From assembly GCA_047946875.1 (NCBI GenBank), contig CP181398.1, positions 1,169,329 to 1,233,328 of the forward strand: a DNA stretch of 64,000 nucleotides, in the 5' to 3' direction. The notes under the pieces are model-generated. The model was given only the letters and a program-made list of their open reading frames with translations, was not told where the DNA came from and did not search any database. This DNA is from Candidatus Kerfeldbacteria bacterium. Its GTDB lineage: Bacteria; Patescibacteriota; Patescibacteriia; UBA10025; JAHIVO01. The first letter of the stretch is position 1. Each line of letters starts with the position of its first letter. Both the position numbers and the translations under genes were made by a program. Shown here in pieces: positions 1-64,000 of the stretch.

Positions 1-1249
1 TGATAAGGATTTTATTTTATTCATTAATAATGAACCGTTTAATAAAAATCCAGCCGCAGTAGAACGTAACATTTGTTCATCATCTTCTTGCATAACTTCT
101 TTTAGTGCGTCAAAGGCCGTTTGTTCACCATCTAGATTTTCAAAATTTTGTTGATAATACCCCACCTTAATTTCTTCGGGGATAATTATATGTTCTGATT
201 TATTTTCGATAATCATATTTAATAATGTGCTTTTCCCAATACCATTAGGTCCGGAAACTAAAGCATGCATATCTTTTCGTAATAAAATATCAATTTTCTT
301 TTCTACAACCTTATTTTTTTTCATGGCTGTAATGGAGGTAATGTGTAATATTTTTCCATGGAAATGATCATCAAATTCTTGCATTGGAATTGTAAATGGG
401 CGAATTGTTTTATCTCCTTGTCGAACATCAACAAGATTTTCTTTTGCTTCAGCTGCTGATTCTCTCATGCGTTTTGCTACACCACGTAGTTTACCGCCTT
501 TGTGTGCGAACACTTCTGCTTGAGCTGTTTTTTCTTTTATTTGTCTTTGCATGCGTGCATTTAAAAGATTTTCTCTTTCTATACGTGCCTCAATTTCTTC
601 TACTACGTCGTTATAGTTTCCAGTGTATTGTTCAACTTTTTTTGTATGTACGTCAAGGTATAGAACACCATCAGAAAAAGTATTTAGAAATTCTGCATCA
701 TGTGATATTACTAAGACAGTTTTTTCATACATTATTAAGAAGGTAGTCAGATGGTCTATGCCATCTTGATCAAGATTGTTTGTTGGTTCATCTAATAGAA
801 GTAGGTCAGGTTCTTGGATCAAAGCATGAGCTAAAAGGAGTCTGGCATGTTGACCACCAGATAGTTCTTTAATATATTTTGTGATTGGTACTGATAAATT
901 CACTACTTCTAAAACGTCGTTAATCATTTTATCCAATGAGTATTGCTTATCTTCGAAGGCAGTAGCAAAATATTCTTGGATGGTTAGATCTAACATTTCT
1001 TTTGGCATTACTTGTCTTGCAATGGCGACTGTAGCATCTTGCGGTGAACGTGATACTTGTCCCTCGATAGGTTTGAGCTCTCCTGTGATTAATTTCAACA
1101 TAGAACTTTTACCAGCGCCATTTTGACCCATCAGAGTTATTCTATTTCCTGAGCGAACTGAAAAATTTACTTCATCAAGTAATTTTTTACCGTGTTCATA
1201 TTCAAATGTTACGTCTGAGAATCTAAGGACGACGTTGTTGTCTGCCATA
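1..1249 (-). CDS. ABC-F family ATPase with two ABC domains and no transmembrane domain; partial, runs off the window start
   Basis: Minus-strand translation begins MADNNVVLRFSDVTFEYEHGKK. It has two Walker A motifs (GQNGAGKSS, GPNGIGKST), the LSGGQ signature and LLLDEPTN. No stop codon before the window edge. Confidence 0.85.
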
Positions 1250-1379
1250 TTATTAATATTTTATGAAATTTATTCTATCATCTAGCTGATAATAATACAA
1301 GTATTATAATTATATATACTAGTAAAAAGGGTAAAAAAAAAGGGGCTTGAAGTATTAAATTATATACTTCTAACATTGT

Positions 1380-1600
1380 GCCCCATACAACGCCTGAGTG
1401 TTGGTGTGCTCAGGTGAGTAAATTTTATGTTTTGAGTATGACCACCTGGGTGGTCACCATAAAATCTTTAGCTTAATCTACTAGATTGGCTTACTTTGAG
1501 GGGTAAATACACCCAGATCAGAGATACCACCTCTGCTCAAAGCTGTTTCAATCAAGTGACTAAACCTTACGAGGGACTCATCAGCACCCCGGTTTATCTT
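1380..1600. ncRNA. candidate structured small RNA; strand and identity unresolved, possibly SRP-RNA-like
   Basis: Intergenic. Nested perfect hairpins (gaccacc-tgg-ggtggtc; cctgag..ctcagg). A long helix closes with GGGGUGCUGAU...UACCCC on the minus strand. Confidence 0.3.
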
Positions 1601-1605
1601 ATGTA

Positions 1606-1842
1606 TTACAAGTTAGAGTAAAAATGGTAGCGGTCACCAAATATATCAGTTAAACCTTGGTGATGTATTATCTTGAATAGACATATCAAGACCGCTTTAT
1701 CTGTCTTGTTAGTAGGGTTATCGCCTGGGATGTTTATCGGTTTGCCTTTTATCACTGTGGCATACGAATAACATCCATAACGGAAATTAACCTCTACCAA
1801 GCGACCACGAAAACGTACCGTTTCTTTATCATACCAAGCCAT
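1606..1842 (-). CDS. hypothetical small protein (78 aa); its C-terminal part overlaps a structured GC-containing region
   Basis: ORF MAWYDKETVRFRGRLVEVNFRYG... with a weak AGAGGG SD 8 nt upstream. No recognisable family. Confidence 0.25.
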   Translation of the reverse strand: MAWYDKETVRFRGRLVEVNFRYGCYSYATVIKGKPINIPGDNPTNKTDKAVLICLFKIIHHQGLTDIFGDRYHFYSNL

Positions 1843-2056
1843 ATTAGACCCTCTTGTAATGCGTTAAATTAAAAATGAGCGATTGATCAACTTACATCAA
1901 AACAAAAATATTGTCAAGGGGGGGCTAAAGAAATATCTAAAGTTTCTGCAAGAAACTCCATGTCATAGGCACTATCTAATTTGTGGTAAGTCATTTTTTT
2001 GACAAAAAATATATACCTGATATATTATATAATTAGAATAAGTAAATAAATATCAT

Positions 2057-3847
2057 ATGAGATTAAGAATAATTTTATCAACATTAGTCATTATCTTATT
2101 TATAGGTTGGCCGTTGACCGCTTTTTTGCGTTCAGCGCCTAATCAACCAATAAAACAAAACCTTTTGGACTCAGAGGTTAGTATTGAAAAATATATACAG
2201 ACGATGTTATATCCAAACACGCCATTCAAGGATTTTAATTCTGATGCTCCTTGGGTACATAGAGGAGGTTTGGATGAACAAATACCAATAATTTCATTTA
2301 TCAAGGATGCACATCTTGATAGTATAGGTTTGGATTATGTGGCTTTTTATAGATTGAATCCAGAGCAATTAGTAGCTGTTTATAATCCATCTGGTCTGGT
2401 AACTATAGATTCCCCTTTTTGGTATATAAGTCTCAATAACTTGACTCCGAATGATTTGGGATTAAATTACGGAGATGATCTGCAAATACGAATTAATATT
2501 AGGTTTAGGGATCAACTAATTTATCATACTTATAAATATTATCTTTCAATAGCTATACGTGGATCATTACCACAGCAGGATGGATGGTATCGTGGAGATA
2601 TCCATCATCATACTTTTTTTACTTCCGATATTTTTGAATACGGAGGATTTCCGGAATTTGACGTGAAAGCTGCAAAAGACATCGGTATGGATTGGATTGC
2701 TTTCACTGATCACTCTTATGATGTATCGGCTTCGGAGTGGGAAAATTTGAAAACTACTGCTCAAGAAAATTCAACCGACGATTTTATTGTACTTCCGGGT
2801 ATGGAATTTTCAGTTGATAATAACAATTCAAATGATTTGGTGGATGATAGAGTTCATTTGTTAGGATTGGGATTTGACAGTTGGATATCAGGACCTGATA
2901 TTGTTCCGGGATTTGATGTTTTTGGTTCACAACCAAGGGTTATGACAGATATTTTGGATGATATAGAAACACAAGGAGGAGTTTCATATGCAGCTCATCC
3001 ATTATCAGAAATTACAGCATTGTCAAACTGGGGATTTATTAAGCCTTGGTCATCTACTAATTATACCGAAGCATTCGATTATGAATCTTTTGTAGGAATG
3101 GAAATTTTTAACAGACGTCAGACGTCATTTAATAACACGGGAATTACAACTGACAATGTAAATCCATTCCCATGGAGTTTGAATTCCAATTGGGATACGG
3201 AATGGCAGGATGGAATTACTAAGTTCAATCAATTAGTAGGAGATAATTTGGACAGGAAAATATTTTTTTCCGGTGGTGCTGATGCACATGGAGATGCGAA
3301 TTTTGAAACAAGTAATAATTATGGATTGGTGGATGTTGCTGCAAATAACAATGCATTAGGTAAGGTTCATACAGTAGCTTATTTACCGAACGGTTTGAGC
3401 CAAGAAAACTTGTTATATGCATTAAAAAACGGCCATTCTATAGTAAGTGACGGGCCGTTAGTAAATATGAGTGTCAGAAGATCAGGGGGGTGTAGTAGCT
3501 GGACAGTAGGAAATATTGGAGATCGTATTAATTATAGTGGTAGTGACAAGTTATTAATTAGTGGGAAATCATCAGATGAATTCGGAGGATTGGAAACTGC
3601 TACAGTGCATATAATCAATTCGCTCGGACATAGTACGGAAAATTTTTCTTTCTCTGGAAATTATGATTTCCAAACATTATTATTATTTTCATTAAACCAA
3701 ACTGACACTTTCGCAGTTTGGACAGAAGTGGAAACCTCTTTAGGTTATAGGAGTTTTTCAAATCCTATTTGGTTTAATTTACCGGATTCCGCATTTAATT
3801 ATGATATTGTGGATCCATATCCGGTTGTTAATCAAAATTGTTATTAA
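2057..3847 (+). CDS. secreted or membrane-anchored PHP-domain metal-dependent phosphoesterase
   Basis: N-terminal hydrophobic segment. PHP motifs GDIHHHT..SD, FTDHS and LPGMEF..HLLGLG. 596 aa. Confidence 0.65.
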   Translation: MRLRIILSTLVIILFIGWPLTAFLRSAPNQPIKQNLLDSEVSIEKYIQTMLYPNTPFKDFNSDAPWVHRGGLDEQIPIISFIKDAHLDSIGLDYVAFYRLNPEQLVAVYNPSGLVTIDSPFWYISLNNLTPNDLGLNYGDDLQIRINIRFRDQLIYHTYKYYLSIAIRGSLPQQDGWYRGDIHHHTFFTSDIFEYGGFPEFDVKAAKDIGMDWIAFTDHSYDVSASEWENLKTTAQENSTDDFIVLPGMEFSVDNNNSNDLVDDRVHLLGLGFDSWISGPDIVPGFDVFGSQPRVMTDILDDIETQGGVSYAAHPLSEITALSNWGFIKPWSSTNYTEAFDYESFVGMEIFNRRQTSFNNTGITTDNVNPFPWSLNSNWDTEWQDGITKFNQLVGDNLDRKIFFSGGADAHGDANFETSNNYGLVDVAANNNALGKVHTVAYLPNGLSQENLLYALKNGHSIVSDGPLVNMSVRRSGGCSSWTVGNIGDRINYSGSDKLLISGKSSDEFGGLETATVHIINSLGHSTENFSFSGNYDFQTLLLFSLNQTDTFAVWTEVETSLGYRSFSNPIWFNLPDSAFNYDIVDPYPVVNQNCY

Positions 3848-3922
3848 AAATAGTAACTTTACGATATAAATTAAATATGATAAACTATTTTAAAACCAAA
3901 GAGTTTTTATAACGGAGGTATT

Positions 3923-4098
3923 ATGAAGTGTGGCAATTGTAGTGGGACGGGTAGAACATATTGGGGTACATGCAATAAGTGCCATGGAAAAGGAAGATGC
4001 GGAGGGAAAAGAAAAAGTAAATCCCGACGTGTTTTACGGGGAAAGGCCCGTAGACATCCGCTTTCAGTAGCTAAGAGGAAACGCCGTTGGGCGTTATA
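3923..4098 (+). CDS. small Cys-rich zinc-ribbon protein with a highly basic tail (58 aa)
   Basis: Translation MKCGNCSGTGRTYWGTCNKCHGKGRCGG... has two CxxCxGxG motifs. GGAGG SD 6 nt upstream and a terminator hairpin immediately downstream. Not in the ORF track because it is under 60 aa. Confidence 0.5.
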
Positions 4099-4104
4099 AA
4101 TTAT

Positions 4105-4138
4105 CAAGCCCTGTCTATTGATAGGGCTTTTATTTATT
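4105..4138 (+). terminator. rho-independent terminator
   Basis: Stem aagccct / agggctt followed by a T-run. Confidence 0.6.
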
Positions 4139-4328
4139 TATATTTGTTTTTTAAATTTTACGCTTCTGGAGCAATAAAATTACGAGCAATCCATTTGCAT
4201 GCTAGTCAGGTATATACTAGAGCACGAGTTGGTGAACATGGAGAAAAAGCATCCAGGCAATTTTTTACACAGGAGACTTTTACTCAGATATATCCTAAAA
4301 TAAATAAAATGATTAATTTGTAATAATT

Positions 4329-4454
4329 TTAGATTTTACCTTTTCTCTTTTTTGCCTTCTCTTCAAGCATAATCCTCTTTGCTTCGAGTCTTTTTGCTGT
4401 TTTGTGAGACTTAGTCTTTTTTTTCTTACCTACTCCCGTAGCTCTTTTTGCCAT
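4329..4454 (-). CDS. small lysine-rich basic protein (41 aa), possibly ribosomal-protein-like
   Basis: Minus-strand ORF MAKRATGVGKKKKTKSHKTAKRLEAKRIMLEEKAKKRKGKI, convergent with the Cys-rich gene. Confidence 0.35.
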   Translation of the reverse strand: MAKRATGVGKKKKTKSHKTAKRLEAKRIMLEEKAKKRKGKI

Positions 4455-4581
4455 ATATATTTTATTTAATAATATTACTTATCGTATATCATTGGGTGAA
4501 ATAATGCAATAAAAAAGTTTTATTAGATTATAGGTATATGATAAACTTAATGTAGGAGGTTAAGTTATTAATAGTATAAAT

Positions 4582-4902
4582 ATGGAAGAACAAAACCAAA
4601 AACAACCAACTCAGCAGCAATCAGTACTGCAGTCCGAGGAACACAGAAAAGGAAAAATTAATTTTTCACAAGCATTCTCCAAGTTAAGTAAATATTCTAA
4701 AAGATTTTTTATTGTTTGTGAATTATTACTTGCTATAGTTGTAATATTATACTTAATGTATGAATATACCCCCTCCTGGTCTGGTTGGGTTGAATTTGTT
4801 CTGCTGTCGTATTTTTTATTTATTGTAAATATTATATATTTAATAGCAATTATTATTTTTCTCTTAACACATAAAAATTATAATGGATTGTGTGTGTGGT
4901 AG
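4582..4902 (+). CDS. small membrane protein; paralog of the 5520 gene (shared MEEQNQK N-terminus)
   Basis: Two predicted TM segments. Shares an upstream sequence motif with the 5207 gene. Confidence 0.5.
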   Translation: MEEQNQKQPTQQQSVLQSEEHRKGKINFSQAFSKLSKYSKRFFIVCELLLAIVVILYLMYEYTPSWSGWVEFVLLSYFLFIVNIIYLIAIIIFLLTHKNYNGLCVW

Positions 4903-5070
4903 GTTTTATATACTATTTGTTAATACCTATTATTCTAATTACATCAGTGGTATTTTTTAACTGGTACTGGAACTATTTTTAAAGAATTATTTTTTTATAA
5001 AAAAATAAAAACACCTCACGAGAGAATAAGATGTTTTTTCTTGGAGAGACATCTAAATACTCAGTTATTT

Positions 5071-5110
5071 TCCCAGGTGGCTATCGTAAGATTATTCGAA
5101 CCCCACATTC
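5071..5110 (-). pseudogene. tRNA-His-like 3' fragment (degenerate)
   Basis: ggtggcta...gattattcgaacccc parallels the tRNA-His 3' half ggtggctagagggaatcgaaccc. Confidence 0.35.
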
Positions 5111-5206
5111 TGCGGGACAAGCCAATCTCAAAATCATTGAGGTTTTATTGGATTTTGGGTATATGGTAGACTTAATATAGGAATTTAAGTTATTAATAGT
5201 ATAAAT

Positions 5207-5509
5207 ATGAATTTAGGTACAACAAACATAATTTTTATAATTATATTATCATTACTTTCGATAGTTTTGGTTATATATATAGCATATTTATTTTTTAGAG
5301 TTAAAAAAGATGATAATAATAATCAAAAGACACTATATAGGTTTTTGAATTATAAACAAGTTATTACAATTGTTGTAATAGTATTGTTGGCCTTCACAAT
5401 AACAAAGGTGTCTAAAAGTTGGGAAAATTTTATATTACCATTTTATCTTCTTATTATTTTAATAATATTAGGAGTAATAGTAATTCCAAAATTATCAAAT
5501 AAAAAATAA
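5207..5509 (+). CDS. small membrane protein (100 aa)
   Basis: Two hydrophobic helices. Conserved upstream motif gattttgggtatatggtagactta. Confidence 0.5.
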   Translation: MNLGTTNIIFIIILSLLSIVLVIYIAYLFFRVKKDDNNNQKTLYRFLNYKQVITIVVIVLLAFTITKVSKSWENFILPFYLLIILIILGVIVIPKLSNKK

Positions 5510-5519
5510 AGGTGTAAAT

Positions 5520-5951
5520 ATGGAAGAACAAAATCAAAAACATACAACATTTCAGCCAGAAGAACCTAAGAATAAAACTTTTAAAAAAATAAAAATCTTT
5601 AGTAGATGTGTATGGGGATTATTTTCAGTTCTAATTGTTTTAAGGAATCTATTTGGCATCGAAATTCCTTTTATAATATTTCAATTTATTGCTTCTATTT
5701 TTTTTATAAGCGGGGTTTTTTCTTTTTGGGTGTTTGCTAACCGTGGAATTAAAGATGTTCGTTTACTTGTTAAATTTCAACTTTGGCAATATTTTTATAT
5801 TGCCTCTGTAGTATTACTAGGTATTTTTACTGCAAATCCTGATGTTAATCAGATGGATGTATTAATATTTTCTATGATTTTTGTTACGTATCTATTGGGA
5901 GAAGCGGCTAATTATTACGAAAAAAAGACTGAGGCTTCAGAAAAAAAATAA
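5520..5951 (+). CDS. membrane protein (143 aa); MEEQNQK paralog
   Basis: N-terminus MEEQNQKHTTFQ is similar to the 4582 ORF. 3-4 TM helices. Confidence 0.5.
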   Translation: MEEQNQKHTTFQPEEPKNKTFKKIKIFSRCVWGLFSVLIVLRNLFGIEIPFIIFQFIASIFFISGVFSFWVFANRGIKDVRLLVKFQLWQYFYIASVVLLGIFTANPDVNQMDVLIFSMIFVTYLLGEAANYYEKKTEASEKK

Positions 5952-6128
5952 AACAAAACTTTTTAAAGATTGGAAATTTTGGGTGTGGGTAATAATTGTC
6001 CTATTGGTTGCTGCTTTTATTATATATAGTAGTTGATAATTATAATGCCACAAAAGGATTTAATTAAAGTATATTAAAAAATTCTGCTTATCGGCAGGCA
6101 GGCACCTTAAGAGGCGGGATTTTTTGAT

Positions 6129-6236
6129 TGGGGTCGGATAGCCCGTCCGCCACAGCTTCGCCGTAGGCGTGCCGGGCGGGCTGTTTACCCCGTCCTTCAT
6201 GGAAGGCGGGGTAAATTTTAGAACTTATTTATTAAG
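6129..6236 (-). pseudogene. tRNA-His-derived repeat copy carrying two GC-rich hairpin insertions
   Basis: tggggtcggatagc..ctgtttacc..ttagaacttattta matches the uninterrupted copy at 11281-11322. This copy has extra 38-nt (6143-6180) and 22-nt (6190-6211) GC hairpins. Confidence 0.6.
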
Positions 6237-6250
6237 AGGTGTTTTATTAT

Positions 6251-7048
6251 TTATTTTTTCAATTCAACTACATCAAGTGTGCGATTATAAATCGATGCTG
6301 TCTGGCCGGCATCAACATTCCAGCCAACCTGAAAAGTATGTGATCCAGCAGTAACATCTACCAAGGCATTGAAGGCCATGTTAAATGGACCGCCGGAAGA
6401 AGCGGCAGTTCCTCTTCTAATGGTGTGATCAACTATTGTCCCATCAACAATTAAAAAAGTCCTGGCTGAAACAAAGTCATTATTAATACTAAATACCCCA
6501 CTGAAATTAATTAATACGGTGCTGGCGCCAGTTGTAACAACAATAGTTTCATCTAAAATATCATAATTTGGGGAATTTTGTGTTGTTGTATCCGTAGTTG
6601 TTCCATAAGCTTCACTCGTTTGAGTTATGGCGCCGGCTGCAATATTGGTAGATGTTACTATCCCTGTCCCCATCAAACTTCCCACCGTCAATGATCCGAT
6701 TACTTCCATATTATCATTTACGATAAATGGCATGGTATCACTTGTCCCAGCTGTAGCACCACGCCAAACACGACCGTCTATTCTTACATTATCTCCAAAG
6801 GTCACAGGGTTATCAACACTATTGGTTGTTGTATCGTTTACAATAGAGCCGTTAAAGTAAGTTACTCCTCCAATATCCTGTTCCCCGATCATAATTGAAC
6901 GCATTTTCATAGTTCCATCAACTTGATAAATATCTCCTTCCGGTCCAAATTGGGAGGTGACATTGTGTGTGGCCGCAGCATTTACAATCCCCACCGTTAA
7001 TGCGATGGAAATGATCACTACCAACGATGTTATTAGTTTTTTGTTCAT
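6251..7048 (-). CDS. secreted surface protein, family member A (shares its N-terminal module with the 15173 and 16160 genes)
   Basis: Signal peptide MNKKLITSLVVIISIALTVGIVNA. About 130 aa are near-identical to paralogs B and C (HNVTSQFGPEGDI.QVDGTMKMRS...). The C-terminus is unique. Confidence 0.7.
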   Translation of the reverse strand: MNKKLITSLVVIISIALTVGIVNAAATHNVTSQFGPEGDIYQVDGTMKMRSIMIGEQDIGGVTYFNGSIVNDTTTNSVDNPVTFGDNVRIDGRVWRGATAGTSDTMPFIVNDNMEVIGSLTVGSLMGTGIVTSTNIAAGAITQTSEAYGTTTDTTTQNSPNYDILDETIVVTTGASTVLINFSGVFSINNDFVSARTFLIVDGTIVDHTIRRGTAASSGGPFNMAFNALVDVTAGSHTFQVGWNVDAGQTASIYNRTLDVVELKK

Positions 7049-7066
7049 AAATTTTATGTTTAATGA

Positions 7067-7294
7067 TTATTTATCTTTACACTCTTTGAATATTGTGTCA
7101 CTAGTGCAATCAATATTAGTGCATGGCACCAGTACGCTTAAGCAACTGTCGTCCATTTTGCATTCTTGTTCATTTAATTCAGAGCAAGTTTTACTTCCGG
7201 TAAACAGTATCACGGCGCCAATGATTAATATGATTATGACAATTATTATAATTATATTTTTATTCATATTTTTTCTTATAAATCTAAAATCCAT
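7067..7294 (-). CDS. small membrane-anchored Cys-rich protein (75 aa)
   Basis: Ile-rich TM helix followed by a Cys-rich tail CSELNEQECKMDDSCLSVLVPCTNIDC. Confidence 0.4.
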   Translation of the reverse strand: MDFRFIRKNMNKNIIIIIVIIILIIGAVILFTGSKTCSELNEQECKMDDSCLSVLVPCTNIDCTSDTIFKECKDK

Positions 7295-7479
7295 TCCAGC
7301 AGTTCAATTTGTTTTTCCAGTAATTTTTTCTTATATTTCATTTTAATTTTCCAATCTTTTTCGAAAGAATGGCTATCTTCATCAACTTCCTCTTCCATTT
7401 CTTCTACTTCCTCGTTAATTTCTTCCAGTTCTAATTCCAATTCATCTAATTTGTCTGTAATTTGTTCTTGATTTTTCAT
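7276..7479 (-). CDS. small acidic coiled-coil protein (67 aa)
   Basis: ELELELEEINEEVEEMEEEVDE heptad-like sequence. Overlaps the next gene's start. Confidence 0.35.
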   Translation of the reverse strand: MKNQEQITDKLDELELELEEINEEVEEMEEEVDEDSHSFEKDWKIKMKYKKKLLEKQIELLEWILDL

Positions 7480-7491
7480 ATTTTTTAAAAA

Positions 7492-8376
7492 TTAAAGCTC
7501 TGTAATATAGGTAACAAATATTTCATTATTATCAACTGGATTTATAATTCCTTGCACTATTACAGTTGAGTCTTCATCGAAGAGGTTATTAGTCATGGCA
7601 TCTGTACATTTTGGACGGCTGAAACCTTTTATACATGTACTAATAAAGTCCATAGTATCAAATGTCAATTTTTTATTTAAGGCTGGGCTACCTGGTTCAT
7701 CCCATACTAAGTTCCAATAATTTTCACCGGCTGGTTGAGATAGGTTTCCGCTTTGTTCAAAATCAGTTACCAAAGGATTAATAAATTCAAAATTATTAAG
7801 CATATTTTCTTGAATGTTTGAGTTAGTAGTATTAAGTTCTTGGGTAGTTGAACCCCAAGAAATGCGGTACATATAATTATTATTTGTGACATAGACTGTG
7901 GCACCTGTATCATTCTCATGAGTGTTTCTGGTTAATTTTATGCCATTTTCACCATCAACTTTAATATTTGTTTTTTGATAACCGTCTTGTTCTAACAATC
8001 CAATCTCTGACCAGGTTTCCAATGTTTCACCTGATAGGTCGGCTACATAAATAAAAAAACTGGAATATTTGTAGTCAGATATATCAGCTACACTGGCAAA
8101 TGAGTTGGTGGCGGGTGGAGGAGGACCAGTTACTGCGTCCGGTATATAAAACCAACTGGTTGGATAATCAACTGTGAAATGATAGTTATTGTTGATGAAA
8201 GTTTTCCATTCTGTAACTTTATTTGTATTATTATTGGATATAGGGGAAATGTTTAGATTGGTATTGTCTTCCACATTTTGATCTTGGTTTACTAGATACC
8301 AGGTGAGTCCCCCGCCTAGAATTAAGATTACGAGTATTATAATGAAAATACTACTAACCCCATTTTGATGTTTCAT
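7492..8376 (-). CDS. membrane-anchored secreted protein with an N/T-rich linker
   Basis: N-terminal TM anchor, low-complexity NT linker, then a globular domain. Confidence 0.6.
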   Translation of the reverse strand: MKHQNGVSSIFIIILVILILGGGLTWYLVNQDQNVEDNTNLNISPISNNNTNKVTEWKTFINNNYHFTVDYPTSWFYIPDAVTGPPPPATNSFASVADISDYKYSSFFIYVADLSGETLETWSEIGLLEQDGYQKTNIKVDGENGIKLTRNTHENDTGATVYVTNNNYMYRISWGSTTQELNTTNSNIQENMLNNFEFINPLVTDFEQSGNLSQPAGENYWNLVWDEPGSPALNKKLTFDTMDFISTCIKGFSRPKCTDAMTNNLFDEDSTVIVQGIINPVDNNEIFVTYITEL

Positions 8377-8384
8377 ATTTTTAA

Positions 8385-8954
8385 TTAATTTAATAAATTA
8401 TCTAAGTTTGTACAGTCTAGATATTCATCGTCCGTACAGCAACTTACATTATCATAGGTGCCGTCGGCTCTGTTGCACCAAGGTTGGTCAGAAGAACACT
8501 TTATTATTACTTTTTTTGTATCTTTATAAATAATTTTTTGTGGCCAAGACCACTCACAATAAAATTCTGCAGTTTGATCAATTTCACTATTAATGTTTGT
8601 TGTAACGGTATTAGTGTTGATTGTAGTATTTACATTTATTATAGCCTTATTAACATTAGTAGTGGTATTAATATTTATTACTTTTTCATCATCCTCTTTC
8701 TCTATTTCAATATTTGTTATATCTGCGATGATTTCATCTAATTCTTTTTGGGTTGGATCAAATCCTGTATCATTAGTACATTGTTCTGGACAATAGGTTT
8801 TGGATGAATCCATTATTAGTAAGTCATAACAAACCTCCATACATTTGGAGAATTGTCCTTTTTTTGTTACTCCACCTTGGGACCAGATCAATAACAAAAT
8901 CACACCAGCTATAATCACAATACCTAGGCTGATGAATATTTTCTTTTTATTCAT
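8385..8954 (-). CDS. membrane-anchored Cys-rich secreted protein with an N/T-rich repeat linker
   Basis: TM anchor, NTTTNVN repeats, multiple Cys pairs. Confidence 0.55.
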   Translation of the reverse strand: MNKKKIFISLGIVIIAGVILLLIWSQGGVTKKGQFSKCMEVCYDLLIMDSSKTYCPEQCTNDTGFDPTQKELDEIIADITNIEIEKEDDEKVININTTTNVNKAIINVNTTINTNTVTTNINSEIDQTAEFYCEWSWPQKIIYKDTKKVIIKCSSDQPWCNRADGTYDNVSCCTDDEYLDCTNLDNLLN

Positions 8955-9099
8955 AGTATTATATGAAAATTATTAGATATCCAATGTTCACTTATTATTA
9001 TAGCTAATATTAGTAGATACTTAAAGGGGCTGAAATTTTATTAGATTTTGGGTATATGGTAGACTTACTTTGGTAGGTTATATTATTAAGATATTTATT

Positions 9100-10212
9100 A
9101 TGAAAAATAAAACAATATTTATTGGATTTATAATAGGTGTAGGTATTTTACTATTGGCTGTGATTGGGAATTATTTTAGTAAGGATAATATGACGAAGGA
9201 TGAAGGTATTTTTTCAAATGTTGTCCAAGATAACATAATACAAAGTAACATTAATATATTAGAGGTATCAGATGTGCCAGAAGACTGTGATGTTGTTTTT
9301 ACCCATCGGTTTACAGATATTACAAAAATCAATGCTATCCAGCCAATTGGCTCTATCACCGGCGCTTCTCCTGGTCGTAGTTATTTGGATATTAAAGAAG
9401 GAGAAACTGTCCCGGTATACGCCCCAATGGATGCCACATTAAAATTTATTGCATATTCATATCGTGGCCCAGAGGCGCCTTACCCAGAATATGGTTTTAG
9501 TTTTGATACTGGTTGTGGGGTAACTTTTATGTTAGATCATTTGGACACAATATCGGATGAATTAAAGCAATATGCGCCTATTGAGCCTTCACTAGCAACT
9601 GACGGTACTAATAATCTTTCGGTTGAGGTTGAGGCGGGAACACTTCTGGGATATACTGATGGAACAGAACAGGCTAAAACTTTTGACTTTTTGGTAATAG
9701 ATAAAAATACTGACGTTTTTCATATTAATCCGGAACGATGGGACTGGGATCAAGCGTTGCATGCTGTCTGTCCGTATGATCTATATACAGATGATTTGAA
9801 AAGTGAGTATTATGAAAAAATTGGGACATATTATTACACAGGATTTGTAAAAGCAGAGAGCTGTGGTAATCCATCATACGATATTGTTGGAACAATTTCC
9901 GGTGGGTGGTTTTTGGGAGAAAACGATACGATGATGACTGGTGAGTTTATGACAATTGGCGAGGAGGGTGGTAATGTGTACACAATTGTCAAAAATAATC
10001 TGGAAGATGTAATAATACGCGTGGATGATTACTGGACAGAAGTCATGCCAAAAGATGTTAAGGTTGGGAGTTCAGCATGCTATTTTGACAACAACACAGA
10101 TACTTGGATGTTTTTGAATTTAGTAAGTGAAGAAACCATCCAGCTTGCAAATGGAAATGGGAATTGTCCTGTAGAGTTTCCAGATTCTAATATAAAGATT
10201 TATTCGAGATAG
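9100..10212 (+). CDS. membrane-anchored secreted protein
   Basis: ATG at 9100 (the ORF track's 9070 is a TTG). N-terminal TM segment. No family recognised. Confidence 0.55.
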   Translation: MKNKTIFIGFIIGVGILLLAVIGNYFSKDNMTKDEGIFSNVVQDNIIQSNINILEVSDVPEDCDVVFTHRFTDITKINAIQPIGSITGASPGRSYLDIKEGETVPVYAPMDATLKFIAYSYRGPEAPYPEYGFSFDTGCGVTFMLDHLDTISDELKQYAPIEPSLATDGTNNLSVEVEAGTLLGYTDGTEQAKTFDFLVIDKNTDVFHINPERWDWDQALHAVCPYDLYTDDLKSEYYEKIGTYYYTGFVKAESCGNPSYDIVGTISGGWFLGENDTMMTGEFMTIGEEGGNVYTIVKNNLEDVIIRVDDYWTEVMPKDVKVGSSACYFDNNTDTWMFLNLVSEETIQLANGNGNCPVEFPDSNIKIYSR

Positions 10213-10313
10213 TCTTTATTGGGGTCCCTATCGGTCGGTTAATTTAACTAACCTGATGAAGGTTTTGGGTGATTTTAGGTATATGGTAGGAATATTAAAG
10301 CAAGCCTCAGTAT

Positions 10314-11099
10314 TTATCTAAGGGACTCAATGCATCCTTCATCTGTTTCAATTGAACAAGATTCGCTTAATGTTGTTCCTCCACTAGTGATATCATATAA
10401 ATGTGTCCACACTGTACCGACGCCTGCATCACCAGCTGCGCACATATAGGTAATTACGTTAGTAGTAGACCAGTTTTTTATTGTGCTACATCCCTCATAG
10501 AATGATAAGCTGTGTTCTTCTGCTTTTGTGAAAGTATTTTCACTAATATTGTAAATTCCAAGTTGACTTGTACCGTATGAGTCCTTGTCAGGGTCGTAGC
10601 GATAGGGACTATCTTTTTGTGATTTTAAGTATATAGTTTTATTAAGCTCTTCATTAAAACATACAATATCAAGACCCCACCCTTCAATTATTTGGTCTGA
10701 GAATGTTTGATACCACAAATATTGATTAGTAAGTTCTCCTGGTTGTCTTGAACAACTAAGTTGATATGATGCTTCAGTAGCTTCAATAGAAAAGATGTTT
10801 GTTTCTGAAGTCGCATTTGTGTTTGTCGTTATCGGAGTAGTATTAGTATTTATTTCAGTATTTAAGTTAGTTGTGATATTTGCATTTGCTGTCGTATTAG
10901 TATTCAAATTTAGTGAGGTGTTTGTAACCGTATTTGTATTTGTTGTAGTAGTGGTAGTTGGTGTATTTGCTTCTTCCCTATTCTCCTCATAATACCAAGT
11001 AGCACCAACCAATCCTACGGCCATAACTGAGATTAGTATTACCACCACCCAACGCACATAACCTTTTTGATTTTTCATAGTTATAAATTTAATATTCAA
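10314..11099 (-). CDS. membrane-anchored surface protein with a TN-repeat linker
   Basis: TM anchor, TNTNTVTNTSLNLNTNTT low-complexity linker, Cys-containing C-terminal domain. Confidence 0.55.
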   Translation of the reverse strand: MNIKFITMKNQKGYVRWVVVILISVMAVGLVGATWYYEENREEANTPTTTTTTNTNTVTNTSLNLNTNTTANANITTNLNTEINTNTTPITTNTNATSETNIFSIEATEASYQLSCSRQPGELTNQYLWYQTFSDQIIEGWGLDIVCFNEELNKTIYLKSQKDSPYRYDPDKDSYGTSQLGIYNISENTFTKAEEHSLSFYEGCSTIKNWSTTNVITYMCAAGDAGVGTVWTHLYDITSGGTTLSESCSIETDEGCIESLR

Positions 11100-11165
11100 T
11101 AATTTAAGTATACCAAAAACGACCCTAATAACATATCTATAGGGTAACTTTTATAAAATGGGTGG

Positions 11166-11300
11166 TTAGACCTGCCTACCGGCAGGCAGGGGGAATTACG
11201 CGTCGCCTATTGGCTCGCTTCTACCCGTCCGATTCCCATTTTATCCCATATCAAAAAAAGTTCCACCATATAAATATGATAAAACTTTTTCTGGGGTCGG
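11166..11300. repeat. GC-containing repeat copy X1 (paired with 11735-11892), ending in a degenerate tRNA-His 3' end
   Basis: Shares gcaggcagg..cgcgtcgcc..ctcgcttcta.ccgt.cgattcc.attttr.cccatatcaaaaaaa..tttttctggggt with X2. Confidence 0.6.
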
Positions 11301-11425
11301 ATAGCTGTTTATCTTAGAACTTATTTAATGGATGGATTGGAGGTATATGGAGTGGTTAATAACATAGTTTAGTAGTTTGTGATATAATTAATACATAAAA
11401 AAGAATTAATATTAATTTTATTTAT

Positions 11426-11656
11426 ATGGGCGATCACGTAATTTTAAGATTTCCATTCGACGACCCTGACAATCCAGAGGTAGTTGATGTTCTGGCTAAT
11501 GTACCGGTTCATTGGAAAAAATATCTTAAAGAAATCGCACATAAGACAAAAAAACCAGGAAGATATATTGCGTCTAACATTCTTTATGATGACGAGTATT
11601 ACTATCCCGAGTCAATGGAAAAAAATCATAAAAAAATTGAAAAGGAATCAGAGTAA
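11426..11656 (+). CDS. hypothetical protein (76 aa) lying between the X1 and X2 repeats
   Basis: ORF MGDHVILRFPFDDPDNPEVVDVL... No SD and no family recognised. Confidence 0.35.
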   Translation: MGDHVILRFPFDDPDNPEVVDVLANVPVHWKKYLKEIAHKTKKPGRYIASNILYDDEYYYPESMEKNHKKIEKESE

Positions 11657-11734
11657 TTTTTGAATGATTCAAGACCAAATTATAGATAGTTACCAAAAAT
11701 ACCTCTTAATATTAAAGGCGTTTTTAGAAAAGCC

Positions 11735-11892
11735 GGCAGGGAGAATTTCGCGTCGCCAAAGGCTCCTTGTCCTGGGTAGCGACCCCGCGGTGCGGGGTCG
11801 ACTCTTGCCTTCGTCTCGCTTCTATCCGTTCGATTCCTATTTTGCCCCATATCAAAAAAATTTCATCATCTACAAGGGATAATAAAATTTTT
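11735..11892. repeat. repeat copy X2 directly abutting the tRNA-His 3' end
   Basis: Homologous to 11166-11300. Carries an extra GC hairpin segment (gggtagcgaccccgcggtgcggggtcgac). Confidence 0.6.
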
Positions 11893-11968
11893 CTGGGGTG
11901 GCTAGAGGGAATCGAACCCTCATAGCTGGTTCCACAAACCAGTGCACTAACCGTTGTGCTATAGCCAC
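11893..11968 (-). tRNA. tRNA-His (GUG), with G-1 and 3' CCA encoded
   Basis: Cloverleaf by eye. Anticodon loop TTGTGGA. G-1 is present. Confidence 0.85.
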
Positions 11969-12085
11969 CACGTTGATTTTACATTCCAGGTTACGTATCT
12001 CCGCATTCGCGAATTTACTCCACCTTTCATGTAAATCTGCCTTTCCTCACACATCTGTGCTCATTTTATTGCGCTCCTGATGTGT
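11969..12085 (-). promoter_or_regulatory. divergent member of the conserved tRNA-upstream element family
   Basis: Resembles the tRNA leader repeats at 18922, 19362, 46160, 47269 and 48647. Confidence 0.35.
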
Positions 12086-12112
12086 TCGGGATGTTTAATG
12101 TAAAAAATCAGT

Positions 12113-12199
12113 TGGTGCGGACGGAGGGACTTGAACCCTCACGCACAAAAGTGCCTAGGCCCTCAACCTAGTGCGTATACCAATTCCGCCACGTCCGCC
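12113..12199 (-). tRNA. tRNA-Leu (GAG), long variable arm, CCA encoded
   Basis: Anticodon loop TTGAGGG. 87 nt with an extra arm. Confidence 0.85.
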
Positions 12200-12216
12200 G
12201 GCCATTTATGTTAAAA

Positions 12217-12561
12217 CTATTTTTTAACTTTAGTCTCTTTTAGTCGTTTCTTATAATCTTTTAAGAAGTATAGTTTTGCTCGACGTACTTTAGCTTTTTT
12301 AACAATCTCAATTTTTGAGATTGAAGGAGAATTCAAAGGAAATATTTTCTCTACACCAATACCTTCGGAAATCTTTCTTACAGTAATAGTGGAAGTTAGA
12401 CCTTTACCACCGCGTCGTGATAGGACCATTCCTTCAAATTTTTGGATACGCTCTTTTTCACCTTCTTTAATTTTTTGATGAACAATAACGGTGTTACCAG
12501 CACTGATATCTGGCAAATCTTGTTTTACTTTTGATGTATTCAGTGAATATGCAGTTACCAT
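12217..12561 (-). CDS. rplS: ribosomal protein L19
   Basis: The sequence is L19-like (MVTAYSLNTSKVKQDLPDISAGNTVIVHQKIKEGEKERIQKFEGMVLSRRGGKG...). Confidence 0.9.
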   Translation of the reverse strand: MVTAYSLNTSKVKQDLPDISAGNTVIVHQKIKEGEKERIQKFEGMVLSRRGGKGLTSTITVRKISEGIGVEKIFPLNSPSISKIEIVKKAKVRRAKLYFLKDYKKRLKETKVKK

Positions 12562-12626
12562 AGTTTCTATTTATCTAATAATTATAATTTAAGTAGTTAT
12601 AATAATAGCGATTACAAGCTTTATTG

Positions 12627-13610
12627 TCAAGACTTTTTGAGGTTATTTAGAATATTTTGAAGTTTTTCTGGTAAAGGGAGGGTAAATTCTACCCATTTAC
12701 CATCCAAATCTGTAAAACCTAAGTATTGGGCATGAAGAAAAATTCTACTCATCTTTATTTTGGTTTTAAGTTTTTTTGGTTTATAAACTAGATCCCCAAC
12801 TATTGGTAGGCCATAAGCATTAAGGTGAACGCGGATTTGATGAGTTCGACCGGTTTTTGGCATAATCCTTAATAATGTATAGTTGCCAATATTTTCCAAT
12901 ACTTCAAATCCAGTAATTGATTTACGTCCCCTCTCTTCATGTTCTGGGACAGCTGCCATTTTGAAATCTTTTGTTTCACTACGACTAATATTAAAATTAA
13001 TTTCATCTTCATTCTTTTGAGGTGTGCCATATACTAATGTGATATATTCTTTTTTTATAGTTCTTTCTTTGAATTGGGATTTCAGATGGTCGAACATGTC
13101 TTGTGTCTTTGCTACTACTATCAAGCCAGATACTTCCCGATCAAGCCTATGTACGATACCGGGGCGGATTGGGTTCTCTCCAACTTTTTTTATTTTGGGA
13201 TATTTTTTTACTAGTTGATCAGCAAGAGTTATTTCATTGGTACCATCTGCTTCATGTATCAATAGTCCAGCTGGTTTGTTTACTATTAAATAGTTTTCCG
13301 TTTCAGTAATGATATTTAATTTATGTTGAGCAGGTTTAAATATATTAGTTATTTTTTTTAAAGAGGAAGTAACAAAATTTTCTTGGGAAGTTGTGTTAAT
13401 ATCATTTGTTGTCGTAACTGGTTTATTATCTGTGATAATAATATCACCTTCTTTTAAGAATTTATGGACTACTGCTGACTTATTATTAACCAGGATTGTT
13501 TCATTTTTGATAAGTTTTTGAATTTGGGATCTTGTGATGTCTAATTTTCCTGTCAAAAATTTATCAAGTCTTTTGCCAGCATCATCTTTTGTGATTGAAT
13601 ATCTATTCAT
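12627..13610 (-). CDS. RluA-family pseudouridine synthase (RluD/RluC-like) with an N-terminal S4 domain
   Basis: The catalytic motif HRLDREVSGLIVVAKT is present. The N-terminus has an S4-like segment. Confidence 0.85.
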   Translation of the reverse strand: MNRYSITKDDAGKRLDKFLTGKLDITRSQIQKLIKNETILVNNKSAVVHKFLKEGDIIITDNKPVTTTNDINTTSQENFVTSSLKKITNIFKPAQHKLNIITETENYLIVNKPAGLLIHEADGTNEITLADQLVKKYPKIKKVGENPIRPGIVHRLDREVSGLIVVAKTQDMFDHLKSQFKERTIKKEYITLVYGTPQKNEDEINFNISRSETKDFKMAAVPEHEERGRKSITGFEVLENIGNYTLLRIMPKTGRTHQIRVHLNAYGLPIVGDLVYKPKKLKTKIKMSRIFLHAQYLGFTDLDGKWVEFTLPLPEKLQNILNNLKKS

Positions 13611-15057
13611 ATTTTTTTATATAATCAAAGGATTGTTTTTTAGTTTTAATATTACCTTTGAGTTGTTCTTCTCTTAGAGCATTTTTAATCTTACCAATTT
13701 TGGCTCCAGGTTTTATTTTGAGTGCTTTCATTATTTCATTACCGTTAATTAATTCTTTTGGTAGTACTTTTTTGTTTCTAGAAATTTTTTCTAATGCTTC
13801 TACTTGTTTAACAATTTTGTTGAAATCTTTAAAATTTGGTTGGCCATCTTTTGGTATAGTAGCTTGTATATCAGCGAAAGTTAGTTTGAGTAAATTATGT
13901 CCAGGAACATTCTCATTAAAAAAGTATTTTTCGAGTGTAGTTTTTTTCATGGGAGATTTTTTTGTGTGGGTAGAGATCATATGTTTGCTACATAGCCACA
14001 CAATATTTTCTGCTTTGATTCCAGCGCTGGATAATTTTAATCTTTTTATAATTTCGTCGGTTATTTTTGCACCAACTGTATCGTGATTATTAAATCTAAG
14101 TCTATCAGACCTCTCTATAGTATAGGGTTTACCAATATCATGAAAAAGGGTAGCAAATACTAATTCAGCATCAAGTTTTTCATTTTTATATTTTGTAGTA
14201 AATTTTTTTGAACTTAGATTTTGTAAACATAATAAAGTGTGTTTCCATACATCACCTTCAGAATGGAAATTCCTTGGTTGGGGACATTTCTTCATTTTTA
14301 ACAATTCTGGCATTAGCGCTTTGGTTAAACCGCTCTTGTCATAAAGTTCAAAAGCTAAGGCAGGATTAGCGACGAAAGCTTTAGTCATTTCTTTTGCAAT
14401 AGTTTCTCTAGGAACTAAAAATTCTCCTTTTACTTTTTTATTAATTTGAGGAGTTAATTTTTTTATTGCTGACCAAGTAGCATTATCGATTTTGAAATTT
14501 AGTTGGCAAGCAAAACGAATAGCTCTTAATATTCTTGAGTAGTCTTCTTTGAACCGTTCAGTTGCTAATCCAACAGTTTTAATGTTTTTCTTTTTTAAAT
14601 CTTTGAGCCCATTAAATAAATCAATAATTTCTTTTTTATTAATGTCGTAAGCTAAAGCATTGATCGTGAAGTCACGCCTTTTTAAATCTTCTTCGATTGG
14701 CAGATTTGGATCTGATTGGATATCAAAATCTTTATAGCCACCAGTTAGGAAAGCGTGTTCAGTACGAGGTAGGGCAATGTCGAGAGGTTCTTTTAGAGTA
14801 GAGTTTTTGGGCATAAATTTAAGTACGCCGAATTTTTTACCTACTATATCTACCCAGCCAAGAGTTTTAAGAAATTTAAGAAGTTTATTGACTGATACAT
14901 TACGTATAACAAAATCATAGTCTTTTGATTCTCGCCCAATAAGACTATCGCGAACAATCCCCCCAATTAAAAAAATTTCGGCTTGTGGAATTTTTTTTTG
15001 AAGATGTTTAATAGAAGAAAGTTCTTTTTTTTGCAATAAAGATGTAATTTGTTTCAT
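13603..15057 (-). CDS. cca: CCA-adding tRNA nucleotidyltransferase with an HD domain
   Basis: GGIVRD nucleotidyltransferase motif and HD motif LFHDIGKP. Confidence 0.8.
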   Translation of the reverse strand: MKQITSLLQKKELSSIKHLQKKIPQAEIFLIGGIVRDSLIGRESKDYDFVIRNVSVNKLLKFLKTLGWVDIVGKKFGVLKFMPKNSTLKEPLDIALPRTEHAFLTGGYKDFDIQSDPNLPIEEDLKRRDFTINALAYDINKKEIIDLFNGLKDLKKKNIKTVGLATERFKEDYSRILRAIRFACQLNFKIDNATWSAIKKLTPQINKKVKGEFLVPRETIAKEMTKAFVANPALAFELYDKSGLTKALMPELLKMKKCPQPRNFHSEGDVWKHTLLCLQNLSSKKFTTKYKNEKLDAELVFATLFHDIGKPYTIERSDRLRFNNHDTVGAKITDEIIKRLKLSSAGIKAENIVWLCSKHMISTHTKKSPMKKTTLEKYFFNENVPGHNLLKLTFADIQATIPKDGQPNFKDFNKIVKQVEALEKISRNKKVLPKELINGNEIMKALKIKPGAKIGKIKNALREEQLKGNIKTKKQSFDYIKKYE

Positions 15058-15172
15058 ATAGGTTAAACATAGCTAAATTCATCTTTAAATACAAGTTTTT
15101 TATTATTTAATAGGTATAAAAAATCACCCCATATTACAGAGGTGATTTTTTGAGTTTCTATATATCTAAATT

Positions 15173-16045
15173 TTAGTATATTGCCAGCATAAATACACCA
15201 TCGGCAGGATTTTCATCTTTATCATGTTCCCAAACTAAAACGGTATTTGGATCAGATGCATGAGGAGCAGCGCCAATTAATCTAATAGCAACAGCACCGC
15301 CTGTACCACTTGGAGTAGCGATGTAAGCTCTAGTTGGTGTACCTGAACCATTATTTACAGCAAAATTGAAAGTTACTTCATATCTACCATTGCCAGTATT
15401 TGTGGCAGCAGTAGCATTATATCCACTAGTTAACGTACCTCCTGAACTAACATAGGCCCATCCTTTTAATGCTCCTTCAGCAGATACGGCCTGGGTGATG
15501 TTACCAGTAGTAGTGACTGTGTCAATACTAAGATCGGCAGTTGAGGATATATCGCTTCCAGTGATGGTTCCATCGACAATTTTAGCTGAGGTAATTGCAT
15601 TATCAGCAATGTCAGCGGTGGCAATTGTAGCATCAGTAATATTGTCAGATGTTACTATCCCAGTACCAAGTAAACTTGCTACTGTTAATGATCCAGTAAC
15701 TTCCATATTGTCATTGACAATAAATGGCATTGAATCTGCAGTACCAGCTGTTGCTCCGCGAAAAACACGTCCATCTATACGGACGTTATCACCAAAAGTA
15801 ACGGGATTGTCTACTCCGGCGTTTGTTGTGGTATTGATTATAGATCCATTGAAGTAGGTTACTCCACCTACACCCTGTTCACCGATCATCGTTGATCTCA
15901 TTTTCATTGTCCCATCTACTTGAAATATGTCTCCTTCTGGTCCAAATTGTGAAGTGACATTGTGACTAGTTGCAGCATTGACTATCCCAGCTGTCAAAGC
16001 AATAGAAGCAACTACCACTACGAGGGTTAAAAGCTTTTTTTTCAT
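15173..16045 (-). CDS. secreted surface protein, family member B
   Basis: The N-terminal 150 aa are near-identical to the 16160 and 6251 genes. ITDATIATADIADNAITSAKIVDGTITGSDI repeats. Unique C-terminus. Confidence 0.7.
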   Translation of the reverse strand: MKKKLLTLVVVVASIALTAGIVNAATSHNVTSQFGPEGDIFQVDGTMKMRSTMIGEQGVGGVTYFNGSIINTTTNAGVDNPVTFGDNVRIDGRVFRGATAGTADSMPFIVNDNMEVTGSLTVASLLGTGIVTSDNITDATIATADIADNAITSAKIVDGTITGSDISSTADLSIDTVTTTGNITQAVSAEGALKGWAYVSSGGTLTSGYNATAATNTGNGRYEVTFNFAVNNGSGTPTRAYIATPSGTGGAVAIRLIGAAPHASDPNTVLVWEHDKDENPADGVFMLAIY

Positions 16046-16117
16046 AGGCCTTTTCCTTGTTTAGTTGTTAAATTGATAAATAATCACGATTTTATTATAC
16101 CCTTTTTTTGATAAACA

Positions 16118-16152
16118 AAAAACCGCCCTAGTTGATAGAGGCGGTTTTTTCA
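16118..16152. terminator. bidirectional rho-independent terminator
   Basis: aaaaaaccgccc...gaggcggtttttt. Confidence 0.6.
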
Positions 16153-16159
16153 AAAGTTT

Positions 16160-17077
16160 TTACATTTCGTAAATTATAAAACTAAATGAAGTTTGGCCAG
16201 CTGACCCGGTAGATTCGTCTACAAAATCAACAGTAAAATGATCATTTACGCTATTTGTAGCCGGAATAAATCCAGAATTTATCGGTGTAACAACCGCTAC
16301 ATGAGTAAGATAAGAATAAGTTACCCCAGTAATAGTAATTTCATATTGATTACTACCACCGTCCCAGGAACAAGCTATGTTACTGGTACCACCTCTATCA
16401 GAGCCATCTGAATTACAATAACCATAGGCAATAGGCAGATTGGCACCGCCCGTACCATTGATCTTGTCAGGTGTTATAGCGTCATCAGCTACATCTGCTG
16501 TAGCAATAGTTCCGTCTGTAATTTTTGAACTAATTATTGAGTTACTGGCTAAATCTCCAGATACAATAGTTCCGTCTGTAATTTTAGCTGAGGTAATAGC
16601 ATCATCATCAATTTTTGCAGTTGTAATTACGCTATCAGCTATGTCTGCTGTAGCTATAGTAGCGTCAGTAATATTGTCAGATGTTACTATCCCGGTACCA
16701 AGTAAACTTGCTACTGTTAATGATCCAGTAACTTCCATATTGTCGTTGACGATAAAAGGTTGAGTGTCTCCTGTTCCGGCAGTTGCTCCGCGAAAAACAC
16801 GTCCGTCAATACGAACATTATCACCAAAAGTTACGGGATTGTCTACACCGGAGTTTGTAGTGGCATTGATTATAGATCCATTGAAGTAAGTTACTCCACC
16901 AACACCTTGTTCACCGATCATAACTGATCTCATGTTCATTGTTCCATCTACTTGAAATATGTCTCCTTCTGGTCCAAATTGTGAAGTGACATTGTGACTA
17001 GTTGCTGCGTTGACTATCCCAGCTGTCAAAGCAATAGAAGCAACTACCACTACGAGGGTTAAAAGCTTTTTTTTCAT
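16160..17077 (-). CDS. secreted surface protein, family member C
   Basis: The 5' ~390 nt are nearly identical at DNA level to the 15173 gene. More ITxAKIxDGTI repeats. Distinct Cys-containing C-terminal domain. Confidence 0.7.
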   Translation of the reverse strand: MKKKLLTLVVVVASIALTAGIVNAATSHNVTSQFGPEGDIFQVDGTMNMRSVMIGEQGVGGVTYFNGSIINATTNSGVDNPVTFGDNVRIDGRVFRGATAGTGDTQPFIVNDNMEVTGSLTVASLLGTGIVTSDNITDATIATADIADSVITTAKIDDDAITSAKITDGTIVSGDLASNSIISSKITDGTIATADVADDAITPDKINGTGGANLPIAYGYCNSDGSDRGGTSNIACSWDGGSNQYEITITGVTYSYLTHVAVVTPINSGFIPATNSVNDHFTVDFVDESTGSAGQTSFSFIIYEM

Positions 17078-17108
17078 AAATTTTATTCTTTCATTATTAA
17101 TATATTAT

Positions 17109-18332
17109 TTAAATAGTTGAGAATGAATTAACTACGGCTTCAAAATCTATAGAATCAGAACTACCTTCATCATATGGCCAATGAGAAAAATCAAAGTAAG
17201 TATTGCCGTTGAAATAATAATAGTTTAGAGTAGTGCCATCAGCTCCTGCCGCACTCATAGTAAAACGTGTCATATTCAATCCATTTCTAACAACATTTTG
17301 TTGAATAATCGGAACGTCATAGACATCTACGTCTTCTATCATAGCATTGAGAAATTCTTCAGCCGTGGTAGCGCCGGCATCTTCAGTAATATCACCACAG
17401 CGGATAAAAAATTGATGACCTAAGGCATATACTTCAGTTGCACCTATACTAGGAAGTGTGGCTGTTTTTAAGAAAAATATACTGGAAGTCATATCATGAG
17501 CGTACCATCCAGTAGGAAGATTTATATTATAACCACAGTCAGTATTCTCATATATTGAGCTCACTTCAACTTCATCAATTACTATCCATTCAAAAGTCGA
17601 AAGGATTGTTTTAGACGTATCAAATTCGGAAACTCCATCAAGTCCGGCCACATCATCTGGATCATCAAAAGCCGCATATATATCATGTCCATTAATTATG
17701 TTTGGAGATAAGCCAGTACTTAGATAAAAGATGTCTTGAATAATTCCATCATAAGTTATGTAGGTAATAGGTATTGATGTATCTCCTAGCATAGTACTGC
17801 CTTCATCAGTTATGTCCCCGGCTCCAATTCCACTGCGCCAAAAAGCGCCAACTTCTTCTCCTGTTATTCGGACGCCAAAATAAGTTATATATTCCCCGCC
17901 AGGTGAGATAAATTTAATATAACGATTTTGCCATCCACCAACCGAGTCTTCAGCTGAGATGTCGACTTCTTCAATCGTCCAGTCTGGTGGGTACATCATC
18001 TGATAGTTATACCAATCATTAGTATAAGTTAACCATCCAGAAGTATTATCGACGGCTGAATTTACGTTTGTTGTTGCATTTATATTAGTTGCCGGTTCGA
18101 GATTAGTATTAATAATATCAGTAGCCTCATTAGTTCCTACCGTTGTATTAATATTTAAAGCAGTGTTCGTGTTAATATTGCTAAATGTAACATTTGCCAG
18201 TGGAGCGGTATTGGTATTTATTGATTCATCATTATTGGCATAAAAATACCAAGCAACTCCCACTAATAAAATAGCAATAGCCAATATAGTAATGATTATT
18301 GTTGTATTAATAATCCCCCTTTGATTATTCAT
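17109..18332 (-). CDS. membrane-anchored secreted protein (407 aa) with an N/T linker
   Basis: TM anchor, NTNTA linker, large globular domain. Confidence 0.6.
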   Translation of the reverse strand: MNNQRGIINTTIIITILAIAILLVGVAWYFYANNDESINTNTAPLANVTFSNINTNTALNINTTVGTNEATDIINTNLEPATNINATTNVNSAVDNTSGWLTYTNDWYNYQMMYPPDWTIEEVDISAEDSVGGWQNRYIKFISPGGEYITYFGVRITGEEVGAFWRSGIGAGDITDEGSTMLGDTSIPITYITYDGIIQDIFYLSTGLSPNIINGHDIYAAFDDPDDVAGLDGVSEFDTSKTILSTFEWIVIDEVEVSSIYENTDCGYNINLPTGWYAHDMTSSIFFLKTATLPSIGATEVYALGHQFFIRCGDITEDAGATTAEEFLNAMIEDVDVYDVPIIQQNVVRNGLNMTRFTMSAAGADGTTLNYYYFNGNTYFDFSHWPYDEGSSDSIDFEAVVNSFSTI

Positions 18333-18431
18333 ATTTTTTTATATAAATAGTTATTTATATTATGTTTTTATTATACTATTTTATGGAAATAAAAACACCC
18401 CATTTCATTAGTGTTAAGGAAATTGGTTGTT

Positions 18432-18575
18432 TGGTGGGACGTAGAGGATTTGAACCTCTGACCGTTTGCTTCCCGCCTTTCGGACGGGACAAGTAAGAGG
18501 CAACTTTATCCCGCTAAGAATTGGCGGGATGCTCTACTTTACCCCGCCTATTAAAGGCGGGGCGAGCTGAGCTAA
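18432..18575 (-). pseudogene. 5'-truncated tRNA-Lys copy interrupted by three GC-rich hairpin insertions
   Basis: Matches tRNA-Lys positions 9-76 exactly except for three inserts. One sits in the D-loop (18537-18565), one after the D-stem (18505-18529) and one between anticodon-loop positions 37 and 38 (18472-18493). Confidence 0.7.
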
Positions 18576-18803
18576 TTTATTTTTATATTGATGATTTTTC
18601 TTTTTTAGCCACAATTCGTGCCTCCTTGCCTCTTTATAAGAATGGTGTTTTTTAAAATATACAAGTTTAAATAGTTTATATTTTGAACTGCTGTTGAGTT
18701 TTCCTTGGTTGTGTTCGTGAATACGTTTCCAAGGTTGTATAGAAATACCACAATAATATTTATTAAACTTATTACTATATATTAAGTACGTATAAACATT
18801 CAT
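18534..18803 (-). CDS. small GIY-YIG nuclease (YazA/YhbQ-like)
   Basis: Translation MNVYTYLIYSNKFNKYYCGISIQPWKRIHEHNQG has the GIY-YIG motifs. The C-terminal 14 codons read through the tRNA-Lys pseudo-copy. Confidence 0.65.
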   Translation of the reverse strand: MNVYTYLIYSNKFNKYYCGISIQPWKRIHEHNQGKLNSSSKYKLFKLVYFKKHHSYKEARRHELWLKKKNHQYKNKLAQLAPPLIGGVK

Positions 18804-18842
18804 AAAATTTCCCTTTTATTATTTATTAGAAGGGAAGGTTTT

Positions 18843-18921
18843 TGGTGGGACGTAGAGGATTTGAACCTCTGACCGTTTGCTTAAGAGGCAACTGCTCTAC
18901 CAAGCTGAGCTAACGTCCCGC
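18843..18921 (-). tRNA. tRNA-Lys (CUU), CCA encoded
   Basis: Anticodon loop CTCTTAA. Clean cloverleaf. Confidence 0.85.
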
Positions 18922-19020
18922 GTCGATATAATATTTTTGGTTACGTTTTCAGCTTTCGCTGCTAATTCCACCGCTCATATCATTTCTCCTTTCCTCGCAG
19001 AACGGTATCGTTCAGCTCGG
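18922..19020 (-). promoter_or_regulatory. conserved tRNA-upstream element (copy L1)
   Basis: Near-identical to 19362-19470 and homologous to 46160, 47269 and 48647 (cgtcga.ata.t.tttt.ggtt.cgttt...atttctcct..c). Confidence 0.5.
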
Positions 19021-19038
19021 TATTATTTATTATAGGAA

Positions 19039-19204
19039 TGGTACCCTCGAGAGCCCCGCTTTGAGCGGGATCTTCGAGAATCTCCGCCCAAGGCGGATGC
19101 GCCTATGGCGCAGAACCTTAAGTTTAAAAGATTGTTTATCCACGGCTCCCGCCCGCAACGCTAAAGCGTAGCTTTGGCGGGCGTGGTAGAAGGCCGTTGT
19201 TCCC
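19039..19204 (-). pseudogene. 5'-truncated tRNA-Arg copy with multiple GC-rich hairpin insertions; ends CGAGGGTACCA
   Basis: Segments GGAACAACGGCCTTCTA / AGCCGTGGATA / CTCTCGAGGGTACCA match tRNA-Arg. Inserts include a 39-nt hairpin exactly at position 37/38. Confidence 0.6.
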
Positions 19205-19220
19205 CGTCTGCCATCGCCAA

Positions 19221-19292
19221 TACCCTCGAGAGGAATCGAACCTCTATCCACGGCTTAGAAGGCCGTTGTTCTATCCGTTGAACTACAAGGGC
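19221..19292 (-). tRNA. tRNA-Arg (UCU), no CCA encoded, G1-U72 wobble
   Basis: Anticodon loop CTTCTAA. Its first 12 nt are duplicated upstream at 19346-19357 around a GC-rich element. Confidence 0.7.
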
Positions 19293-19345
19293 AATGGCAA
19301 TGGCGGGCAGGTATCCGTTGTCAGGCAGAGCCTGATCCGGCTTTG
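19293..19345. repeat. GC-rich palindromic element between the tRNA-Arg 5' end and an upstream duplicate of that end; member of the REP-like family CCGGCAKAGCCGGATCAGGCTCTRCCTG
   Basis: caggcagagcctgatccggctttgccgg is flanked by direct repeats (a)actacaagggc. Confidence 0.6.
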
Positions 19346-19361
19346 CCGGAAACTACAAGGG

Positions 19362-19470
19362 CGCGTCTAAATAATATTTTTGGTTACGTTTTCAGCTTTC
19401 GCTGCTAACTCCACCATTCATATCATTTCTCCTTTCCCCGCAGAACGGTATCGTTCAGCTCAATGTTATT
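19362..19470 (-). promoter_or_regulatory. conserved tRNA-upstream element (copy L2)
   Basis: About 95 percent identical to L1. Confidence 0.5.
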
Positions 19471-19515
19471 AAATAATATTTCGAATATTAGCAATAAAAA
19501 CTATTTAAGTCAATG

Positions 19516-20397
19516 CTAATTGCTGGTATATAGTTTGGTTGTGGTAATAAAGTTATGACCAAGTATTGATTGGATAGATTTGATGTCATAGCCCTGTTTT
19601 TTTAAATGAACTGCATATGCTTGGCGGAGTTTTTCGGGAGTAATATTATTACCTAGATTTGTTTTTTTTGAATATTTTTTTATGATTCTTTGGATGGTAC
19701 GTGGAGTTAGTTGATAAGTTTCTTTTTTAACAGTACTTAGTTGTCTTTTCTTAGCTTTATCATGCCTAATAAATAATGCATTAAATTTATCATTTCTTAT
19801 TTTTAGATATTCATGGACTGCATAACTAGCTTGATTTGATAAATTTAGAGAACGAGATTTTTTCTTACGTAAAATATTGATTGAGTTTGTACTGAAGTTT
19901 ATGTTTTCTTTTTTTAATGAAGCAAGCTCTGATACTTTGAGACCAGAGCATAACAGGAGTTCTAAGATTGCTTTGTCTCTTTTTTGGATAATCCCAGGAT
20001 TTTTTTCATGCAAGGGAGAAGATAATAGTAGATCGATATCTGATTCTTCGAGTGGTTTATAATGTTTTTTTATTTGCTTTTTAAGAACAATTTCCTTGAA
20101 TGGCAATGAATGAATATTTTTCTTCTTTAAATATTCCAAAAAGGATCTTAGGGCTATTAAATGATAGTTTTGTGTATTTATTTTTAATAACTCTTTTTTT
20201 TGATTACGTATAGTGCTTAAGTAGTTTTTGAATAAATCAATTTTTTCTTTGGTAATATCTGAAGCTTGCCTAATGTTGGATTGATTAAAAAAACGGTGAA
20301 GGTAGAAACTATAGTTATTTACAGTTTGTTTCGTAGTTTTTTTCTTTTGCTGAAGATATTCTAAGAAATTATTTAAATTTTTATTAATGTCATTCAT
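19516..20397 (-). CDS. tyrosine recombinase / phage-type integrase
   Basis: C-terminal catalytic region LRQAYAVHL...GYD..SIQSILGH....TTKLYT (R, H-x-x-R, Y). Confidence 0.8.
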   Translation of the reverse strand: MNDINKNLNNFLEYLQQKKKTTKQTVNNYSFYLHRFFNQSNIRQASDITKEKIDLFKNYLSTIRNQKKELLKINTQNYHLIALRSFLEYLKKKNIHSLPFKEIVLKKQIKKHYKPLEESDIDLLLSSPLHEKNPGIIQKRDKAILELLLCSGLKVSELASLKKENINFSTNSINILRKKKSRSLNLSNQASYAVHEYLKIRNDKFNALFIRHDKAKKRQLSTVKKETYQLTPRTIQRIIKKYSKKTNLGNNITPEKLRQAYAVHLKKQGYDIKSIQSILGHNFITTTKLYTSN

Positions 20398-20516
20398 AGA
20401 TTTATTTTACGACACTTATAAAATTTGGTCAAAGGTTGGTTGACTGATAATATTTTTATTGATAAGGTATTTTAATAAGAAAAATAGAACCTTTATATAT
20501 AATAAGGAGCGTAGAA

Positions 20517-20879
20517 ATGGTAGATCAAAAGTGTTCAAAGATTAAAAAAGGATTTTTGATTTTCCTTTTTGGCGTAGTAATGGTTATTGTAACAAATATT
20601 TTCCGGGCTGTGTCTGGTGATGTCCCGAGCTTCATAGTCGGTAACGAAGGGCTCACTTGGGCAATTCTATTATTTGCCTTTGGGGCTGGTTTCATTGGCT
20701 GGTTTACTTCTAACCCAGATCGTAAAATTTTTGGCTGGTTTGTATTTACCATGGGCTTCTTTGGTGATTTATTCGTTTTTTTTGGATATGATAAAAGTGG
20801 TTCTGTATTAATTACTTTTTTCATACTGATTTTAGTGAGTAGCTTAAGTATCAGGCTTGTTGAAACAAAAGCACCTTAG
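20517..20879 (+). CDS. small membrane protein (3-4 TM)
   Basis: Hydrophobic helices and a terminator downstream. Confidence 0.5.
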   Translation: MVDQKCSKIKKGFLIFLFGVVMVIVTNIFRAVSGDVPSFIVGNEGLTWAILLFAFGAGFIGWFTSNPDRKIFGWFVFTMGFFGDLFVFFGYDKSGSVLITFFILILVSSLSIRLVETKAP

Positions 20880-20940
20880 ATAACAGTAATGAAGAACTTA
20901 TTGAGAGAATTAATCATTTTCTTAATGATTGATCAAATTT

Positions 20941-20975
20941 CAGCCATTGTGTTTTTACGCGATGGCTTTTTTATT
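20941..20975 (+). terminator. rho-independent terminator
   Basis: agccat...atggct plus TTTTTT. Confidence 0.6.
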
Positions 20976-21003
20976 ATATTGAAATGCATTTTTTGGCTAA
21001 TCC

Positions 21004-21031
21004 TTGACAAATTATTAATAATACCTATAAT
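21004..21031 (+). promoter_or_regulatory. sigma70-type promoter for rpsO
   Basis: TTGACA-N16-TATAAT. Confidence 0.6.
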
Positions 21032-21118
21032 AAGTATACTAATTAAATAGCTTACGAATTCTTGGTATTTGGAGTAGTTGACCATTAACTCAGAATTCGC
21101 GAATAAAGGAATAAAACT

Positions 21119-21385
21119 ATGTTAACAAAAGGACAAAAAGACAAACTAATCGAGAAATATAAGACACATGATACTGATACTGGCTCTTCAGAAGTCCAGA
21201 TCGCTATTTTGACAAGCGAAATAAAGATGCTTACAAAACATCTTCAGGATCATAAGAAAGATTTTTCATCACGACGTGGTCTTCTTAAGAAGGTTGGTTT
21301 AAGACGTCGTTTATTAAAATATTTAAATAAAGATAATGAAAAGAGTTATCTAGATTTAATTCAGAAACTAAAATTGAAGAAATAA
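21119..21385 (+). CDS. rpsO: ribosomal protein S15
   Basis: The sequence is S15-like ([35 protein letters not shown]...). Confidence 0.95.
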
Positions 21386-21931
21386 ATGATAAATCGTAAC
21401 GATCAGAGAATTGGAGTATTTGTAGATGTTCAGAATCTATATTATTCTGCAAAGAATCTATATGGTCAAAAAGTAAATTTTGGAGAAGTTTTAAAAACCG
21501 TAGTTGGTAATAGAAAGCTAATACGAGCTTTTGCATATGTAGTAAAGGCTCAGAATGTTGATGAGCAGAAATTTTTTGAGGCTTTGGGTAGTCAGGGATT
21601 TGAAGTTAAGATGAAAGAGTTACAAATATTTTTTGGTGGTCATAAAAAAGGTGACTGGGATATTGGGATGGCGATGGACGCTATTCGCCTATCCCCTAAA
21701 CTTGATGCTGTGATTCTGGTAACGGGTGATGGAGATTTTATTCCCTTGGTAGAGTATCTTAGAAATCACGGTCAATATGTAGAAGCTGTGTCATTTGGCG
21801 AATCAACTTCAACACTATTAAAAGCAGAAGTGGATGAGTTTACTGATCTGAGTGCCAAGCGCAATAAATATTTAATGAAAAGTTCAATAAGAAGAAAGAA
21901 AATAATTAATAAGTCGAATCGGCCTGCTTAG
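21386..21931 (+). CDS. NYN/LabA-like (PIN-fold) domain protein
   Basis: IGVFVDVQNL..VILVTGDGDF motif. Confidence 0.7.
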   Translation: MINRNDQRIGVFVDVQNLYYSAKNLYGQKVNFGEVLKTVVGNRKLIRAFAYVVKAQNVDEQKFFEALGSQGFEVKMKELQIFFGGHKKGDWDIGMAMDAIRLSPKLDAVILVTGDGDFIPLVEYLRNHGQYVEAVSFGESTSTLLKAEVDEFTDLSAKRNKYLMKSSIRRKKIINKSNRPA

Positions 21932-22055
21932 ATATTTTTATAATGCTGGGGATTCGTAGACTTCTTGTTTAATAATAAATATTATTAAGAAACAAAAAGT
22001 TTATGAACTGGCAATGAGATATCCAACAAAGGAAGATTCGTTGAAAGGAAAAAAT

Positions 22056-24263
22056 ATGGAAAAAATCCAAAAGTTTACCACTGAAATAGATGGTAAAGAA
22101 TTAATTATCGAGACAGGAAGATATGCCGCTCAAGCTAGTGGTGCCTGCACAGTCCAATATGGCGGGACTGTTGTTTTAGCTACAACTGTAAAAAGTAATA
22201 CTATCAGAGATGGAATAGACTATTTCCCATTAATGGTTGACTACGAAGAGAAATTATATGCAGCTGGAAAAATAAAAGGATCTAGATTTATTAAACGTGA
22301 AGGCCGAGCTTCTGACGAAGCTGTTTTGGCTGGTCGTATGATTGATAGATCATTAAGACCATTGTTTGACCAAACAATTCGTAATGACGTTCAAGTTATT
22401 GCAACCGTTTTGTCTGTAGATATGGAGAATGGCGCAGACGTCGTTGCTTTATTAGCATCGTCAGTTGCATTGTTAATCTCTGATATTCCTTGGGCAGGAC
22501 CTATTGCTGGCGCTCGTGTTGGTAAGGTTGACGGTAAATTAATCTATAACCCTACCTACGAACAGAGAGAAGAAAGTAATCTAGATTTAGTAGTTGTAAA
22601 TTGTGGAGATAAAGTTACTATGCTTGAAGCTGGAGGTAAGCAAGTACCAGAAGAAGAAGTTTTGGAAGCTATTGAATTTTCACAAGATAAAATTTTAAAA
22701 ACTTTAGAATTTATCAATAAGATAAAAAGTAAAGTAGGAAAAGAAAAAGTACAAATCCAACCAGAGGAATTAACTGAAGAGGAAAAAGAAGGAATGGATA
22801 AAGTTGAAAGTAAAGTTAAGGATTTTGTTGGAGATAAAATAAACAAACTTTTTGAAATAAAAGGAAAAGCAGAACAGAAAGAAGCTATCTCACAACTACG
22901 TACTGATTTAGATAAAATGTTGAAAGATGATAATGAAGTAAGCAAAGAAGCTAGAGCAAAAGGAACATCTTTAGTTGAAGGAATGTTTCAAGATGCCGCT
23001 AGAAAATTAGTATTAGAGGATGATAAACGTGTTGATGGTCGTTCTCCAGATGAGATTAGAGAGATATCATGTGAGGTAGGTTTATTACCACGAACACACG
23101 GAAGTGGCTTATTTAATAGGGGTGAAACACAAGTATTGTCAGTAGTAACACTTGGTTCTCCTGGCGATGAACAGATAATGGATACTATGGAAGAGAGTGG
23201 AAAAAAACATTATTTACACCATTATAATTTTCCTGGTTTTTCAGTTGGTGAAGCAAAACCTTTGCGAGGTCCTGGCCGTCGTGATATTGGTCATGGTGCT
23301 TTAGCTGAAAAAGCATTGGAGCCAGTTTTACCTTCTAGAGAAGATTTTCCATATACTATTAGAGTAGTATCAGAAGTTATGTCTTCCAATGGTTCTAGTT
23401 CACAAGCTTCAATCTGTGGATCTTCCCTATCATTGATGAACGCTGGTGTACCTATAACTGCTCCAGTCGCTGGTATTGCTATCGGTTTAATTACTGATTA
23501 TGATAATCCAAAAAATTATAAAATATTATCTGATATTCAAGGGGTAGAAGATCATGATGGTGATATGGATTTCAAAGTAGCCGGCACTACTACAGGTATT
23601 ACAGCTATTCAAATGGATGTAAAGTTGGACGGTGTAAGTATAGATATTTTGAAAGATGCTTTTGTATCTGCTAAGAATGCTAGATTAAAAATTCTAGATG
23701 TTATGAAGGCTAAGATTGCAGAACCTAGTAAAGAGATGTCCCCTTACGCTCCTCGCATTACTTCTATCAAGATTGATCCAGAAAAAATCAGAGATGTTAT
23801 TGGTAAAGGTGGTGAAATGATCAATAAAATTATTGATGAGTGCGGTGGTCAAGATGTAACCAAGATTGATATCGATGACGATGGTCTGGTTATGATTACT
23901 TCTACCGACAATGTGCTAGGTAAAAAAGCTATTGAGTGGGTTGAAAATTTAACTCATCAAATTACTGTGGGAGAAGTTTATGAAGGTACGGTTTTAAAAA
24001 TTGTTGCAGATAGAAATAGCGGAACAGAGATTGGTGCTATTGTAGAATTATTACCCGGCCAAGATGGTATGGTTCATATTTCTCAATTTACTGCTGAGCG
24101 TATTGCTAAAGTATCTGATATAGTTAAAGAAGGTCAGAAACTGAAAGTAAAAGTAATGGGCGTAGATAAAGAAAGAGGAAGAATAGAATTATCTCATAAA
24201 ATTTTTAACGAGCCGACTGGTGCAACTAAGGGTAAAGATGATCGTCCACGACGTACCCGCTAA
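22056..24263 (+). CDS. pnp: polynucleotide phosphorylase
   Basis: Two RNase PH domains plus KH and S1 domains. ATG at 22056 with an AAAGGA SD (the ORF track's 22014 is upstream). Confidence 0.95.
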   Translation: MEKIQKFTTEIDGKELIIETGRYAAQASGACTVQYGGTVVLATTVKSNTIRDGIDYFPLMVDYEEKLYAAGKIKGSRFIKREGRASDEAVLAGRMIDRSLRPLFDQTIRNDVQVIATVLSVDMENGADVVALLASSVALLISDIPWAGPIAGARVGKVDGKLIYNPTYEQREESNLDLVVVNCGDKVTMLEAGGKQVPEEEVLEAIEFSQDKILKTLEFINKIKSKVGKEKVQIQPEELTEEEKEGMDKVESKVKDFVGDKINKLFEIKGKAEQKEAISQLRTDLDKMLKDDNEVSKEARAKGTSLVEGMFQDAARKLVLEDDKRVDGRSPDEIREISCEVGLLPRTHGSGLFNRGETQVLSVVTLGSPGDEQIMDTMEESGKKHYLHHYNFPGFSVGEAKPLRGPGRRDIGHGALAEKALEPVLPSREDFPYTIRVVSEVMSSNGSSSQASICGSSLSLMNAGVPITAPVAGIAIGLITDYDNPKNYKILSDIQGVEDHDGDMDFKVAGTTTGITAIQMDVKLDGVSIDILKDAFVSAKNARLKILDVMKAKIAEPSKEMSPYAPRITSIKIDPEKIRDVIGKGGEMINKIIDECGGQDVTKIDIDDDGLVMITSTDNVLGKKAIEWVENLTHQITVGEVYEGTVLKIVADRNSGTEIGAIVELLPGQDGMVHISQFTAERIAKVSDIVKEGQKLKVKVMGVDKERGRIELSHKIFNEPTGATKGKDDRPRRTR

Positions 24264-24289
24264 TAAATAATTAATTTTATTTTGTCAGT

Positions 24290-24856
24290 ATGATAATAAG
24301 TCTTAGTGGCAAGCCAGGATCAGGAAAAAGTACCGTAGCTAGAAAATTAGCTGCGGATCTTGGTTATGAGAGAATATATATTGGTGGTATGCGTCGAGAA
24401 GTTGCCAGAAAGAAAGGGATGACTTTAGCAGAGTTTAATAAGTGGGGAGAAGAAGGTAATGATGCTGACGCAGAGTTTGAGAGGTATGTTGAAGAACTTG
24501 GTAAGACAAAAGATAATTTCATTATTGAAAGTCGAACAGCTTTTCATTTCATTCCTCGCTCTTTAAAAATATTTATAGATGTTAGTCCAGAAGAAGGAGC
24601 AAAAAGAATTTGGGGGGCTATCGAAAAAAATAGTCAGCCTAACCGCAATGAAGATAGTAATCTACAAAGTCACGAAGATGTTTTACAAAGTATTAAGGAA
24701 AGAATGAAGAGTGATGATTTTCGATATAAGAAGTATTATGATATCGATATTTTTGAAGAGAAAAATTACGATTTATTTTTAGATACAACAAATTTGAATC
24801 CAGAAGAAGAATATCAAGCAGTTTATGATTTTGTAAAAGAGAAATTAGTGAAATAA
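24290..24856 (+). CDS. P-loop nucleotide kinase (cytidylate kinase-like)
   Basis: SGKPGSGKST Walker A. Confidence 0.55.
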   Translation: MIISLSGKPGSGKSTVARKLAADLGYERIYIGGMRREVARKKGMTLAEFNKWGEEGNDADAEFERYVEELGKTKDNFIIESRTAFHFIPRSLKIFIDVSPEEGAKRIWGAIEKNSQPNRNEDSNLQSHEDVLQSIKERMKSDDFRYKKYYDIDIFEEKNYDLFLDTTNLNPEEEYQAVYDFVKEKLVK

Positions 24857-25001
24857 AAACAAATGAGATGTCGAAACAAGTTCGGCATGAGGGGTAGTAT
24901 TTATACAATCTTCCTCATTCTGAATTTATTTCAGAATCTATAAGTAAAAAAACCGTTTATATTTATATAAACGGCAATTTTTTTAAATGGGCATGATTCT
25001 T

Positions 25002-25256
25002 TTACTCGCTTGTAGCTTTCGTATTGGAATTTTTTTCAAGCCACTCGACGATTGCACTCTCTGGTATTCGCCAGTCCTTACCTAGTTTGTAAGCTCGGAT
25101 TTCACCTCGTTGAACCTTGCGGGTGATGACCTGGACATTCATTTGAAGTCTACCGGCCAATTCTTTTGTCGTGAAAAACGTCTCTGCTGAGAAAGTTAAA
25201 GTGCTCACAATTTTTCCCTTCCATATTCTTCCAGTTAGCAAGTGAATTTGCTTCAT
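25002..25256 (-). CDS. helix-turn-helix DNA-binding protein (excisionase/MerR-like HTH)
   Basis: FTTKELAGRLQMNVQVITRKVQRGEIRAYKLGKDWRIPESAIVEWL. Confidence 0.6.
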   Translation of the reverse strand: MKQIHLLTGRIWKGKIVSTLTFSAETFFTTKELAGRLQMNVQVITRKVQRGEIRAYKLGKDWRIPESAIVEWLEKNSNTKATSE

Positions 25257-25650
25257 CCGTGATCAGTTAAACGGGTGTTAAAAAAGTGATTATCTCCTTT
25301 AAAGTACAATTCTCCTCCTCAAATAAGTATCATGATTAGATATTATAATACCTTAATACAATAGATATTTTCTGTCAATAAATTCATCACTAATTTTGAA
25401 TAAAGATATAATTATGTAGTTAACTAATCGTAACAAAATGATTTTTATTATCTAGTTAATTGTTAACACCTCCATAGGAGGTGTTATTGATAGGAATTAA
25501 CAGGAATTAACCCTTTATGGTTTTATTTAATAGCCTAAAGGTTGAATTCCTAAAAAAGTAAGTATATTTGCCTGTGGATAACTAAAATGGCATAATAATG
25601 GGCATTGTTGGAATTTTATAATTATTGCTAACTTTAGCATATATTTACTA

Positions 25651-25679
25651 TTGACAAGAGGCTAAATACGTGCTATACT
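25651..25679 (+). promoter_or_regulatory. consensus sigma70 promoter (TTGACA-N17-TATACT) with no coding gene immediately downstream
   Basis: Perfect -35 and near-perfect -10. The next CDS is 420 nt away, with a terminator-like hairpin in between. Confidence 0.6.
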
Positions 25680-26053
25680 GTTTTTATAAGGTATATTAAC
25701 ATTTTATCAACAGCAGGGAGTGATTTACTCTTAAATAAGGTTATTTAAGGCTAAATCGTTCTTTACTGCTAAATGGAGTGACTGGTACTCCGACTTCATT
25801 CTCTTGACGCGAGAGATATACGAAGTAATTTTGAAAAAATAATCAAAATAAAAAGGAAATATCCTAAATAATAAAATATTTGAGATGTTACCACGAAGTG
25901 GTGAAGAATTTAAAAGATTGCTTTTTGATCGCCAGTAACAAAAAGCTTAAAGATTATTCTTATAAATAATCTTGGCGCCTACCTATTTTATTAGGTGGAC
26001 ACCAGGTAATAGAATAATCCTAGGGTGGTTGACGCTCAATAAGTAATCTTTTA

Positions 26054-26080
26054 GGAGCGGTCAGACCGCCCTTTTTTTTA
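26054..26080 (+). terminator. terminator-like GC hairpin plus T8
   Basis: ggagcggtcagaccgccc followed by tttttttt. Confidence 0.45.
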
Positions 26081-26105
26081 CAGAAATTTCTTCTATACTA
26101 TAGTT

Positions 26106-26714
26106 ATGGAATATCCAACAAAAAGAGAAGAGAATAAATTATTTAAACAGGGATATAAATATGTTGCTGGTATTGATGAAGCAGGGCGTGGTGCCTGGGC
26201 TGGTCCTTTGGTTGCTGCAGCAGTAATATTACCCAAAGATTTTAAACTGAAAGGTTTAAATGATTCTAAGAAATTATCCGCAAAACAACGAGATGATTTT
26301 TTTACAATTATTACTAAAAATGCACTTGCCTATTATGCCTGCATAATACCATCGAAAGAAATTGATAAAGGTGGAGTTGGTAAAGCGAACTTGTTAGCTA
26401 TAAAAAAAAGCGCTGAAGGATTGAAGATTAAACCTGATTATATATTAATCGATAGTTTTAAGGTTACTTGGAATGATATCCCTGCAAAATCTATTACTAA
26501 AGGTGATACCAAAGTGATAGCTATTGCAGCAGCTTCAGTAATTGCCAAAGTTACGAGGGATCGTATTATGGTACAATATCATAATAAATTTCCTAAGTAC
26601 GGATTTGATAAGCACAAGGGATATGGTACCAAAGAACATCATAATAATTTGAAGAGTTACGGCATAACCCCAATACATAGACAATCTTACCAACCAATTA
26701 AAGAATTAATGTAA
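26106..26714 (+). CDS. rnhB: ribonuclease HII
   Basis: The active-site motif GIDEAGRGAWAGPLVAAAV is present. Confidence 0.9.
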   Translation: MEYPTKREENKLFKQGYKYVAGIDEAGRGAWAGPLVAAAVILPKDFKLKGLNDSKKLSAKQRDDFFTIITKNALAYYACIIPSKEIDKGGVGKANLLAIKKSAEGLKIKPDYILIDSFKVTWNDIPAKSITKGDTKVIAIAAASVIAKVTRDRIMVQYHNKFPKYGFDKHKGYGTKEHHNNLKSYGITPIHRQSYQPIKELM

Positions 26715-26761
26715 AAACCTAGTAAATTAGCAGTTATTTTAATATATGATATAATATAACC

Positions 26762-27322
26762 ATGAATCATAAGCAGCCAGCTGGCCATACATTTTTACAC
26801 CCAGAGAATATTCTAAAAGAAATAGGATTGTCTATTGGTGAAACAATAGCTGATTTTGGTTGTGGTGGTGGTTATTTTGTAATTCCAGCCGCAAAAATAA
26901 TTGGTGACGATGGTGTAGCTTATGGTGTTGATGTATTAAAAAATGCATTATCTTCATTGGATGTTAAATCGCGAATGTTTGGGCTAACCAATGTTAAACC
27001 TGTTTGGGCAAACGTAGAGATTTTTGGAGCTTCTCGTGGTATACATGACAATATATTGGATATGGTTTTTTTGGTTCAGATAATGTCTCAATCAAAAAAA
27101 AGAAGAGAAATTTTCAAAGAGGTTGATAGAGTCTTAAAGCATAATGGTGGTAAGATTATGGTTATCGATTGGAAAAGTGATAAATTAAGCTTTAGTCCTA
27201 ATCCAGCTTCGATGACAAAACCTGAAGAAATTAAAGAAATAGCTAAGTCGTTCGGATTAATTTTAGAAAAAGAATTTGAACCAAGTGATTATCATTTTGG
27301 TTTATTGTTAAAGCGAGCGTAA
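26762..27322 (+). CDS. class I SAM-dependent methyltransferase
   Basis: DFGCGGGYF motif I. Confidence 0.7.
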   Translation: MNHKQPAGHTFLHPENILKEIGLSIGETIADFGCGGGYFVIPAAKIIGDDGVAYGVDVLKNALSSLDVKSRMFGLTNVKPVWANVEIFGASRGIHDNILDMVFLVQIMSQSKKRREIFKEVDRVLKHNGGKIMVIDWKSDKLSFSPNPASMTKPEEIKEIAKSFGLILEKEFEPSDYHFGLLLKRA

Positions 27323-27354
27323 TAATTATTATAATTTAATAAAACCTTCCCTTA

Positions 27355-27735
27355 ATGAATAAGGGATTTTTTATTATGAATAATAACAAAAGCTTAGGTA
27401 ATTGGGGGGAGGATTTAGCCGTAAAATATTTATTACAAAAAAGTTATATAATAATGTATAGACATTGGCAAAAAAGAGAAGGTGAAATTGATATTGTTGC
27501 TTATGATAAAAATGATAGATATTTAGTTTTTGTAGAGGTTAAAACTAGAATAAGTTCTCAATTTGGTTCACCAGAAGAATCGCTAAGTTATAAAAAGAAA
27601 CAAAGCCTAGGTAATATCATTATGTTTTATTTACAGGAAGCTGGATATAAAAATAGATATAGATTTGATCTGATTACAATCAAAAAAACTGATCATGTTA
27701 AGATAACTCATTATAAAAATTTATCCTTAGAATAA
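27355..27735 (+). CDS. YraN-family (UPF0102) endonuclease
   Basis: GEIDIVA....VFVEVKTR motif. Confidence 0.7.
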   Translation: MNKGFFIMNNNKSLGNWGEDLAVKYLLQKSYIIMYRHWQKREGEIDIVAYDKNDRYLVFVEVKTRISSQFGSPEESLSYKKKQSLGNIIMFYLQEAGYKNRYRFDLITIKKTDHVKITHYKNLSLE

Positions 27736-27826
27736 ACTTGCCAAATTAAGTTATATAATATATACTCTAAATACTAAGACTAGTTTATCAAAACTGGTCT
27801 ATTTTATTAAATATTTAGACAATTAT

Positions 27827-29224
27827 ATGGCAAAAGAAAATGAGATAGTATTAGCAGTTAAGCAAATTTGTGAAGAAAAAAATATATCATTTGAATCAGT
27901 CATCGAAACAATTGAAGCTGCGTTGGCAGTGGCTTATCGTAAGGATTTTGGTGAAAAAAATCAAAATATTAAAGTTGAATTTGATATTGAAACTGCCGAT
28001 GCTAGTGTTTTTGATGTAAAAAAGGTAGTGACAGATGAAATATTTGAAGTATATGAAAAATTAAGAGAAGAAAAATTAGCAGAAGAAGCTAAAGAGGCTG
28101 CTGATGCTGAAAAAGGAATTGTTAAAAAGGAAAAAAAACCTACTAAAGTAGAAAAAAAAGAGGAAATAGATGATGAGGAAGAAGTAGAGAGATTTAATCC
28201 AAAAACTGATATTTCTTTATCAGAGGCCAAAAAAATTAAGAAAAGTATAAAGTTAGAGGGGGAAATCAAAACCGCTCTTACACCACCAGCTGCATATGGA
28301 AGAATGGCCGCTCAAACTGCTAAGCAAGTAATTGTTCAACGTTTACGTGAAGCAGAACGTGAGAATATTTATAAAGAGTTTAAAGATAAAGAAGGTGACG
28401 TAATAAACGGGACTATCCAGAGGGTAGAAGGAAGAATGGTGTTGGTTGATCTCGGTCCGACTACGGCATTATTACCTCCTCCAGAGCAAGTACCAATGGA
28501 AAGATATAATTCTGGTCAAAGATTTAAATTTTATGTAGTTGCAGTTAATGAGACTCCAAAAGGTCCAGAGATAATTTTGTCTAGATCTCATGTTGAAATG
28601 GTAAAAAAATTATTTATGTTGGAAGTACCAGAAATTGGTAACGGTTCAGTAGAAATAAAATCTATTGCAAGAGAAGCAGGCTCTCGTACTAAGTTGGCTG
28701 TTTTTACAACTCAGAAAAATATCGATCCAGTTGGTTCATGTGTTGGTCAACGTGGTGCAAGAGTACAAACTATAATTTCTGAGATTGGTGGGGAGAAAAT
28801 TGATATTGTTGAGTGGGATGAAGATCCTGTTAAATTTATTACAAATTCTCTATCCCCAGCTAAAGTATTAGGTGTTAATACAAATGAAGAAGAAAAAACT
28901 GCCAAAGTAGAAGTAAAAGAAGATCAATTATCTTTGGCTATTGGTAAAGCGGGTCAGAATGTAAGATTGTCTGCCAAATTGACTGGTTGGAAGATTGACA
29001 TAATTTCAGAAGCTGGTATACCGGCCATACCAAAGGAAGAATTAGATGATAAAGATGAAGATATTGAAAGTGAAGAAGAGATTGAAAAAAAAGAGGAGCC
29101 AAAAGATCTTGCAGCAAGCCTGCCTACCGGACAGGCAAGTTCAGAAGAAGTAAAAGAGGAAGAGAAGAAGGATGTTAAGGAAGAAGAGGTTGTAGAAGAA
29201 AAAAAGGAGGATAAAGAAAAATAA
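27827..29224 (+). CDS. nusA: transcription termination/antitermination factor NusA with an acidic C-terminal tail
   Basis: S1 plus two KH domains (VGSCVGQRGARVQ..). Glu/Lys-rich tail. Confidence 0.9.
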   Translation: MAKENEIVLAVKQICEEKNISFESVIETIEAALAVAYRKDFGEKNQNIKVEFDIETADASVFDVKKVVTDEIFEVYEKLREEKLAEEAKEAADAEKGIVKKEKKPTKVEKKEEIDDEEEVERFNPKTDISLSEAKKIKKSIKLEGEIKTALTPPAAYGRMAAQTAKQVIVQRLREAERENIYKEFKDKEGDVINGTIQRVEGRMVLVDLGPTTALLPPPEQVPMERYNSGQRFKFYVVAVNETPKGPEIILSRSHVEMVKKLFMLEVPEIGNGSVEIKSIAREAGSRTKLAVFTTQKNIDPVGSCVGQRGARVQTIISEIGGEKIDIVEWDEDPVKFITNSLSPAKVLGVNTNEEEKTAKVEVKEDQLSLAIGKAGQNVRLSAKLTGWKIDIISEAGIPAIPKEELDDKDEDIESEEEIEKKEEPKDLAASLPTGQASSEEVKEEEKKDVKEEEVVEEKKEDKEK

Positions 29225-29248
29225 TTTTAATAAGTAATAAAAATAATT

Positions 29249-29278
29249 TCCGGCAGAGCCGGATCAGGCTCTGCCTGA
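29249..29278. repeat. GC-rich palindromic REP-like element (family CCGGCAKAGCCGGATCAGGCTCTRCCTG)
   Basis: ggcagagcc-ggatca-ggctctgcc perfect 9-bp arms. Copies also at 34086-34118 (inverted) and 19318-19345. Confidence 0.65.
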
Positions 29279-29305
29279 AATTAATAACTAACTTTTTAAA
29301 AAACT

Positions 29306-31300
29306 ATGTCTACACCAATTATCATTGCGTTGGGATCAGCAGTAGTAGCTATTATTTATGGTGTGCTATTGAGCCGTTGGATTTTTAAATTACCTGCAGG
29401 TGATGAAAAGATGCAATCAATTGCAAAAGCAATTCAGGAGGGGGCAAAAGCTTATTTAAACAGACAAACAAAGACGGTTTCATTTATCGCTGTATTTGTT
29501 TTTTTGTTGTTAGGAATGTTAATAGATTGGACAACTGCAGCAGGATTTTTAGTAGGTGCATCTCTTTCAGCAATAGCAGGTTATATTGGTATGAATGTTT
29601 CGGTTAGAGCTAATGTTCGTACAGCAGAAGCTGCAAAAGAAAGTATGGCCAAAGCATTAAGTGTTTCATCAAAGGGTGGAGCAGTAACTGGTTTGTTAGT
29701 AGTTGGCCTTGGTTTATTAGGAGTCGCTGGGTTTTATGCTATCACTGGTGAGGTAAAACCGTTGATTGGTCTTGGTTTCGGTGGTAGTTTAATATCTATT
29801 TTTGCTAGATTAGGTGGTGGTATCTATACAAAAGCTGCTGATGTAGGAGCAGATTTAGTAGGTAAAGTTGAATCAAACATTCCTGAGGACGATCCTCGTA
29901 ATCCAGCTGTTATAGCGGATAATGTTGGTGATAATGTTGGTGATTGTGCTGGTATGGCAGCTGATTTGTATGAGACTTATGCTGTTACAGCTGTAGCGGT
30001 TATGTTATTAGCGCATTTAATATTTCCTGGTTTTGAGAATGCTTTAATGCTTCCTTTAATGATTGGCGCTCTAGCTATTATTAGTTCTGTTATTGGAGTC
30101 CTATTTATCAAATTGGGTAAAAATAAGAGTATTATGGGAGCTCTTTATAAAGGAATGATAGTAGCGGCGGTTTTATCTGCAGCTTCATTTTATCCAATCA
30201 CTAATTGGTTAATGGAGGGTAATGGAGTATATAGTATTAATAATTTATATTTAGCTTCTTTGGTTGGACTAGTAGTCACCGCTTTGATAGTAGTTATTAC
30301 AGAATATTATACCTCTACAAAATATGCTCCAGTCAGATCTATTGCAAAAAGTTCTGAGACTGGACATGGCACTAATGTAATTACTGGGTTAGCAGTTAGT
30401 ATGAAATCAACTGCCTTACCTGTATTAGTAATAGCTGGTGGTATTTTAGCTTCATATGCATTAGCTGATGTTTTTGGTGTAGCAATTGCAGCTATGAGTA
30501 TGCTTTCTTTGGCCGGTATTATTGTGACTATTGATTCTTATGGACCAATTACAGATAATGCAGGTGGTATTGCTGAGATGGCCAAATTACCAGAAGAAGT
30601 AAGAAAAACCACTGATGCTTTAGACGCTGTTGGGAATACAACTAAAGCTGTAACTAAAGGTTACGCTATTGGTTCAGCTGGACTTGCTGCTATAGTATTA
30701 TTTGCTTTTTATGTTCAAGAATTAGCTGATGCCGGTCAGGCTATCGTATTTATGTTAGATGATCCAAAAGTATTAGTCGGATTATTTATAGGTGGTTTAC
30801 TGCCGTATTTCTTTGGCGCACAAGCAATGCAAGCGGTTGGTAAAGTAGCTGGTTATGTTGTCGAAGAAGTAAGAAGACAGTTTAAAGAAAAACCAGGTAT
30901 TATGCAGGGTACTGAAAAACCAGACTACGCTAAAACAGTTGATATTGTAACTAAGGGAGCTATTAAGGAAATGGTTGTACCTGCCTTATTGCCAGTAGCT
31001 GCACCTATATTAGTTGGAGTTATCTTAGGTCCAGTTGCTTTAGGTGGTTTGTTAGTTGGCAGTATTATTACTGGAATATTTGTTGCTTTATCTATGACTA
31101 CTGGTGGTGCTGCATGGGATAATGCAAAGAAATATATTGAAGAAGGAAATCATGGCGGTAAAGGATCAATAGCGCATCAAGCAGCTGTCACTGGAGATAC
31201 AGTTGGTGATCCTTACAAAGATACTGCTGGTCCTGCTATCAATCCAATGATTAAGATTATCAATATTGTCGCATTGTTGATAATTGGATTAATTATTTAA
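29306..31300 (+). CDS. hppA: membrane-bound proton/sodium-translocating pyrophosphatase
   Basis: [11 protein letters not shown] and [17 protein letters not shown] motifs. About 15 TM helices. Confidence 0.95.
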
Positions 31301-31310
31301 AAGATTAAAT

Positions 31311-31958
31311 ATGGCCTACGAAGGGTTTCGTCAAATATTAGGCCCTCTGATGAGAAAAAAGCGGGGCAATGTAACTGGGATAGAGAATCTTCCTGAACAG
31401 CCCCCTTTTATTGTTGCTGTAAATCATGAAGGGTTTTTTGATCCATTGGTATTGTTAACAGTATTATATAATAAATATAAGAGACAAATATTTTTTTTAA
31501 CGGCACAAAATATTTGGGGTATCTGGGGAGAATATTTAGCAATACATTGGTTAGGTATGATACCTCTTCATGAGGATAATCAGGAAAAAAAAGGCGCAGC
31601 CGTAAATGAGGCAATTAGCTATCTAAATAAAGGAGAAATATTTGGAATTTTTCCAGAAGGTTCTAGGAATTCAGATAAGAAAAATTTGTTAAAAGGAAAA
31701 ACCGGAACAGTGCGTATAGCAATTGGTAGTAAGATGAAAGTGGTGCCGATTGGATTGATTAATAATACTGGCTATAGAATTGGTGAGGCTATCAAAAGTT
31801 TATTTAACAAAGATAAAAAAGTTGAAATAAACATTGGTCAACCAATAGATTTTTCAGAATATTACGGAAAAGAGATCGATAAAAGCCTTTTAGAAGATGC
31901 AACTAGAAAGTTGATGAAAGAAATTGGAAAATTGTCTAATAAAGAATATAATTATTGA
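31311..31958 (+). CDS. PlsC-family acyltransferase (lysophospholipid acyltransferase-like)
   Basis: NHEGFFD (HX4D) and FPEGSR motifs. Confidence 0.75.
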   Translation: MAYEGFRQILGPLMRKKRGNVTGIENLPEQPPFIVAVNHEGFFDPLVLLTVLYNKYKRQIFFLTAQNIWGIWGEYLAIHWLGMIPLHEDNQEKKGAAVNEAISYLNKGEIFGIFPEGSRNSDKKNLLKGKTGTVRIAIGSKMKVVPIGLINNTGYRIGEAIKSLFNKDKKVEINIGQPIDFSEYYGKEIDKSLLEDATRKLMKEIGKLSNKEYNY

Positions 31959-32598
31959 TATGGTATATCCAATAGCAAATAGAACATTTTTACCTTTTAT
32001 TAGGTTTTTTATAAGGAAATCAGAAGGTTTTGAAAATATTCCCAAAGAAGGTCCTTATATTGTAGCTTGTAAACATCTTGCTTCATTGGATGGTGTTTTT
32101 TTAGCGGCGATTATGATTCCGATAATAAAGCAAAAAATACATTTTGTATCTAACGTAGCTAGATGGGGATGGTTGTGGGAAAAAATAGTAGCTGAGCAAT
32201 GGGCTGGAGTTATTCCTTTTTATAGGAAGCATCCACATATATGTTTGGATATCGCAAAAGAATATTTGAAGCAAGGTAAAATTGTTGGAATATTTCCTGA
32301 AGGATTATTAGAAAGAGATAAAAGCCAAAAGAGGGCAAAAACCGGAGTGGCAAGATTGGCAATATCTTCTAAAGTACCAATATTACCTATAAGTTTGAAA
32401 TATAATAATATGACTAGAGACATGTACGGGAATAGACATGATAGATGGAGAGTCATATGGAATACGATTATAAATCCACATTCTTTAGAAATCAAAGTAA
32501 GAAAAACTTTTGAAATAGATGAATATTATGATGAAGAGGTTGATAAGGAAATGTTAGTAGAGGCTACTAACAAAATCATGGATAAGATCGAGTTTTAA
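31959..32598 (+). CDS. PlsC-family acyltransferase, second copy
   Basis: CKHLASLDG (HX4D) and FPEGL motifs. The start overlaps the previous stop. Confidence 0.65.
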
Positions 32599-32632
32599 AA
32601 TAAGTTTTTAATTTATTAATAATGATTAATAT

Positions 32633-34084
32633 ATGAAATGGTCTGAAATATCAAAAATGTCAAAAGAAGAAATAAAAAATCTTCAAAATAAACAATTAGA
32701 AAAAATGATCAGACATCAAATTCCTTATTCTCCATATTATAGTAAGATGTTCAAAGATAATAATATTAGTTTTAAAGATATTAAAAATGTTGACGATTTA
32801 CAGAAATTACCATTTACTTCAAAAGAAGATTTGTTAGCTACTAAAGAAGATCCTGCTAAGGCAAAGAAATTTATTTTACAACCGGATGAAAAACTAATTA
32901 AAAAACATGCTCCAAAAAGTAAGTTAGCAAAAATAATATGGGGCAAGCTAACAAAACAAGATGTAAAACGTGACCTTGAGTTAGAATATAAACCAATCCA
33001 TATTCACTTTACTACTGGACGTAGCACAGATCCTATTGCTTTTACTTATTCAGCAAGAGATATATATTATTTACGCGAAGCTGGAGAAAGAATGCTTGAT
33101 GTAGCTGGTGTTCCAAGAGATATCACAGCTATGAATGCATTCCCCTATGCTCCACATTTAGGATTTTGGCAGGTATATAATGCTTGTACCAAAATAGGAT
33201 TAACATCTATTCAAAGTGGAGGTGGTAAGATTATGGGAACTCAGAAGATAATTGATGCAATGGAAAGAATGAAGATTGGATTCATTGCTTTCATACCTGG
33301 ATATGGATATCACTTAATTCGTCAGGCAGTAAAGCAGAAAAGAGATTTTTCAGGTTTAAAAATATTAGCAAGTGGTGGTGAGAGAGCAAGTATGGGTATG
33401 AAAACAAAGACTAAAGAGTTGTTGAAGGAAATTGGAGCTGATGATGTTAGATTTGTATCAACTTACGCGTTTACAGAAGGAAAAGTAGCTTGGATCCAAT
33501 GTCATGAAAGTTCTGGTTATCACTTATATCCAGATTTAGAATATTTTGAGGTAATTGATAAGGAGGGCAATAGAGTCCCAGAAGGTGAACCAGGTGAATT
33601 AGTATATACTTCTTTAAATTGGCGCGGTACAGTCGTTCTACGTTATAGAACGGGTGATATGACTGAAGGTATAGAATATGAACCATGTACACATTGTGGC
33701 AAAACTGTACCAAGAATTAAAATGGATATTCAAAGAACTTCAGAAATTAAAGAATTTCATTTAACTAAAGTAAAAGGTGAATTTGTAAATTTGAATGATT
33801 TTTATCCCCTACTTACATCTATTGATGATGTAGAAGAATGGCAGGTAGAAATTAGAAAGAAGAATAATGATCCATTTGATGTTGATGAAATAGTATTGTA
33901 TATTGCCTCAAAAGAGGGTGTTAATTTTGAACAATTAGAGGCAAAATTAAATCACGAGCTTCATAGTCAAATGTTTATCAGAGCAAACATTATTCAAAAA
34001 CCATTACAGCAGATGTTGCAAATGCTAGGCATGGAAACTGAATTAAAGGAAAAAAGATTAGTTGATAGTAGACCAAAAAAATAA
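32633..34084 (+). CDS. adenylate-forming enzyme of the phenylacetate-CoA ligase (PaaK/F390 synthetase) family
   Basis: LPFTSKEDL N-terminus and TTGRSTDP AMP-binding motif. Confidence 0.65.
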   Translation: MKWSEISKMSKEEIKNLQNKQLEKMIRHQIPYSPYYSKMFKDNNISFKDIKNVDDLQKLPFTSKEDLLATKEDPAKAKKFILQPDEKLIKKHAPKSKLAKIIWGKLTKQDVKRDLELEYKPIHIHFTTGRSTDPIAFTYSARDIYYLREAGERMLDVAGVPRDITAMNAFPYAPHLGFWQVYNACTKIGLTSIQSGGGKIMGTQKIIDAMERMKIGFIAFIPGYGYHLIRQAVKQKRDFSGLKILASGGERASMGMKTKTKELLKEIGADDVRFVSTYAFTEGKVAWIQCHESSGYHLYPDLEYFEVIDKEGNRVPEGEPGELVYTSLNWRGTVVLRYRTGDMTEGIEYEPCTHCGKTVPRIKMDIQRTSEIKEFHLTKVKGEFVNLNDFYPLLTSIDDVEEWQVEIRKKNNDPFDVDEIVLYIASKEGVNFEQLEAKLNHELHSQMFIRANIIQKPLQQMLQMLGMETELKEKRLVDSRPKK

Positions 34085-34085
34085 T

Positions 34086-34118
34086 TTCAGGTAGAGCCTG
34101 ATCCGGCTATGCCGGAAA
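34086..34118. repeat. REP-like GC-rich element (inverted copy of the 29249 family)
   Basis: caggtagagcctgatccggctatgccgg. Confidence 0.6.
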
Positions 34119-34140
34119 TTAACAAATAAAATATAATAAA

Positions 34141-35427
34141 ATGAATGTAAAAGTAAATAAATTACCGAAAAGCGAAGTAGAATTGGTAATTGAACTAAGT
34201 CAGGACGAATTAAAGCCGTTTATCGAAAAAGCTGTTAAAGATATATCTAAAAAAACAGAGATTAAAGGATTTCGTCCAGGTATGGCGCCATACGAAGTGC
34301 TAGAAAAGCAGGTTGGTGCGATGCAAATTTATCAAGAAGCTGGAGAGAATGCTATTAGAGATACATATCCAAAAGCGGTTATAGATAATAAATTATTAAC
34401 TATTGGTCAACCAAAAATTGATTTAGAAAAAATTGCTCCAGAGAATCCATTTATCTATAAGGCAAGAGTATCTTTGGTGCCAGAAGTGACTTTAGGTGAG
34501 TATAAAACTATTAAGGTTGAAAAAAAAGAAGTAAAAGTTGAAGATAAAGATATTGAAGGAACAATAAAAAATATTCAGAAAATGTTTGCAAAAGAGACTA
34601 AGTCGGATAAACCTGTAACCATGGGCAATAAGATTGAAGTCGACATGGATACTTATGTAGATAAGGTTGCTATTGATGGTGGGCAAAGTAAAGGACAGCA
34701 AGTAATGGTCGGTGAGGGTCAATATATTCCCGGCTTTGAGGATAATTTAGTTGGCATGACTATAGGGCAGGAAAAAGAATTTCAACTTAAATTTCCAAAA
34801 GAGTATCATAAAAAAGATTTGGCAGGTAAGCCAGTAGATTTTAAAGTGAAAGTTAATTCAATATTTATAATGGAAGAACCGCCTGTTGATGACGCATTGG
34901 CGAAACAAGCAGGACAGTTTGAAACACTTGCTGATATGAAAAAACAATTAGAGAAAAACATTCTTCAAGAAAAAAATAACAAAGAGAAACAACGTTGGGA
35001 ATTGGGAGTGATTGAAAAGCTAATTTCTATTTCAAAATTTGGAGAGATTCCAGAAGTATTATTAGGTTATGAACTTAATAAAATGATACATGAGCTAGAA
35101 CATGAGGTTACTACTCAAGGGATGAAGTTTGAAGATTATTTAGCAAGTATCAAAAAATCAGCAGAGGACCTTAAAAAAGAATTCGTACCTCAAGCAGAGA
35201 AAAGAATAAAAACATCTCTCTCATTACGAAATATCGCGAGTAAAGAAAAGGTGGTTGTAGATGATAGTGAGGTAGCAAAAGAGATTGAAGCTGCAAAGGT
35301 ACAATATCAAAGTCAACCTGATATGTTGAAGCAATTTGAGACAGATGAATATAAAGAATACATCCGGAACATATTAAGAAGTCAGAAAGTGTTTAAGTTT
35401 TTAGAAAAACAGAGTTCAGTAAAATAA
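34141..35427 (+). CDS. tig: trigger factor
   Basis: N-terminal ribosome-binding GFRPG motif, PPIase domain, C-terminal arm. Confidence 0.9.
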   Translation: MNVKVNKLPKSEVELVIELSQDELKPFIEKAVKDISKKTEIKGFRPGMAPYEVLEKQVGAMQIYQEAGENAIRDTYPKAVIDNKLLTIGQPKIDLEKIAPENPFIYKARVSLVPEVTLGEYKTIKVEKKEVKVEDKDIEGTIKNIQKMFAKETKSDKPVTMGNKIEVDMDTYVDKVAIDGGQSKGQQVMVGEGQYIPGFEDNLVGMTIGQEKEFQLKFPKEYHKKDLAGKPVDFKVKVNSIFIMEEPPVDDALAKQAGQFETLADMKKQLEKNILQEKNNKEKQRWELGVIEKLISISKFGEIPEVLLGYELNKMIHELEHEVTTQGMKFEDYLASIKKSAEDLKKEFVPQAEKRIKTSLSLRNIASKEKVVVDDSEVAKEIEAAKVQYQSQPDMLKQFETDEYKEYIRNILRSQKVFKFLEKQSSVK

Positions 35428-35479
35428 ATTAGAGATTAGAAAAAGCGTCGATAATAATTCGGCGCTTTTTGTATATGTA

Positions 35480-35827
35480 TTATTCCCAAAAAAAATTCTT
35501 TAGCCAATTGACTATAGTTATAAGGAACGCACCCCCAACTAAAGCCCAAAAACCATTTATATCACAACCATCTACCCAGGCTGCTACCAAATATAGAACA
35601 ACGACATTGGCAAATAAAATTGCCAAACTCCAGCAGAAAATCCATAACGGTAGAGTTGCAATAAACAATAATGGTCTCACTACCCAATTGAGAATGGTCA
35701 GTATTATAACGCAGCAAATTGCTGTCCATAAGCCATCAACTTCAAACCCAGGGATCAGGTGTGCAATAAACATGAATATTAATGCATTGATGAACAATCT
35801 TATAATTAGTCCCACTTTTTCCTCCAA
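35480..35827 (-). CDS. DUF360/YvlD-like 4-TM membrane protein (holin-like family)
   Basis: Four TM helices. The sequence is YvlD-like. Confidence 0.55.
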   Translation of the reverse strand: MEEKVGLIIRLFINALIFMFIAHLIPGFEVDGLWTAICCVIILTILNWVVRPLLFIATLPLWIFCWSLAILFANVVVLYLVAAWVDGCDINGFWALVGGAFLITIVNWLKNFFWE

Positions 35828-35905
35828 AAGATTTTAAACGAGCATCTTGATTCAATTAAATTATCTCAAATACCTTTCTTTGTCAATGAATAAAAAAACC
35901 GTATG

Positions 35906-35935
35906 TTTAAGTACGGTTTTATAATAATTTGGTTT
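35906..35935 (-). terminator. rho-independent terminator
   Basis: accgta..tacggt plus a T-run on the minus strand. Confidence 0.6.
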
Positions 35936-35942
35936 GAATTAG

Positions 35943-36182
35943 CTACACTTCTGAATAACTAGAAATCATTGACTTTGAAGCAGCTCCAGCTGGTCCAACA
36001 AATTTGTCATTATCATATATGATTGTTTCTGTCCGGATATTTCCAGCAACAGATGATTCGCCTTTGATATTAGGATCACAGACTGCCATAAGCATTATTG
36101 TGCTACGAAATGCTGCCTCAAGTTTTGCGTCGTGGAGACGAGTAGTCACTTTTATAGTACGAGCAACTGTTTTCTTGTCCAT
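35943..36182 (-). CDS. hypothetical small protein (79 aa)
   Basis: Own promoter TTGACA-N17-TAATTT and a terminator. Weak SpoVS-like resemblance only. Confidence 0.4.
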   Translation of the reverse strand: MDKKTVARTIKVTTRLHDAKLEAAFRSTIMLMAVCDPNIKGESSVAGNIRTETIIYDNDKFVGPAGAASKSMISSYSEV

Positions 36183-36357
36183 GATTTTTCCTCCTAGAAA
36201 AATTATTGAATGTGCTTCTTAATTAAGTCAAATTACATTAAATACCTTTTTATGTCAATAAATAACTTAACATCAATTTTATTGACTAATCTACAATAAA
36301 AGTCTAAGATAATCAAACAAACATAGTTCTTTTCATAATATAGGGAGGTATAAATTA

Positions 36358-36987
36358 ATGTTTTTTTACAGTATTGCTTGGATATTATTCAGGATTATAG
36401 GTTTAATTTGCGGAATGAAAAGTAATGGTGCTAATAACATCCCAAAAACAGGGACTTATATTCTGGCATCCAACCATCAATTTAGTCTTGATCCATTTTT
36501 CCTTGGAGCATGGATTTGGCGGCCGGTACATTTCTTTGCCAAAAAAGAATTATGGAACAATAAGATTCAGGGATGGCTGATTTCAAGAATGCACGCTTTT
36601 CCTGTGAATCGTAACGCCGTGGACCGGAAGGTTTTCAGATTGATTTTCAAAGTATTTGATTCCGGACAAGGTTTGGTATTTTTCCCCGAGGGAACTCGAG
36701 GATCAGGAGACACTCTTCTACCTGGCAAACCGGGATTGGGATTGATTATTAAGTTGTACTGCACTAAGCCGAACGGCACACCGATGCCTATAGTTCCGGT
36801 TTATCTCCAAAATTCACATCAGCTTTCTGCTTGTTTTTGGAGAAAGGAAAAATTGGCATTAAGAATTGGTAACCCGATTCCCGCAGATGTGGTAGCTAGA
36901 TATCTTACCACCGGAAAAGATGGCTATCAAAAACTTGCAGATCTTATAATGCAAGAAATATTGAAACTTAAACAATTAGACGGATGA
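36358..36987 (+). CDS. PlsC-family acyltransferase, third copy
   Basis: NHQFSLDP (HX4D) and FPEGTRG motifs. Terminator overlaps the stop. Confidence 0.7.
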   Translation: MFFYSIAWILFRIIGLICGMKSNGANNIPKTGTYILASNHQFSLDPFFLGAWIWRPVHFFAKKELWNNKIQGWLISRMHAFPVNRNAVDRKVFRLIFKVFDSGQGLVFFPEGTRGSGDTLLPGKPGLGLIIKLYCTKPNGTPMPIVPVYLQNSHQLSACFWRKEKLALRIGNPIPADVVARYLTTGKDGYQKLADLIMQEILKLKQLDG

Positions 36988-37067
36988 CCCATCCGTCTTT
37001 TTTTACACAAATAAAAAAACCTTGCCTGATGTGGCAAGATTTATCAAAAAATTAAAAAGACGTCTGA

Positions 37068-37220
37068 TTAAAGAACGTCTTTAAATATAACTGGAGCATT
37101 TTCATCATCTTCTGTCTCTGCGTCGATCACTAGCCTTGGTGTTGTGTCAATGTGACTGTATGCTTCTAGAATCTCTTCCTCTTTTGTTTGGGTTGGATTC
37201 TTGATTGTTAAGAAAGGCAT
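37068..37220 (-). CDS. small acidic protein (51 aa)
   Basis: GGAGG SD 8 nt upstream of the ATG. Terminator hairpin aaagacgtc..gacgtcttt after the stop. Not in the ORF track because it is under 60 aa. Confidence 0.4.
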   Translation of the reverse strand: MPFLTIKNPTQTKEEEILEAYSHIDTTPRLVIDAETEDDENAPVIFKDVL

Positions 37221-37557
37221 AAAAGCCTCCTTTTTTATTATGAATTGTACATTAATATTATTTTTGTTTTGTTGATGATCCAGACAAATTAATATACTAA
37301 ATTTTAGCTTATTTTAGCAATTTGGTCAATATAATTTTAACATAGTTAGAAGATATTGATGTTGTTTATGAATATTATATACTCTATTGTAAATATAAAG
37401 TTCTTTAATAATTTAAAACAATTAGACTTTAAACACAAGAGAGCAATAATAGTGAGCACAGTAAATTATTAATATGATTACTCAATTCTCGTTATGAGTA
37501 TAAATATACGGAATTTTTTATTAAACAAATTACAATCTATGCTATAATTAGCTTATT

Positions 37558-38400
37558 ATGAGTAAAATAGGAGCACATGTATCAATTGCCGGAGGTATTA
37601 TTAATGCCCCGCTAAACGCCGCAGAACGACAATGTGAGTCTTTCCAGATGTTTACTAGATCGCCTCGAGGAGGTAAAGCTCAGTTACTTACAAAAAATAT
37701 TATTAAAGATTTTTTGGATAATTGTGATAAGAATGAAATAAGTAATTATTATATACATACACCTTATTACATTAATTATGCCTCTGCTAAACAAAGAATA
37801 TATAAAGGCTCTATAGAGGTGGTCAGGCAAGAATTAGAGCGAGGCACCAAAATAAAAGCAAAAGCTTTAATGACACACCTAGGATCTTCAAAAGATTTTG
37901 GCAAATCAAAAGGTTTAAAAAAAGTAATCCAAGGAATCAGAGAAACAATGAAGGGATATACAGGCACTACGCAATTTTTATTAGAAAACTCTGCTGGAGC
38001 CGGAGGCACAATCATTGGTAGTACTTTCGAAGAGTTGGGTAAAATAATCAAAGCTCTGCCGAAATATAATCTGGGAGTTTGCCTAGATACATGTCATGCT
38101 TTTTCCTCTGGTTATGATATTAGGGATAAAGTGAGTGTTAATAAAACTTTGAAAGAATTTAATAAACATATTGGATTATCAAAATTAGTTTTGATACATG
38201 CAAATGATTCTAAAACAGAATTTGGATCAAATAAAGATAGACATGAGCACATAGGAAAAGGTAAAATAGGAATTAAGGGTTTTACTGCCCTGATGAGCCA
38301 TCCTGCTCTAAAAAAAGTAGACTTTATTCTGGAAACTCCGGATGATAACTTAGGAAAAATTGATTTAAATAAACTTAAAAAAATAAGAAACAACAGATGA
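37558..38400 (+). CDS. nfo: endonuclease IV (AP endonuclease)
   Basis: TIM-barrel motifs: HxxYxIN, LENSAGAG, HANDS. Confidence 0.9.
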   Translation: MSKIGAHVSIAGGIINAPLNAAERQCESFQMFTRSPRGGKAQLLTKNIIKDFLDNCDKNEISNYYIHTPYYINYASAKQRIYKGSIEVVRQELERGTKIKAKALMTHLGSSKDFGKSKGLKKVIQGIRETMKGYTGTTQFLLENSAGAGGTIIGSTFEELGKIIKALPKYNLGVCLDTCHAFSSGYDIRDKVSVNKTLKEFNKHIGLSKLVLIHANDSKTEFGSNKDRHEHIGKGKIGIKGFTALMSHPALKKVDFILETPDDNLGKIDLNKLKKIRNNR

Positions 38401-39041
38401 TTATAAATGATAGCTCAACTAAATATGCAACAATAGGCTTATGGACAATGTTTGGCTTATCTGTTGTTTTAGCAATTTTTGTATTTACTGGTATTAATAA
38501 TTTATTTGTTATGCCTTTAGAAAGATCTGAGGATCCACAGTCCGCAGATGTAATTATTGTGTTAGGTGGAGGAGTGGTAAAAGAAACTAGGTCTTTACCT
38601 TGGAGTGTTCAAGAAAGAATGAGGCAAGGTATAGTACTTTATCGACAGGGCTATGCTACTAATATGATTTTAGCGGGCGGAACTGTATCAGGGGAATCAT
38701 ATACTGAAAGTGAAATTATGAAAGCATATGCTCAACTTTTAGGTATAGCACCAGGAGACTTATTTGAAGAAAAATCTTCCACAAGTACTTATGAGAATGC
38801 CACAAATAGTTTAGAAATTATGAATGATAAAAATTGGAAGTCAGCGCTGGTAGTAACTTCTGATTATCATACTAAGCGAGCTTGCAAGGTATTTGAAAAA
38901 TTAGATATAGAAATTATTTGTATATCAGCTTCACTGGATTCTATTTTTGAAAAAGATGGATTTAGACGCTTGATAGATGCTCGATCAATTTTTAGAGAAT
39001 ATATAGCTACAGTTTATTATTATTTAAGAGGATATTTGTAA
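38397..39041 (+). CDS. DUF218 (YdcF/SanA-like) protein
   Basis: DVIIVLGGG...MILAGG. Confidence 0.7.
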   Translation: MIINDSSTKYATIGLWTMFGLSVVLAIFVFTGINNLFVMPLERSEDPQSADVIIVLGGGVVKETRSLPWSVQERMRQGIVLYRQGYATNMILAGGTVSGESYTESEIMKAYAQLLGIAPGDLFEEKSSTSTYENATNSLEIMNDKNWKSALVVTSDYHTKRACKVFEKLDIEIICISASLDSIFEKDGFRRLIDARSIFREYIATVYYYLRGYL

Positions 39042-39042
39042 T

Positions 39043-39780
39043 ATGAAATTAACAATTTTAGGTTCTGGGACATGTGTTCCTTCAGTGAAAAGAGCGAGTC
39101 CCTCAATTTATTTGGAGATTAAAGATAAAAAAATATTATTAGATATTGGTCCAGGATCACTCCGACAACTTGCAAAAGTTAGTCCTCAGGCATATCAGAA
39201 ATTAGATATTGTATTTATTAGTCATCGCCATACGGATCATATTTCTGATTTACGACCACTTGTTCAGGCACTTAATTGGACTCCAGGTTTCACTCGAAGA
39301 AAAAAATTAAATATTGTTGCGCATCAAAAAACTAAACCATTTATTAATAGTACATTAAAGGAGTCAATTTATTTTAAATCAGTTTTTTATTCAATGAAAA
39401 AAACAAAACAAATAATTAATGGTATTAAGTTTGAAACAATACAAGGTAATCATAATGAAACAAGTTTAATTGTAAAAATTACATATAATAAAAAAACAAT
39501 TGTATATACTGCTGATACGGATTATAATCCGGATTTAAGTTTAATTGCTAATAAGTGTGATTTACTTATTACAGAGAACTCATTTCCGGCTCCAATGCAA
39601 GCGGAAGGACATTTAAATTCATTTCAGGCTGCGGAAATGGCAACATTAGTTGAGGCAAAAAAATTATTACTAACTCATTTTTATCCCCCTGCTGATACTG
39701 TTGACATTAGGAAACAAGTACAGTCAATTTATAAAGGACCTATTATCCTGGCAAAAGATTTATTGATAATTAAATTATGA
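39043..39780 (+). CDS. metallo-beta-lactamase-fold hydrolase
   Basis: HRHTDH motif. Confidence 0.75.
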   Translation: MKLTILGSGTCVPSVKRASPSIYLEIKDKKILLDIGPGSLRQLAKVSPQAYQKLDIVFISHRHTDHISDLRPLVQALNWTPGFTRRKKLNIVAHQKTKPFINSTLKESIYFKSVFYSMKKTKQIINGIKFETIQGNHNETSLIVKITYNKKTIVYTADTDYNPDLSLIANKCDLLITENSFPAPMQAEGHLNSFQAAEMATLVEAKKLLLTHFYPPADTVDIRKQVQSIYKGPIILAKDLLIIKL

Positions 39781-40277
39781 AGATTGGAATAATATCAGAC
39801 TCACATGACAATGTGCCAAATATGGAGAAAGCAATATCTTGGATGAACGAAAATAATATAGAAGAAATTATTCATTGCGGTGACTTATGTGCGCCATCAA
39901 TATTGACTGCAATTTTAGCACCTCAATTTACTGGCCCCATACATATGGTATTTGGTAATGTAGAAGATAGGGATTTATTATCACAAAAAGTTTTAAATAT
40001 CAAACACGTTAATCATTACGGAGATTTGGGAAAAATTGAGTTAGATAAAAAAAAGATTGCATTTATCCATTATCCAGATAAAGCAAAAAAATTAGCTAGT
40101 TCTGGTATGTATGATCTAGTTTTTTATGGACATAGTCATAAGCCATGGGAGGAAAAAATTGGTAAGACTCGTGTAGTTAATCCTGGAACATTGGCAGGAT
40201 TGTTTTACAAAGCGACGTTTGCAGTTTATAATACAACAACAGAAAAATTAGAATTAAAAATATTAGAACAAATATGA
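39777..40277 (+). CDS. YfcE/MJ0936-family metallophosphoesterase
   Basis: GIISDSHDN...CGDL...GHSH. Confidence 0.8.
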   Translation: MKIGIISDSHDNVPNMEKAISWMNENNIEEIIHCGDLCAPSILTAILAPQFTGPIHMVFGNVEDRDLLSQKVLNIKHVNHYGDLGKIELDKKKIAFIHYPDKAKKLASSGMYDLVFYGHSHKPWEEKIGKTRVVNPGTLAGLFYKATFAVYNTTTEKLELKILEQI

Positions 40278-41062
40278 AAAAATTTAAAAAAGTAGCCATT
40301 CAGGCAGCCAAAGAAGCTGGAAAAATTATAACAAAGCATTATAGTAATCTTAAACCGAGTGATATCAAGAAAAAATCAGCTCATGACATAGTCACCAAGG
40401 TAGACATGCAAGCGAATAAGGTTATTAAATCACTTATACATAAAAACTTTCCTACTCATGATATTTTGAGTGAAGAAACTGGTTTGGAGGATAATGATTC
40501 TAGAGATTATTTTTGGACTATAGATCCGCTAGATGGGACTACTAATTTTTCAATTAATAATCCCCTTCATTGTACAGCAATTTCTCTATCAAAAGGAAAG
40601 AAAATATTATTAAGTATAATTTATTCACCCATATTAAGAGAAATGTATTATGCAGAAAGTGGTAAAGGGGCATATCTTAATGGAAAGAAAATTAGTGTTA
40701 ATAAAATTAATAAATTATCGGATGCAATAGTATTATTAGGAAGAACACATAATATTAAATCAAGACAAATATTTTTTTCAATGCAGAGTAAATTACAAAA
40801 GGAAGTTATGAATATGCGCTGGATAGGAAGTGGTTCTCTTGATCTAGCATATGTAGCTGCTGGTCGAGTAAGTGGATGTATTTTTATGCCACCAGAGTTG
40901 TCGAAGTGGGATTTATTGCCTGGAATATTATTAGTAAGAGAAGCTGGTGGTAAAGTATTGAATTTTAAAGGTGAAGAAGATAATTATTTTAATGGTGGTT
41001 TGATTGCAGGCAACACGGTTATTACAAAGAAACTTCAGAATAAAATAAAAAAATGGAAATAA
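40274..41062 (+). CDS. inositol monophosphatase family protein
   Basis: WTIDPLDGTTNF and WDLLPG..REAGG. Confidence 0.85.
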   Translation: MKKFKKVAIQAAKEAGKIITKHYSNLKPSDIKKKSAHDIVTKVDMQANKVIKSLIHKNFPTHDILSEETGLEDNDSRDYFWTIDPLDGTTNFSINNPLHCTAISLSKGKKILLSIIYSPILREMYYAESGKGAYLNGKKISVNKINKLSDAIVLLGRTHNIKSRQIFFSMQSKLQKEVMNMRWIGSGSLDLAYVAAGRVSGCIFMPPELSKWDLLPGILLVREAGGKVLNFKGEEDNYFNGGLIAGNTVITKKLQNKIKKWK

Positions 41063-41430
41063 TAAAAGGTAAAGTTATTCATGGAGAGCATCTAGGTAGG
41101 AAGCAGGGTTACCCAACTGCAAATTTATCAGACAGCGTCCTGGAAGGTACTAATATAGCTAAAGGTGTTTATGTAGCAGAGGTTTTATTGAAAGGTAAAA
41201 AATACCAGTCCGTTTTGATTATTGGTGTACCTGGAGTTAATATACAGAAAGAAGGAAAGGTAGAAGTATATTTATTATATTATCGAGGAAATATATATGG
41301 TAAAGAAATATCTATTACACCAATAAAAAAAATAAGACCTTTAATTATTATTAAGGACAATAAGGAGCTTATTAGTAGAATTAAGCAAGATTTAGAGGTA
41401 GTAAAAAATTATTTTGTTTCAGCTAAATAA
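41053..41430 (+). CDS. riboflavin kinase domain protein
   Basis: GKVIHGEHLGRKQGYPTANL. Confidence 0.65.
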   Translation: MEIIKGKVIHGEHLGRKQGYPTANLSDSVLEGTNIAKGVYVAEVLLKGKKYQSVLIIGVPGVNIQKEGKVEVYLLYYRGNIYGKEISITPIKKIRPLIIIKDNKELISRIKQDLEVVKNYFVSAK

Positions 41431-43754
41431 GGAGGAAGGAATTTAATGGGCCATTGTTTTTCGTTACCGAGGTATTTTAGATCCATTATACCTATCTTAC
41501 CAACGTATAGCTTTTTTATTTCATTTTCGCCCTTGTCTTTAATAAGCTGAAGGATCATTCGTTGACCGTTGAAATATGCTAGGTCTTTTGTTAGTGCTCC
41601 GTGTTGGTTAGTATTTTGTAATCCCCTTTTTACTCGTAAACATACCCACCAAGCCTTTTCTTCTGGTATGTTCATATTCTTGATTAGGTAATGAAATAAT
41701 TCAACAAATGACATGCTGTTGGCGTGATGAATGGCAATAACATTTAGAGCTGGTCTAAGATATTTATTGCCAAGTGGAAGGCCAAGTTTGTTTTGATTAT
41801 AGATTGCCAAACCTTCTTCAGTGGTAAGGTAATTAGCAGTTCCTTGTTCAAATAATTTATATTTTTGTAATCTTCCATTCTCTAGACGGTATATATGAGT
41901 TTCAATTTCATGTGCTAATAATGCTTGAAATCTAAAGGCGGTTATTTTAGATTTTTTACTGATGAAAATTGTATTTTTTTTATTTATTTGCATACCAGAT
42001 GTAGAAGTTTCCAGTACTTTTATTTTCCATCTTGAAAGCTTCTTATCTATCAAAAATTTCTCAGTTTTTTTAACAATGTCATCAATTTTTAGTCTTTTGC
42101 TTGTATCTGGTGAGAATTCTGATTCTTTAATAAATTTAATGGCTTGCTCATATTGATGCTCATTAACTTCACCAAAAACTTTATGGCTATATTCTATAAG
42201 TTCAGGTTCGCCAACATGTTTTACAAGTAGTAATTTATTTTTTATTTCTTCAATCTTTTTTAGATAAAGAGGCATTAACGGGTGGTTTATAAGGCGAGGT
42301 ATTTTCTTTAACTCATTTAAATAATAGTTAATATCTAGGTCGTGTTTTTTATAAATAAATTTTGGTGAATGAGCAGGATTTTTTAGAAAGGTTTTTTGTT
42401 CATCTTCAATATTTATGGGTTTAATACGTGATAAAATTCCAATTTGTTCATTGATAGAACATATTTTTTTATCGATATTTAAAATAATTTTCTCTTCTCT
42501 AGTTTCCGAAGATGCAGCCGCTCTGTACTCAGGAACAGTTTTTGAAACATCTACCAAAAAATCAGATAAATATTTTCCTGATATTATAATTTTATAACTA
42601 TGATCACTAAGGTCTTCCCTAATAAAGGGTATTTTAATTTTTTTATTTCTTACAAGCAGAGTTAATAATTTTTTTTCTTCAGGGATAGATATTTTACTAT
42701 TTATGATATTTTTGGAACTATGCGGATCTATTTTTGCTTTAATTGGTCCACTATTAGTAGTAATAATGTTTACATATTCATAAAGGCCAATAACTGGCTT
42801 ACTAGTAGAAACAACTTTGGTATTTTCTTTTTTTATAATTTTTGTAAATAATGTTTTTCCTAATTTTACACCTTCTATAGGAGATAATACTTTTAAGTCA
42901 GAAATTTTATTTAATCTATTTCTTAACATGACATGATTTGAAATTTGAATTGCCAAGCCAGCACGAGCATTAATTTCTAATATTTTGATACCACTTTTTG
43001 CTAAGGCAATATCAACTGCAAGATAGCCTACTTGTGTCATATATTGTGTACGAGAAGCAGCTAGCAGTATTTCGTCCCAATGTGGTATTACTATACTGTT
43101 TACCATTAAGCCATTTGGAAGTTTTTTTATTATTTTATTATATTGAACACCATATGTAGTTTTACCTGTGCCAATATCTATACCTATACCAACAGCTCCT
43201 AGGTGAAGATTTGCTTTACCATGTGATTCCATTGTTGGTAATCGAAGCATAGCAATAACAGGTACGTATTTAAAAACGATAATTCTTATGTCAGGCAAAC
43301 CAGCTTCAATGTATTTATTAAAATATTCATTTGATATTAGTAGTTCTTCAAATAATACTTTGTCACGTAATCCTGATATAGCAAATTTACCATCTAAGAT
43401 GGAGATACAGTGTTGTACTAAATCATCCCATTTATATTTTTTGTCATTAACATCAGTATATGTACTACCTTGTGTTTTTTGGATGGCAATAATTCCCTCT
43501 CCACCATAACCACGATTTGGTTTGATAACAAAACTTTTTGGTAATGCTTTAGGATTGAAGTTTCTTAGCTCTGGTAATGATTTTAAACTAGCATAAAGCT
43601 TAGCCACGCCTAAACCACGGGCTTGTAAAAAATGCTTAGTCCCTATTTTATCATCAGCTAATTTCTTTTTTGTTTTAGAATTATATCGAGATAGGTATTG
43701 TAAATTTCTAGAGTTGATCCCGAGTATTCCAGCAGATTTTGCGAAAAATGACAT
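41409..43754 (-). CDS. ATP-grasp (RimK/alpha-L-glutamate-ligase-like) enzyme fused to a C-terminal QEGLA-motif (DUF1704-like) domain
   Basis: N-terminal ATP-grasp-like region (KPNRGYGGEGI, ILEINARAG). The C-terminal region has HEIETH and TEEGLA resembling the QEGLA/DUF1704 family. Confidence 0.65.
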   Translation of the reverse strand: MSFFAKSAGILGINSRNLQYLSRYNSKTKKKLADDKIGTKHFLQARGLGVAKLYASLKSLPELRNFNPKALPKSFVIKPNRGYGGEGIIAIQKTQGSTYTDVNDKKYKWDDLVQHCISILDGKFAISGLRDKVLFEELLISNEYFNKYIEAGLPDIRIIVFKYVPVIAMLRLPTMESHGKANLHLGAVGIGIDIGTGKTTYGVQYNKIIKKLPNGLMVNSIVIPHWDEILLAASRTQYMTQVGYLAVDIALAKSGIKILEINARAGLAIQISNHVMLRNRLNKISDLKVLSPIEGVKLGKTLFTKIIKKENTKVVSTSKPVIGLYEYVNIITTNSGPIKAKIDPHSSKNIINSKISIPEEKKLLTLLVRNKKIKIPFIREDLSDHSYKIIISGKYLSDFLVDVSKTVPEYRAAASSETREEKIILNIDKKICSINEQIGILSRIKPINIEDEQKTFLKNPAHSPKFIYKKHDLDINYYLNELKKIPRLINHPLMPLYLKKIEEIKNKLLLVKHVGEPELIEYSHKVFGEVNEHQYEQAIKFIKESEFSPDTSKRLKIDDIVKKTEKFLIDKKLSRWKIKVLETSTSGMQINKKNTIFISKKSKITAFRFQALLAHEIETHIYRLENGRLQKYKLFEQGTANYLTTEEGLAIYNQNKLGLPLGNKYLRPALNVIAIHHANSMSFVELFHYLIKNMNIPEEKAWWVCLRVKRGLQNTNQHGALTKDLAYFNGQRMILQLIKDKGENEIKKLYVGKIGIMDLKYLGNEKQWPIKFLPPYLAETK

Positions 43755-43760
43755 ATTAAA

Positions 43761-45287
43761 TTATTCTTCAATATTTTTATCTTGAAAAAGACTGCGGAAT
43801 CTAAAAAATTCTGTTAATCGTAGTCCAGTGAATTTACCTAAAATAACTAGTCCAATAATTGGTAGAATAATCAACTCAGGCCATGACATAATAAGACTAT
43901 TGAAGGTATTCCATACAATTAGGTAATAAGCTACTATAGAGACAATAACGGTGGATAGTGCGCTCCAGAGAGCTTCTTTTAGCCCTGCTTCGCTTTGTGC
44001 TGATAGAAACTTCTCAGATAGTGTAGACATAACCAGCATGGGGAAAATCGCAATAGATATTGCAAGAGAAATTTGGTAATAAGATAAAAACCAGACAAAC
44101 CCTAAAAATGATAGTCCAATCAGCGATAAGACGATGCCGGTTTTTGGGATATATAATAATTTGAATTTGTTTAATAATTTACGTAATAAATAACTAACAA
44201 CTACAATGATTAATAGTATACCAATCCCAAATACAATTCCTAATATATAAAGTGAAAGTGAGATTACGAGTGGAGTAAAAATACCAAATGTAGACATGCC
44301 TACGAATTGTCTGGCTAGAGTAATAACAAAGGCAATAAAAGGAAATACTAATAACATATAGATAGTATTGGATGGGATTCCTTTTGTAATAAAATTTGTA
44401 ATTGCGTGTGATAGAAAAAAGATGGGAGATTTCTCACTTCTAGAATCAATAATTCTATATTCTATTGCTCTGTTTGTTAAATTAGTTGATAGAAGGTTAT
44501 AATCTTTTGTTTCAAATATTGGATTTAGTGATTCAGGTCTGGTAAGTAGAATAAAATTAGGTTGTATTACTTGAAATGATTGCTGAGTAAGTTTTGAGGT
44601 TATTCCAATATTTTGATCTGTAATTTTTATAAATAATTTATTGTCTGAGGTAATTTTTTTATCTTCTTCTTGATTTTGCCAATATCGACTAAATGCTTGA
44701 AGCCCAATTGATGCGTTAGTATAAAAAATTAATGAATCAGCATTTTTTATGAATTCACTTTCCTCAGTGATTAGAGGTAATAATTTTTCTTCTGTTAAAA
44801 AGCCCGTATCTTCTTCAACAGCAGATATTACTTTTAATTGAACTCCATTATTAGCAGCTTGATCTTCAATTAGACTAAATTCTTCGAAAATATTTTTATC
44901 TGTAATTAATAATACTTGTTTGTCATAAACAAATATATCTTTTTTTATTAATTCTTTTTGTTCTCGTTGTTGGATAGTAAGAGTAACATTATGTAATCCA
45001 TAACTATCAAATTCGTGAATTACTTCTTGTCCAAACTGAGCTGTGTTGGTATCAGAAAAATCCCAACGGTAGATTGGTGTGCCGGCATCTTTAATAGTTA
45101 TAGAGTCTGATGCATCGAACAATGATTTTTTGCCAAATTCAATATAATCTTCGGAAATAATTATTGGTTGGATTGTATTTATATCAATGTTTTCTTCAAT
45201 CAAAAACTCCTGAGCATTTGATTGTCCAGGTATAAAAATAAATATTATCAGTAGAGGGATTATAGCAAGAATTAACTTTTTCTTCAT
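43761..45287 (-). CDS. signal peptide, ~300-aa extracytoplasmic domain and C-terminal 7-TM domain (7TM-transglutaminase-like partner of the ATP-grasp gene)
   Basis: Signal peptide, large extracellular N-domain, then seven hydrophobic helices. It sits immediately upstream of, and co-oriented with, the ATP-grasp gene. Confidence 0.55.
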   Translation of the reverse strand: MKKKLILAIIPLLIIFIFIPGQSNAQEFLIEENIDINTIQPIIISEDYIEFGKKSLFDASDSITIKDAGTPIYRWDFSDTNTAQFGQEVIHEFDSYGLHNVTLTIQQREQKELIKKDIFVYDKQVLLITDKNIFEEFSLIEDQAANNGVQLKVISAVEEDTGFLTEEKLLPLITEESEFIKNADSLIFYTNASIGLQAFSRYWQNQEEDKKITSDNKLFIKITDQNIGITSKLTQQSFQVIQPNFILLTRPESLNPIFETKDYNLLSTNLTNRAIEYRIIDSRSEKSPIFFLSHAITNFITKGIPSNTIYMLLVFPFIAFVITLARQFVGMSTFGIFTPLVISLSLYILGIVFGIGILLIIVVVSYLLRKLLNKFKLLYIPKTGIVLSLIGLSFLGFVWFLSYYQISLAISIAIFPMLVMSTLSEKFLSAQSEAGLKEALWSALSTVIVSIVAYYLIVWNTFNSLIMSWPELIILPIIGLVILGKFTGLRLTEFFRFRSLFQDKNIEE

Positions 45288-45318
45288 ATGCAGTTACAGT
45301 AATTAATTTTTTTTAAAT

Positions 45319-45362
45319 TGCCGCGAGCGGCCCCGCCTTGGCGGGATTTCGTCACTCCGTGT
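45319..45362 (-). pseudogene. degenerate 3' fragment of tRNA-Leu(UAA) carrying a GC hairpin
   Basis: CCGCTCGCGGCA versus the tRNA 3' end CCCGCGGCA. Adjacent hairpin ccccgccttggcgggg. Confidence 0.45.
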
Positions 45363-45432
45363 CTCAAGACTCTTAATATTTTAATATAATTAATCTTGAG
45401 TATTGTAATAGTTATTGTTTAAAAATATAAGT

Positions 45433-45516
45433 TGCCGCGGGTGGGACTTGAACCCACAAGGTCTTGCAACCACTGGATTTTAAGTCCAGCGCGTATACCA
45501 GTTCCGCCACCGCGGC
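45433..45516 (-). tRNA. tRNA-Leu (UAA), long variable arm, no CCA encoded
   Basis: Anticodon loop CTTAAAA. Confidence 0.85.
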
Positions 45517-45975
45517 CTATTTGTTTATAATGTTAAAGACAGTAATACCTAGAGCGACTGATACATTGAGAGATTCTTTTTTTCCATGCATTGGTATGTC
45601 AATTATAGTATGACAATTTTTTAGTATAGAGCTATCTAATCCCTTTACTTCATTGCCAACTACTAAGGCAATTGGATACTTTGGTTTTAATTTTGTATAA
45701 TCAATACTTTTTTTTGATTGTTCTAAGGCAATTATTTGAAATCCTTGCTTTGCCAGTTTTTTTAATAAATGATTCGTTTGAGTAATTTTTTCAAAAGGAA
45801 TATTTTTTTCTGCTCCTAAAGCTACTTTGTCTATTTTTGGATGTGGAGGAGCAGGAGTTATTCCAGTAAGGAATATTTTATCAATACCAGCAGCGTCAGC
45901 TGTACGAAATATCGATCCAACGTTGAATCGACTCCTGATATTTGGAAGGATTAAATAAAATATTTTATTATTCAT
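45517..45975 (-). CDS. trmL: SpoU/TrmH-family tRNA 2'-O-methyltransferase (TrmL-like)
   Basis: VGSIFRTADAAG, LVVGNEVKGL and IPMHG..ESLNVSVA motifs. 152 aa. Confidence 0.8.
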   Translation of the reverse strand: MNNKIFYLILPNIRSRFNVGSIFRTADAAGIDKIFLTGITPAPPHPKIDKVALGAEKNIPFEKITQTNHLLKKLAKQGFQIIALEQSKKSIDYTKLKPKYPIALVVGNEVKGLDSSILKNCHTIIDIPMHGKKESLNVSVALGITVFNIINK

Positions 45976-45989
45976 CTGTTGAATGTAAA

Positions 45990-46021
45990 TGGAGCGGCAA
46001 ATTCCGCTGAGCGGGATGAGC
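45990..46021 (-). pseudogene. degenerate 3' fragment of tRNA-Gly(GCC) with a GC hairpin
   Basis: tggagcggcaaa is identical to the tRNA 3' end, then attccgctgagcggga hairpin. Confidence 0.5.
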
Positions 46022-46082
46022 TTTTAGTATTAAGTGAGATTAATTAATAATCTTAGAATAAAATTTATAAGTTAATTTGTAA

Positions 46083-46159
46083 TGGAGCGGCAAACCGGAC
46101 TCGAACCGGCGACCTTTTCCTTGGCAAGGAAACGCTCTAGCCAACTGAGCTACTGCCGC
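46083..46159 (-). tRNA. tRNA-Gly (GCC), CCA encoded
   Basis: Anticodon loop TTGCCAA. Confidence 0.85.
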
Positions 46160-46262
46160 GCGTCGAAATAGTTTTTCTGGCTCCGTTTCCAATCAAGATT
46201 GAAAACTGCACCATTTACACTATTTCTCCTTCTCCTCGTCCCGAACTGCGGGACTCGGTAAA
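46160..46262 (-). promoter_or_regulatory. conserved tRNA-upstream element (copy L3)
   Basis: gcgtcgaaatagtttttctggctccgtttccaatcaagattgaaaactgcacc...ctcgtcccgaactgcgggactcgg. About 90 percent identical to 47269-47372. Confidence 0.55.
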
Positions 46263-46272
46263 GATTAATTTA

Positions 46273-46348
<76 letters not shown>

Positions 46349-46474
46349 ACAGCCAGATTAATAATATCTTATGTGCTGCTACGTAAAAATATAATACCAG
46401 AAAAATCATAATTTATCAAGAAGAATAGGTAATAAATATATGATTAAAAGTAAGTATTTAAGTAGTTAATTAAA

Positions 46475-46987
46475 TTATAATATTTCAATAGTGACATGTC
46501 TTATGCCCCATTGCTTTGCCTCTTCACGTGTTTCCATCCAGATGTCGGCTTTGTGCCAATATCTAGCAGCCATACGATCTTCTACAACAAATATTTTATT
46601 GCCAAAGTATTCAGGAAATCTAACACGAGTTCCAATTTTTAGGAAGTTAGCAGCGATAATACCATCTCTTACATGTGCTCCTGAGGCAGTTATAAATGGA
46701 TTACCCGATGTTTGGTCAGGTGTTGAAGAATATGCGGTCACAGGTATCACCATTGTTCTTATTGTTACTGGTTGAGGTCTATCTTCATTAATAGGTAGAC
46801 GGTTTAATGTATCAAATACATTAATTTCCCATTGTTTCGTAAATCTTGATTGGATTTCAGGATATTCAATCTCTATTAGGCTTGTTTGAGCTACTACCTG
46901 TTGAGGGAAGGAATATTGCCAAAATATGATAGTTAATACAGCAAAGATAAGTGCTTTAGTTTTTACTGAATTGAATTTTAATTTCAT
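46475..46987 (-). CDS. secreted 3D-domain protein (MltA/YuiC-like cell-wall-binding domain)
   Basis: TAYSS.PDQTSG...TASG..V..GIIAAN...GT.V.....F.V.DR 3D-domain signature. N-terminal signal/TM segment. Confidence 0.75.
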   Translation of the reverse strand: MKLKFNSVKTKALIFAVLTIIFWQYSFPQQVVAQTSLIEIEYPEIQSRFTKQWEINVFDTLNRLPINEDRPQPVTIRTMVIPVTAYSSTPDQTSGNPFITASGAHVRDGIIAANFLKIGTRVRFPEYFGNKIFVVEDRMAARYWHKADIWMETREEAKQWGIRHVTIEIL

Positions 46988-47077
46988 AGTTAATTTAGTG
47001 GTAATTTAAGCTAATTTTAGCCTAAATGTATATAATTAGACCTATTTAATATTTATTGTTTATTAATAAATAGGTAT

Positions 47078-47101
47078 CAAAAAACACCCTAACATAGGGT
47101 G
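47078..47101 (-). terminator. rho-independent terminator downstream of tRNA-Gly(UCC)
   Basis: caccctatgttagggtg plus T6 on the minus strand. Confidence 0.6.
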
Positions 47102-47193
47102 CGTTTGATGGATCATCTTAGCATATAGGTTTATTGTGTCAAGGGGTATAGAAACATTAATAAAAAAACCTAACATATAGTTAGATTCTTTTG

Positions 47194-47268
47194 TGGAGCG
47201 GGTAAGGGGAATCGAACCCCTGTTTTCAGGTTGGAAACCTGACATAATAGCCATTATACGATACCCGC
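47194..47268 (-). tRNA. tRNA-Gly (UCC), CCA encoded
   Basis: Anticodon loop TTTCCAA. Confidence 0.85.
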
Positions 47269-47372
47269 GCGCGTCGAAATAGTATTTCTGGTTCCGTTTC
47301 CAATTAAGATTGAAAACTGCACCCTATGCACTATTTCTCCTTTTCTCGTCCCGCACTGCGGGACTCGGTTGA
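47269..47372 (-). promoter_or_regulatory. conserved tRNA-upstream element (copy L4)
   Basis: See L3. Confidence 0.55.
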
Positions 47373-47374
47373 GA

Positions 47375-47950
47375 CTAAGTTATTAAAGTTATTCCTTTTG
47401 AAGCAAGAATGGTTACCAATAAAGTGAATGACATATCTCCTAGAGTGATTATGATCAGCATCTTTTTAGGAGGATATTTTATAGCTGCAAGGAATAGTAT
47501 TAGAATGTCATTTGGTAGAGGTGTAAATCCAATATAAATATATGATATTAAAGGAATTGCTTTTTCTAACCATTTTCTTTTTTTAAAGAAGTGCGCAACT
47601 TTATCAATTCTTTCTGTCCACTTTTCATTTATTAGTTCTCGTCCTTTAGAACCTGCATAAAACATTATCATATCGCCAATTGCAAGTCCAATGCCAGATA
47701 CTAATCCCAAGTAAATTGGATCCATGCCTCCGACTACAAGTGTAATAATAAGACTAATGAAGGAGATTGATCCACCAGCAGAAAAACCACCAAACAATGA
47801 AACAAAGAATGCAAGGATGTATCCATTTTGTACACCTATTTTATCTACTATCTCTTCTGGACTGATAAAATATAAAAGGGCGGTCAGTAATATCAAAAAT
47901 ATGACTAGGATTGAAAAAATTATTATTTTTTTTCTATAATTTTCTATCAT
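47375..47950 (-). CDS. DedA/VTT-domain (YqaA-like) membrane protein
   Basis: Multi-TM sequence that is YqaA/DedA-like. Confidence 0.65.
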   Translation of the reverse strand: MIENYRKKIIIFSILVIFLILLTALLYFISPEEIVDKIGVQNGYILAFFVSLFGGFSAGGSISFISLIITLVVGGMDPIYLGLVSGIGLAIGDMIMFYAGSKGRELINEKWTERIDKVAHFFKKRKWLEKAIPLISYIYIGFTPLPNDILILFLAAIKYPPKKMLIIITLGDMSFTLLVTILASKGITLIT

Positions 47951-47966
47951 ATTTTAATTAACATTG

Positions 47967-48293
47967 CTATGGTTGCCAGAGATACTTATTAAGATCTATA
48001 AAATAACTCTCCTCTTTCTTAATAACTTTTACATTTTCTTTTCTTAGAAGTGTTGCTTGTACATTAGCTGAATGTTCTCTACAAGTTGTACTGATTCTTC
48101 CTTCACGATTAATAATTCTTTGCCAAGGTGTTTCTTTTAGTAAATTGTCCGGTAATATATGTAGGGCCCAGCCAACTTGCCTGGCAGCGCGTGGAGAACC
48201 AATCAACGCAGCAATTTGTCCATAAGTAGCAACTTTGCCTCGTGGTACTTTTTTGGTTAGTCTGTAAACTTTTTGAAAGAAATTTAAGGACAT
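47967..48293 (-). CDS. alkyltransferase-like (ATL) protein: MGMT DNA-binding domain with the active-site Cys replaced by Trp
   Basis: VATYGQIAALIG...PWQRIIN (PWxR instead of PCHR). ATG MSLNFF at 48293. The ORF-track N-terminal extension across the tRNA-Pro fragment is rejected. Confidence 0.65.
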   Translation of the reverse strand: MSLNFFQKVYRLTKKVPRGKVATYGQIAALIGSPRAARQVGWALHILPDNLLKETPWQRIINREGRISTTCREHSANVQATLLRKENVKVIKKEESYFIDLNKYLWQP

Positions 48294-48321
48294 AGATATT
48301 GTTTCTAAACAGTGTTGGGAT

Positions 48322-48363
48322 GGCGAGACTCGAACTCGCGACCCCTCGCTCCCAAAGCGAGTG
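48322..48363 (-). pseudogene. partial duplicate of the tRNA-Pro 3' half
   Basis: 42 nt identical to 48397-48438 of tRNA-Pro. Confidence 0.7.
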
Positions 48364-48387
48364 ATAGTTAGTATTAATACATCTAAG

Positions 48388-48461
48388 TCGGGGTGGCGAG
48401 ACTCGAACTCGCGACCCCTCGCTCCCAAAGCGAGTGCGCTAGCCAACTGCGCTACACCCCG
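48388..48461 (-). tRNA. tRNA-Pro (UGG), no CCA encoded
   Basis: Anticodon loop TTTGGGA. Confidence 0.85.
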
Positions 48462-48519
48462 ACACAGATGTATTACTAACTATTTTATTTTCAAGGTAAT
48501 GATTTTATTGGAAACTGCG

Positions 48520-48549
48520 CCTGCCTGCCGGTAGGCAGGCTACACCCCG
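48520..48549. repeat. GC-rich palindrome (cctgcctgccggtaggcagg) followed by a 10-nt duplicate of the tRNA-Pro 5' end
   Basis: Same palindrome family as 11171-11190 and 6087-6103. Confidence 0.55.
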
Positions 48550-48574
48550 TAACTATATAGAAAGTTTGGTAAAA

Positions 48575-48646
48575 TGCCGCGGGGCGGAATCGAACCACCG
48601 ACGCAAGGATTTTCAGTCCTTCGCTCTACCCCTGAGCTACCGCGGC
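48575..48646 (-). tRNA. tRNA-Phe (GAA), no CCA encoded
   Basis: Anticodon loop CTGAAAA. Confidence 0.85.
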
Positions 48647-48745
48647 GCGTCGAAATGATACTTCAGGTTCCGTTTCCAACTGAAGTTGAAAACTGCACTC
48701 TTTATATCATTTCTCCTCTCCTCAATGAAGCTACGCTTCCTTTCG
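48647..48745 (-). promoter_or_regulatory. conserved tRNA-upstream element (copy L5)
   Basis: gcgtcgaaatgatacttcaggttccgtttccaactgaagttgaaaactgcac...atttctcct. Confidence 0.5.
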
Positions 48746-48758
48746 GTATAATTCTTAA

Positions 48759-48835
48759 TGGTGGGCGATCCAGGAGTTGAACCTGGGACCTCGTCATTAT
48801 CAGTGACGCGCTCTAACCAACTGAGCTAATCGCCC
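48759..48835 (-). tRNA. tRNA-Ile (GAU), CCA encoded
   Basis: Anticodon loop CTGATAA. Lies downstream of the 16S gene. Confidence 0.85.
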
Positions 48836-48899
48836 ATAAATTGTTAATTGTTATTTGTAAATGTTTTAAATATATCTGTATTCTAGGAGTTGATCAAAT

Positions 48900-48989
48900 G
48901 TCGCGCTCCCCGCCCGTACCGAACGGGTACGTTCGGGCGGGTAACTTCATCCCGCCTGTTCTAGGCGGGGCAAGCTGAGCTAATCGCCC
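48900..48989 (-). pseudogene. degenerate 5' copy of tRNA-Ile carrying two GC-rich hairpin insertions
   Basis: GGGCGATTAGCTCAGC [hairpin] ATGAAGTTA [hairpin] AGCGCGAC. The first insert is homologous to insert 1 of the tRNA-Lys pseudo-copy. Confidence 0.55.
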
Positions 48990-49100
48990 TTATTTAGAAT
49001 AAATAATAAATAAAAAAACTACAGTATATATTCAGTAATTCTAGCTATAATAATATCAATTATGCTAAAAAAATCAAGTTGACTGTAGTAATTACATTGA

Positions 49101-49133
49101 TTGACAACCAAAAAGTAATAAGAAAGAAATACC
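49101..49133 (-). other. 16S trailer half of the rRNA processing stem (complementary to 50763-50794)
   Basis: The two 32-nt segments are inverted complements that flank the 16S gene. Confidence 0.6.
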
Positions 49134-49203
49134 GATTCTTAGCTTGTATAAAAATACAAACTACCGACCATTTTTAAGAGTAGAACTCTTAAAATGTATC
49201 TCC

Positions 49204-50699
<1,496 letters not shown>

Positions 50700-50762
50700 A
50701 TGTGTAAGTACTGTTTTCATAAATGAACCACAGTACTAAAAATTGTAAAAAATTTTGGAATT

Positions 50763-50794
50763 GATATTTCTTCTTATCACTTTTTGGTTGTCAA
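50763..50794 (-). other. 16S leader half of the processing stem
   Basis: See 49101-49133. Confidence 0.6.
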
Positions 50795-50950
50795 AGTTCG
50801 TTAATTGGTCTAAAAAATCCCGCAGCCAGCAGGATGTAAAAAACAAGTAAAGTATTAAATATTTTAGTTGTATTACATCGTTAGGCAAATTTCCTTTCGA
50901 ATTTTTTATGTTAACTTAGCTGAATATCTACCAATTATTTGGTATAGTGT

Positions 50951-50980
50951 ATTTTATAGGTATTTTAAATATATGTCAAG
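50951..50980 (-). promoter_or_regulatory. candidate 16S promoter (TTGACA-N18-TAAAAT)
   Basis: Read on the minus strand. Overlaps the trmD stop. Confidence 0.5.
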
Positions 50981-51659
50981 CTTTTTTACGTATTCTAGAA
51001 TTATTAGTTTTCCAGGCCAAAATATCATTATGATTGCCACTTAATAGTACTTTTGGCACTTTTTGGCCATTAAAATTTTCAGGTCTGGTGTATTGTGGAT
51101 ATTCAATATATTTTTCGTCTTTTGTAAATGTTTCATCTTTTGAAGATTGGTCATCTCCAAGTACTCCAGGTAATAATCTAGTCGTTGCATCAATAATTGT
51201 CATGGCTGGTAATTCTCCTCCGGTCAAAACATAATCTCCTATGGAAATTTCTTCATCAATGTATTTTTTTATTCTTGCATCGTAACCTTCATAACGTCCA
51301 GCAATCAAAATTAGCTGATCATACTTTGTTAATGACTTTGCTTTTTTTTGATCAAACTTTTTTCCTTTAGGAGTTAGTAAGATGATTCTAGATTTCCCGC
51401 CAGAGGCGGGTCCGCCTTTGGAGGATTTTAATCGTTTAATTGACTTTAAACATTTGTATAGAGGTTCTATTTTTAATAACATTCCTGGACCACCACCATA
51501 AGGTTTGTCATCAACAGACTTATGCTTGTCAGTAGCGAAGTTTCTGAAATTATGGATGATAATGTTTATCTTTTTATTTTTTATTGCACGCTTAATAATA
51601 CTTTCTTTAAAGTATGATTCAAAAATATCTGGAAAAATTGTGAGAATGTCGAATTGCAT
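50976..51659 (-). CDS. trmD: tRNA (guanine37-N1)-methyltransferase
   Basis: The sequence is TrmD-like (MQFDILTIFPDIF...PYGGGPGML). Confidence 0.95.
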   Translation of the reverse strand: MQFDILTIFPDIFESYFKESIIKRAIKNKKINIIIHNFRNFATDKHKSVDDKPYGGGPGMLLKIEPLYKCLKSIKRLKSSKGGPASGGKSRIILLTPKGKKFDQKKAKSLTKYDQLILIAGRYEGYDARIKKYIDEEISIGDYVLTGGELPAMTIIDATTRLLPGVLGDDQSSKDETFTKDEKYIEYPQYTRPENFNGQKVPKVLLSGNHNDILAWKTNNSRIRKKA

Positions 51660-51980
51660 GTCTTTATAATAGCAAAAAGAGTTGGATAAGGGTAATTTCT
51701 GTCACTTTTTTGACATCAAAAAAGTAACTGAAAAAAGTGTTGGGGGTTTCAATGCGCTTTATCATAATTCGAATATTTTTAGACTATAAGGGCTTAAAGA
51801 AACCCCCAAACCCTAAAGTTACAGCAAACTATAAATTTGTTTAATTTTTTATATGTATGAGTATTTTTTATCTTCGAGTGTATCCTTCTCTGGGTATGCG
51901 ACATTATAATATATATTTATTTAAACTAAAAACCGCATAATATATTATAGCGGCTTTTAGGTATTTTATTTTAAAAATTT

Positions 51981-52334
51981 TTAGATTTTGAGGTCGTCTA
52001 CAGCTGAGGTATCAGCTTCTTCCTCTCTAGGAGCGCCAGGAGCTTTTGGACCGCCTTTGCGGAAACCTTCTGGCTCATAAATCTTCAAGTTTACTCGAGC
52101 GTGATTTTTTGCACCAACCACTCTTAGTAAAGTTCTGATAGCCTTAGCGGTTTGACCTTGTCGGCCGATAACCTGACCTAAGTCAGCAGGATTTACTTTT
52201 AAAGTGATTAAAACGCCCATTTCGTCAACCGTTCTCTCTGAGGAAACGTCCTCTGGTCGGTCAACTAGACCTTTTACTACGTACTCGACAAACTCTTTAT
52301 CTCTTGTATCGTTTGTATTTGCTTCTTCTGTCAT
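51981..52334 (-). CDS. KH-domain RNA-binding protein (YlqC/UPF0109-like) with a C-terminal extension
   Basis: GQVIGRQGQTAKAIRTL KH motif. Confidence 0.8.
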   Translation of the reverse strand: MTEEANTNDTRDKEFVEYVVKGLVDRPEDVSSERTVDEMGVLITLKVNPADLGQVIGRQGQTAKAIRTLLRVVGAKNHARVNLKIYEPEGFRKGGPKAPGAPREEEADTSAVDDLKI

Positions 52335-52461
52335 ATAGAAATCTTTCTGTTAGTTCATCTGTTTTACTTATTAATGTACCAGCACTGTCGACCTAAAATT
52401 ACAGACTGGATATTACTATTTTCAAAGATATCATATTGGTAGTTGAGTGTCAATCAATTTT

Positions 52462-54531
52462 TTAGTAACAATTAACTGGAATATAATAGCTGCTACAAAT
52501 CATTTCGCCCCATTTATTAATTTGACATGTATTTGCTACATTTATACTAACTGATTGACTAATCTCGTGGATACCATCAGTGACTGTAGCATTAACAATA
52601 TATGATCCCGCGCTATATTTATTTGTTACCCAGCGAAAGGCATGTGAATCTGGCCAACAACCTTCCATAGATAAGAAGTTAGTATTATCAACACTATATG
52701 TAAGTTCGTCTCCTTGAGGATCAGCTGCTATTATGTTAATAATAGCATTATTTAATTCGTTGATAGAAATATTTTCAATAGGCTCTAAGGTTGGTGCACC
52801 AGTAAGTGGGTAGTTATCAATATTACCACCAGTCCCATCGATTGCAGTATAAGGTAAATCACACTTTCCATCTTGATTTATATCATTACATCCTTCATTT
52901 AGTTCATCAAAATCACTCCAGAAGTTCCCATTAATTCCATCATTATACGTACTAGAGCTTTCGTCTGTTACTTGAGTAACATTATTTACAAAATTATTCA
53001 AAGTAAAAGTTGTTGAGTCGTTATCAGATCCGATGATGACACCAGCGTTAGTTCTATTTTTGATATGGTTACCTTCAATATTAGAATTAATTGATGAATA
53101 GGTCGCTAATTCAATTCCTATAGGCCCTGTCCCAATAATTTTGTTATTGAGTATTTGATTATTTTCTGCGGGAACATTAGTTGGTGTACCATCACTCCAT
53201 AACCATATTGCTCTATCAGTAGTATCTGTAAAAGTATTATTTGAGATTTCATGATTGTTTATGCCGGGTCCAATAACAATATCATGATCACTATTTGAAA
53301 AAATATTATTAGTAATTGTATTGTTATCTGGGTAGTTTGTGCCATTTGACCAAATTAGTAATCCGTTATAAATCGCACCATTAATACTATTTTCATAAAT
53401 TTCGTTATTGGATGTAATATCTGTTAAATTTATACTTATATAATTATTTGAGATGGTATTATTGTAAATTTTATTATTAATCGTATTTCCATATGTTGTA
53501 TTAGTATCACCATAGATTATAGTTCCATATAAACCAGTGCTTGAATTTTCAATTATTTCATTATCATAAAATTCATTATTATTAGCTCCTGCTCCTAGAT
53601 AAAAAGAAGCTGGGTAATCCTCATCACCATACTCTTCAGCATATGGTAAATAGCCTAACGAATTATCATGAACCATATTGAACGAAGAGCTGTACGAAAG
53701 ATTAATTCCAAAACTATGGTAAATATTATTATCATAAATATTGTTATAGTGAGAATTTGTTAGATGCAGACTTGCTATGTCGTTACTTCCGTCACTATCA
53801 ATCGGTTTGTTTAGATAGCTAAAATCACCATTATCAGAATTAAATATTACAATAGAGCCATAGTTATAAGTAATGTTTGATAGAGTGGCATAATCAGTAT
53901 TATTTATTTGGATTGGAAAGACAAATTCATTTATAACACAATTTTTTATTGTTACATTGTTCAAATCAGCCCCGCTATCACCTTCTACTACAATTGCCGG
54001 CCATCCGCCGACCTCATTGCCAGTAGTAGAAAGAATAGCGTCATCACAATCCAAAGTTACATTATTGGCTGTGATTTTAATAAATTGATAGGTTTCACCT
54101 GGGGTATAAATATGCTCACCTACACAAAAAGTTGTATTTTCAGTAATTTCCATTCCTGCAGTCGGTGTTACACAATCCTTAAGACTGTTTGTAGTATTGT
54201 TAATAGAAAATTTTTCATTAAATAATTTATCGATGGACAAATCAATAGGGATAATTATTATTGGTTTTATAGTAGGGAATTCAACGTGAGGCGCTTTACC
54301 AATAGGTATAAATCCAGGAGTTTTTATTGGTTTAATCTCCTTTATAATTATAGGCTCTTCTAATGTATGAGGTGTAAAGCTCAATGCTTGAACTGTATTA
54401 GCACTAATCGCGAAACATACTACTAATATAGTAATAATGATTACTTGATATTTTTTTTGATTAAGGATTGTTTTCATAGATTTGTTTATTATCGTTAAAA
54501 TATAAAAAATCTTCAATGTAAATTTATACAC
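52462..54531 (-). CDS. secreted right-handed parallel beta-helix repeat protein
   Basis: Signal/TM N-terminus. Many NNIYDNNI / NNEIYEN repeat units typical of pectate-lyase/NosD-type beta-helices. Confidence 0.7.
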   Translation of the reverse strand: MYKFTLKIFYILTIINKSMKTILNQKKYQVIIITILVVCFAISANTVQALSFTPHTLEEPIIIKEIKPIKTPGFIPIGKAPHVEFPTIKPIIIIPIDLSIDKLFNEKFSINNTTNSLKDCVTPTAGMEITENTTFCVGEHIYTPGETYQFIKITANNVTLDCDDAILSTTGNEVGGWPAIVVEGDSGADLNNVTIKNCVINEFVFPIQINNTDYATLSNITYNYGSIVIFNSDNGDFSYLNKPIDSDGSNDIASLHLTNSHYNNIYDNNIYHSFGINLSYSSSFNMVHDNSLGYLPYAEEYGDEDYPASFYLGAGANNNEFYDNEIIENSSTGLYGTIIYGDTNTTYGNTINNKIYNNTISNNYISINLTDITSNNEIYENSINGAIYNGLLIWSNGTNYPDNNTITNNIFSNSDHDIVIGPGINNHEISNNTFTDTTDRAIWLWSDGTPTNVPAENNQILNNKIIGTGPIGIELATYSSINSNIEGNHIKNRTNAGVIIGSDNDSTTFTLNNFVNNVTQVTDESSSTYNDGINGNFWSDFDELNEGCNDINQDGKCDLPYTAIDGTGGNIDNYPLTGAPTLEPIENISINELNNAIINIIAADPQGDELTYSVDNTNFLSMEGCWPDSHAFRWVTNKYSAGSYIVNATVTDGIHEISQSVSINVANTCQINKWGEMICSSYYIPVNCY

Positions 54532-54617
54532 TCAAGTTTAAAATAAAGTTAGACCCTCCAATCAAACGTTTATACATATAATATATTTAGTGAAGGAATC
54601 TTTTTTATTATTTGGTT

Positions 54618-55049
54618 TTATTTTTTGTCGTCTTCTTCTGAACTTGTTTTAGGATCTATTATCTTTTCAGCTGGCTGTTCTTTTTTTTCTTCTGCTTTTG
54701 GAGTTTCTTTTACTTCAGGTTTTTTTTCGGAAGTTTCTGCAGCTGGTTTTGCTTCACCTTCTGCTTTATCGTCTTCTTTCTTCTTTTTAATGTTAGCGAC
54801 TTTAATTTTTTCTGCAGAAATAATTTTTTTATCTACCAAAAGATTATGAACAGTTCCAGATGTTTGTGCACCTTTACTAATCCAATATTTAATACGTTCT
54901 TCGTTCAATTCGGACGTATCTGTATGTGGGTTATATTGACCGAGTAATTCTAAATAGTTTCCGACTGTATCTTTTTGATGTTCGGAAATTACTACTCTAT
55001 AAACCGGATGTTTTTTCTTGCCGAAGCGAGATAATCTTATTGTTAACAT
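54618..55049 (-). CDS. rpsP: ribosomal protein S16 with a Lys/Glu-rich C-terminal extension
   Basis: The sequence is S16-like (MLTIRLSRFGKKKHPVYRVV...). Confidence 0.9.
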   Translation of the reverse strand: MLTIRLSRFGKKKHPVYRVVISEHQKDTVGNYLELLGQYNPHTDTSELNEERIKYWISKGAQTSGTVHNLLVDKKIISAEKIKVANIKKKKEDDKAEGEAKPAAETSEKKPEVKETPKAEEKKEQPAEKIIDPKTSSEEDDKK

Positions 55050-55156
55050 AGTATTTTTGTATCTTGTATCTTAATTGATTCTTATTAGCTTGTCAACTTG
55101 TCTATAGCAGACAACCCTCTTTATTGATATATAATAGAGGTTTTTTAATAAATAGT

Positions 55157-57826
55157 CTAATTATTAGCTATTACTTGTTCTGCTTCTTGCATATTGATAG
55201 AAAGAAGCTTAGAAACGCCATCATCACCCATCGTAACTCCATAAAGAGTATGGGCTTCTTCCATCGTAGCTCGGTTATGAGTAATAACTATGAATTGTGA
55301 TTTTGTTGATAATTTTTTAACGATTGAAGCAAATCTGATTGAATTTGATTCATCCAAAGCAGCATCAACTTCATCTAAGACAACAAATGGTGAAGGATTG
55401 TTATGGATAATTGCACAAATTAGAGCAATGGACGTTAAAGCTCTTTCACCTCCTGACAACATGCTGATTCCTTGCATTTTTTTGCCCGGTGGAGTGGCTT
55501 TCATATCTATACCTGTAATTACTTTTTCTCCTCTTGATTGTTGTGGTACTTCTTTTTTGATTTCTTCTTCAGAATTTTCGGAATCATCATCTTCGTCTTC
55601 ATTATCATCTTCAGAAGATTCTTCCATTACTATTTGTTTATATTCTTTAATCAAATTGAGACTAGCGGCCCCACCATTAAATAATATCTTGAAGTATTCT
55701 GAAAATTGTTTGTTAATGTTTTCAAAAGCTATGCTAAATTGTTTTTTAATGGTTTCATCTAGACTATCTATTACTTGTTCCAAATCTTCTATCGCTTTAT
55801 TCAAATCTTCTGTTTGGTCTGATAGAAAATCAAATCGTTCTTTGGTTTCTTTGTATTCTTGGCTTACTTGAGGATCAATCCCACCAATTAGTTCTAATGT
55901 TTTTTTTAATTTTTGTATTTCAGAAAAAAGTTCCGTATTAACCGGAGGAGGGGTTTTTACTTTATAAATAACATTTCTTTCTTCATCATTTAGCTCATCA
56001 ATCATTTCTTTTTCTAGGTCTTCCAATCTTGTTTCCAGCTTAGCTAGTTCAATTTTAATATTATTAATGTCAGCAATAATCTTATTTAGCTCTTCTTGTT
56101 TTGATGAATATGTGTTTTGCAGTGAAAAAACCTTTTCTTTTTTATCTTGTTCAGCTTGATTAAAATTACCGAGCTGATTATTGATTTTTTGTAAACTAGC
56201 TTCAGTATTTTTTATCTTTTCATTTAGTTCTTGATCTTCTTTGGCTAGGTCAGTAGCAATTTCCTGAGGTGTTTTGTTTGATTTAGCCAAATCTAATTCT
56301 TTTGTAATTTTGTTTAATTCATCTTCTTGTTCAGAAATTGTATTTGTACTTAACAATTTCTTTTCCTTAGAAATTTGTAGAGCTACTTGTTTTTCATTAA
56401 TAATTGATACATAATCATTTTTTGAATTAAGTAGTTTGGTGATTTGATCTTGTAGGGAAATAATTTCATGAGGATCGCCAATGCCTGAGTCACTCAATTT
56501 ATGATTAAGTTGTGCTAACTTGCTGGTAATAATTTTCGCTTCTGCAATTATGGTTTGTAAATCATCAATATTTTGAGCAGCTTCAATTTTTTCTAAAATT
56601 ATTTTTTGTTCAAAGTAAATGCTTGCAATATTTTCAGCAACTTCGGGTATGGCAATAGTTTTATTGTTGGCTAATTTATTTTTTGCAACTGCCAACTTAT
56701 CTTCAATATCTTTGTATTGATTATCTAATTTATCTTGCTCACCTTCTGACTCGCTTAGTTCTTTATTTAATTTATTTATTTTATGATCTAAATTTTGATT
56801 GTCTTGTTTTGATTTATCAATTTCAGATTTTATTTGTTCTTGTTTTTTTTCTAGCCAAACTAGATCAAAATCACCTGCTTTTTTTCTGTCAATTTCTGTT
56901 CTACCTTTTACCACAGTCTGTTCGCGCAATAATTTATTTTTTTCTTCAATAATTTGATCATATTTCTTTTGTAGATTTTCAAAATCTTCTTGACGAGAAG
57001 TCCCCATAGCTAACTGTTGCATTTTTTTTTGAATTTCATTTAGTTCATTGTCTGTTTGTTTTCTTGTTTCTTCAATTTTTGAAAATTTTTCTTCTTCAAG
57101 TTTATGATTTTTTTTATGGTCATGCCATAGTCCCGCATAATATTTATGTTGAATTTCTTTGAGTTGCTTAGTAACTTCCTCTCTTTTTTCCAAACGGTTG
57201 ACTTGCCTAGTCAAAGATCGTAACCGTGGTTCAATCTCTTGCATTAACATATCTCCTTGTTTGAGATTTTCTTTGGTTTGTCGTAGTTTATTAATTGCTT
57301 GGTCTTTTTTTATTTGGAATTGTCGGACACCAGCCGCTTCATCAAAGTATTCTTTTCTTTGGGCAGGTGTGGCCGAGAGAAATAGATCTACTGTCCCTTG
57401 GCTAATAATACTGTAACTACGCTGTCCAAAGTTAGATTTAGCCAAAAGCATAAGGATGTCTTGTAATCGAACTTTATTTTTGTTAATAAAATATTCGCCA
57501 TTACCATCACGATAAATTCGTCGAGAAATTATAATTTCTGGGTAGTCAATTGGAGCTTGATGGTCTTGGTTGTCCAAATGCAAATCAACTTGGCAATAGC
57601 CAAGTCTAGTTTTTTTGTCTGAGCCAGCAAAAATGACATCACCTGATTTTTTACCACGTAATGTTTTTAGACTTTGTTCGCCAAGCACCCATCTGATTGC
57701 GTCAGCCGCATTTGATTTACCTGATCCATTAGGACCGACAATAGCAGTGATACCTGGGGTAAATTCAAGTGATGTTTTATTGGCAAATGATTTGAAACCT
57801 TGAATTACAAGTTTTTGGAGATGCAT
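55157..57826 (-). CDS. smc: SMC-family chromosome segregation ATPase (short, 889 aa)
   Basis: N-terminal Walker A GPNGSGKSN, long coiled coil, C-terminal LSGGERALTSIAL and VLDEVDAALD. Confidence 0.85.
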   Translation of the reverse strand: MHLQKLVIQGFKSFANKTSLEFTPGITAIVGPNGSGKSNAADAIRWVLGEQSLKTLRGKKSGDVIFAGSDKKTRLGYCQVDLHLDNQDHQAPIDYPEIIISRRIYRDGNGEYFINKNKVRLQDILMLLAKSNFGQRSYSIISQGTVDLFLSATPAQRKEYFDEAAGVRQFQIKKDQAINKLRQTKENLKQGDMLMQEIEPRLRSLTRQVNRLEKREEVTKQLKEIQHKYYAGLWHDHKKNHKLEEEKFSKIEETRKQTDNELNEIQKKMQQLAMGTSRQEDFENLQKKYDQIIEEKNKLLREQTVVKGRTEIDRKKAGDFDLVWLEKKQEQIKSEIDKSKQDNQNLDHKINKLNKELSESEGEQDKLDNQYKDIEDKLAVAKNKLANNKTIAIPEVAENIASIYFEQKIILEKIEAAQNIDDLQTIIAEAKIITSKLAQLNHKLSDSGIGDPHEIISLQDQITKLLNSKNDYVSIINEKQVALQISKEKKLLSTNTISEQEDELNKITKELDLAKSNKTPQEIATDLAKEDQELNEKIKNTEASLQKINNQLGNFNQAEQDKKEKVFSLQNTYSSKQEELNKIIADINNIKIELAKLETRLEDLEKEMIDELNDEERNVIYKVKTPPPVNTELFSEIQKLKKTLELIGGIDPQVSQEYKETKERFDFLSDQTEDLNKAIEDLEQVIDSLDETIKKQFSIAFENINKQFSEYFKILFNGGAASLNLIKEYKQIVMEESSEDDNEDEDDDSENSEEEIKKEVPQQSRGEKVITGIDMKATPPGKKMQGISMLSGGERALTSIALICAIIHNNPSPFVVLDEVDAALDESNSIRFASIVKKLSTKSQFIVITHNRATMEEAHTLYGVTMGDDGVSKLLSINMQEAEQVIANN

Positions 57827-58058
57827 TTTATTTTTTAGATTTATTCTATCTTCGAGTATAAGAGAGTGTAATAAATATCTATGAGACCCTTCGCTTAATA
57901 CTCAGGGTTTTTCAGTAAATTTATTAATTTACTGAAAAAGATTTAAAGAGGTTTAACCCCTCATATTGCAAGATAATAACATAATTTAGACCTTTTTGCA
58001 AATAAAAAAACCGCCGAAATATTGCTTTCGACGGTAATAGTTGAGAAGTTTATTCGAA

Positions 58059-59540
58059 TTATGTAGCTGAGTGTGGAACTAAGCTTTCATGATTGAATAC
58101 CCTTTCACAGTAGTGACAACGACATGGACTAGTAGGATTATCCCGGTCATTGACAATAAAAATAGTATTGGCTTCTGGGTCATTATTGGTGATACAGTCT
58201 TCATTAGGACATCCGAAGACATTTTTGATATGAGATGGAGTTTTAAAGCTCTTCTTAATCTTCATATCATTACCCGGTAAAATATTGATTGATATTTCAG
58301 GATAAATGAATTGAGCAGTAGCCGCGACAATGTCGTCCATTGTTACTTCAGGTAATAGTAAGACATCTTTTTGGCCTTCATATTTACGTGAATTAACATA
58401 TTGAACTAATTGACGAGGATGTTCTCCTGTTATGCATGAGGTTGATTCAAGTAAATGAATTAGTTTGACCACTTCACCAGGAGGAATATGATCTATAACT
58501 GTACCCCGTTTAATGGGTTGAAAATACCTAACTGGTTTTTGAGAATCACCGACAGGTATTTCTTTTTCATTTTTTAGTAAGTCTACATCGATCACTAAGT
58601 CACCTAAGCCAAAGAATGGTTCCATTAATGATCGTACGCTTAGACTCATTCTGGCAGGGACGCCATTTTCTGCTTGCTCCCAAGCAACTAGACGAGGATC
58701 TGATTTTATATCAGGAGCAATTTCCTCGACCGAAGGAAGTGGGTGCATGACAATAACATCTTTTTTCCAGGAATCCAAGACCGCTTTGTTGATAATGAAT
58801 TGACCCTGGCAAGCTTTACGCAAGATTGGATCGATAATGCGTTCGAGTTGTGAGCGCTGGACATAAACAACATCACAAGATGCTAAGTCGTCCATTGAAT
58901 CACTTTCTGAAATAATATGGAGACCCACTTTCGCGTGATTTGGCATTTCCGCGCCTTTTGGTGATACCAAAACCGTTTCAATTCCTGAAAAATTACTTAG
59001 AGCTCTACTGAGAGAGGTACCAGTGCGCCCATTACCCAAATCTCCTAAGTAACCAATGCGGAAATTATTTAAACGACCCAATTTTCGTTTAATAGTAAGT
59101 AGATCAAGAAGAGTTTGTGTTGGGTGTTGATTACGTCCATCACCTCCGTTGATAACACACATATTTCTGCCATACTTTTCAACAATTTCGGCTATCCAAC
59201 GAGGACCGCCTTCAAGTGTAGTTCTGAGGACACAGATGTCAGCACCTTGTCCGGCAATCATTCTGGCGGTGTCGGCCAAACTCTCTTTTTTCATTAATGA
59301 CGTGCCTTCTGCACCTGAGAATTCATCAATTCGTAAACCCAAATTGAGAAAAGCTTGTTTAAACGATTTGTGAGTTCTGGTGCTTGGTTCAAAGAAAGCG
59401 AGAACGCCTTTTTTTTCAGGAAATTTTGCAGTATAGGTTCTATCCCTAGCGAATTGAACCATTTCATTAGCCTGTCTTACTAGAGCTAATATTTCGTCTG
59501 CATTTTTGAAATCATTAGTACTCAAAATATGCGAATTCAT
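58059..59540 (-). CDS. pyrB: aspartate carbamoyltransferase with the catalytic (PyrB) and regulatory (PyrI) chains fused in one ORF
   Basis: PyrB motifs STRT, HPTQ and HPLP in the first ~330 aa. C-terminal PyrI-like allosteric and Zn domains (VIDHIPPG; CPNEDC...CRCHYC). Confidence 0.8.
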   Translation of the reverse strand: MNSHILSTNDFKNADEILALVRQANEMVQFARDRTYTAKFPEKKGVLAFFEPSTRTHKSFKQAFLNLGLRIDEFSGAEGTSLMKKESLADTARMIAGQGADICVLRTTLEGGPRWIAEIVEKYGRNMCVINGGDGRNQHPTQTLLDLLTIKRKLGRLNNFRIGYLGDLGNGRTGTSLSRALSNFSGIETVLVSPKGAEMPNHAKVGLHIISESDSMDDLASCDVVYVQRSQLERIIDPILRKACQGQFIINKAVLDSWKKDVIVMHPLPSVEEIAPDIKSDPRLVAWEQAENGVPARMSLSVRSLMEPFFGLGDLVIDVDLLKNEKEIPVGDSQKPVRYFQPIKRGTVIDHIPPGEVVKLIHLLESTSCITGEHPRQLVQYVNSRKYEGQKDVLLLPEVTMDDIVAATAQFIYPEISINILPGNDMKIKKSFKTPSHIKNVFGCPNEDCITNNDPEANTIFIVNDRDNPTSPCRCHYCERVFNHESLVPHSAT

Positions 59541-60134
59541 AAAATACTCCTCCCTCCATATGGGGGTGGTTAAGTTGTTAATATTCTTTCTTTATTTTTG
59601 TATTATTTTTTGAATTCAAGCTTTATATCAGCTCAAATTATTAAAACATTACCATAAGCAATAACTATGGTCAAGGTTTTAGGTGTATTGAGGTTTATTT
59701 CATGATTTTTTTGCTAATATTAGCAATAATACTAAATAATAAAAAACCCGTTGTATTAAATACAAACGGGTATAATTTTTTGGTAAGTATTAATCAAAAA
59801 ATACTTCAGTTCCTCCACCAAAGGAGTGCAATTTTCCACTAACAGTTGTGTGGATATAATTTTGTTGTTTGTGCTTTGTGATGAGTTGAGGACTGTCTAC
59901 CGCACTATTGTTTAAGAAGCCACTGTCTCTGACCACAACTCGTAACGTTTTGTTGGTATTAGTTGAAAGTTTGTCAGGTGTAAGCTAATTTACTTTTTCC
60001 ATTTTACTATCCTTGTTTTTTTAAGGTTCAATTTGATTTTATATAAATTAGCATTAACTAAGTATATAGTCAAATATTTAGGTATAAAAAAACGAGGTTT
60101 AGAATATAAACCTCGTTATAGAACTGTAATGTAT

Positions 60135-60803
60135 TTAGTGCTGATTATCCGCGATGAATTTTTTTACATCTTCTAATTCATCTGCTGATATCATACCCTC
60201 GTTAAAGAACATATCCGCTACTTTCAAAATTGGAAAAAGCGATTCAGTTTGATAACCATCATTACTTAAAGATTTAAGGCCTCCTTGTTGCCTGTCAAAA
60301 GCAACTAGGGTAATGATTGATTCGGGTGGGAAACCACTGACTTCCAAACGACGAATAGCATCTCGTTTACTATCCGATGTAGTAATTACATCGTCTAGGA
60401 GATAGACCAGATCGCCAGGCTGATAACCTCCGATCACGAAGGTTTTACTGTCACCAGATCCATAAGCTTTTGGTTGATGACGTAACGCGATAAGTTGCCA
60501 GTCCCAACCGGATTCATGTGCCAACATAACTGTGGCAGTTCCTAATGGGTTTGCCGCTTCTGGAATTCCACAGATGAGCACGCGCCCGCTGTGGTCTTTT
60601 GGAATTAAGGATAGTATTTTATCCATAAATAATTTTCCAAAGCCATTCAGTAGTCCGGGAATAGCCCACATCTTGTCACGTAGATCTACGTAGATTGGTG
60701 ACATGCTACCATCTTTTAACTTAGTTAAGGTGCCAACCTTAATAAGGTTATCTTCTCGGAGTATTTTTAAAAACTCCAAATGTTGGGTAATGTCAAATGA
60801 CAT
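60135..60803 (-). CDS. pyrE: orotate phosphoribosyltransferase
   Basis: PRPP-binding motif LVYLLDDVITTSDS. Confidence 0.8.
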   Translation of the reverse strand: MSFDITQHLEFLKILREDNLIKVGTLTKLKDGSMSPIYVDLRDKMWAIPGLLNGFGKLFMDKILSLIPKDHSGRVLICGIPEAANPLGTATVMLAHESGWDWQLIALRHQPKAYGSGDSKTFVIGGYQPGDLVYLLDDVITTSDSKRDAIRRLEVSGFPPESIITLVAFDRQQGGLKSLSNDGYQTESLFPILKVADMFFNEGMISADELEDVKKFIADNQH

Positions 60804-60821
60804 AATTAAAGAACTCTCTTT

Positions 60822-61745
60822 CTATACCGATGGAGTGCGGTATTTGTTAATTTCGTTTTTGGTTTTTTCAGCTTCTGCGGCAGCGGCGGTGGCATAATCT
60901 TCACCGTTAGATGCGTAGAGGACTGAACGTGAGACGTTGATCATAGCGAGACCATCACCATTGTTTTCGACAGTTGCCTTTAGATTACCTTCTTGTTTAC
61001 CGATACCTGGTATTAGCAAGACAACTTCATTACCGACCAACTGTCTTACTTCGCCGAGTTCTTTGGGGTGAGTAGCACCAGTTACCAAACCTAGTTGGCC
61101 TTCCCATATTTCAGTACGTTTGAATTCGTAACCGAAGAAATTAATCCCTTTGGTCAGAACTTCGGCAACCCATAGGTAATAGGGAATTTTACGGTCGGCA
61201 CAATCACCCACTGAATCAGGAAGTAGAACTGATACGTTTTGAAAAATCGTCGCATCTTTATTTGAAGTGACACAAAGCGCAATTATACCTAGCCCAGCCT
61301 TCAGAAATGGTTCTAGGGTATGTGGACCGAGATACGGATTGACCGTAACCACATCGGCGCCTAACTCTTTTAGAGATAGGGCATAGTGATCGGCAGTGTT
61401 ACCGATATCACCACGTTTCCCATCAAGTACTAGGACGTGATCAGGATAGTTTTCTTTGATGTAAGCACAAAGTTTTGTGAGTACATCTGCCCCGGCCATA
61501 CCGAAGCTTTCGAAGAATCCCATATTAGGTTTGAAAGCACAACAGTGTTGAGCAGTGGCATCTACGATGTCGACACAGAATCTGTAGACTACCGAGAAGT
61601 CACGCCATTCTTCATTCTTGGCATATTTTTCAGGATACATATCCCAAAGGCAAGTCGGGATTTGTTTTCTGTTAGGATCTATTCCTACACAGACAAGGCT
61701 ATTATATTTTTCAATAGCCAGTTTCAGTTTTTCCGAAAAAGTCAT
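60822..61745 (-). CDS. pyrF: orotidine-5'-phosphate decarboxylase (long, type 2 form)
   Basis: VCVGIDP...DGKRGDIGNT...NPYLG. Confidence 0.8.
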   Translation of the reverse strand: MTFSEKLKLAIEKYNSLVCVGIDPNRKQIPTCLWDMYPEKYAKNEEWRDFSVVYRFCVDIVDATAQHCCAFKPNMGFFESFGMAGADVLTKLCAYIKENYPDHVLVLDGKRGDIGNTADHYALSLKELGADVVTVNPYLGPHTLEPFLKAGLGIIALCVTSNKDATIFQNVSVLLPDSVGDCADRKIPYYLWVAEVLTKGINFFGYEFKRTEIWEGQLGLVTGATHPKELGEVRQLVGNEVVLLIPGIGKQEGNLKATVENNGDGLAMINVSRSVLYASNGEDYATAAAAEAEKTKNEINKYRTPSV

Positions 61746-61882
61746 TAGAACCTCCGTATAAATTGTTAATGTTGCAGTTTTTTTATTTATTTAATTTAAA
61801 ATAACTTAACATTTTTTAAATTAATAGTCAATAAAGAATCCTACTAAATTAATTTAGTAGGATTAAATTTTCTCTCCCAATA

Positions 61883-62356
61883 TTACTCAGGAAGAACAAT
61901 CTTATTATCTTGTAAGATCTGTTCAATTTTTTGAAAATCATTTTCGGACAAGGTATTATCTTTCGTATGAATTTCTCTTCTATCCAAGAGAATGCGGGGA
62001 GTTTCTTCTCCTTCAAAGAGGACAACGTGCAGAATTTCCCTGCGAAGGGATTCCGCATCGATATGAATAATAAAGGCACTTGCCTTTATCTGATAATGAT
62101 GCCAATGTCCTTGTTTTCGGAAATCACTACCTTCTTCCATATCAGGAATATAAGGAAGATTTTTTGAAGGAATATCAACACCAAACATCAAAAAGATTTG
62201 TTCGGCTTTCTTTTCCCCGTCTGGCAATGGAATCATGCGTGCATTATCATTATTGCTGACACCGCGGAAACCAAGGCTTTCTGTTGGTGCACAGTAGTTA
62301 ATACCGGCTACTATGTTCATTGCAATATCTGCTGACATTATTAACTCCTTTTTCAA
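61883..62356 (-). CDS. hypothetical protein flanked by ~33-bp direct repeats
   Basis: No family recognised. Flanking repeats tcaataaaRARTCCTACTAAaTTAAyTTAGTA at 61836-61869 and 62449-62478. Confidence 0.4.
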   Translation of the reverse strand: MKKELIMSADIAMNIVAGINYCAPTESLGFRGVSNNDNARMIPLPDGEKKAEQIFLMFGVDIPSKNLPYIPDMEEGSDFRKQGHWHHYQIKASAFIIHIDAESLRREILHVVLFEGEETPRILLDRREIHTKDNTLSENDFQKIEQILQDNKIVLPE

Positions 62357-62507
62357 AAGAACATATTACTCAATATTCTTCTTACGTAAAAATGGTTTAT
62401 AAGGTTTAATCTCAAGTTTATTATCTTATCATAGGATTTTGGTTTGTCAATAAAAAGTCCTACTAATTAACTTAGTATCTCTTTCATATATTGTTAATTA
62501 TTTTATT

Positions 62508-63197
62508 TTACCAGTCTTTTGCTTTTAGTCCTGCCTCTGCTGCATCCATTTGTGCTTCTTGTTTTGAAGTGCCTTCTCCTTTTGCAATCAAATTGTTATT
62601 TAAGTAGACACCAATAACAAAAAGTTTGTTATGATCCGGACCATCTTCTGATATTACTTTATAGGCAGGAGTTGCTCCTTGTTTTTCTTGACTTAGTTCT
62701 TGGAAGCGACTTTTTGGATCAAGATATAATTGGTTATCTAGAATATTTTTTAATTTACTTATAATATGTTTATGGATAAATTTCTCTACTACATCATATC
62801 CTTGATCTAAATAAATAGCACCGATTAATGCTTCTGTCGCGTTAGCTAAAATATATTGTCTTGCCTTACTGTTTGTATCTTTAGACTCTCCTTTTGATAG
62901 AAATAAAAATTCATCTAGTCCTGTCTCATCAGCGATAGTGGCTAACATTTTTGAGTTAACTAGACTAGCGCGCCAGTTAGTGAGGTCGCCTTCTGGATTC
63001 TCAAATTTTTTGTAAAGATGATCAGTAACAATTAATTCTAAAACGGCGTCACCAAGAAATTCTAGGCGTTCATTATGATCCAATTTAAAATCAGAGTGTT
63101 CGTTTAAATATGAACGATGCACCATGGCTTGTTTAAGAAGATCTAGATTATCAAATTTTATATCTAGTTTGTCTCCCAGTTTTTTTATGTTATCCAT
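62508..63197 (-). CDS. rnc: ribonuclease III
   Basis: ERLEFLGDAVLEL catalytic signature plus dsRBD. Confidence 0.9.
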   Translation of the reverse strand: MDNIKKLGDKLDIKFDNLDLLKQAMVHRSYLNEHSDFKLDHNERLEFLGDAVLELIVTDHLYKKFENPEGDLTNWRASLVNSKMLATIADETGLDEFLFLSKGESKDTNSKARQYILANATEALIGAIYLDQGYDVVEKFIHKHIISKLKNILDNQLYLDPKSRFQELSQEKQGATPAYKVISEDGPDHNKLFVIGVYLNNNLIAKGEGTSKQEAQMDAAEAGLKAKDW

Positions 63198-63271
63198 AGG
63201 ATGATGTATTGATTACATCAGCTTGACTGAACACTTTCCTAAAATAGGCTTGCCTTCATTTAAGCTGATAA

Positions 63272-63757
63272 TTATTTAGTTGTTGAAGCTGCTTTTATTT
63301 CTTTTTTTGTATCAGACTCAGTAATTGGAGCATCGCCTATTTTTACCATGTCTTTGTAGATAGTCCCAAGGACTCCATTGATAAATTTACCTGATGATTC
63401 ACCACCAAATGTTTTGGCAAGTTCGATTGCTTCATTGATGGCTACTTTTGGAGGAATCTCACCTTTTGAAAATTTTAATTCATAAATACCGATACGCAGA
63501 ACGTTTCGATCTACCACCGTTATTTGATCAAGAGGCCATTCAGGAGCGTACTTAGTAATTAAGTCGTTAATCTCAACGATATTATTCGTAACACCTTTAA
63601 TTACATGAGTAACAAAACCGTTGTCCAGAAATTCTGGAGCAAATTCTTTAAGATTTTTTTCAGCAATTTTTTCTAATTTACTTTTATCAAGCTGATTAAA
63701 ATCCCATTCGTATAAAGATTGCATGGCAATAGTACGCGAAAGATGTCGATTAGACAT
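63272..63757 (-). CDS. nusB: transcription antitermination factor NusB
   Basis: Length and sequence are NusB-like. Confidence 0.8.
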
Positions 63758-63783
63758 AAGATTTTAAGGTTTATTTATTTTTT

Positions 63784-64000
63784 GCTTTATCTTCTTTCTT
63801 TTTTGTTTTCTTCTTTTTACGAGTTTCTTTGACATCCAACATCAAAATATCTCGTCCTTTGTAGTAGCCACATGATTTGCAGATACGATGAGTAAGAATT
63901 GGTTTTTTACATTTTGGACAGACAGAAAGCTGTTTTTTATCTAAAGCAAAATGTGATGCTCTTTCTCTTTTCTGTTGTTTAGTTCTTCTTTTTACTTGTA
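63784..64000 (-). CDS. rpmF: ribosomal protein L32 (partial; N-terminus beyond the window end)
   Basis: CPKCKKPILTHRICKSCGYYKGRDI matches the L32 Zn-ribbon core. Basic C-tail. Confidence 0.75.

Follow-up and report, generated by a model that had tools for sequence, protein, structure and literature searches.

Which molecule is the substrate of a RimK-like ligase that is fused to a carboxypeptidase domain and encoded beside a seven-helix (7TM) membrane protein? The question is raised by a two-gene operon in a patescibacterial genome (Candidatus Kerfeldbacteria; CPR), located in the 64,000-nucleotide stretch of DNA analysed here, hereafter the window. The genes encode proteins of 508 and 781 amino acids (Table 1) and are separated by 6 nt (...GAA GAA TAA tttaat ATG), exactly as a preliminary description of this DNA had placed them. 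A protein of identical sequence has been deposited from a Candidatus Kerfeldbacteria MAG (1.31-Mb contig) and full-length homologues number in the hundreds, so both ORFs are real genes and not chance reading frames. For the 508-aa protein, 120 full-length homologues were found with 40-100% identity. The pair is conserved across Patescibacteria: in 75 of 80 species-level loci the 7TM gene is the immediate upstream neighbour and has the same orientation; besides the pair, no neighbour gene is conserved in the surroundings of these 80 loci. Co-transcription of the enzyme gene with the 7TM_transglut-family gene is supported, and the pair is a variant of the known Rlo-type system.

Table 1. Features of the two-gene operon, in window positions
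Feature	Position	Strand	Basis or remark
7TM membrane protein gene	43761..45287	(-)	508 aa
Signal peptide, residues 1-25, MKKKLILAIIPLLIIFIFIPGQSNA/QE	45213..45287	(-)	read directly from sequence
Extracytoplasmic PKD domain, residues ~47-120	44928..45149	(-)	AlphaFold model
Extracytoplasmic Rossmann/flavodoxin-like alpha/beta domain, residues ~122-300	44388..44924	(-)	AlphaFold model
Seven-helix membrane domain, 7TM_transglut family, residues ~305-487	43827..44375	(-)	PF14402 and modelled helices
Cytoplasmic tail, residues 488-508, LRLTEFFRFRSLFQDKNIEE	43764..43826	(-)	~20 residues, ends Glu-Glu (codons 43764-43769)
Three-domain cytoplasmic enzyme gene	41409..43754	(-)	781 aa
RloC/RimK-like ATP-grasp ligase domain, residues ~16-304	42843..43709	(-)	PF14397, TIGR02291, Foldseek, invariant residues
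Degenerate RimB/RloA-type retropepsin remnant, residues ~319-410	42525..42800	(-)	hhalign and HMM matches
MATCAP/TMCP-type (DUF1704/QEGLA) gluzincin metallocarboxypeptidase domain, residues ~428-778	41421..42473	(-)	PF08014, phmmer, Foldseek
HExxxH zinc-binding/catalytic motif, H615-E616-I-E-T-H620	41895..41912	(-)	invariant in 58 homologues
TEEGLA motif ('QEGLA' signature), residues 645-650	41805..41822	(-)	third metal ligand of gluzincins; alignment

Domain architecture of the two proteins

The 508-aa product is a receptor-like membrane protein. Its signal peptide is followed by an extracytoplasmic part of about 280 residues, which agrees with the large extracytoplasmic domain described previously, and the 7TM assignment was borne out by PF14402 (residues 307-500, E = 7e-29 in the Pfam scan). 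A phmmer search with the seven-helix domain yields 1550 cluster representatives; the NF052267 RloB model matches the protein in its TM part only. The AlphaFold model (pLDDT 87) begins with a signal-peptide helix at residues 2-17 and a low-confidence linker, and in it the Rossmann/flavodoxin-like alpha/beta domain stands where RloB has a transglutaminase-like domain. By structural comparison this alpha/beta domain is similar to the N-domain of LD-carboxypeptidase. The inactive transglutaminase-like domain that had been expected in this ORF is ruled out, since the Pfam scan of the 508-aa protein found no PF14400 (Transglut_i_TM), which is present in the RloB proteins of Legionella and Aeromonas, and the model shows PKD and alpha/beta domains.

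Pfam models recovered both parts of the fusion that the preliminary description had proposed for the 781-aa protein: the ATP-grasp as PF14397 (ATPgrasp_ST; residues 16-285, E = 1.7e-57) and the QEGLA/DUF1704 domain as PF08014, currently named MATCAP (residues 456-767, E = 1.8e-39). The ligase domain scores 251 bits with TIGR02291, under the equivalog cut-off, is 39% identical to the RloC proteins of Legionella and Aeromonas, and keeps K78, D248, E260, N262 and R264 invariant among 58 homologues. The RimK model PF08443 gave no match in the Pfam scan, which places the ligase in the RloC branch and not with RimK proper. Foldseek relates it to RimK (5zct, 7qys, 5zk6) and to LysX/ArgX, with E-values of about 4e-8 to 1e-6. 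In these closest solved relatives, among them the RimK-RpsF complex 5zk6 and LysX/ArgX with LysW, the site of action is always a C-terminal Glu on a protein or peptide.

Between ligase and MATCAP lies a third domain that the preliminary description had overlooked. It is the decayed, dead remnant of a RimB/RloA-type retropepsin: DPHS stands in place of the active-site DTGA, and a central stretch of ~58 residues is lost. It aligns with the RimB-like domain of MATCAP-less CPR ligases (hhalign probability 97%, E = 1.2e-10, 96 columns) and has HMM matches of 41 and 36 bits; a direct match was absent from the Pfam scan.

The MATCAP domain keeps its catalytic motifs intact, with H615, E616, H620, E646 and E647 invariant among the 58 homologues, as is G648. 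It resembles human MATCAP (7z5g) by phmmer (4.9e-08) and by Foldseek (1.2e-11, TM 0.66 on the target) at only ~20% identity. The HExxxH motif aligns with HEIGTH of the human protein and the TEEGLA motif with a TEEGLA in it; the HExxxH form has been described for TMCP1/2 (PMC10499314). The TIGR02421 QEGLA model scores 148 bits, under its equivalog cut-off of 339. The eukaryotic MATCAP/TMCP1/2 enzymes are C-terminal tail carboxypeptidases and deglutamylases (PMC10499314).

The terminal glutamates of the membrane protein

The C-terminal Glu of the 7TM protein is a new observation and the most informative feature of the pair. The tail is cytoplasmic, given the seven helices that separate it from the ectodomain behind the signal peptide; this topology is also supported by a Halobacterium plasmid protein in which the same 7TM domain continues at its C-terminus into the ATP-grasp. 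A conserved GLRxxEYxRFR amphipathic helix is followed by a variable linker and by the terminal Glu-Glu, and the final ~10 residues have a pLDDT of ~57 in the AlphaFold model. All 120 cluster representatives and all 75 species loci have tails ending in E, and 62 of 74 end in EE; the E-run spans 1 to 5 residues and the linker before it is not conserved. Among 483 other ORFs at the same loci, used as a control, 4.3% are E-terminal and 0.2% EE-terminal, and the 508-aa protein is the sole EE-terminal ORF among the 60 in the window. The preliminary description had passed over this terminal Glu.

In CPR sister systems whose ligase carries a RimB-like domain, only 4 of 72 tails are E-terminal and none of the 72 is EE-terminal. 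Of these, L127 and L162 carry an independently organised fusion of ATP-grasp, intact RimB-like domain and MATCAP, and a third, L152, has a 7TM protein and tail near-identical to those of L127, with a ligase that runs off the contig. Without a fused MATCAP, 2 of ~72 CPR RimB-type loci are E-terminal; proteobacterial RloB is E-terminal in 1 of 120. The tails of the proteobacterial and RimB-type CPR ligase + 7TM systems are non-Glu-ending and often Lys-rich, so an acidic acceptor on the 7TM protein is not needed for the core function. In total, 78 systems with a fused MATCAP are E-terminal against 1 that is not, and those without it divide 2 to 70 (Fisher p = 1e-39, phylogeny not being corrected for); only a small number of independent evolutionary events, two or more, underlie the association. 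The exception with a MATCAP-fused partner, P0380, has a tail ending ...IARKSH, and no frameshift rescues an E end. The opposite exceptions, P0432 and L151, have tails ending in E and MATCAP-less partners. At three loci with a separate, unfused MATCAP gene the tails are non-E.

Proposed tail extension and trimming, and its precedents

We give a probability of roughly 45% to the reading that the ligase extends the -EE tail of the 7TM protein, probably with Glu, and that the MATCAP domain trims the same tail. RimK adds glutamates to ribosomal protein S6, which likewise ends in -EE. The CPR enzyme would dock at the cytoplasmic face of the 7TM protein, and its ligase would spend ATP adding amino acids, most likely alpha-linked glutamates, onto the terminal -EE. 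The carboxypeptidase domain would take the added residues off one by one, much as MATCAP/TMCP enzymes do when they trim tubulin tails and remove glutamates from them. Writer and eraser together would then determine how long the acidic tail is, and this length would mark the membrane protein reversibly, presumably controlled via the ectodomain or the supply of ATP or glutamate. In evolution, the metallocarboxypeptidase may have taken over from the retropepsin eraser of related Rlo/Rim systems, as the decayed RimB-like middle domain suggests. It counts against this reading that the ligase + 7TM core functions elsewhere with non-acidic tails, that the tail rule has the exceptions given above and few independent origins, and that writer and eraser on one polypeptide would cycle futilely unless regulated. 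Moreover, the tail is short (~6-8 residues past the last helix), and could therefore get to both active sites only within a tight complex.

The '7TM-inactive transglutaminase + ATP-grasp + retropepsin' system known from comparative genomics is now called RloABC in Pseudomonas aeruginosa (Lormand et al. 2025; PMC12239564). Its retropepsin is secreted, its 7TM protein carries the transglutaminase domain, its third member is the ATP-grasp ligase, and it has no QEGLA protein; RloA cleaves polyglutamate, and the effect of losing the RloA proteases is suppressed when RloB or RloC is lost as well. The CPR pair has a homologous ligase (PF14397/TIGR02291 type), a homologous seven-helix domain (PF14402), the same gene order of 7TM then ligase, and a peptidase associated with the ligase. 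The likeness to a predicted '7TM + ATP-grasp' system that had been drawn previously thus holds as a relationship, but not for QEGLA as a member of that system. In contrast to RloABC, the pair has no secreted RloA, its retropepsin being only a dead intracellular remnant fused to the ligase; it adds a MATCAP metallocarboxypeptidase, its modelled ectodomain is PKD plus alpha/beta instead of transglutaminase-like, its 7TM tail ends -EE, whereas just 1 of 120 RloB tails ends in E, and its host is a CPR bacterium. To our knowledge, CPR cells are generally thought to have no outer membrane.

With RimK-RimB-RpsF the pair shares an ATP-grasp structurally closest to RimK, a candidate acceptor ending -EE like S6, the pairing of ligase with peptidase, and a middle domain that descends from a RimB-type retropepsin. 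It differs in that the candidate acceptor is a membrane protein of the same operon and not a ribosomal protein, the putative eraser is a metallo-exopeptidase, and the ligase belongs to the RloC branch. The tubulin tail cycle (TTL/TTLL and MATCAP/TMCP1/2; 7z5g; PMC10499314) uses the same carboxypeptidase family, PF08014, with HExxxH and EEGLA motifs, and its logic of an ATP-grasp writer and a MATCAP eraser on an acidic, disordered -EE tail would be shared by the CPR pair; in the latter, however, the writer is RimK/RloC-like and not of the TTL family, writer and eraser form one polypeptide, and the putative target is a protein other than tubulin. Proteobacterial 'QEGLA motif' proteins (TIGR02421; 'flavohemoglobin expression-modulating') have the same MATCAP/DUF1704 domain and motifs, but are fused to an N-formylglutamate-amidohydrolase-like domain, as in Vibrio, or stand alone. 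A MATCAP protein of Sinorhizobium adjoins a glutathione-synthetase-like ATP-grasp gene, and no 7TM gene was present in the proteobacterial QEGLA loci examined. LysX/ArgX have structurally similar ATP-grasp domains, and the C-terminal Glu onto which they ligate belongs to LysW, a dedicated partner encoded nearby; unlike the CPR pair, which has no accompanying biosynthetic genes, LysX serves biosynthesis and works on the gamma-carboxyl of a carrier that is small and soluble.

Alternative explanations

What the ligase makes at the membrane could instead be a free peptide, either poly-alpha-glutamate or another short one, and the MATCAP domain could degrade this free product. The 7TM protein would only anchor, sense or export, and its -EE tail, itself unextended, would resemble the product and serve as a tether or pseudosubstrate, holding the enzyme at the membrane protein or causing its auto-inhibition. 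We consider this rather unlikely. It would agree with the non-acidic tails of the ligase + 7TM core in proteobacteria and RimB-type CPR, and with a Halobacterium plasmid on which the same 7TM domain is C-terminally fused straight to ATP-grasp, leaving no free tail. RimK can make peptide in vitro and is named a poly-alpha-glutamate synthetase in the title of PDB 5zct, and the Pseudomonas genetics agree with a polyglutamate product that is toxic and needs cleavage outside the cytoplasm (PMC12239564). Decay of the RimB-like domain could also have cost the enzyme an older docking module, later replaced by the EE tail/MATCAP pair. However, a mere docking motif needs neither a variable run of 1-5 Glu nor the extreme C-terminus in 78 of 79 cases, and a MATCAP domain with invariant catalytic residues would treat a product-like tail bound in its active site as a substrate. 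We know of no export function for the 7TM domain, and the structure search found no relative of it in the PDB.

Action on the cell envelope, with the ATP-grasp amidating or adding amino acids to a cell-wall or surface-polymer precursor, the 7TM ectodomain acting on the same polymer outside, the MATCAP domain trimming peptide stems and the acidic tail unrelated, appears improbable. The name and description of PF14397 in Pfam ('sugar-transfer associated') and the LD-carboxypeptidase-like ectodomain are consistent with it, as are the cell-shape and beta-lactam phenotypes of Pseudomonas Rlo mutants (PMC12239564) and the FemAB, LysM-M23 or PBP genes near some relatives. Yet no envelope gene is conserved beside the pair across the 80 species loci, the enzymes structurally nearest to the ligase modify protein C-termini and not sugar-linked peptides, and the tail/MATCAP association would be left unexplained. 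Least likely of all, the pair may be no more than RloBC in its CPR version, serving in osmotic and envelope stress as its orthologue does, with a terminal Glu that is lineage-specific and mechanistically meaningless, for example a membrane-insertion or stability signal. Homology of the TM domain to RloB and of the ligase to RloC would suit this, as would the one MATCAP-fused system without an E tail; but the secreted retropepsin and the transglutaminase-like domain that define Rlo are gone, and the terminal Glu, which is kept while the adjoining linker diverges freely, reappears in the second, differently built MATCAP fusion (L127/L162).

Tail extension by the ligase and trimming by the MATCAP domain, if true, would parallel RimK/RimB on RpsF and TTL(L)/MATCAP on tubulin. 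The two-gene system thus suggests a bacterial counterpart, as yet unproven, of the add-and-remove cycle of tubulin tails.

Operon structure, surroundings and distribution

Both minus-strand open reading frames lie where the preliminary description had placed them (see table below), and the genes form a single transcription unit; the 7TM gene ends in ...AAT ATT GAA GAA TAA and the ATG of the fusion gene follows 6 bases on. A SpoU-type methyltransferase gene also lies upstream of the pair, and at the other end the fusion gene and the riboflavin-kinase gene share 22 nt at their 3' ends (41409-41430). A scan of positions 41000-46100 found no terminators or terminator-like hairpins, and the promoters predicted there were no more numerous than in shuffled sequence; the G+C content of the window is about 33%. 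Database entries identical to the two proteins come from a 1.31-Mb contig of a Candidatus Kerfeldbacteria (Patescibacteria/CPR) MAG. Identifying the domains is in itself nothing unusual, and database names ('7TM domain-containing protein', 'tyrosine/phenylalanine carboxypeptidase domain-containing protein') already mirror it.

Features of the operon and its neighbourhood in the window, and domains and motifs of the two encoded proteins
Feature	Position	Strand	Details
7TM protein gene	43761-45287	minus	508 aa
Fusion enzyme gene	41409-43754	minus	781 aa
tRNA gene	45433-45516	minus	upstream of the pair
Riboflavin-kinase gene	41053-41430	plus	convergent to the fusion gene
16S rRNA gene	49208-50698	minus	complete
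PKD domain, 7TM protein			PF18911, 2.9e-08
Seven-helix domain, 7TM protein			PF14402, 7e-29, 101.5 bits (cut-off 25)
ATP-grasp ligase domain, fusion enzyme	residues 16-285		PF14397, E 1.7e-57
Middle domain, fusion enzyme	residues ~319-410		small, all-beta, between ligase and MATCAP
MATCAP domain, fusion enzyme	residues 456-767		PF08014, formerly DUF1704/'QEGLA'; E 1.8e-39
HExxxH motif, metal-binding	residues 615-620		HEIETH; human MATCAP HEIGTH
TEEGLA motif, downstream Glu of gluzincins	residues 645-650		aligned with the human MATCAP motif

No match to 23S rRNA was found anywhere within the window despite the complete 16S rRNA gene. Downstream of the latter lie seven tRNA genes (45433-48835, minus strand), mixed with small protein genes: an ogt-like gene, a VTT/DedA-like gene, a 170-aa ORF without a Pfam match and the SpoU methylase. 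The O6-methylguanine-DNA methyltransferase-like ORF (TTL start, 47967-48446, minus) overlaps a tRNA gene (48388-48461, minus) by about 60 nt; since its Pfam match begins at residue 55, its real start is probably farther downstream.

The fusion enzyme has more than 500 homologues; each of the top 120 has a length of 761-801 aa and contains the ligase as well as the MATCAP domain. Their hosts are Kerfeld-, Magasanik-, Buchanan-, Uhr-, Gracili- and Peregrinibacteria and relatives. When one genome per species was scanned, a relative was present in 264 genomes, of which the best 80 were examined. The linkage of the two genes extends well beyond the window: the 7TM gene is directly upstream on the same strand in 75 of these 80 species loci, mostly at a spacing of less than 30 nt or with an overlap. 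Across the same 80 loci there was no further conserved gene around the pair.

In 17 of the 80 species loci, those of the closest relatives of the window among them, the pair is adjoined by a further RimK-like ATP-grasp gene that stands alone (~320 aa; PF08443, 2.9e-11); in the 64-kb window itself tblastn found no such gene. The additional gene may stand directly upstream of the 7TM gene on the same strand (loci L006:2377-3339, L007-L016 and L024), be divergent, at times in two copies (L027, L029, L032, L035, L036, L040, L064), or follow the pair (L068), and it could be a second writer of other specificity. At six loci (L086-L089, L092, L094) the pair comes right after yebC/TACO1-family and ruvC genes, at L088 between ruvC and ruvA; the window has no such synteny. 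Fourteen of the 80 species records with a CPR-type pair, all from third-party-assembled MAGs, are titled 'uncultured Gammaproteobacteria bacterium' (L008, L009, L019, L021, L027-L029, L034-L036, L038, L040, L067, L071). Their proteins are 41-60% identical to those of the window in the best tblastn segment and their upstream 7TM protein matches the full-length CPR-family profile, and the titles look like mislabels.

Domain architecture of the two proteins

The preliminary description had seen in the fusion enzyme an ATP-grasp ligase joined to a QEGLA/DUF1704 domain. Both assignments (PF14397 and PF08014) stand, but the protein has three domains and not two. The ligase domain is of the RloC-like ATP-grasp branch: it scores 195 bits against PF14397 (cut-off 31), is 39% identical to the RloC of Legionella and Aeromonas (tblastn), and reaches 251 bits with TIGR02291, which is under the equivalog cut-off of 314, indicating a homologue rather than an equivalog. 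The same Pfam scan also returned PF02655, PF14398 and PF02955, and it gave no match to the TTL family (PF03133) at E <= 0.01 in the window protein. An AlphaFold model built with 58 homologues as input (pLDDT 86.6) retrieved RimK in Foldseek, including the RimK-RpsF complex (5zct, 7qys and 5zk6; E 4e-8 to 1e-7), with E-values of about 4e-8 to 1e-6 when LysX/ArgX are counted in. All 58 aligned sequences keep the ATP-grasp residues K78, D248, E260, N262 and R264.

The MATCAP domain (136 bits against PF08014, cut-off 27) is related to human MATCAP (7z5g) both in sequence (phmmer E 4.9e-08) and in fold (Foldseek E 1.2e-11, target-normalised TM 0.66). It carries the HExxxH motif described for MATCAP/TMCP enzymes (PMC10499314), and H615, E616, H620, E646 and E647 are invariant across the 58 homologues. 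The catalytic motifs of the fusion enzyme are thus intact, and as the ligase and peptidase residues are invariant in all 58 sequences, both active sites look functional.

The middle domain is more difficult to recognize. A Pfam scan of ten representatives at E <= 1 gave no relevant match, and hhalign against two proteobacterial RloA proteins gave merely 31% probability. Its homology is evident only via related CPR ligases that have no MATCAP domain and end in a RimB-like retropepsin domain (PF05618): hhalign aligned the middle domain with the latter over 96 columns at 97% probability (E 1.2e-10), and HMM matches also join the two. Compared with that domain, the middle domain lacks about 58 residues in its centre and has DPH(S) in place of the catalytic DTGA, showing that the retropepsin domain has decayed in the fusion enzyme; from the alignment we read it as a probably catalytically dead remnant. 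Retropepsins are not among the Foldseek matches listed for the whole fusion model, because ATP-grasp and MATCAP matches take up the table. A ubiquitin-like identity, suggested by the sole match in a profile search against PDB sequences (E = 1), was rejected, as the model has no helix.

The 7TM protein begins with a signal peptide, which is followed by a PKD domain, a stretch of about 180 residues that has no Pfam match, and the seven-helix domain, for which no significant structural relative was found among PDB entries. The NF052267 model for RloB matches it at model positions 312-508 only (78 bits, cut-off 900). The inactive transglutaminase-like domain that had been proposed for this protein has to be given up: PF14400, which strongly matches the RloB of Legionella and Aeromonas, has no match in it, and in the structure model (pLDDT 87.3) the middle part of about 180 residues is a Rossmann/flavodoxin-like alpha/beta domain.

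The acidic tail and the fused MATCAP domain

In the C-terminal tail of the 7TM protein, a conserved amphipathic helix (GLRxxEYxRFR) is followed by a variable linker and a terminal Glu. This last residue is conserved in 120 of 120 cluster representatives and 75 of 75 species loci, EE is found in 62 of 74, and the terminal runs comprise 1 to 5 Glu. Among 483 comparison ORFs of the same loci the share with a final E is 4.3% and that with a final EE is 0.2%, and the 7TM protein is the sole EE-terminal ORF among the 60 of the window. The seven helices put the last ~20 residues in the cytoplasm, and the end of the tail has low model confidence, as expected of a flexible tail. An unannotated 584-aa ORF on a plasmid of Halobacterium sp. 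DL1 (CP007061.1; L003:5164-6918), in which 7TM_transglut is fused C-terminally to ATPgrasp_ST and the ectodomain is absent, independently confirms that the tail is cytoplasmic. It also places the system in Archaea, with both parts physically coupled.

The terminal Glu is associated with the fused MATCAP domain. Homologues of Aeromonas RloB have variable, often basic tails, of which 1 in 120 ends in E. A phmmer search with the TM domain against 1.84 billion representatives gave 1550 matches, and past the closest ~23 E-tails are mixed with Lys-rich ones; the members without a terminal E stand beside ligases of 450-500 aa that have a RimB-like C-terminus and no MATCAP domain. In a metagenome scan with such RimB-type ligases, 80 loci were recovered and every one has the RimB-like domain; the 72 with a 7TM gene had 4 E-terminal tails and no EE. 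In two of these four cases the ligases are intermediate architectures (L127:3486-6281 and L162:1398-4295, 931 and 965 aa), in which the ATP-grasp is followed by an intact RimB-like domain with DTGA and by a divergent MATCAP domain (PF08014 above threshold; motifs HEIVH and QEGVA). Their 7TM partners (L127:2849-3508 and L162:527-1192) have about 220 aa, no ectodomain, and end in ...AKNE or ...SNDE, so that the terminal Glu recurs in a second, differently built MATCAP-fusion lineage. At L152, the third of the four, the 7TM protein and its tail are near-identical to those of L127, and the ligase extends past the contig end. Overall, partners of ligases with a fused MATCAP domain had 78 E-terminal tails against 1, and those without it 2 against 70 (Fisher p = 1e-39, which makes the evidence look stronger than it is, given the relatedness of the sequences). 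We are confident of at least two independent events.

Some proteins and loci deviate from this pattern. The 7TM protein P0380 has a MATCAP-fused partner and yet ends in ...RFRIARKSH; a hidden frameshift was looked for and none was found. In this system (L086/L087:6539-11521) three more ATP-grasp genes follow downstream, one RimK-like and two D-Ala-D-Ala-ligase-like, which suggests a larger peptide-building cluster. P0432 and L151 have E-tails without a MATCAP domain. Three stand-alone MATCAP-family genes lie just 3' of a RimB-type ligase gene (L110:6099-7073, L123:4965-6281, L156:6537-7887) beside 7TM proteins with non-E tails, although that of L123, ...QKKKEEGR, has EE two residues before its end. 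A strict one-to-one pairing of any MATCAP gene with an E-tail was therefore rejected, and the link holds for the fused MATCAP domain. The contigs of three distant E-tail proteins (P0409, P0457, P0479) stop at the gene.

Relation to known systems and proposed role

Ribosomal protein S6 ends in -EE, to which RimK attaches glutamates that RimB takes off again. The fusion enzyme shares with RimK the ATP-grasp structure and intact ATP/Mg residues, and its operon encodes a candidate acceptor with an invariant terminal Glu. We propose, with a probability of roughly 45%, that the ligase adds residues, most likely glutamate, to the -EE tail of the 7TM protein encoded with it, and that the MATCAP domain shortens the extended tail, so that the two would act as a writer-eraser pair on a membrane protein. 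No specificity determinants for the added amino acid could be read from the ligase sequence; the encoded runs of 1-5 Glu and the polyglutamate specificity of RloA and RimB (PMC12239564) are only suggestive of glutamate. MATCAP and TMCP1/2 are carboxypeptidases that detyrosinate, shorten and deglutamylate acidic tubulin tails (PMC10499314), and the CPR domain resembles them in homology, fold and HExxxH and EEGLA motifs. What points to a putative carboxypeptidase action on the acidic tail is the co-occurrence of the fused MATCAP domain with an E-terminal partner tail.

The main rival to this proposal is that the ligase makes a free peptide and that the tail is merely a product-like tether. It is favored by the sister clades, in which the ligase and the 7TM core work with non-acidic tails, and the near-constant terminal Glu beside a fused MATCAP domain is the observation that it has to accommodate; on balance we hold it to be somewhat less probable than the proposed action on the tail.

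It could also be argued that the pair is an ordinary Rlo orthologue. It is indeed homologous to RloB and RloC, with the RloC-type ATP-grasp (PF14397/TIGR02291) and the RloB seven-helix domain (PF14402), but it is without two defining Rlo features, the secreted retropepsin and the periplasmic inactive transglutaminase ectodomain (PF14400). No ORF for a secreted RloA (PF05618 plus signal peptide) was found in the operon or in the 64-kb window, and the remnant, with DPHS for DTGA, lies inside the cytoplasmic fusion. In Pseudomonas, RloA cleaves polyglutamate, the loss of RloB or RloC suppresses the loss of RloA proteases, and the authors found no genome-encoded polyglutamate target (PMC12239564). 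Both this reading and a modification of the envelope by the pair are less likely than the proposed action on the tail or its main rival. Nor is the MATCAP domain a TIGR02421 QEGLA equivalog (148 bits, cut-off 338.65). The proteobacterial QEGLA proteins examined are FGase-MATCAP or stand-alone MATCAP proteins and have no 7TM neighbour. Two such proteins (627-663 aa) are L004:5122-7113 of Vibrio sp. HDW18, with an N-formylglutamate-amidohydrolase-like domain N-terminal to MATCAP, and L005:5263-8204 of Sinorhizobium medicae pMl3, followed by a glutathione-synthetase-like ATP-grasp gene; neither locus has a 7TM gene nearby.

If the ligase and the MATCAP domain do act on the tail, the system might be a 'tail code': for the first time in bacteria, the C-terminal tail of a membrane protein would be lengthened and shortened in a reversible way, with a single writer-eraser enzyme for both steps. 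We hold this reading more tentatively than the action on the tail itself. The eraser would come from the family of the tubulin detyrosinase/deglutamylase MATCAP, and the logic of the tubulin cycle (acidic -EE tail, ATP-grasp ligase, MATCAP) would in Patescibacteria already operate on a receptor-like 7TM protein, whose tail length may couple an extracellular signal, or the ATP/glutamate state, to its activity. The likeness to the tubulin cycle is one of homology on the eraser side and of functional analogy on the writer side, since a TTL-family domain is absent.

Our literature search found nothing on the CPR variant or its acidic tail; the survey of Iyer et al. 2009, which reportedly defined these Pfam families, may mention an ATP-grasp-DUF1704 fusion. 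This is one of the unexplained gene pairs that are widely conserved in Patescibacteria. What makes it interesting is a specific hypothesis on the substrate, concrete and cheap to test, because the candidate acceptor with its -EE end is encoded beside the enzyme. Even should this hypothesis fail, a metallocarboxypeptidase has taken the place of a retropepsin whose domain is kept as a fossil, a clear case of non-orthologous displacement within one polypeptide. If it is true, protein polyglutamylation in bacteria would gain a third case, its first on a membrane protein, and bacterial MATCAP/DUF1704 domains would have their first function. Moreover, the combination of an ATP-grasp writer and a MATCAP eraser for acidic tails would then be older than tubulin.

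Follow-up and report, generated by a model that had tools for sequence, protein, structure and literature searches.

A hairpin RNA module joined to the 5' ends of tRNA genes in Kerfeldbacteria-like Patescibacteria

In Escherichia coli, 3'ETS-leuZ and the internal spacers of metZWV reportedly sponge the small RNAs RyhB and RybB, a finding that is said to go back to Lalaouna et al. 2015. In the MALAT1/mascRNA system, reported by Wilusz et al. 2008, RNase P reportedly cuts at a downstream tRNA-like structure and thereby sets the 3' end of the upstream RNA. To our knowledge, no arrangement in which tRNAs serve as 3'-end processing signals for a class of small RNAs has been catalogued for bacteria, and we know of almost no RNA biology in organisms of the Candidate Phyla Radiation and of no small-RNA biology in the lineage considered here. 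Upstream elements of another kind are found in Nanoarchaeum equitans, where promoters at a fixed distance give leaderless tRNAs (PMC10100707). Here we describe a module of 85 to 105 nt that stands directly before tRNA genes in a Candidatus Kerfeldbacteria bacterium and its relatives. Our tentative reading, to which we give a rough probability of 0.45, is that the module is a leader or spacer RNA that is cotranscribed with its tRNA and that cleavage at the tRNA 5' end releases it in the form of a stable hairpin.

The window, by which we mean the whole 64-kb stretch of DNA that was analyzed, contains a full-length bacterial 16S rRNA gene at a base composition of about 33% G+C and encodes SMC, PNPase, an H+-pyrophosphatase and the CCA-adding enzyme; given the 16S gene, these housekeeping genes and the base composition, we conclude that it is chromosomal DNA. 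The 16S gene is followed by tRNA-Ile, tRNA-Phe and tRNA-Pro and then by protein genes (48300-50698), and because no tRNA-Ala or 23S gene comes after it, the rRNA operon is split. Elsewhere in the window, two minus-strand ORFs of 290 and 305 aa (15173-16045 and 16160-17077) match no family, have an identical 22-nt stretch in common and are probably tandem paralogues.

The tRNAs that ARAGORN called in the window number 11 and are all read from the minus strand, and about half of them (6 of 11: His, Lys, Arg, Gly-GCC, Gly-UCC and Phe) are preceded by a copy of the module, which we refer to as the rod (Table 1). The original prediction for this DNA had proposed a conserved element of about 100 nt upstream of at least six different tRNAs. 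This was upheld, as the six intervals align with one another and all are strong matches (66.6-89.4 bits, E 1e-13 to 1e-19) to R1, a covariance model of 81 positions and 24 pairs that was built from the rod family. The copies, which are on the minus strand, group near 12 kb, near 19 kb and at 46-49 kb, and R1 had no sense-strand match away from a tRNA in the window. Given that they are spread over three clusters and recur in other genomes, the copies are not merely local segmental duplicates, and, with five of the window's tRNAs lacking one, the element does not accompany every tRNA.

We found that the junction between module and tRNA is sharply defined. Each window copy ends in CGACGC at its 3' end, apart from the His copy, which ends in CAACGT. 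The predicted contact with the tRNA 5' end was upheld, and four of the six copies end exactly at tRNA +1; in the Gly-UCC copy 2 additional nt (GC) come before +1, and the last position of the His copy is next to the encoded G-1 or coincides with it. For the Arg copy, which is one of the four, the predicted placement beside a tRNA-Arg stood, although the gene is a different one: the copy abuts the 5' end (+1, at 19362) of an older, broken tRNA-Arg and not the intact gene at 19220-19293, which is the one called by ARAGORN. The 7-nt tail motif TC[GA]ACG[CT] occurs 36 times on the two strands of 140 kb of clade DNA, and 11 of these occurrences end 0-3 nt before a called tRNA start, where about 0.02 would be expected. 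The association of tail and tRNA is not chance. The tRNA genes concerned are resident, CCA-encoding genes (Arg being Arg-UCU here, and a relative adding Met and initiator Met) and not the invading cassettes described below.

Table 1. Copies of the rod and neighboring features in the window (coordinates counted from its first nucleotide)
Feature	Interval	Strand	Details
Rod, subtype A	46160..46262	-	Directly 5' of tRNA-Gly(GCC); 85.8 bits; -38.3 kcal/mol, z -5.69
Parts of the 46160..46262 rod	Core 46160-46240; GC hairpin P0 46238-46254	-	Cys-Gly spacer
Rod, subtype A	47269..47372	-	5' of tRNA-Gly(UCC); core 47271-47351; 89.4 bits; z -4.96
Rod, subtype A	48647..48745	-	tRNA-Ile/tRNA-Phe spacer; 88.2 bits
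Rod, subtype B	18920..19022	-	5' of tRNA-Lys; P3 = CAGC-GAAA-GCUG; 83.2 bits
Rod, subtype B	19363..19466	-	Adjoins 5' end (19362) of older broken tRNA-Arg; 89.0 bits
Rod, divergent His-type	11969..12085	-	tRNA-Leu(GAG)/tRNA-His spacer; 66.6 bits; z -5.01
tRNA-Gly(GCC)	46083..46159	-	ARAGORN; Rfam tRNA 67.1 bits; 5' end = 3' boundary of the rod
tRNA-Cys	46274..46348	-	ARAGORN; upstream partner of tRNA-Gly(GCC) in apparent transcription unit
Promoter-like site TTGATA-17-TATTAT with TG	46391..46419	-	Consensus scan only; about 36 nt upstream of tRNA-Cys
Older split tRNA-Arg, partner of the Arg rod	19042..19362	-	Collinear blastn-short fragments q2-13, q23-38, q39-49, q62-73

Read in the direction of the tRNA, the module runs from ACCGAG through an optional hairpin (P0), a purine-rich AAGGAG, an irregular stem-loop of about 65 nt (the rod itself) and the CGACGC tail to tRNA +1. 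P0 is a GC-rich hairpin of variable sequence that is closed by CCGAG/CGAGG, and it is missing in two contigs from relatives, L040 and L004, and in the Gly-UCC copy of a third, L020. The rod opens with P1 (GAAAUnnnn/nnnnAUUUC), followed by an A-rich internal loop, by P2 (GGU/ACC) and by a symmetric loop, G-N-A/G-N'-A (G-S-A/G-K-A), whose middle pair covaries between C-G, G-U and U-A. Beyond this loop lies P3, which is variable in sequence and distinguishes two subtypes, reading UUUUCAAUC... in subtype A and CAGC-GAAA-GCUG in subtype B. As read by eye from the alignment, the AAGGAG and CGACGC segments can, in principle, extend P1 by way of a tandem G.A motif (GGAG/CGAC), in which case the helix would end 2 nt before the tRNA.

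Single copies folded with z-scores of -4.2 to -5.7, and when a rod was folded jointly with its tRNA, both the rod and the cloverleaf were retained. In the alignment, 85% of pair cells hold standard pairs, compared to 36-46% after the partners are slid by 1-3 columns. Compensatory changes were seen as well: both sides have changed in 12 of the 24 pairs, and the covariation score is 0.364 versus 0.156 in shuffles, figures that come from a model-guided alignment of 15 closely related matches (14 distinct rows) and are inflated by the small number of sequences and their shared ancestry. Paired cells contain 27 G-U against 10 A-C combinations, and this excess favors an RNA of the same sense as the tRNA or, at the least, a single-stranded form of that strand.

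We compared the module to known families by searching Rfam 15. Over the whole window at gathering thresholds, the search returned tRNA and 16S alone, and in the interval 46060-46290 at E<=10 it returned tRNA and noise, the best non-tRNA match over the rod being RMST_8 with 12 bits against a gathering threshold of 80. We conclude that the module is a real, previously uncatalogued structured RNA that is linked to tRNAs and has a narrow phylogenetic range.

Several specific identities were considered, and most were rejected. The module is not a T-box leader, as it sits upstream of tRNA genes, the same loops precede Lys, Arg and Gly tRNAs, and Rfam reports no T-box; on inspection, the P3 loops have no correspondence to the anticodons of the kind expected of a T-box-like specifier. 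It lacks the marks of a miniature inverted-repeat element (MITE), in that its ends (ACCGAG.../...CGACGC) are not inverted repeats and no duplication flanks it; the boundaries are clean where a filled Arg site can be compared with an empty one. As to an IS200/IS605 derivative or a TnpB omega RNA, the 30 ORFs scanned in the window, which covers 64 kb of the 1.31-Mb genome, include no tnpA or tnpB, the hairpin on the 5' side is variable and sometimes missing, and no motif is common to the 5' flanks. A bridge RNA of IS110 (seekRNA) was dismissed because there is no DEDD recombinase gene nearby and the loops, by inspection, do not follow the identity of the adjoining tRNA. An integron attC site was likewise dismissed because every copy has GGAGAAAU/AUUUCGAC at its hairpin base and there are no GTT/AAC cores. 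The combination of AAGGAG with an AUG could suggest a small ORF, but by inspection the frames are of unequal length, the shortest having 2 codons and others running on into the tRNA, and neither Gly copy has the AUG, so the module is not coding. Finally, by inspection and not as the result of a tool, none of the K-turn, loop E, UAA/GAN and tetraloop-receptor motifs suits both subtypes.

Where the copies stand relative to transcription units bears directly on how they might be expressed. Rods lie between co-oriented tRNAs in the arrangements Cys-rod-Gly, Ile-rod-Phe and Leu-rod-His, and the promoter-like site upstream of tRNA-Cys (Table 1) would put the rod at 46160-46262 inside a Cys-rod-Gly transcript. 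Given these co-oriented flanks and this promoter, the module is most likely part of tRNA precursors. The module is on the tRNA strand and contiguous with +1 in all six cases in the window and in eight of the 10 distinct copies found in relatives. The original prediction had judged the element too long and too conserved for a bare promoter, a view that the z-scores, the compensatory changes and the position between co-oriented tRNAs support. Of the three options it then offered (a common leader, a sequence that moved with duplicated tRNA genes, or the end of an element targeting tRNA 5' flanks), the common leader is the best, on the basis of the fold, the compensatory changes, the co-oriented tRNAs and the tRNA-Cys promoter.

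According to this leader and spacer reading, the rod would be a lineage-specific family of structured noncoding RNAs in Kerfeldbacteria-like Patescibacteria that stands before a fixed subset of tRNAs as their 5' leader or intercistronic spacer. The module would be transcribed together with the tRNA, and the cut that makes the tRNA 5' end, by RNase P or an equivalent, would simultaneously create the 3' end of the module. This cut would free a compact hairpin RNA that we expect to be resistant to exonucleases, with the conserved GA-type internal loops as a possible protein-binding surface. The function would be a collective one, in which many copies give one RNA species that could act in trans, and, if so, single copies may decay while recombination keeps the live copies uniform. 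No RNase P gene or protein partner was identified in the 64 kb covered of the 1.31-Mb genome. We also noted a gene for an NYN-domain (PIN-like nuclease) protein just upstream of pnp in the window (21386-21931, plus strand). Such a gene lies between rpsO and pnp in L042 and L044, another is present in L022, and the protein is a candidate RNA-processing enzyme.

Alternatively, the conserved sequence could act at the DNA level as a stable-RNA promoter, in which the 3' strand of P1 is the -10 element and CGACGC a GC-rich discriminator, the first transcribed base is tRNA +1 or one beside it, giving leaderless tRNAs, and the palindrome is an operator or cruciform. Consistent with this possibility, AT-rich copies have a -10-like hexamer (TATTAT, TATCAT or TACTAT) at a fixed 8 nt before +1, with A2 and T6 among the best conserved columns, and every tRNA linked to the element begins with G. 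The Gly-UCC copy begins 2 nt past the stop codon of a DedA-like ORF, with no promoter called in the 450 nt upstream, and N. equitans provides a precedent for leaderless tRNAs from fixed-distance promoters (PMC10100707). However, the sigma-70 consensus scan passed no site inside any copy, subtype B is without a -35-like hexamer, and two copies from a relative, L009, have CACCAT at -10. In addition, the compensatory changes and the preponderance of G-U over A-C indicate folded RNA and not duplex DNA, copies occur inside apparent operons where no promoter is needed, and other tRNAs must have their 5' ends processed in any case, as tRNA-Cys would have a leader of about 36 nt and tRNA-Leu(UAA) abuts a stop codon. 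We regard the promoter explanation as quite improbable.

Relatives of the window were obtained as contigs by way of neighboring proteins, and protein identity sorts them into three tiers. Nearest is L020, whose DedA is 91% identical; L040, L041 and L046 belong to one assembly at 79-87%; and L042, L044, L045, L047 and L048 are more distant, at 59-64%, some of them sharing a metagenome with L009. R1 found 11 further copies in relatives, 10 of them distinct, and all adjoin a tRNA or tRNA fragment: eight of the 10 abut a tRNA start, and two, both in L009, abut a tRNA 3' fragment. The distribution is patchy and narrow. R1 detected no copies in some 224 kb of sequence from viral contigs and from relatives further away, and none in contigs whose DedA is 63-74% identical, stretches that contain few tRNAs. 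An exact-pattern scan of GTDB (one genome per species, the window's own genome being outside the set) gave 3 chance hits with no tRNA nearby, a scan of metagenomes gave 13 hits of which L004 and L009 alone are real, and a scan of viral contigs gave nine hits, all negative with R1 and with no tRNA nearby.

We examined orthologous sites in these relatives and found that they differ both in which subtype they carry and in whether they carry the rod at all. The Gly-UCC and Gly-GCC sites have subtype A in the window and subtype B in L020 and L040 (as does the Gly-UCC site of L004). The DNA flanking the Gly sites is 92-96% identical between the window and L020. Identity between orthologous Gly-UCC copies is just 65%, as their subtypes differ. 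Subtype B copies, on the other hand, are 85-93% identical over three genomes and five loci. Within the window, the rods before Lys and Arg have 93% identity, those before Gly and Phe belong to one subtype, and such near-identical copies before unrelated tRNAs argue against the suggestion that the element moved along with duplicated tRNA genes.

Presence and absence vary in a similar manner. At the Phe site the window carries a full rod; the corresponding spacer of L020 measures only 36 nt and consists of a hairpin and then ATACGC. A Lys copy is present in the window and in the distant L044 and absent from L041 and L042, where the tRNA-Lys locus itself is rearranged. At the Arg site, the window has a copy, L041 has ACGC alone, L044 has ...AATTATTCGACGT and L042 has nothing; the L044 tRNA-Arg leader was considered as a cryptic rod and rejected, as it has no rod fold (z -0.7). 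The His copy has a decaying orthologue in L046 (34.5 bits, 77% identity), and both tRNA-His copies of L048 are preceded only by GATTTCGACGT or TATTTCAACGT. A separate conserved stretch (…GCGGAAAGnnTnGAAAACnAnTTTTCnAAAAGGAGTTTTC…) lies upstream of tRNA-Arg at 10730-10838 in L042 and 10915-11077 in L044, with no match to the rod model and no significant fold.

At some sites, then, the 3' tail (TTTCGACGY) stands alone before an orthologous tRNA. All rod-less sites that retain the original tRNA 5' end and upstream flank (L020-Phe, L041-Arg, L044-Arg and both L048-His) keep a remnant of this tail, at least ACGC, and there was no clear case of insertion into a virgin site among the orthologous sites that we compared. 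These remnants suggest old presence followed by loss and not new insertion. The simplest history to be drawn from such comparisons would be that of an old leader at a defined set of tRNAs, which was homogenized by recombination among copies or strains, with the conserved tRNAs as anchors, and lost piecemeal; an old, homogenized leader family appears to fit better than fresh transposition. Two aspects of this history count against the leader reading. Individual copies are dispensable, which is also compatible with a selfish element, and the 3' tail outlives the rod, so that its conservation may in part be owed to another role, for instance as a -10-like box or a processing signal. The persistence of tail and hexamer before tRNA-His and tRNA-Arg in relatives where no rod remains, with the -10-like P1 3' strand and the GC-rich stretch outliving the rest of the rod, is the strongest observation on the side of the rivals and favors the promoter explanation.

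The two L009 copies are also not predicted by a plain leader model. In this contig (4187-4740), two rods are each followed by the last 17-19 nt of the upstream tRNA, starting from T-loop position 58; the breakpoint is identical in both, and in one case a second copy of the terminator follows. The arrangement looks like site-specific integration or a repeated precise deletion, and some site-specific process may be at work.

The tRNA genes of these genomes show other signs of turnover, which we describe as observations in their own right. Nested or overwritten tRNA genes occur in the window at 19042-19362 (Arg), 48321-48549 (Pro), 18432-18575 (Lys) and 48895-48989 (Ile), and among relatives in L004 and L040 (Gly-UCC, Phe and Pro), L041 (Arg) and L042 (Arg and Lys), while L020 has a clean ancestral state for Ile and Pro. 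In each case an older tRNA copy remains at the ancestral position, split by GC-rich hairpins, and an intact copy lies inside or beside it. The intact copies are often without an encoded CCA, and their 12-20-nt flanking inverted repeats would extend the acceptor stem; for example, the older tRNA-Arg (19042..19362) encloses the intact tRNA-Arg at 19220-19293, which has no encoded CCA and is flanked by inverted repeats. We know of no description of nested or overwritten tRNA genes of this kind in bacteria.

Against a background of 33% G+C, the window contains 18 short GC-rich hairpins, in families such as TCCGCC..GGCGGA and GGCAGAGCC..GGCTCTGCC. Thirteen of the 18 are in or near tRNA regions (for example at 19055-19112, 19336-19350, 18508-18562, 48519-48540 and 48919-48969), most of them within broken copies and up to five in one old tRNA-Arg; others are intergenic (29252-29275 and 34102-34116). 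This placement suggests palindromic elements with a preference for tRNA-like or GC-rich targets. A minus-strand ORF of 89 aa with a GIY-YIG nuclease domain (18534-18803, Pfam 8e-10) separates the intact tRNA-Lys from the decayed older one, into which its 3' end extends, and L041 has a GIY-YIG ORF of equal length just upstream of tRNA-Lys (2703-2972). It is possible that this ORF is a homing endonuclease acting on tRNA genes; phage T4 carries a GIY-YIG homing endonuclease, SegB, within a tRNA cluster (PMC2330249).

Two insertions or repeats directly behind tRNA genes may be added to this picture. An insertion of about 92 nt (45990-46082) comes directly after tRNA-Gly(GCC), is absent from L020 and ends in a repeat of the last 12 nt of that tRNA (TTTGCCGCTCCA, 45990-46001). 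The stretch that follows the 3' end of tRNA-His is present in two copies, 88% identical (11170-11300 and 11730-11893), which bracket about 430 nt with a small plus-strand reading frame seen by eye. On the plus strand these repeats read GGAGAATTTCGCGTCGCC, like a rod minus its interior, and then a tRNA-like T-arm sequence; they have no Rfam matches.

This raises the question of whether the rod itself could be a selfish repeat, non-autonomous and entering the tRNA 5' boundary by insertion or recombination, as part of a traffic directed at tRNA genes together with the GC hairpins, the inverted-repeat tRNA cassettes and the GIY-YIG ORF, its hairpin serving its own mobilization as RNA or single-stranded DNA. 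Presence, absence and subtype do differ at orthologous sites of close relatives, live copies are uniform while old ones decay, the L009 copies stand at the end of short segments, behind which the final 17-19 nt of the upstream tRNA recur with an identical breakpoint, and the neighborhood is rich in tRNA-directed insertions and includes a GIY-YIG ORF. However, no transposase, reverse transcriptase or TnpB is encoded among the 30 ORFs scanned across the window, including those beside the tRNA clusters, and the tyrosine recombinase adjacent to a copy is 42-65% identical across Patescibacteria, like a housekeeping XerC/D. Terminal inverted repeats, a target duplication and a constant target motif on the 5' side are all absent; no site is demonstrably virgin, as those without a rod but with the original tRNA 5' end keep ACGC or more; and 526 kb of searched DNA contains no copy away from a tRNA. 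The suggestion that the module is the terminal part of an element targeting tRNA 5' flanks was thus not borne out, given the tail remnants and the missing transposase, inverted repeats and target duplication, and we consider a selfish repeat unlikely. Two neighboring genes were set aside as parts of such an element: the recombinase beside the Arg copy is no element-borne integrase, being conserved across Patescibacteria in sequence (42-65%) and synteny, and the 407-aa ORF beside tRNA-Lys is no TnpB, having an N-terminal membrane-like segment, low complexity and no domain match.

A further possibility is that the rod is a guide-RNA scaffold in the manner of a TnpB omega RNA or Cas12 crRNA, with the adjoining tRNA sequence (the first bases of the tRNA or, in L009, the 3' fragment) as the guide, which would direct a nuclease or recombinase to tRNA genes and so drive their replacement. 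The layout of a scaffold followed by a variable flank, with an exact 3' boundary and differing flanks, would agree with this, as would the two copies with another flank (a tRNA 3' end) and the fact that tRNA genes are being overwritten. Yet no gene for an RNA-guided nuclease is present among the 30 ORFs scanned across the window, including those beside the tRNA clusters, Rfam gives no match of the omega-RNA type, the supposed guide would match the cell's own essential tRNA genes, and the cassettes flanked by inverted repeats have no rod, with nothing to link the two. We find this explanation extremely unlikely. We are also very doubtful that the rod is the RNA part, whether a homing signal or a guide scaffold, of a selfish system directed at tRNA genes that includes the cassettes, the GC hairpins and the GIY-YIG ORF; in such a system, it would be the exact 3' end of the rod that is joined to tRNA +1 or, as in L009, to T-loop position 58.

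Returning to the leader and spacer reading, if the rod is stably released, it would constitute an undescribed and abundant class of small RNA in the Candidate Phyla Radiation, one for which tRNAs serve as 3'-end signals. Should it prove to be a selfish or promoter element, it is still a marker of unusually strong turnover among tRNA genes, in which resident genes are broken by hairpins and replaced by nested copies, and such turnover is relevant to the question of how minimal genomes preserve essential RNA genes that exist as single copies. In both cases, our analysis provides a ready covariance model and exact predictions regarding RNA ends and a census of copies.

The rod can be compared with several known systems. 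Like REP/BIME, ERIC and Correia sequences, the Rickettsia palindromic elements and MITEs, rods are short, multi-copy hairpin repeats that are patchy among strains and homogenized within genomes, and they would likewise be co-transcribed with neighboring genes. Repeats of the REP/BIME type, however, are scattered in intergenic and coding DNA, whereas the rod was found only at tRNA 5' ends, with base-exact junctions, lacks terminal inverted repeats and target duplications, and has conserved non-Watson-Crick loops. The PATEs of IS200/IS605 and the TnpB omega RNA are similar in being rich in hairpins, in causing no target duplication, in their exact 3' boundary with a variable flank behind it and in forming an RNA of about 100 nt, but the rod has no TnpA or TnpB nearby, no paired end hairpins, no 5' target tetranucleotide and no Rfam match. 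The N. equitans promoters share with it a conserved upstream element, an invariant distance to +1 and purine-starting tRNAs; they are archaeal and have no RNA fold, in contrast to the rod, which shows covariation, has copies inside operons and coexists with other tRNAs that have leaders. MALAT1/mascRNA and the plant tRNA-snoRNA dicistronic genes resemble our proposal in using a tRNA as a 3'-end signal, although these are eukaryotic and involve a tRNA-like mimic or a snoRNA, while here the proposed processing signal would be a real tRNA, in a bacterium. The small RNAs from spacers and trailers of tRNA operons are alike in that a non-tRNA segment is freed by tRNA processing (as proposed here) and may act on its own. 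Those of E. coli come from a single locus, are short with little structure, and use Hfq to pair with small RNAs, whereas the rod is a multi-copy module of 85-105 nt with a conserved fold that precedes many different tRNAs.
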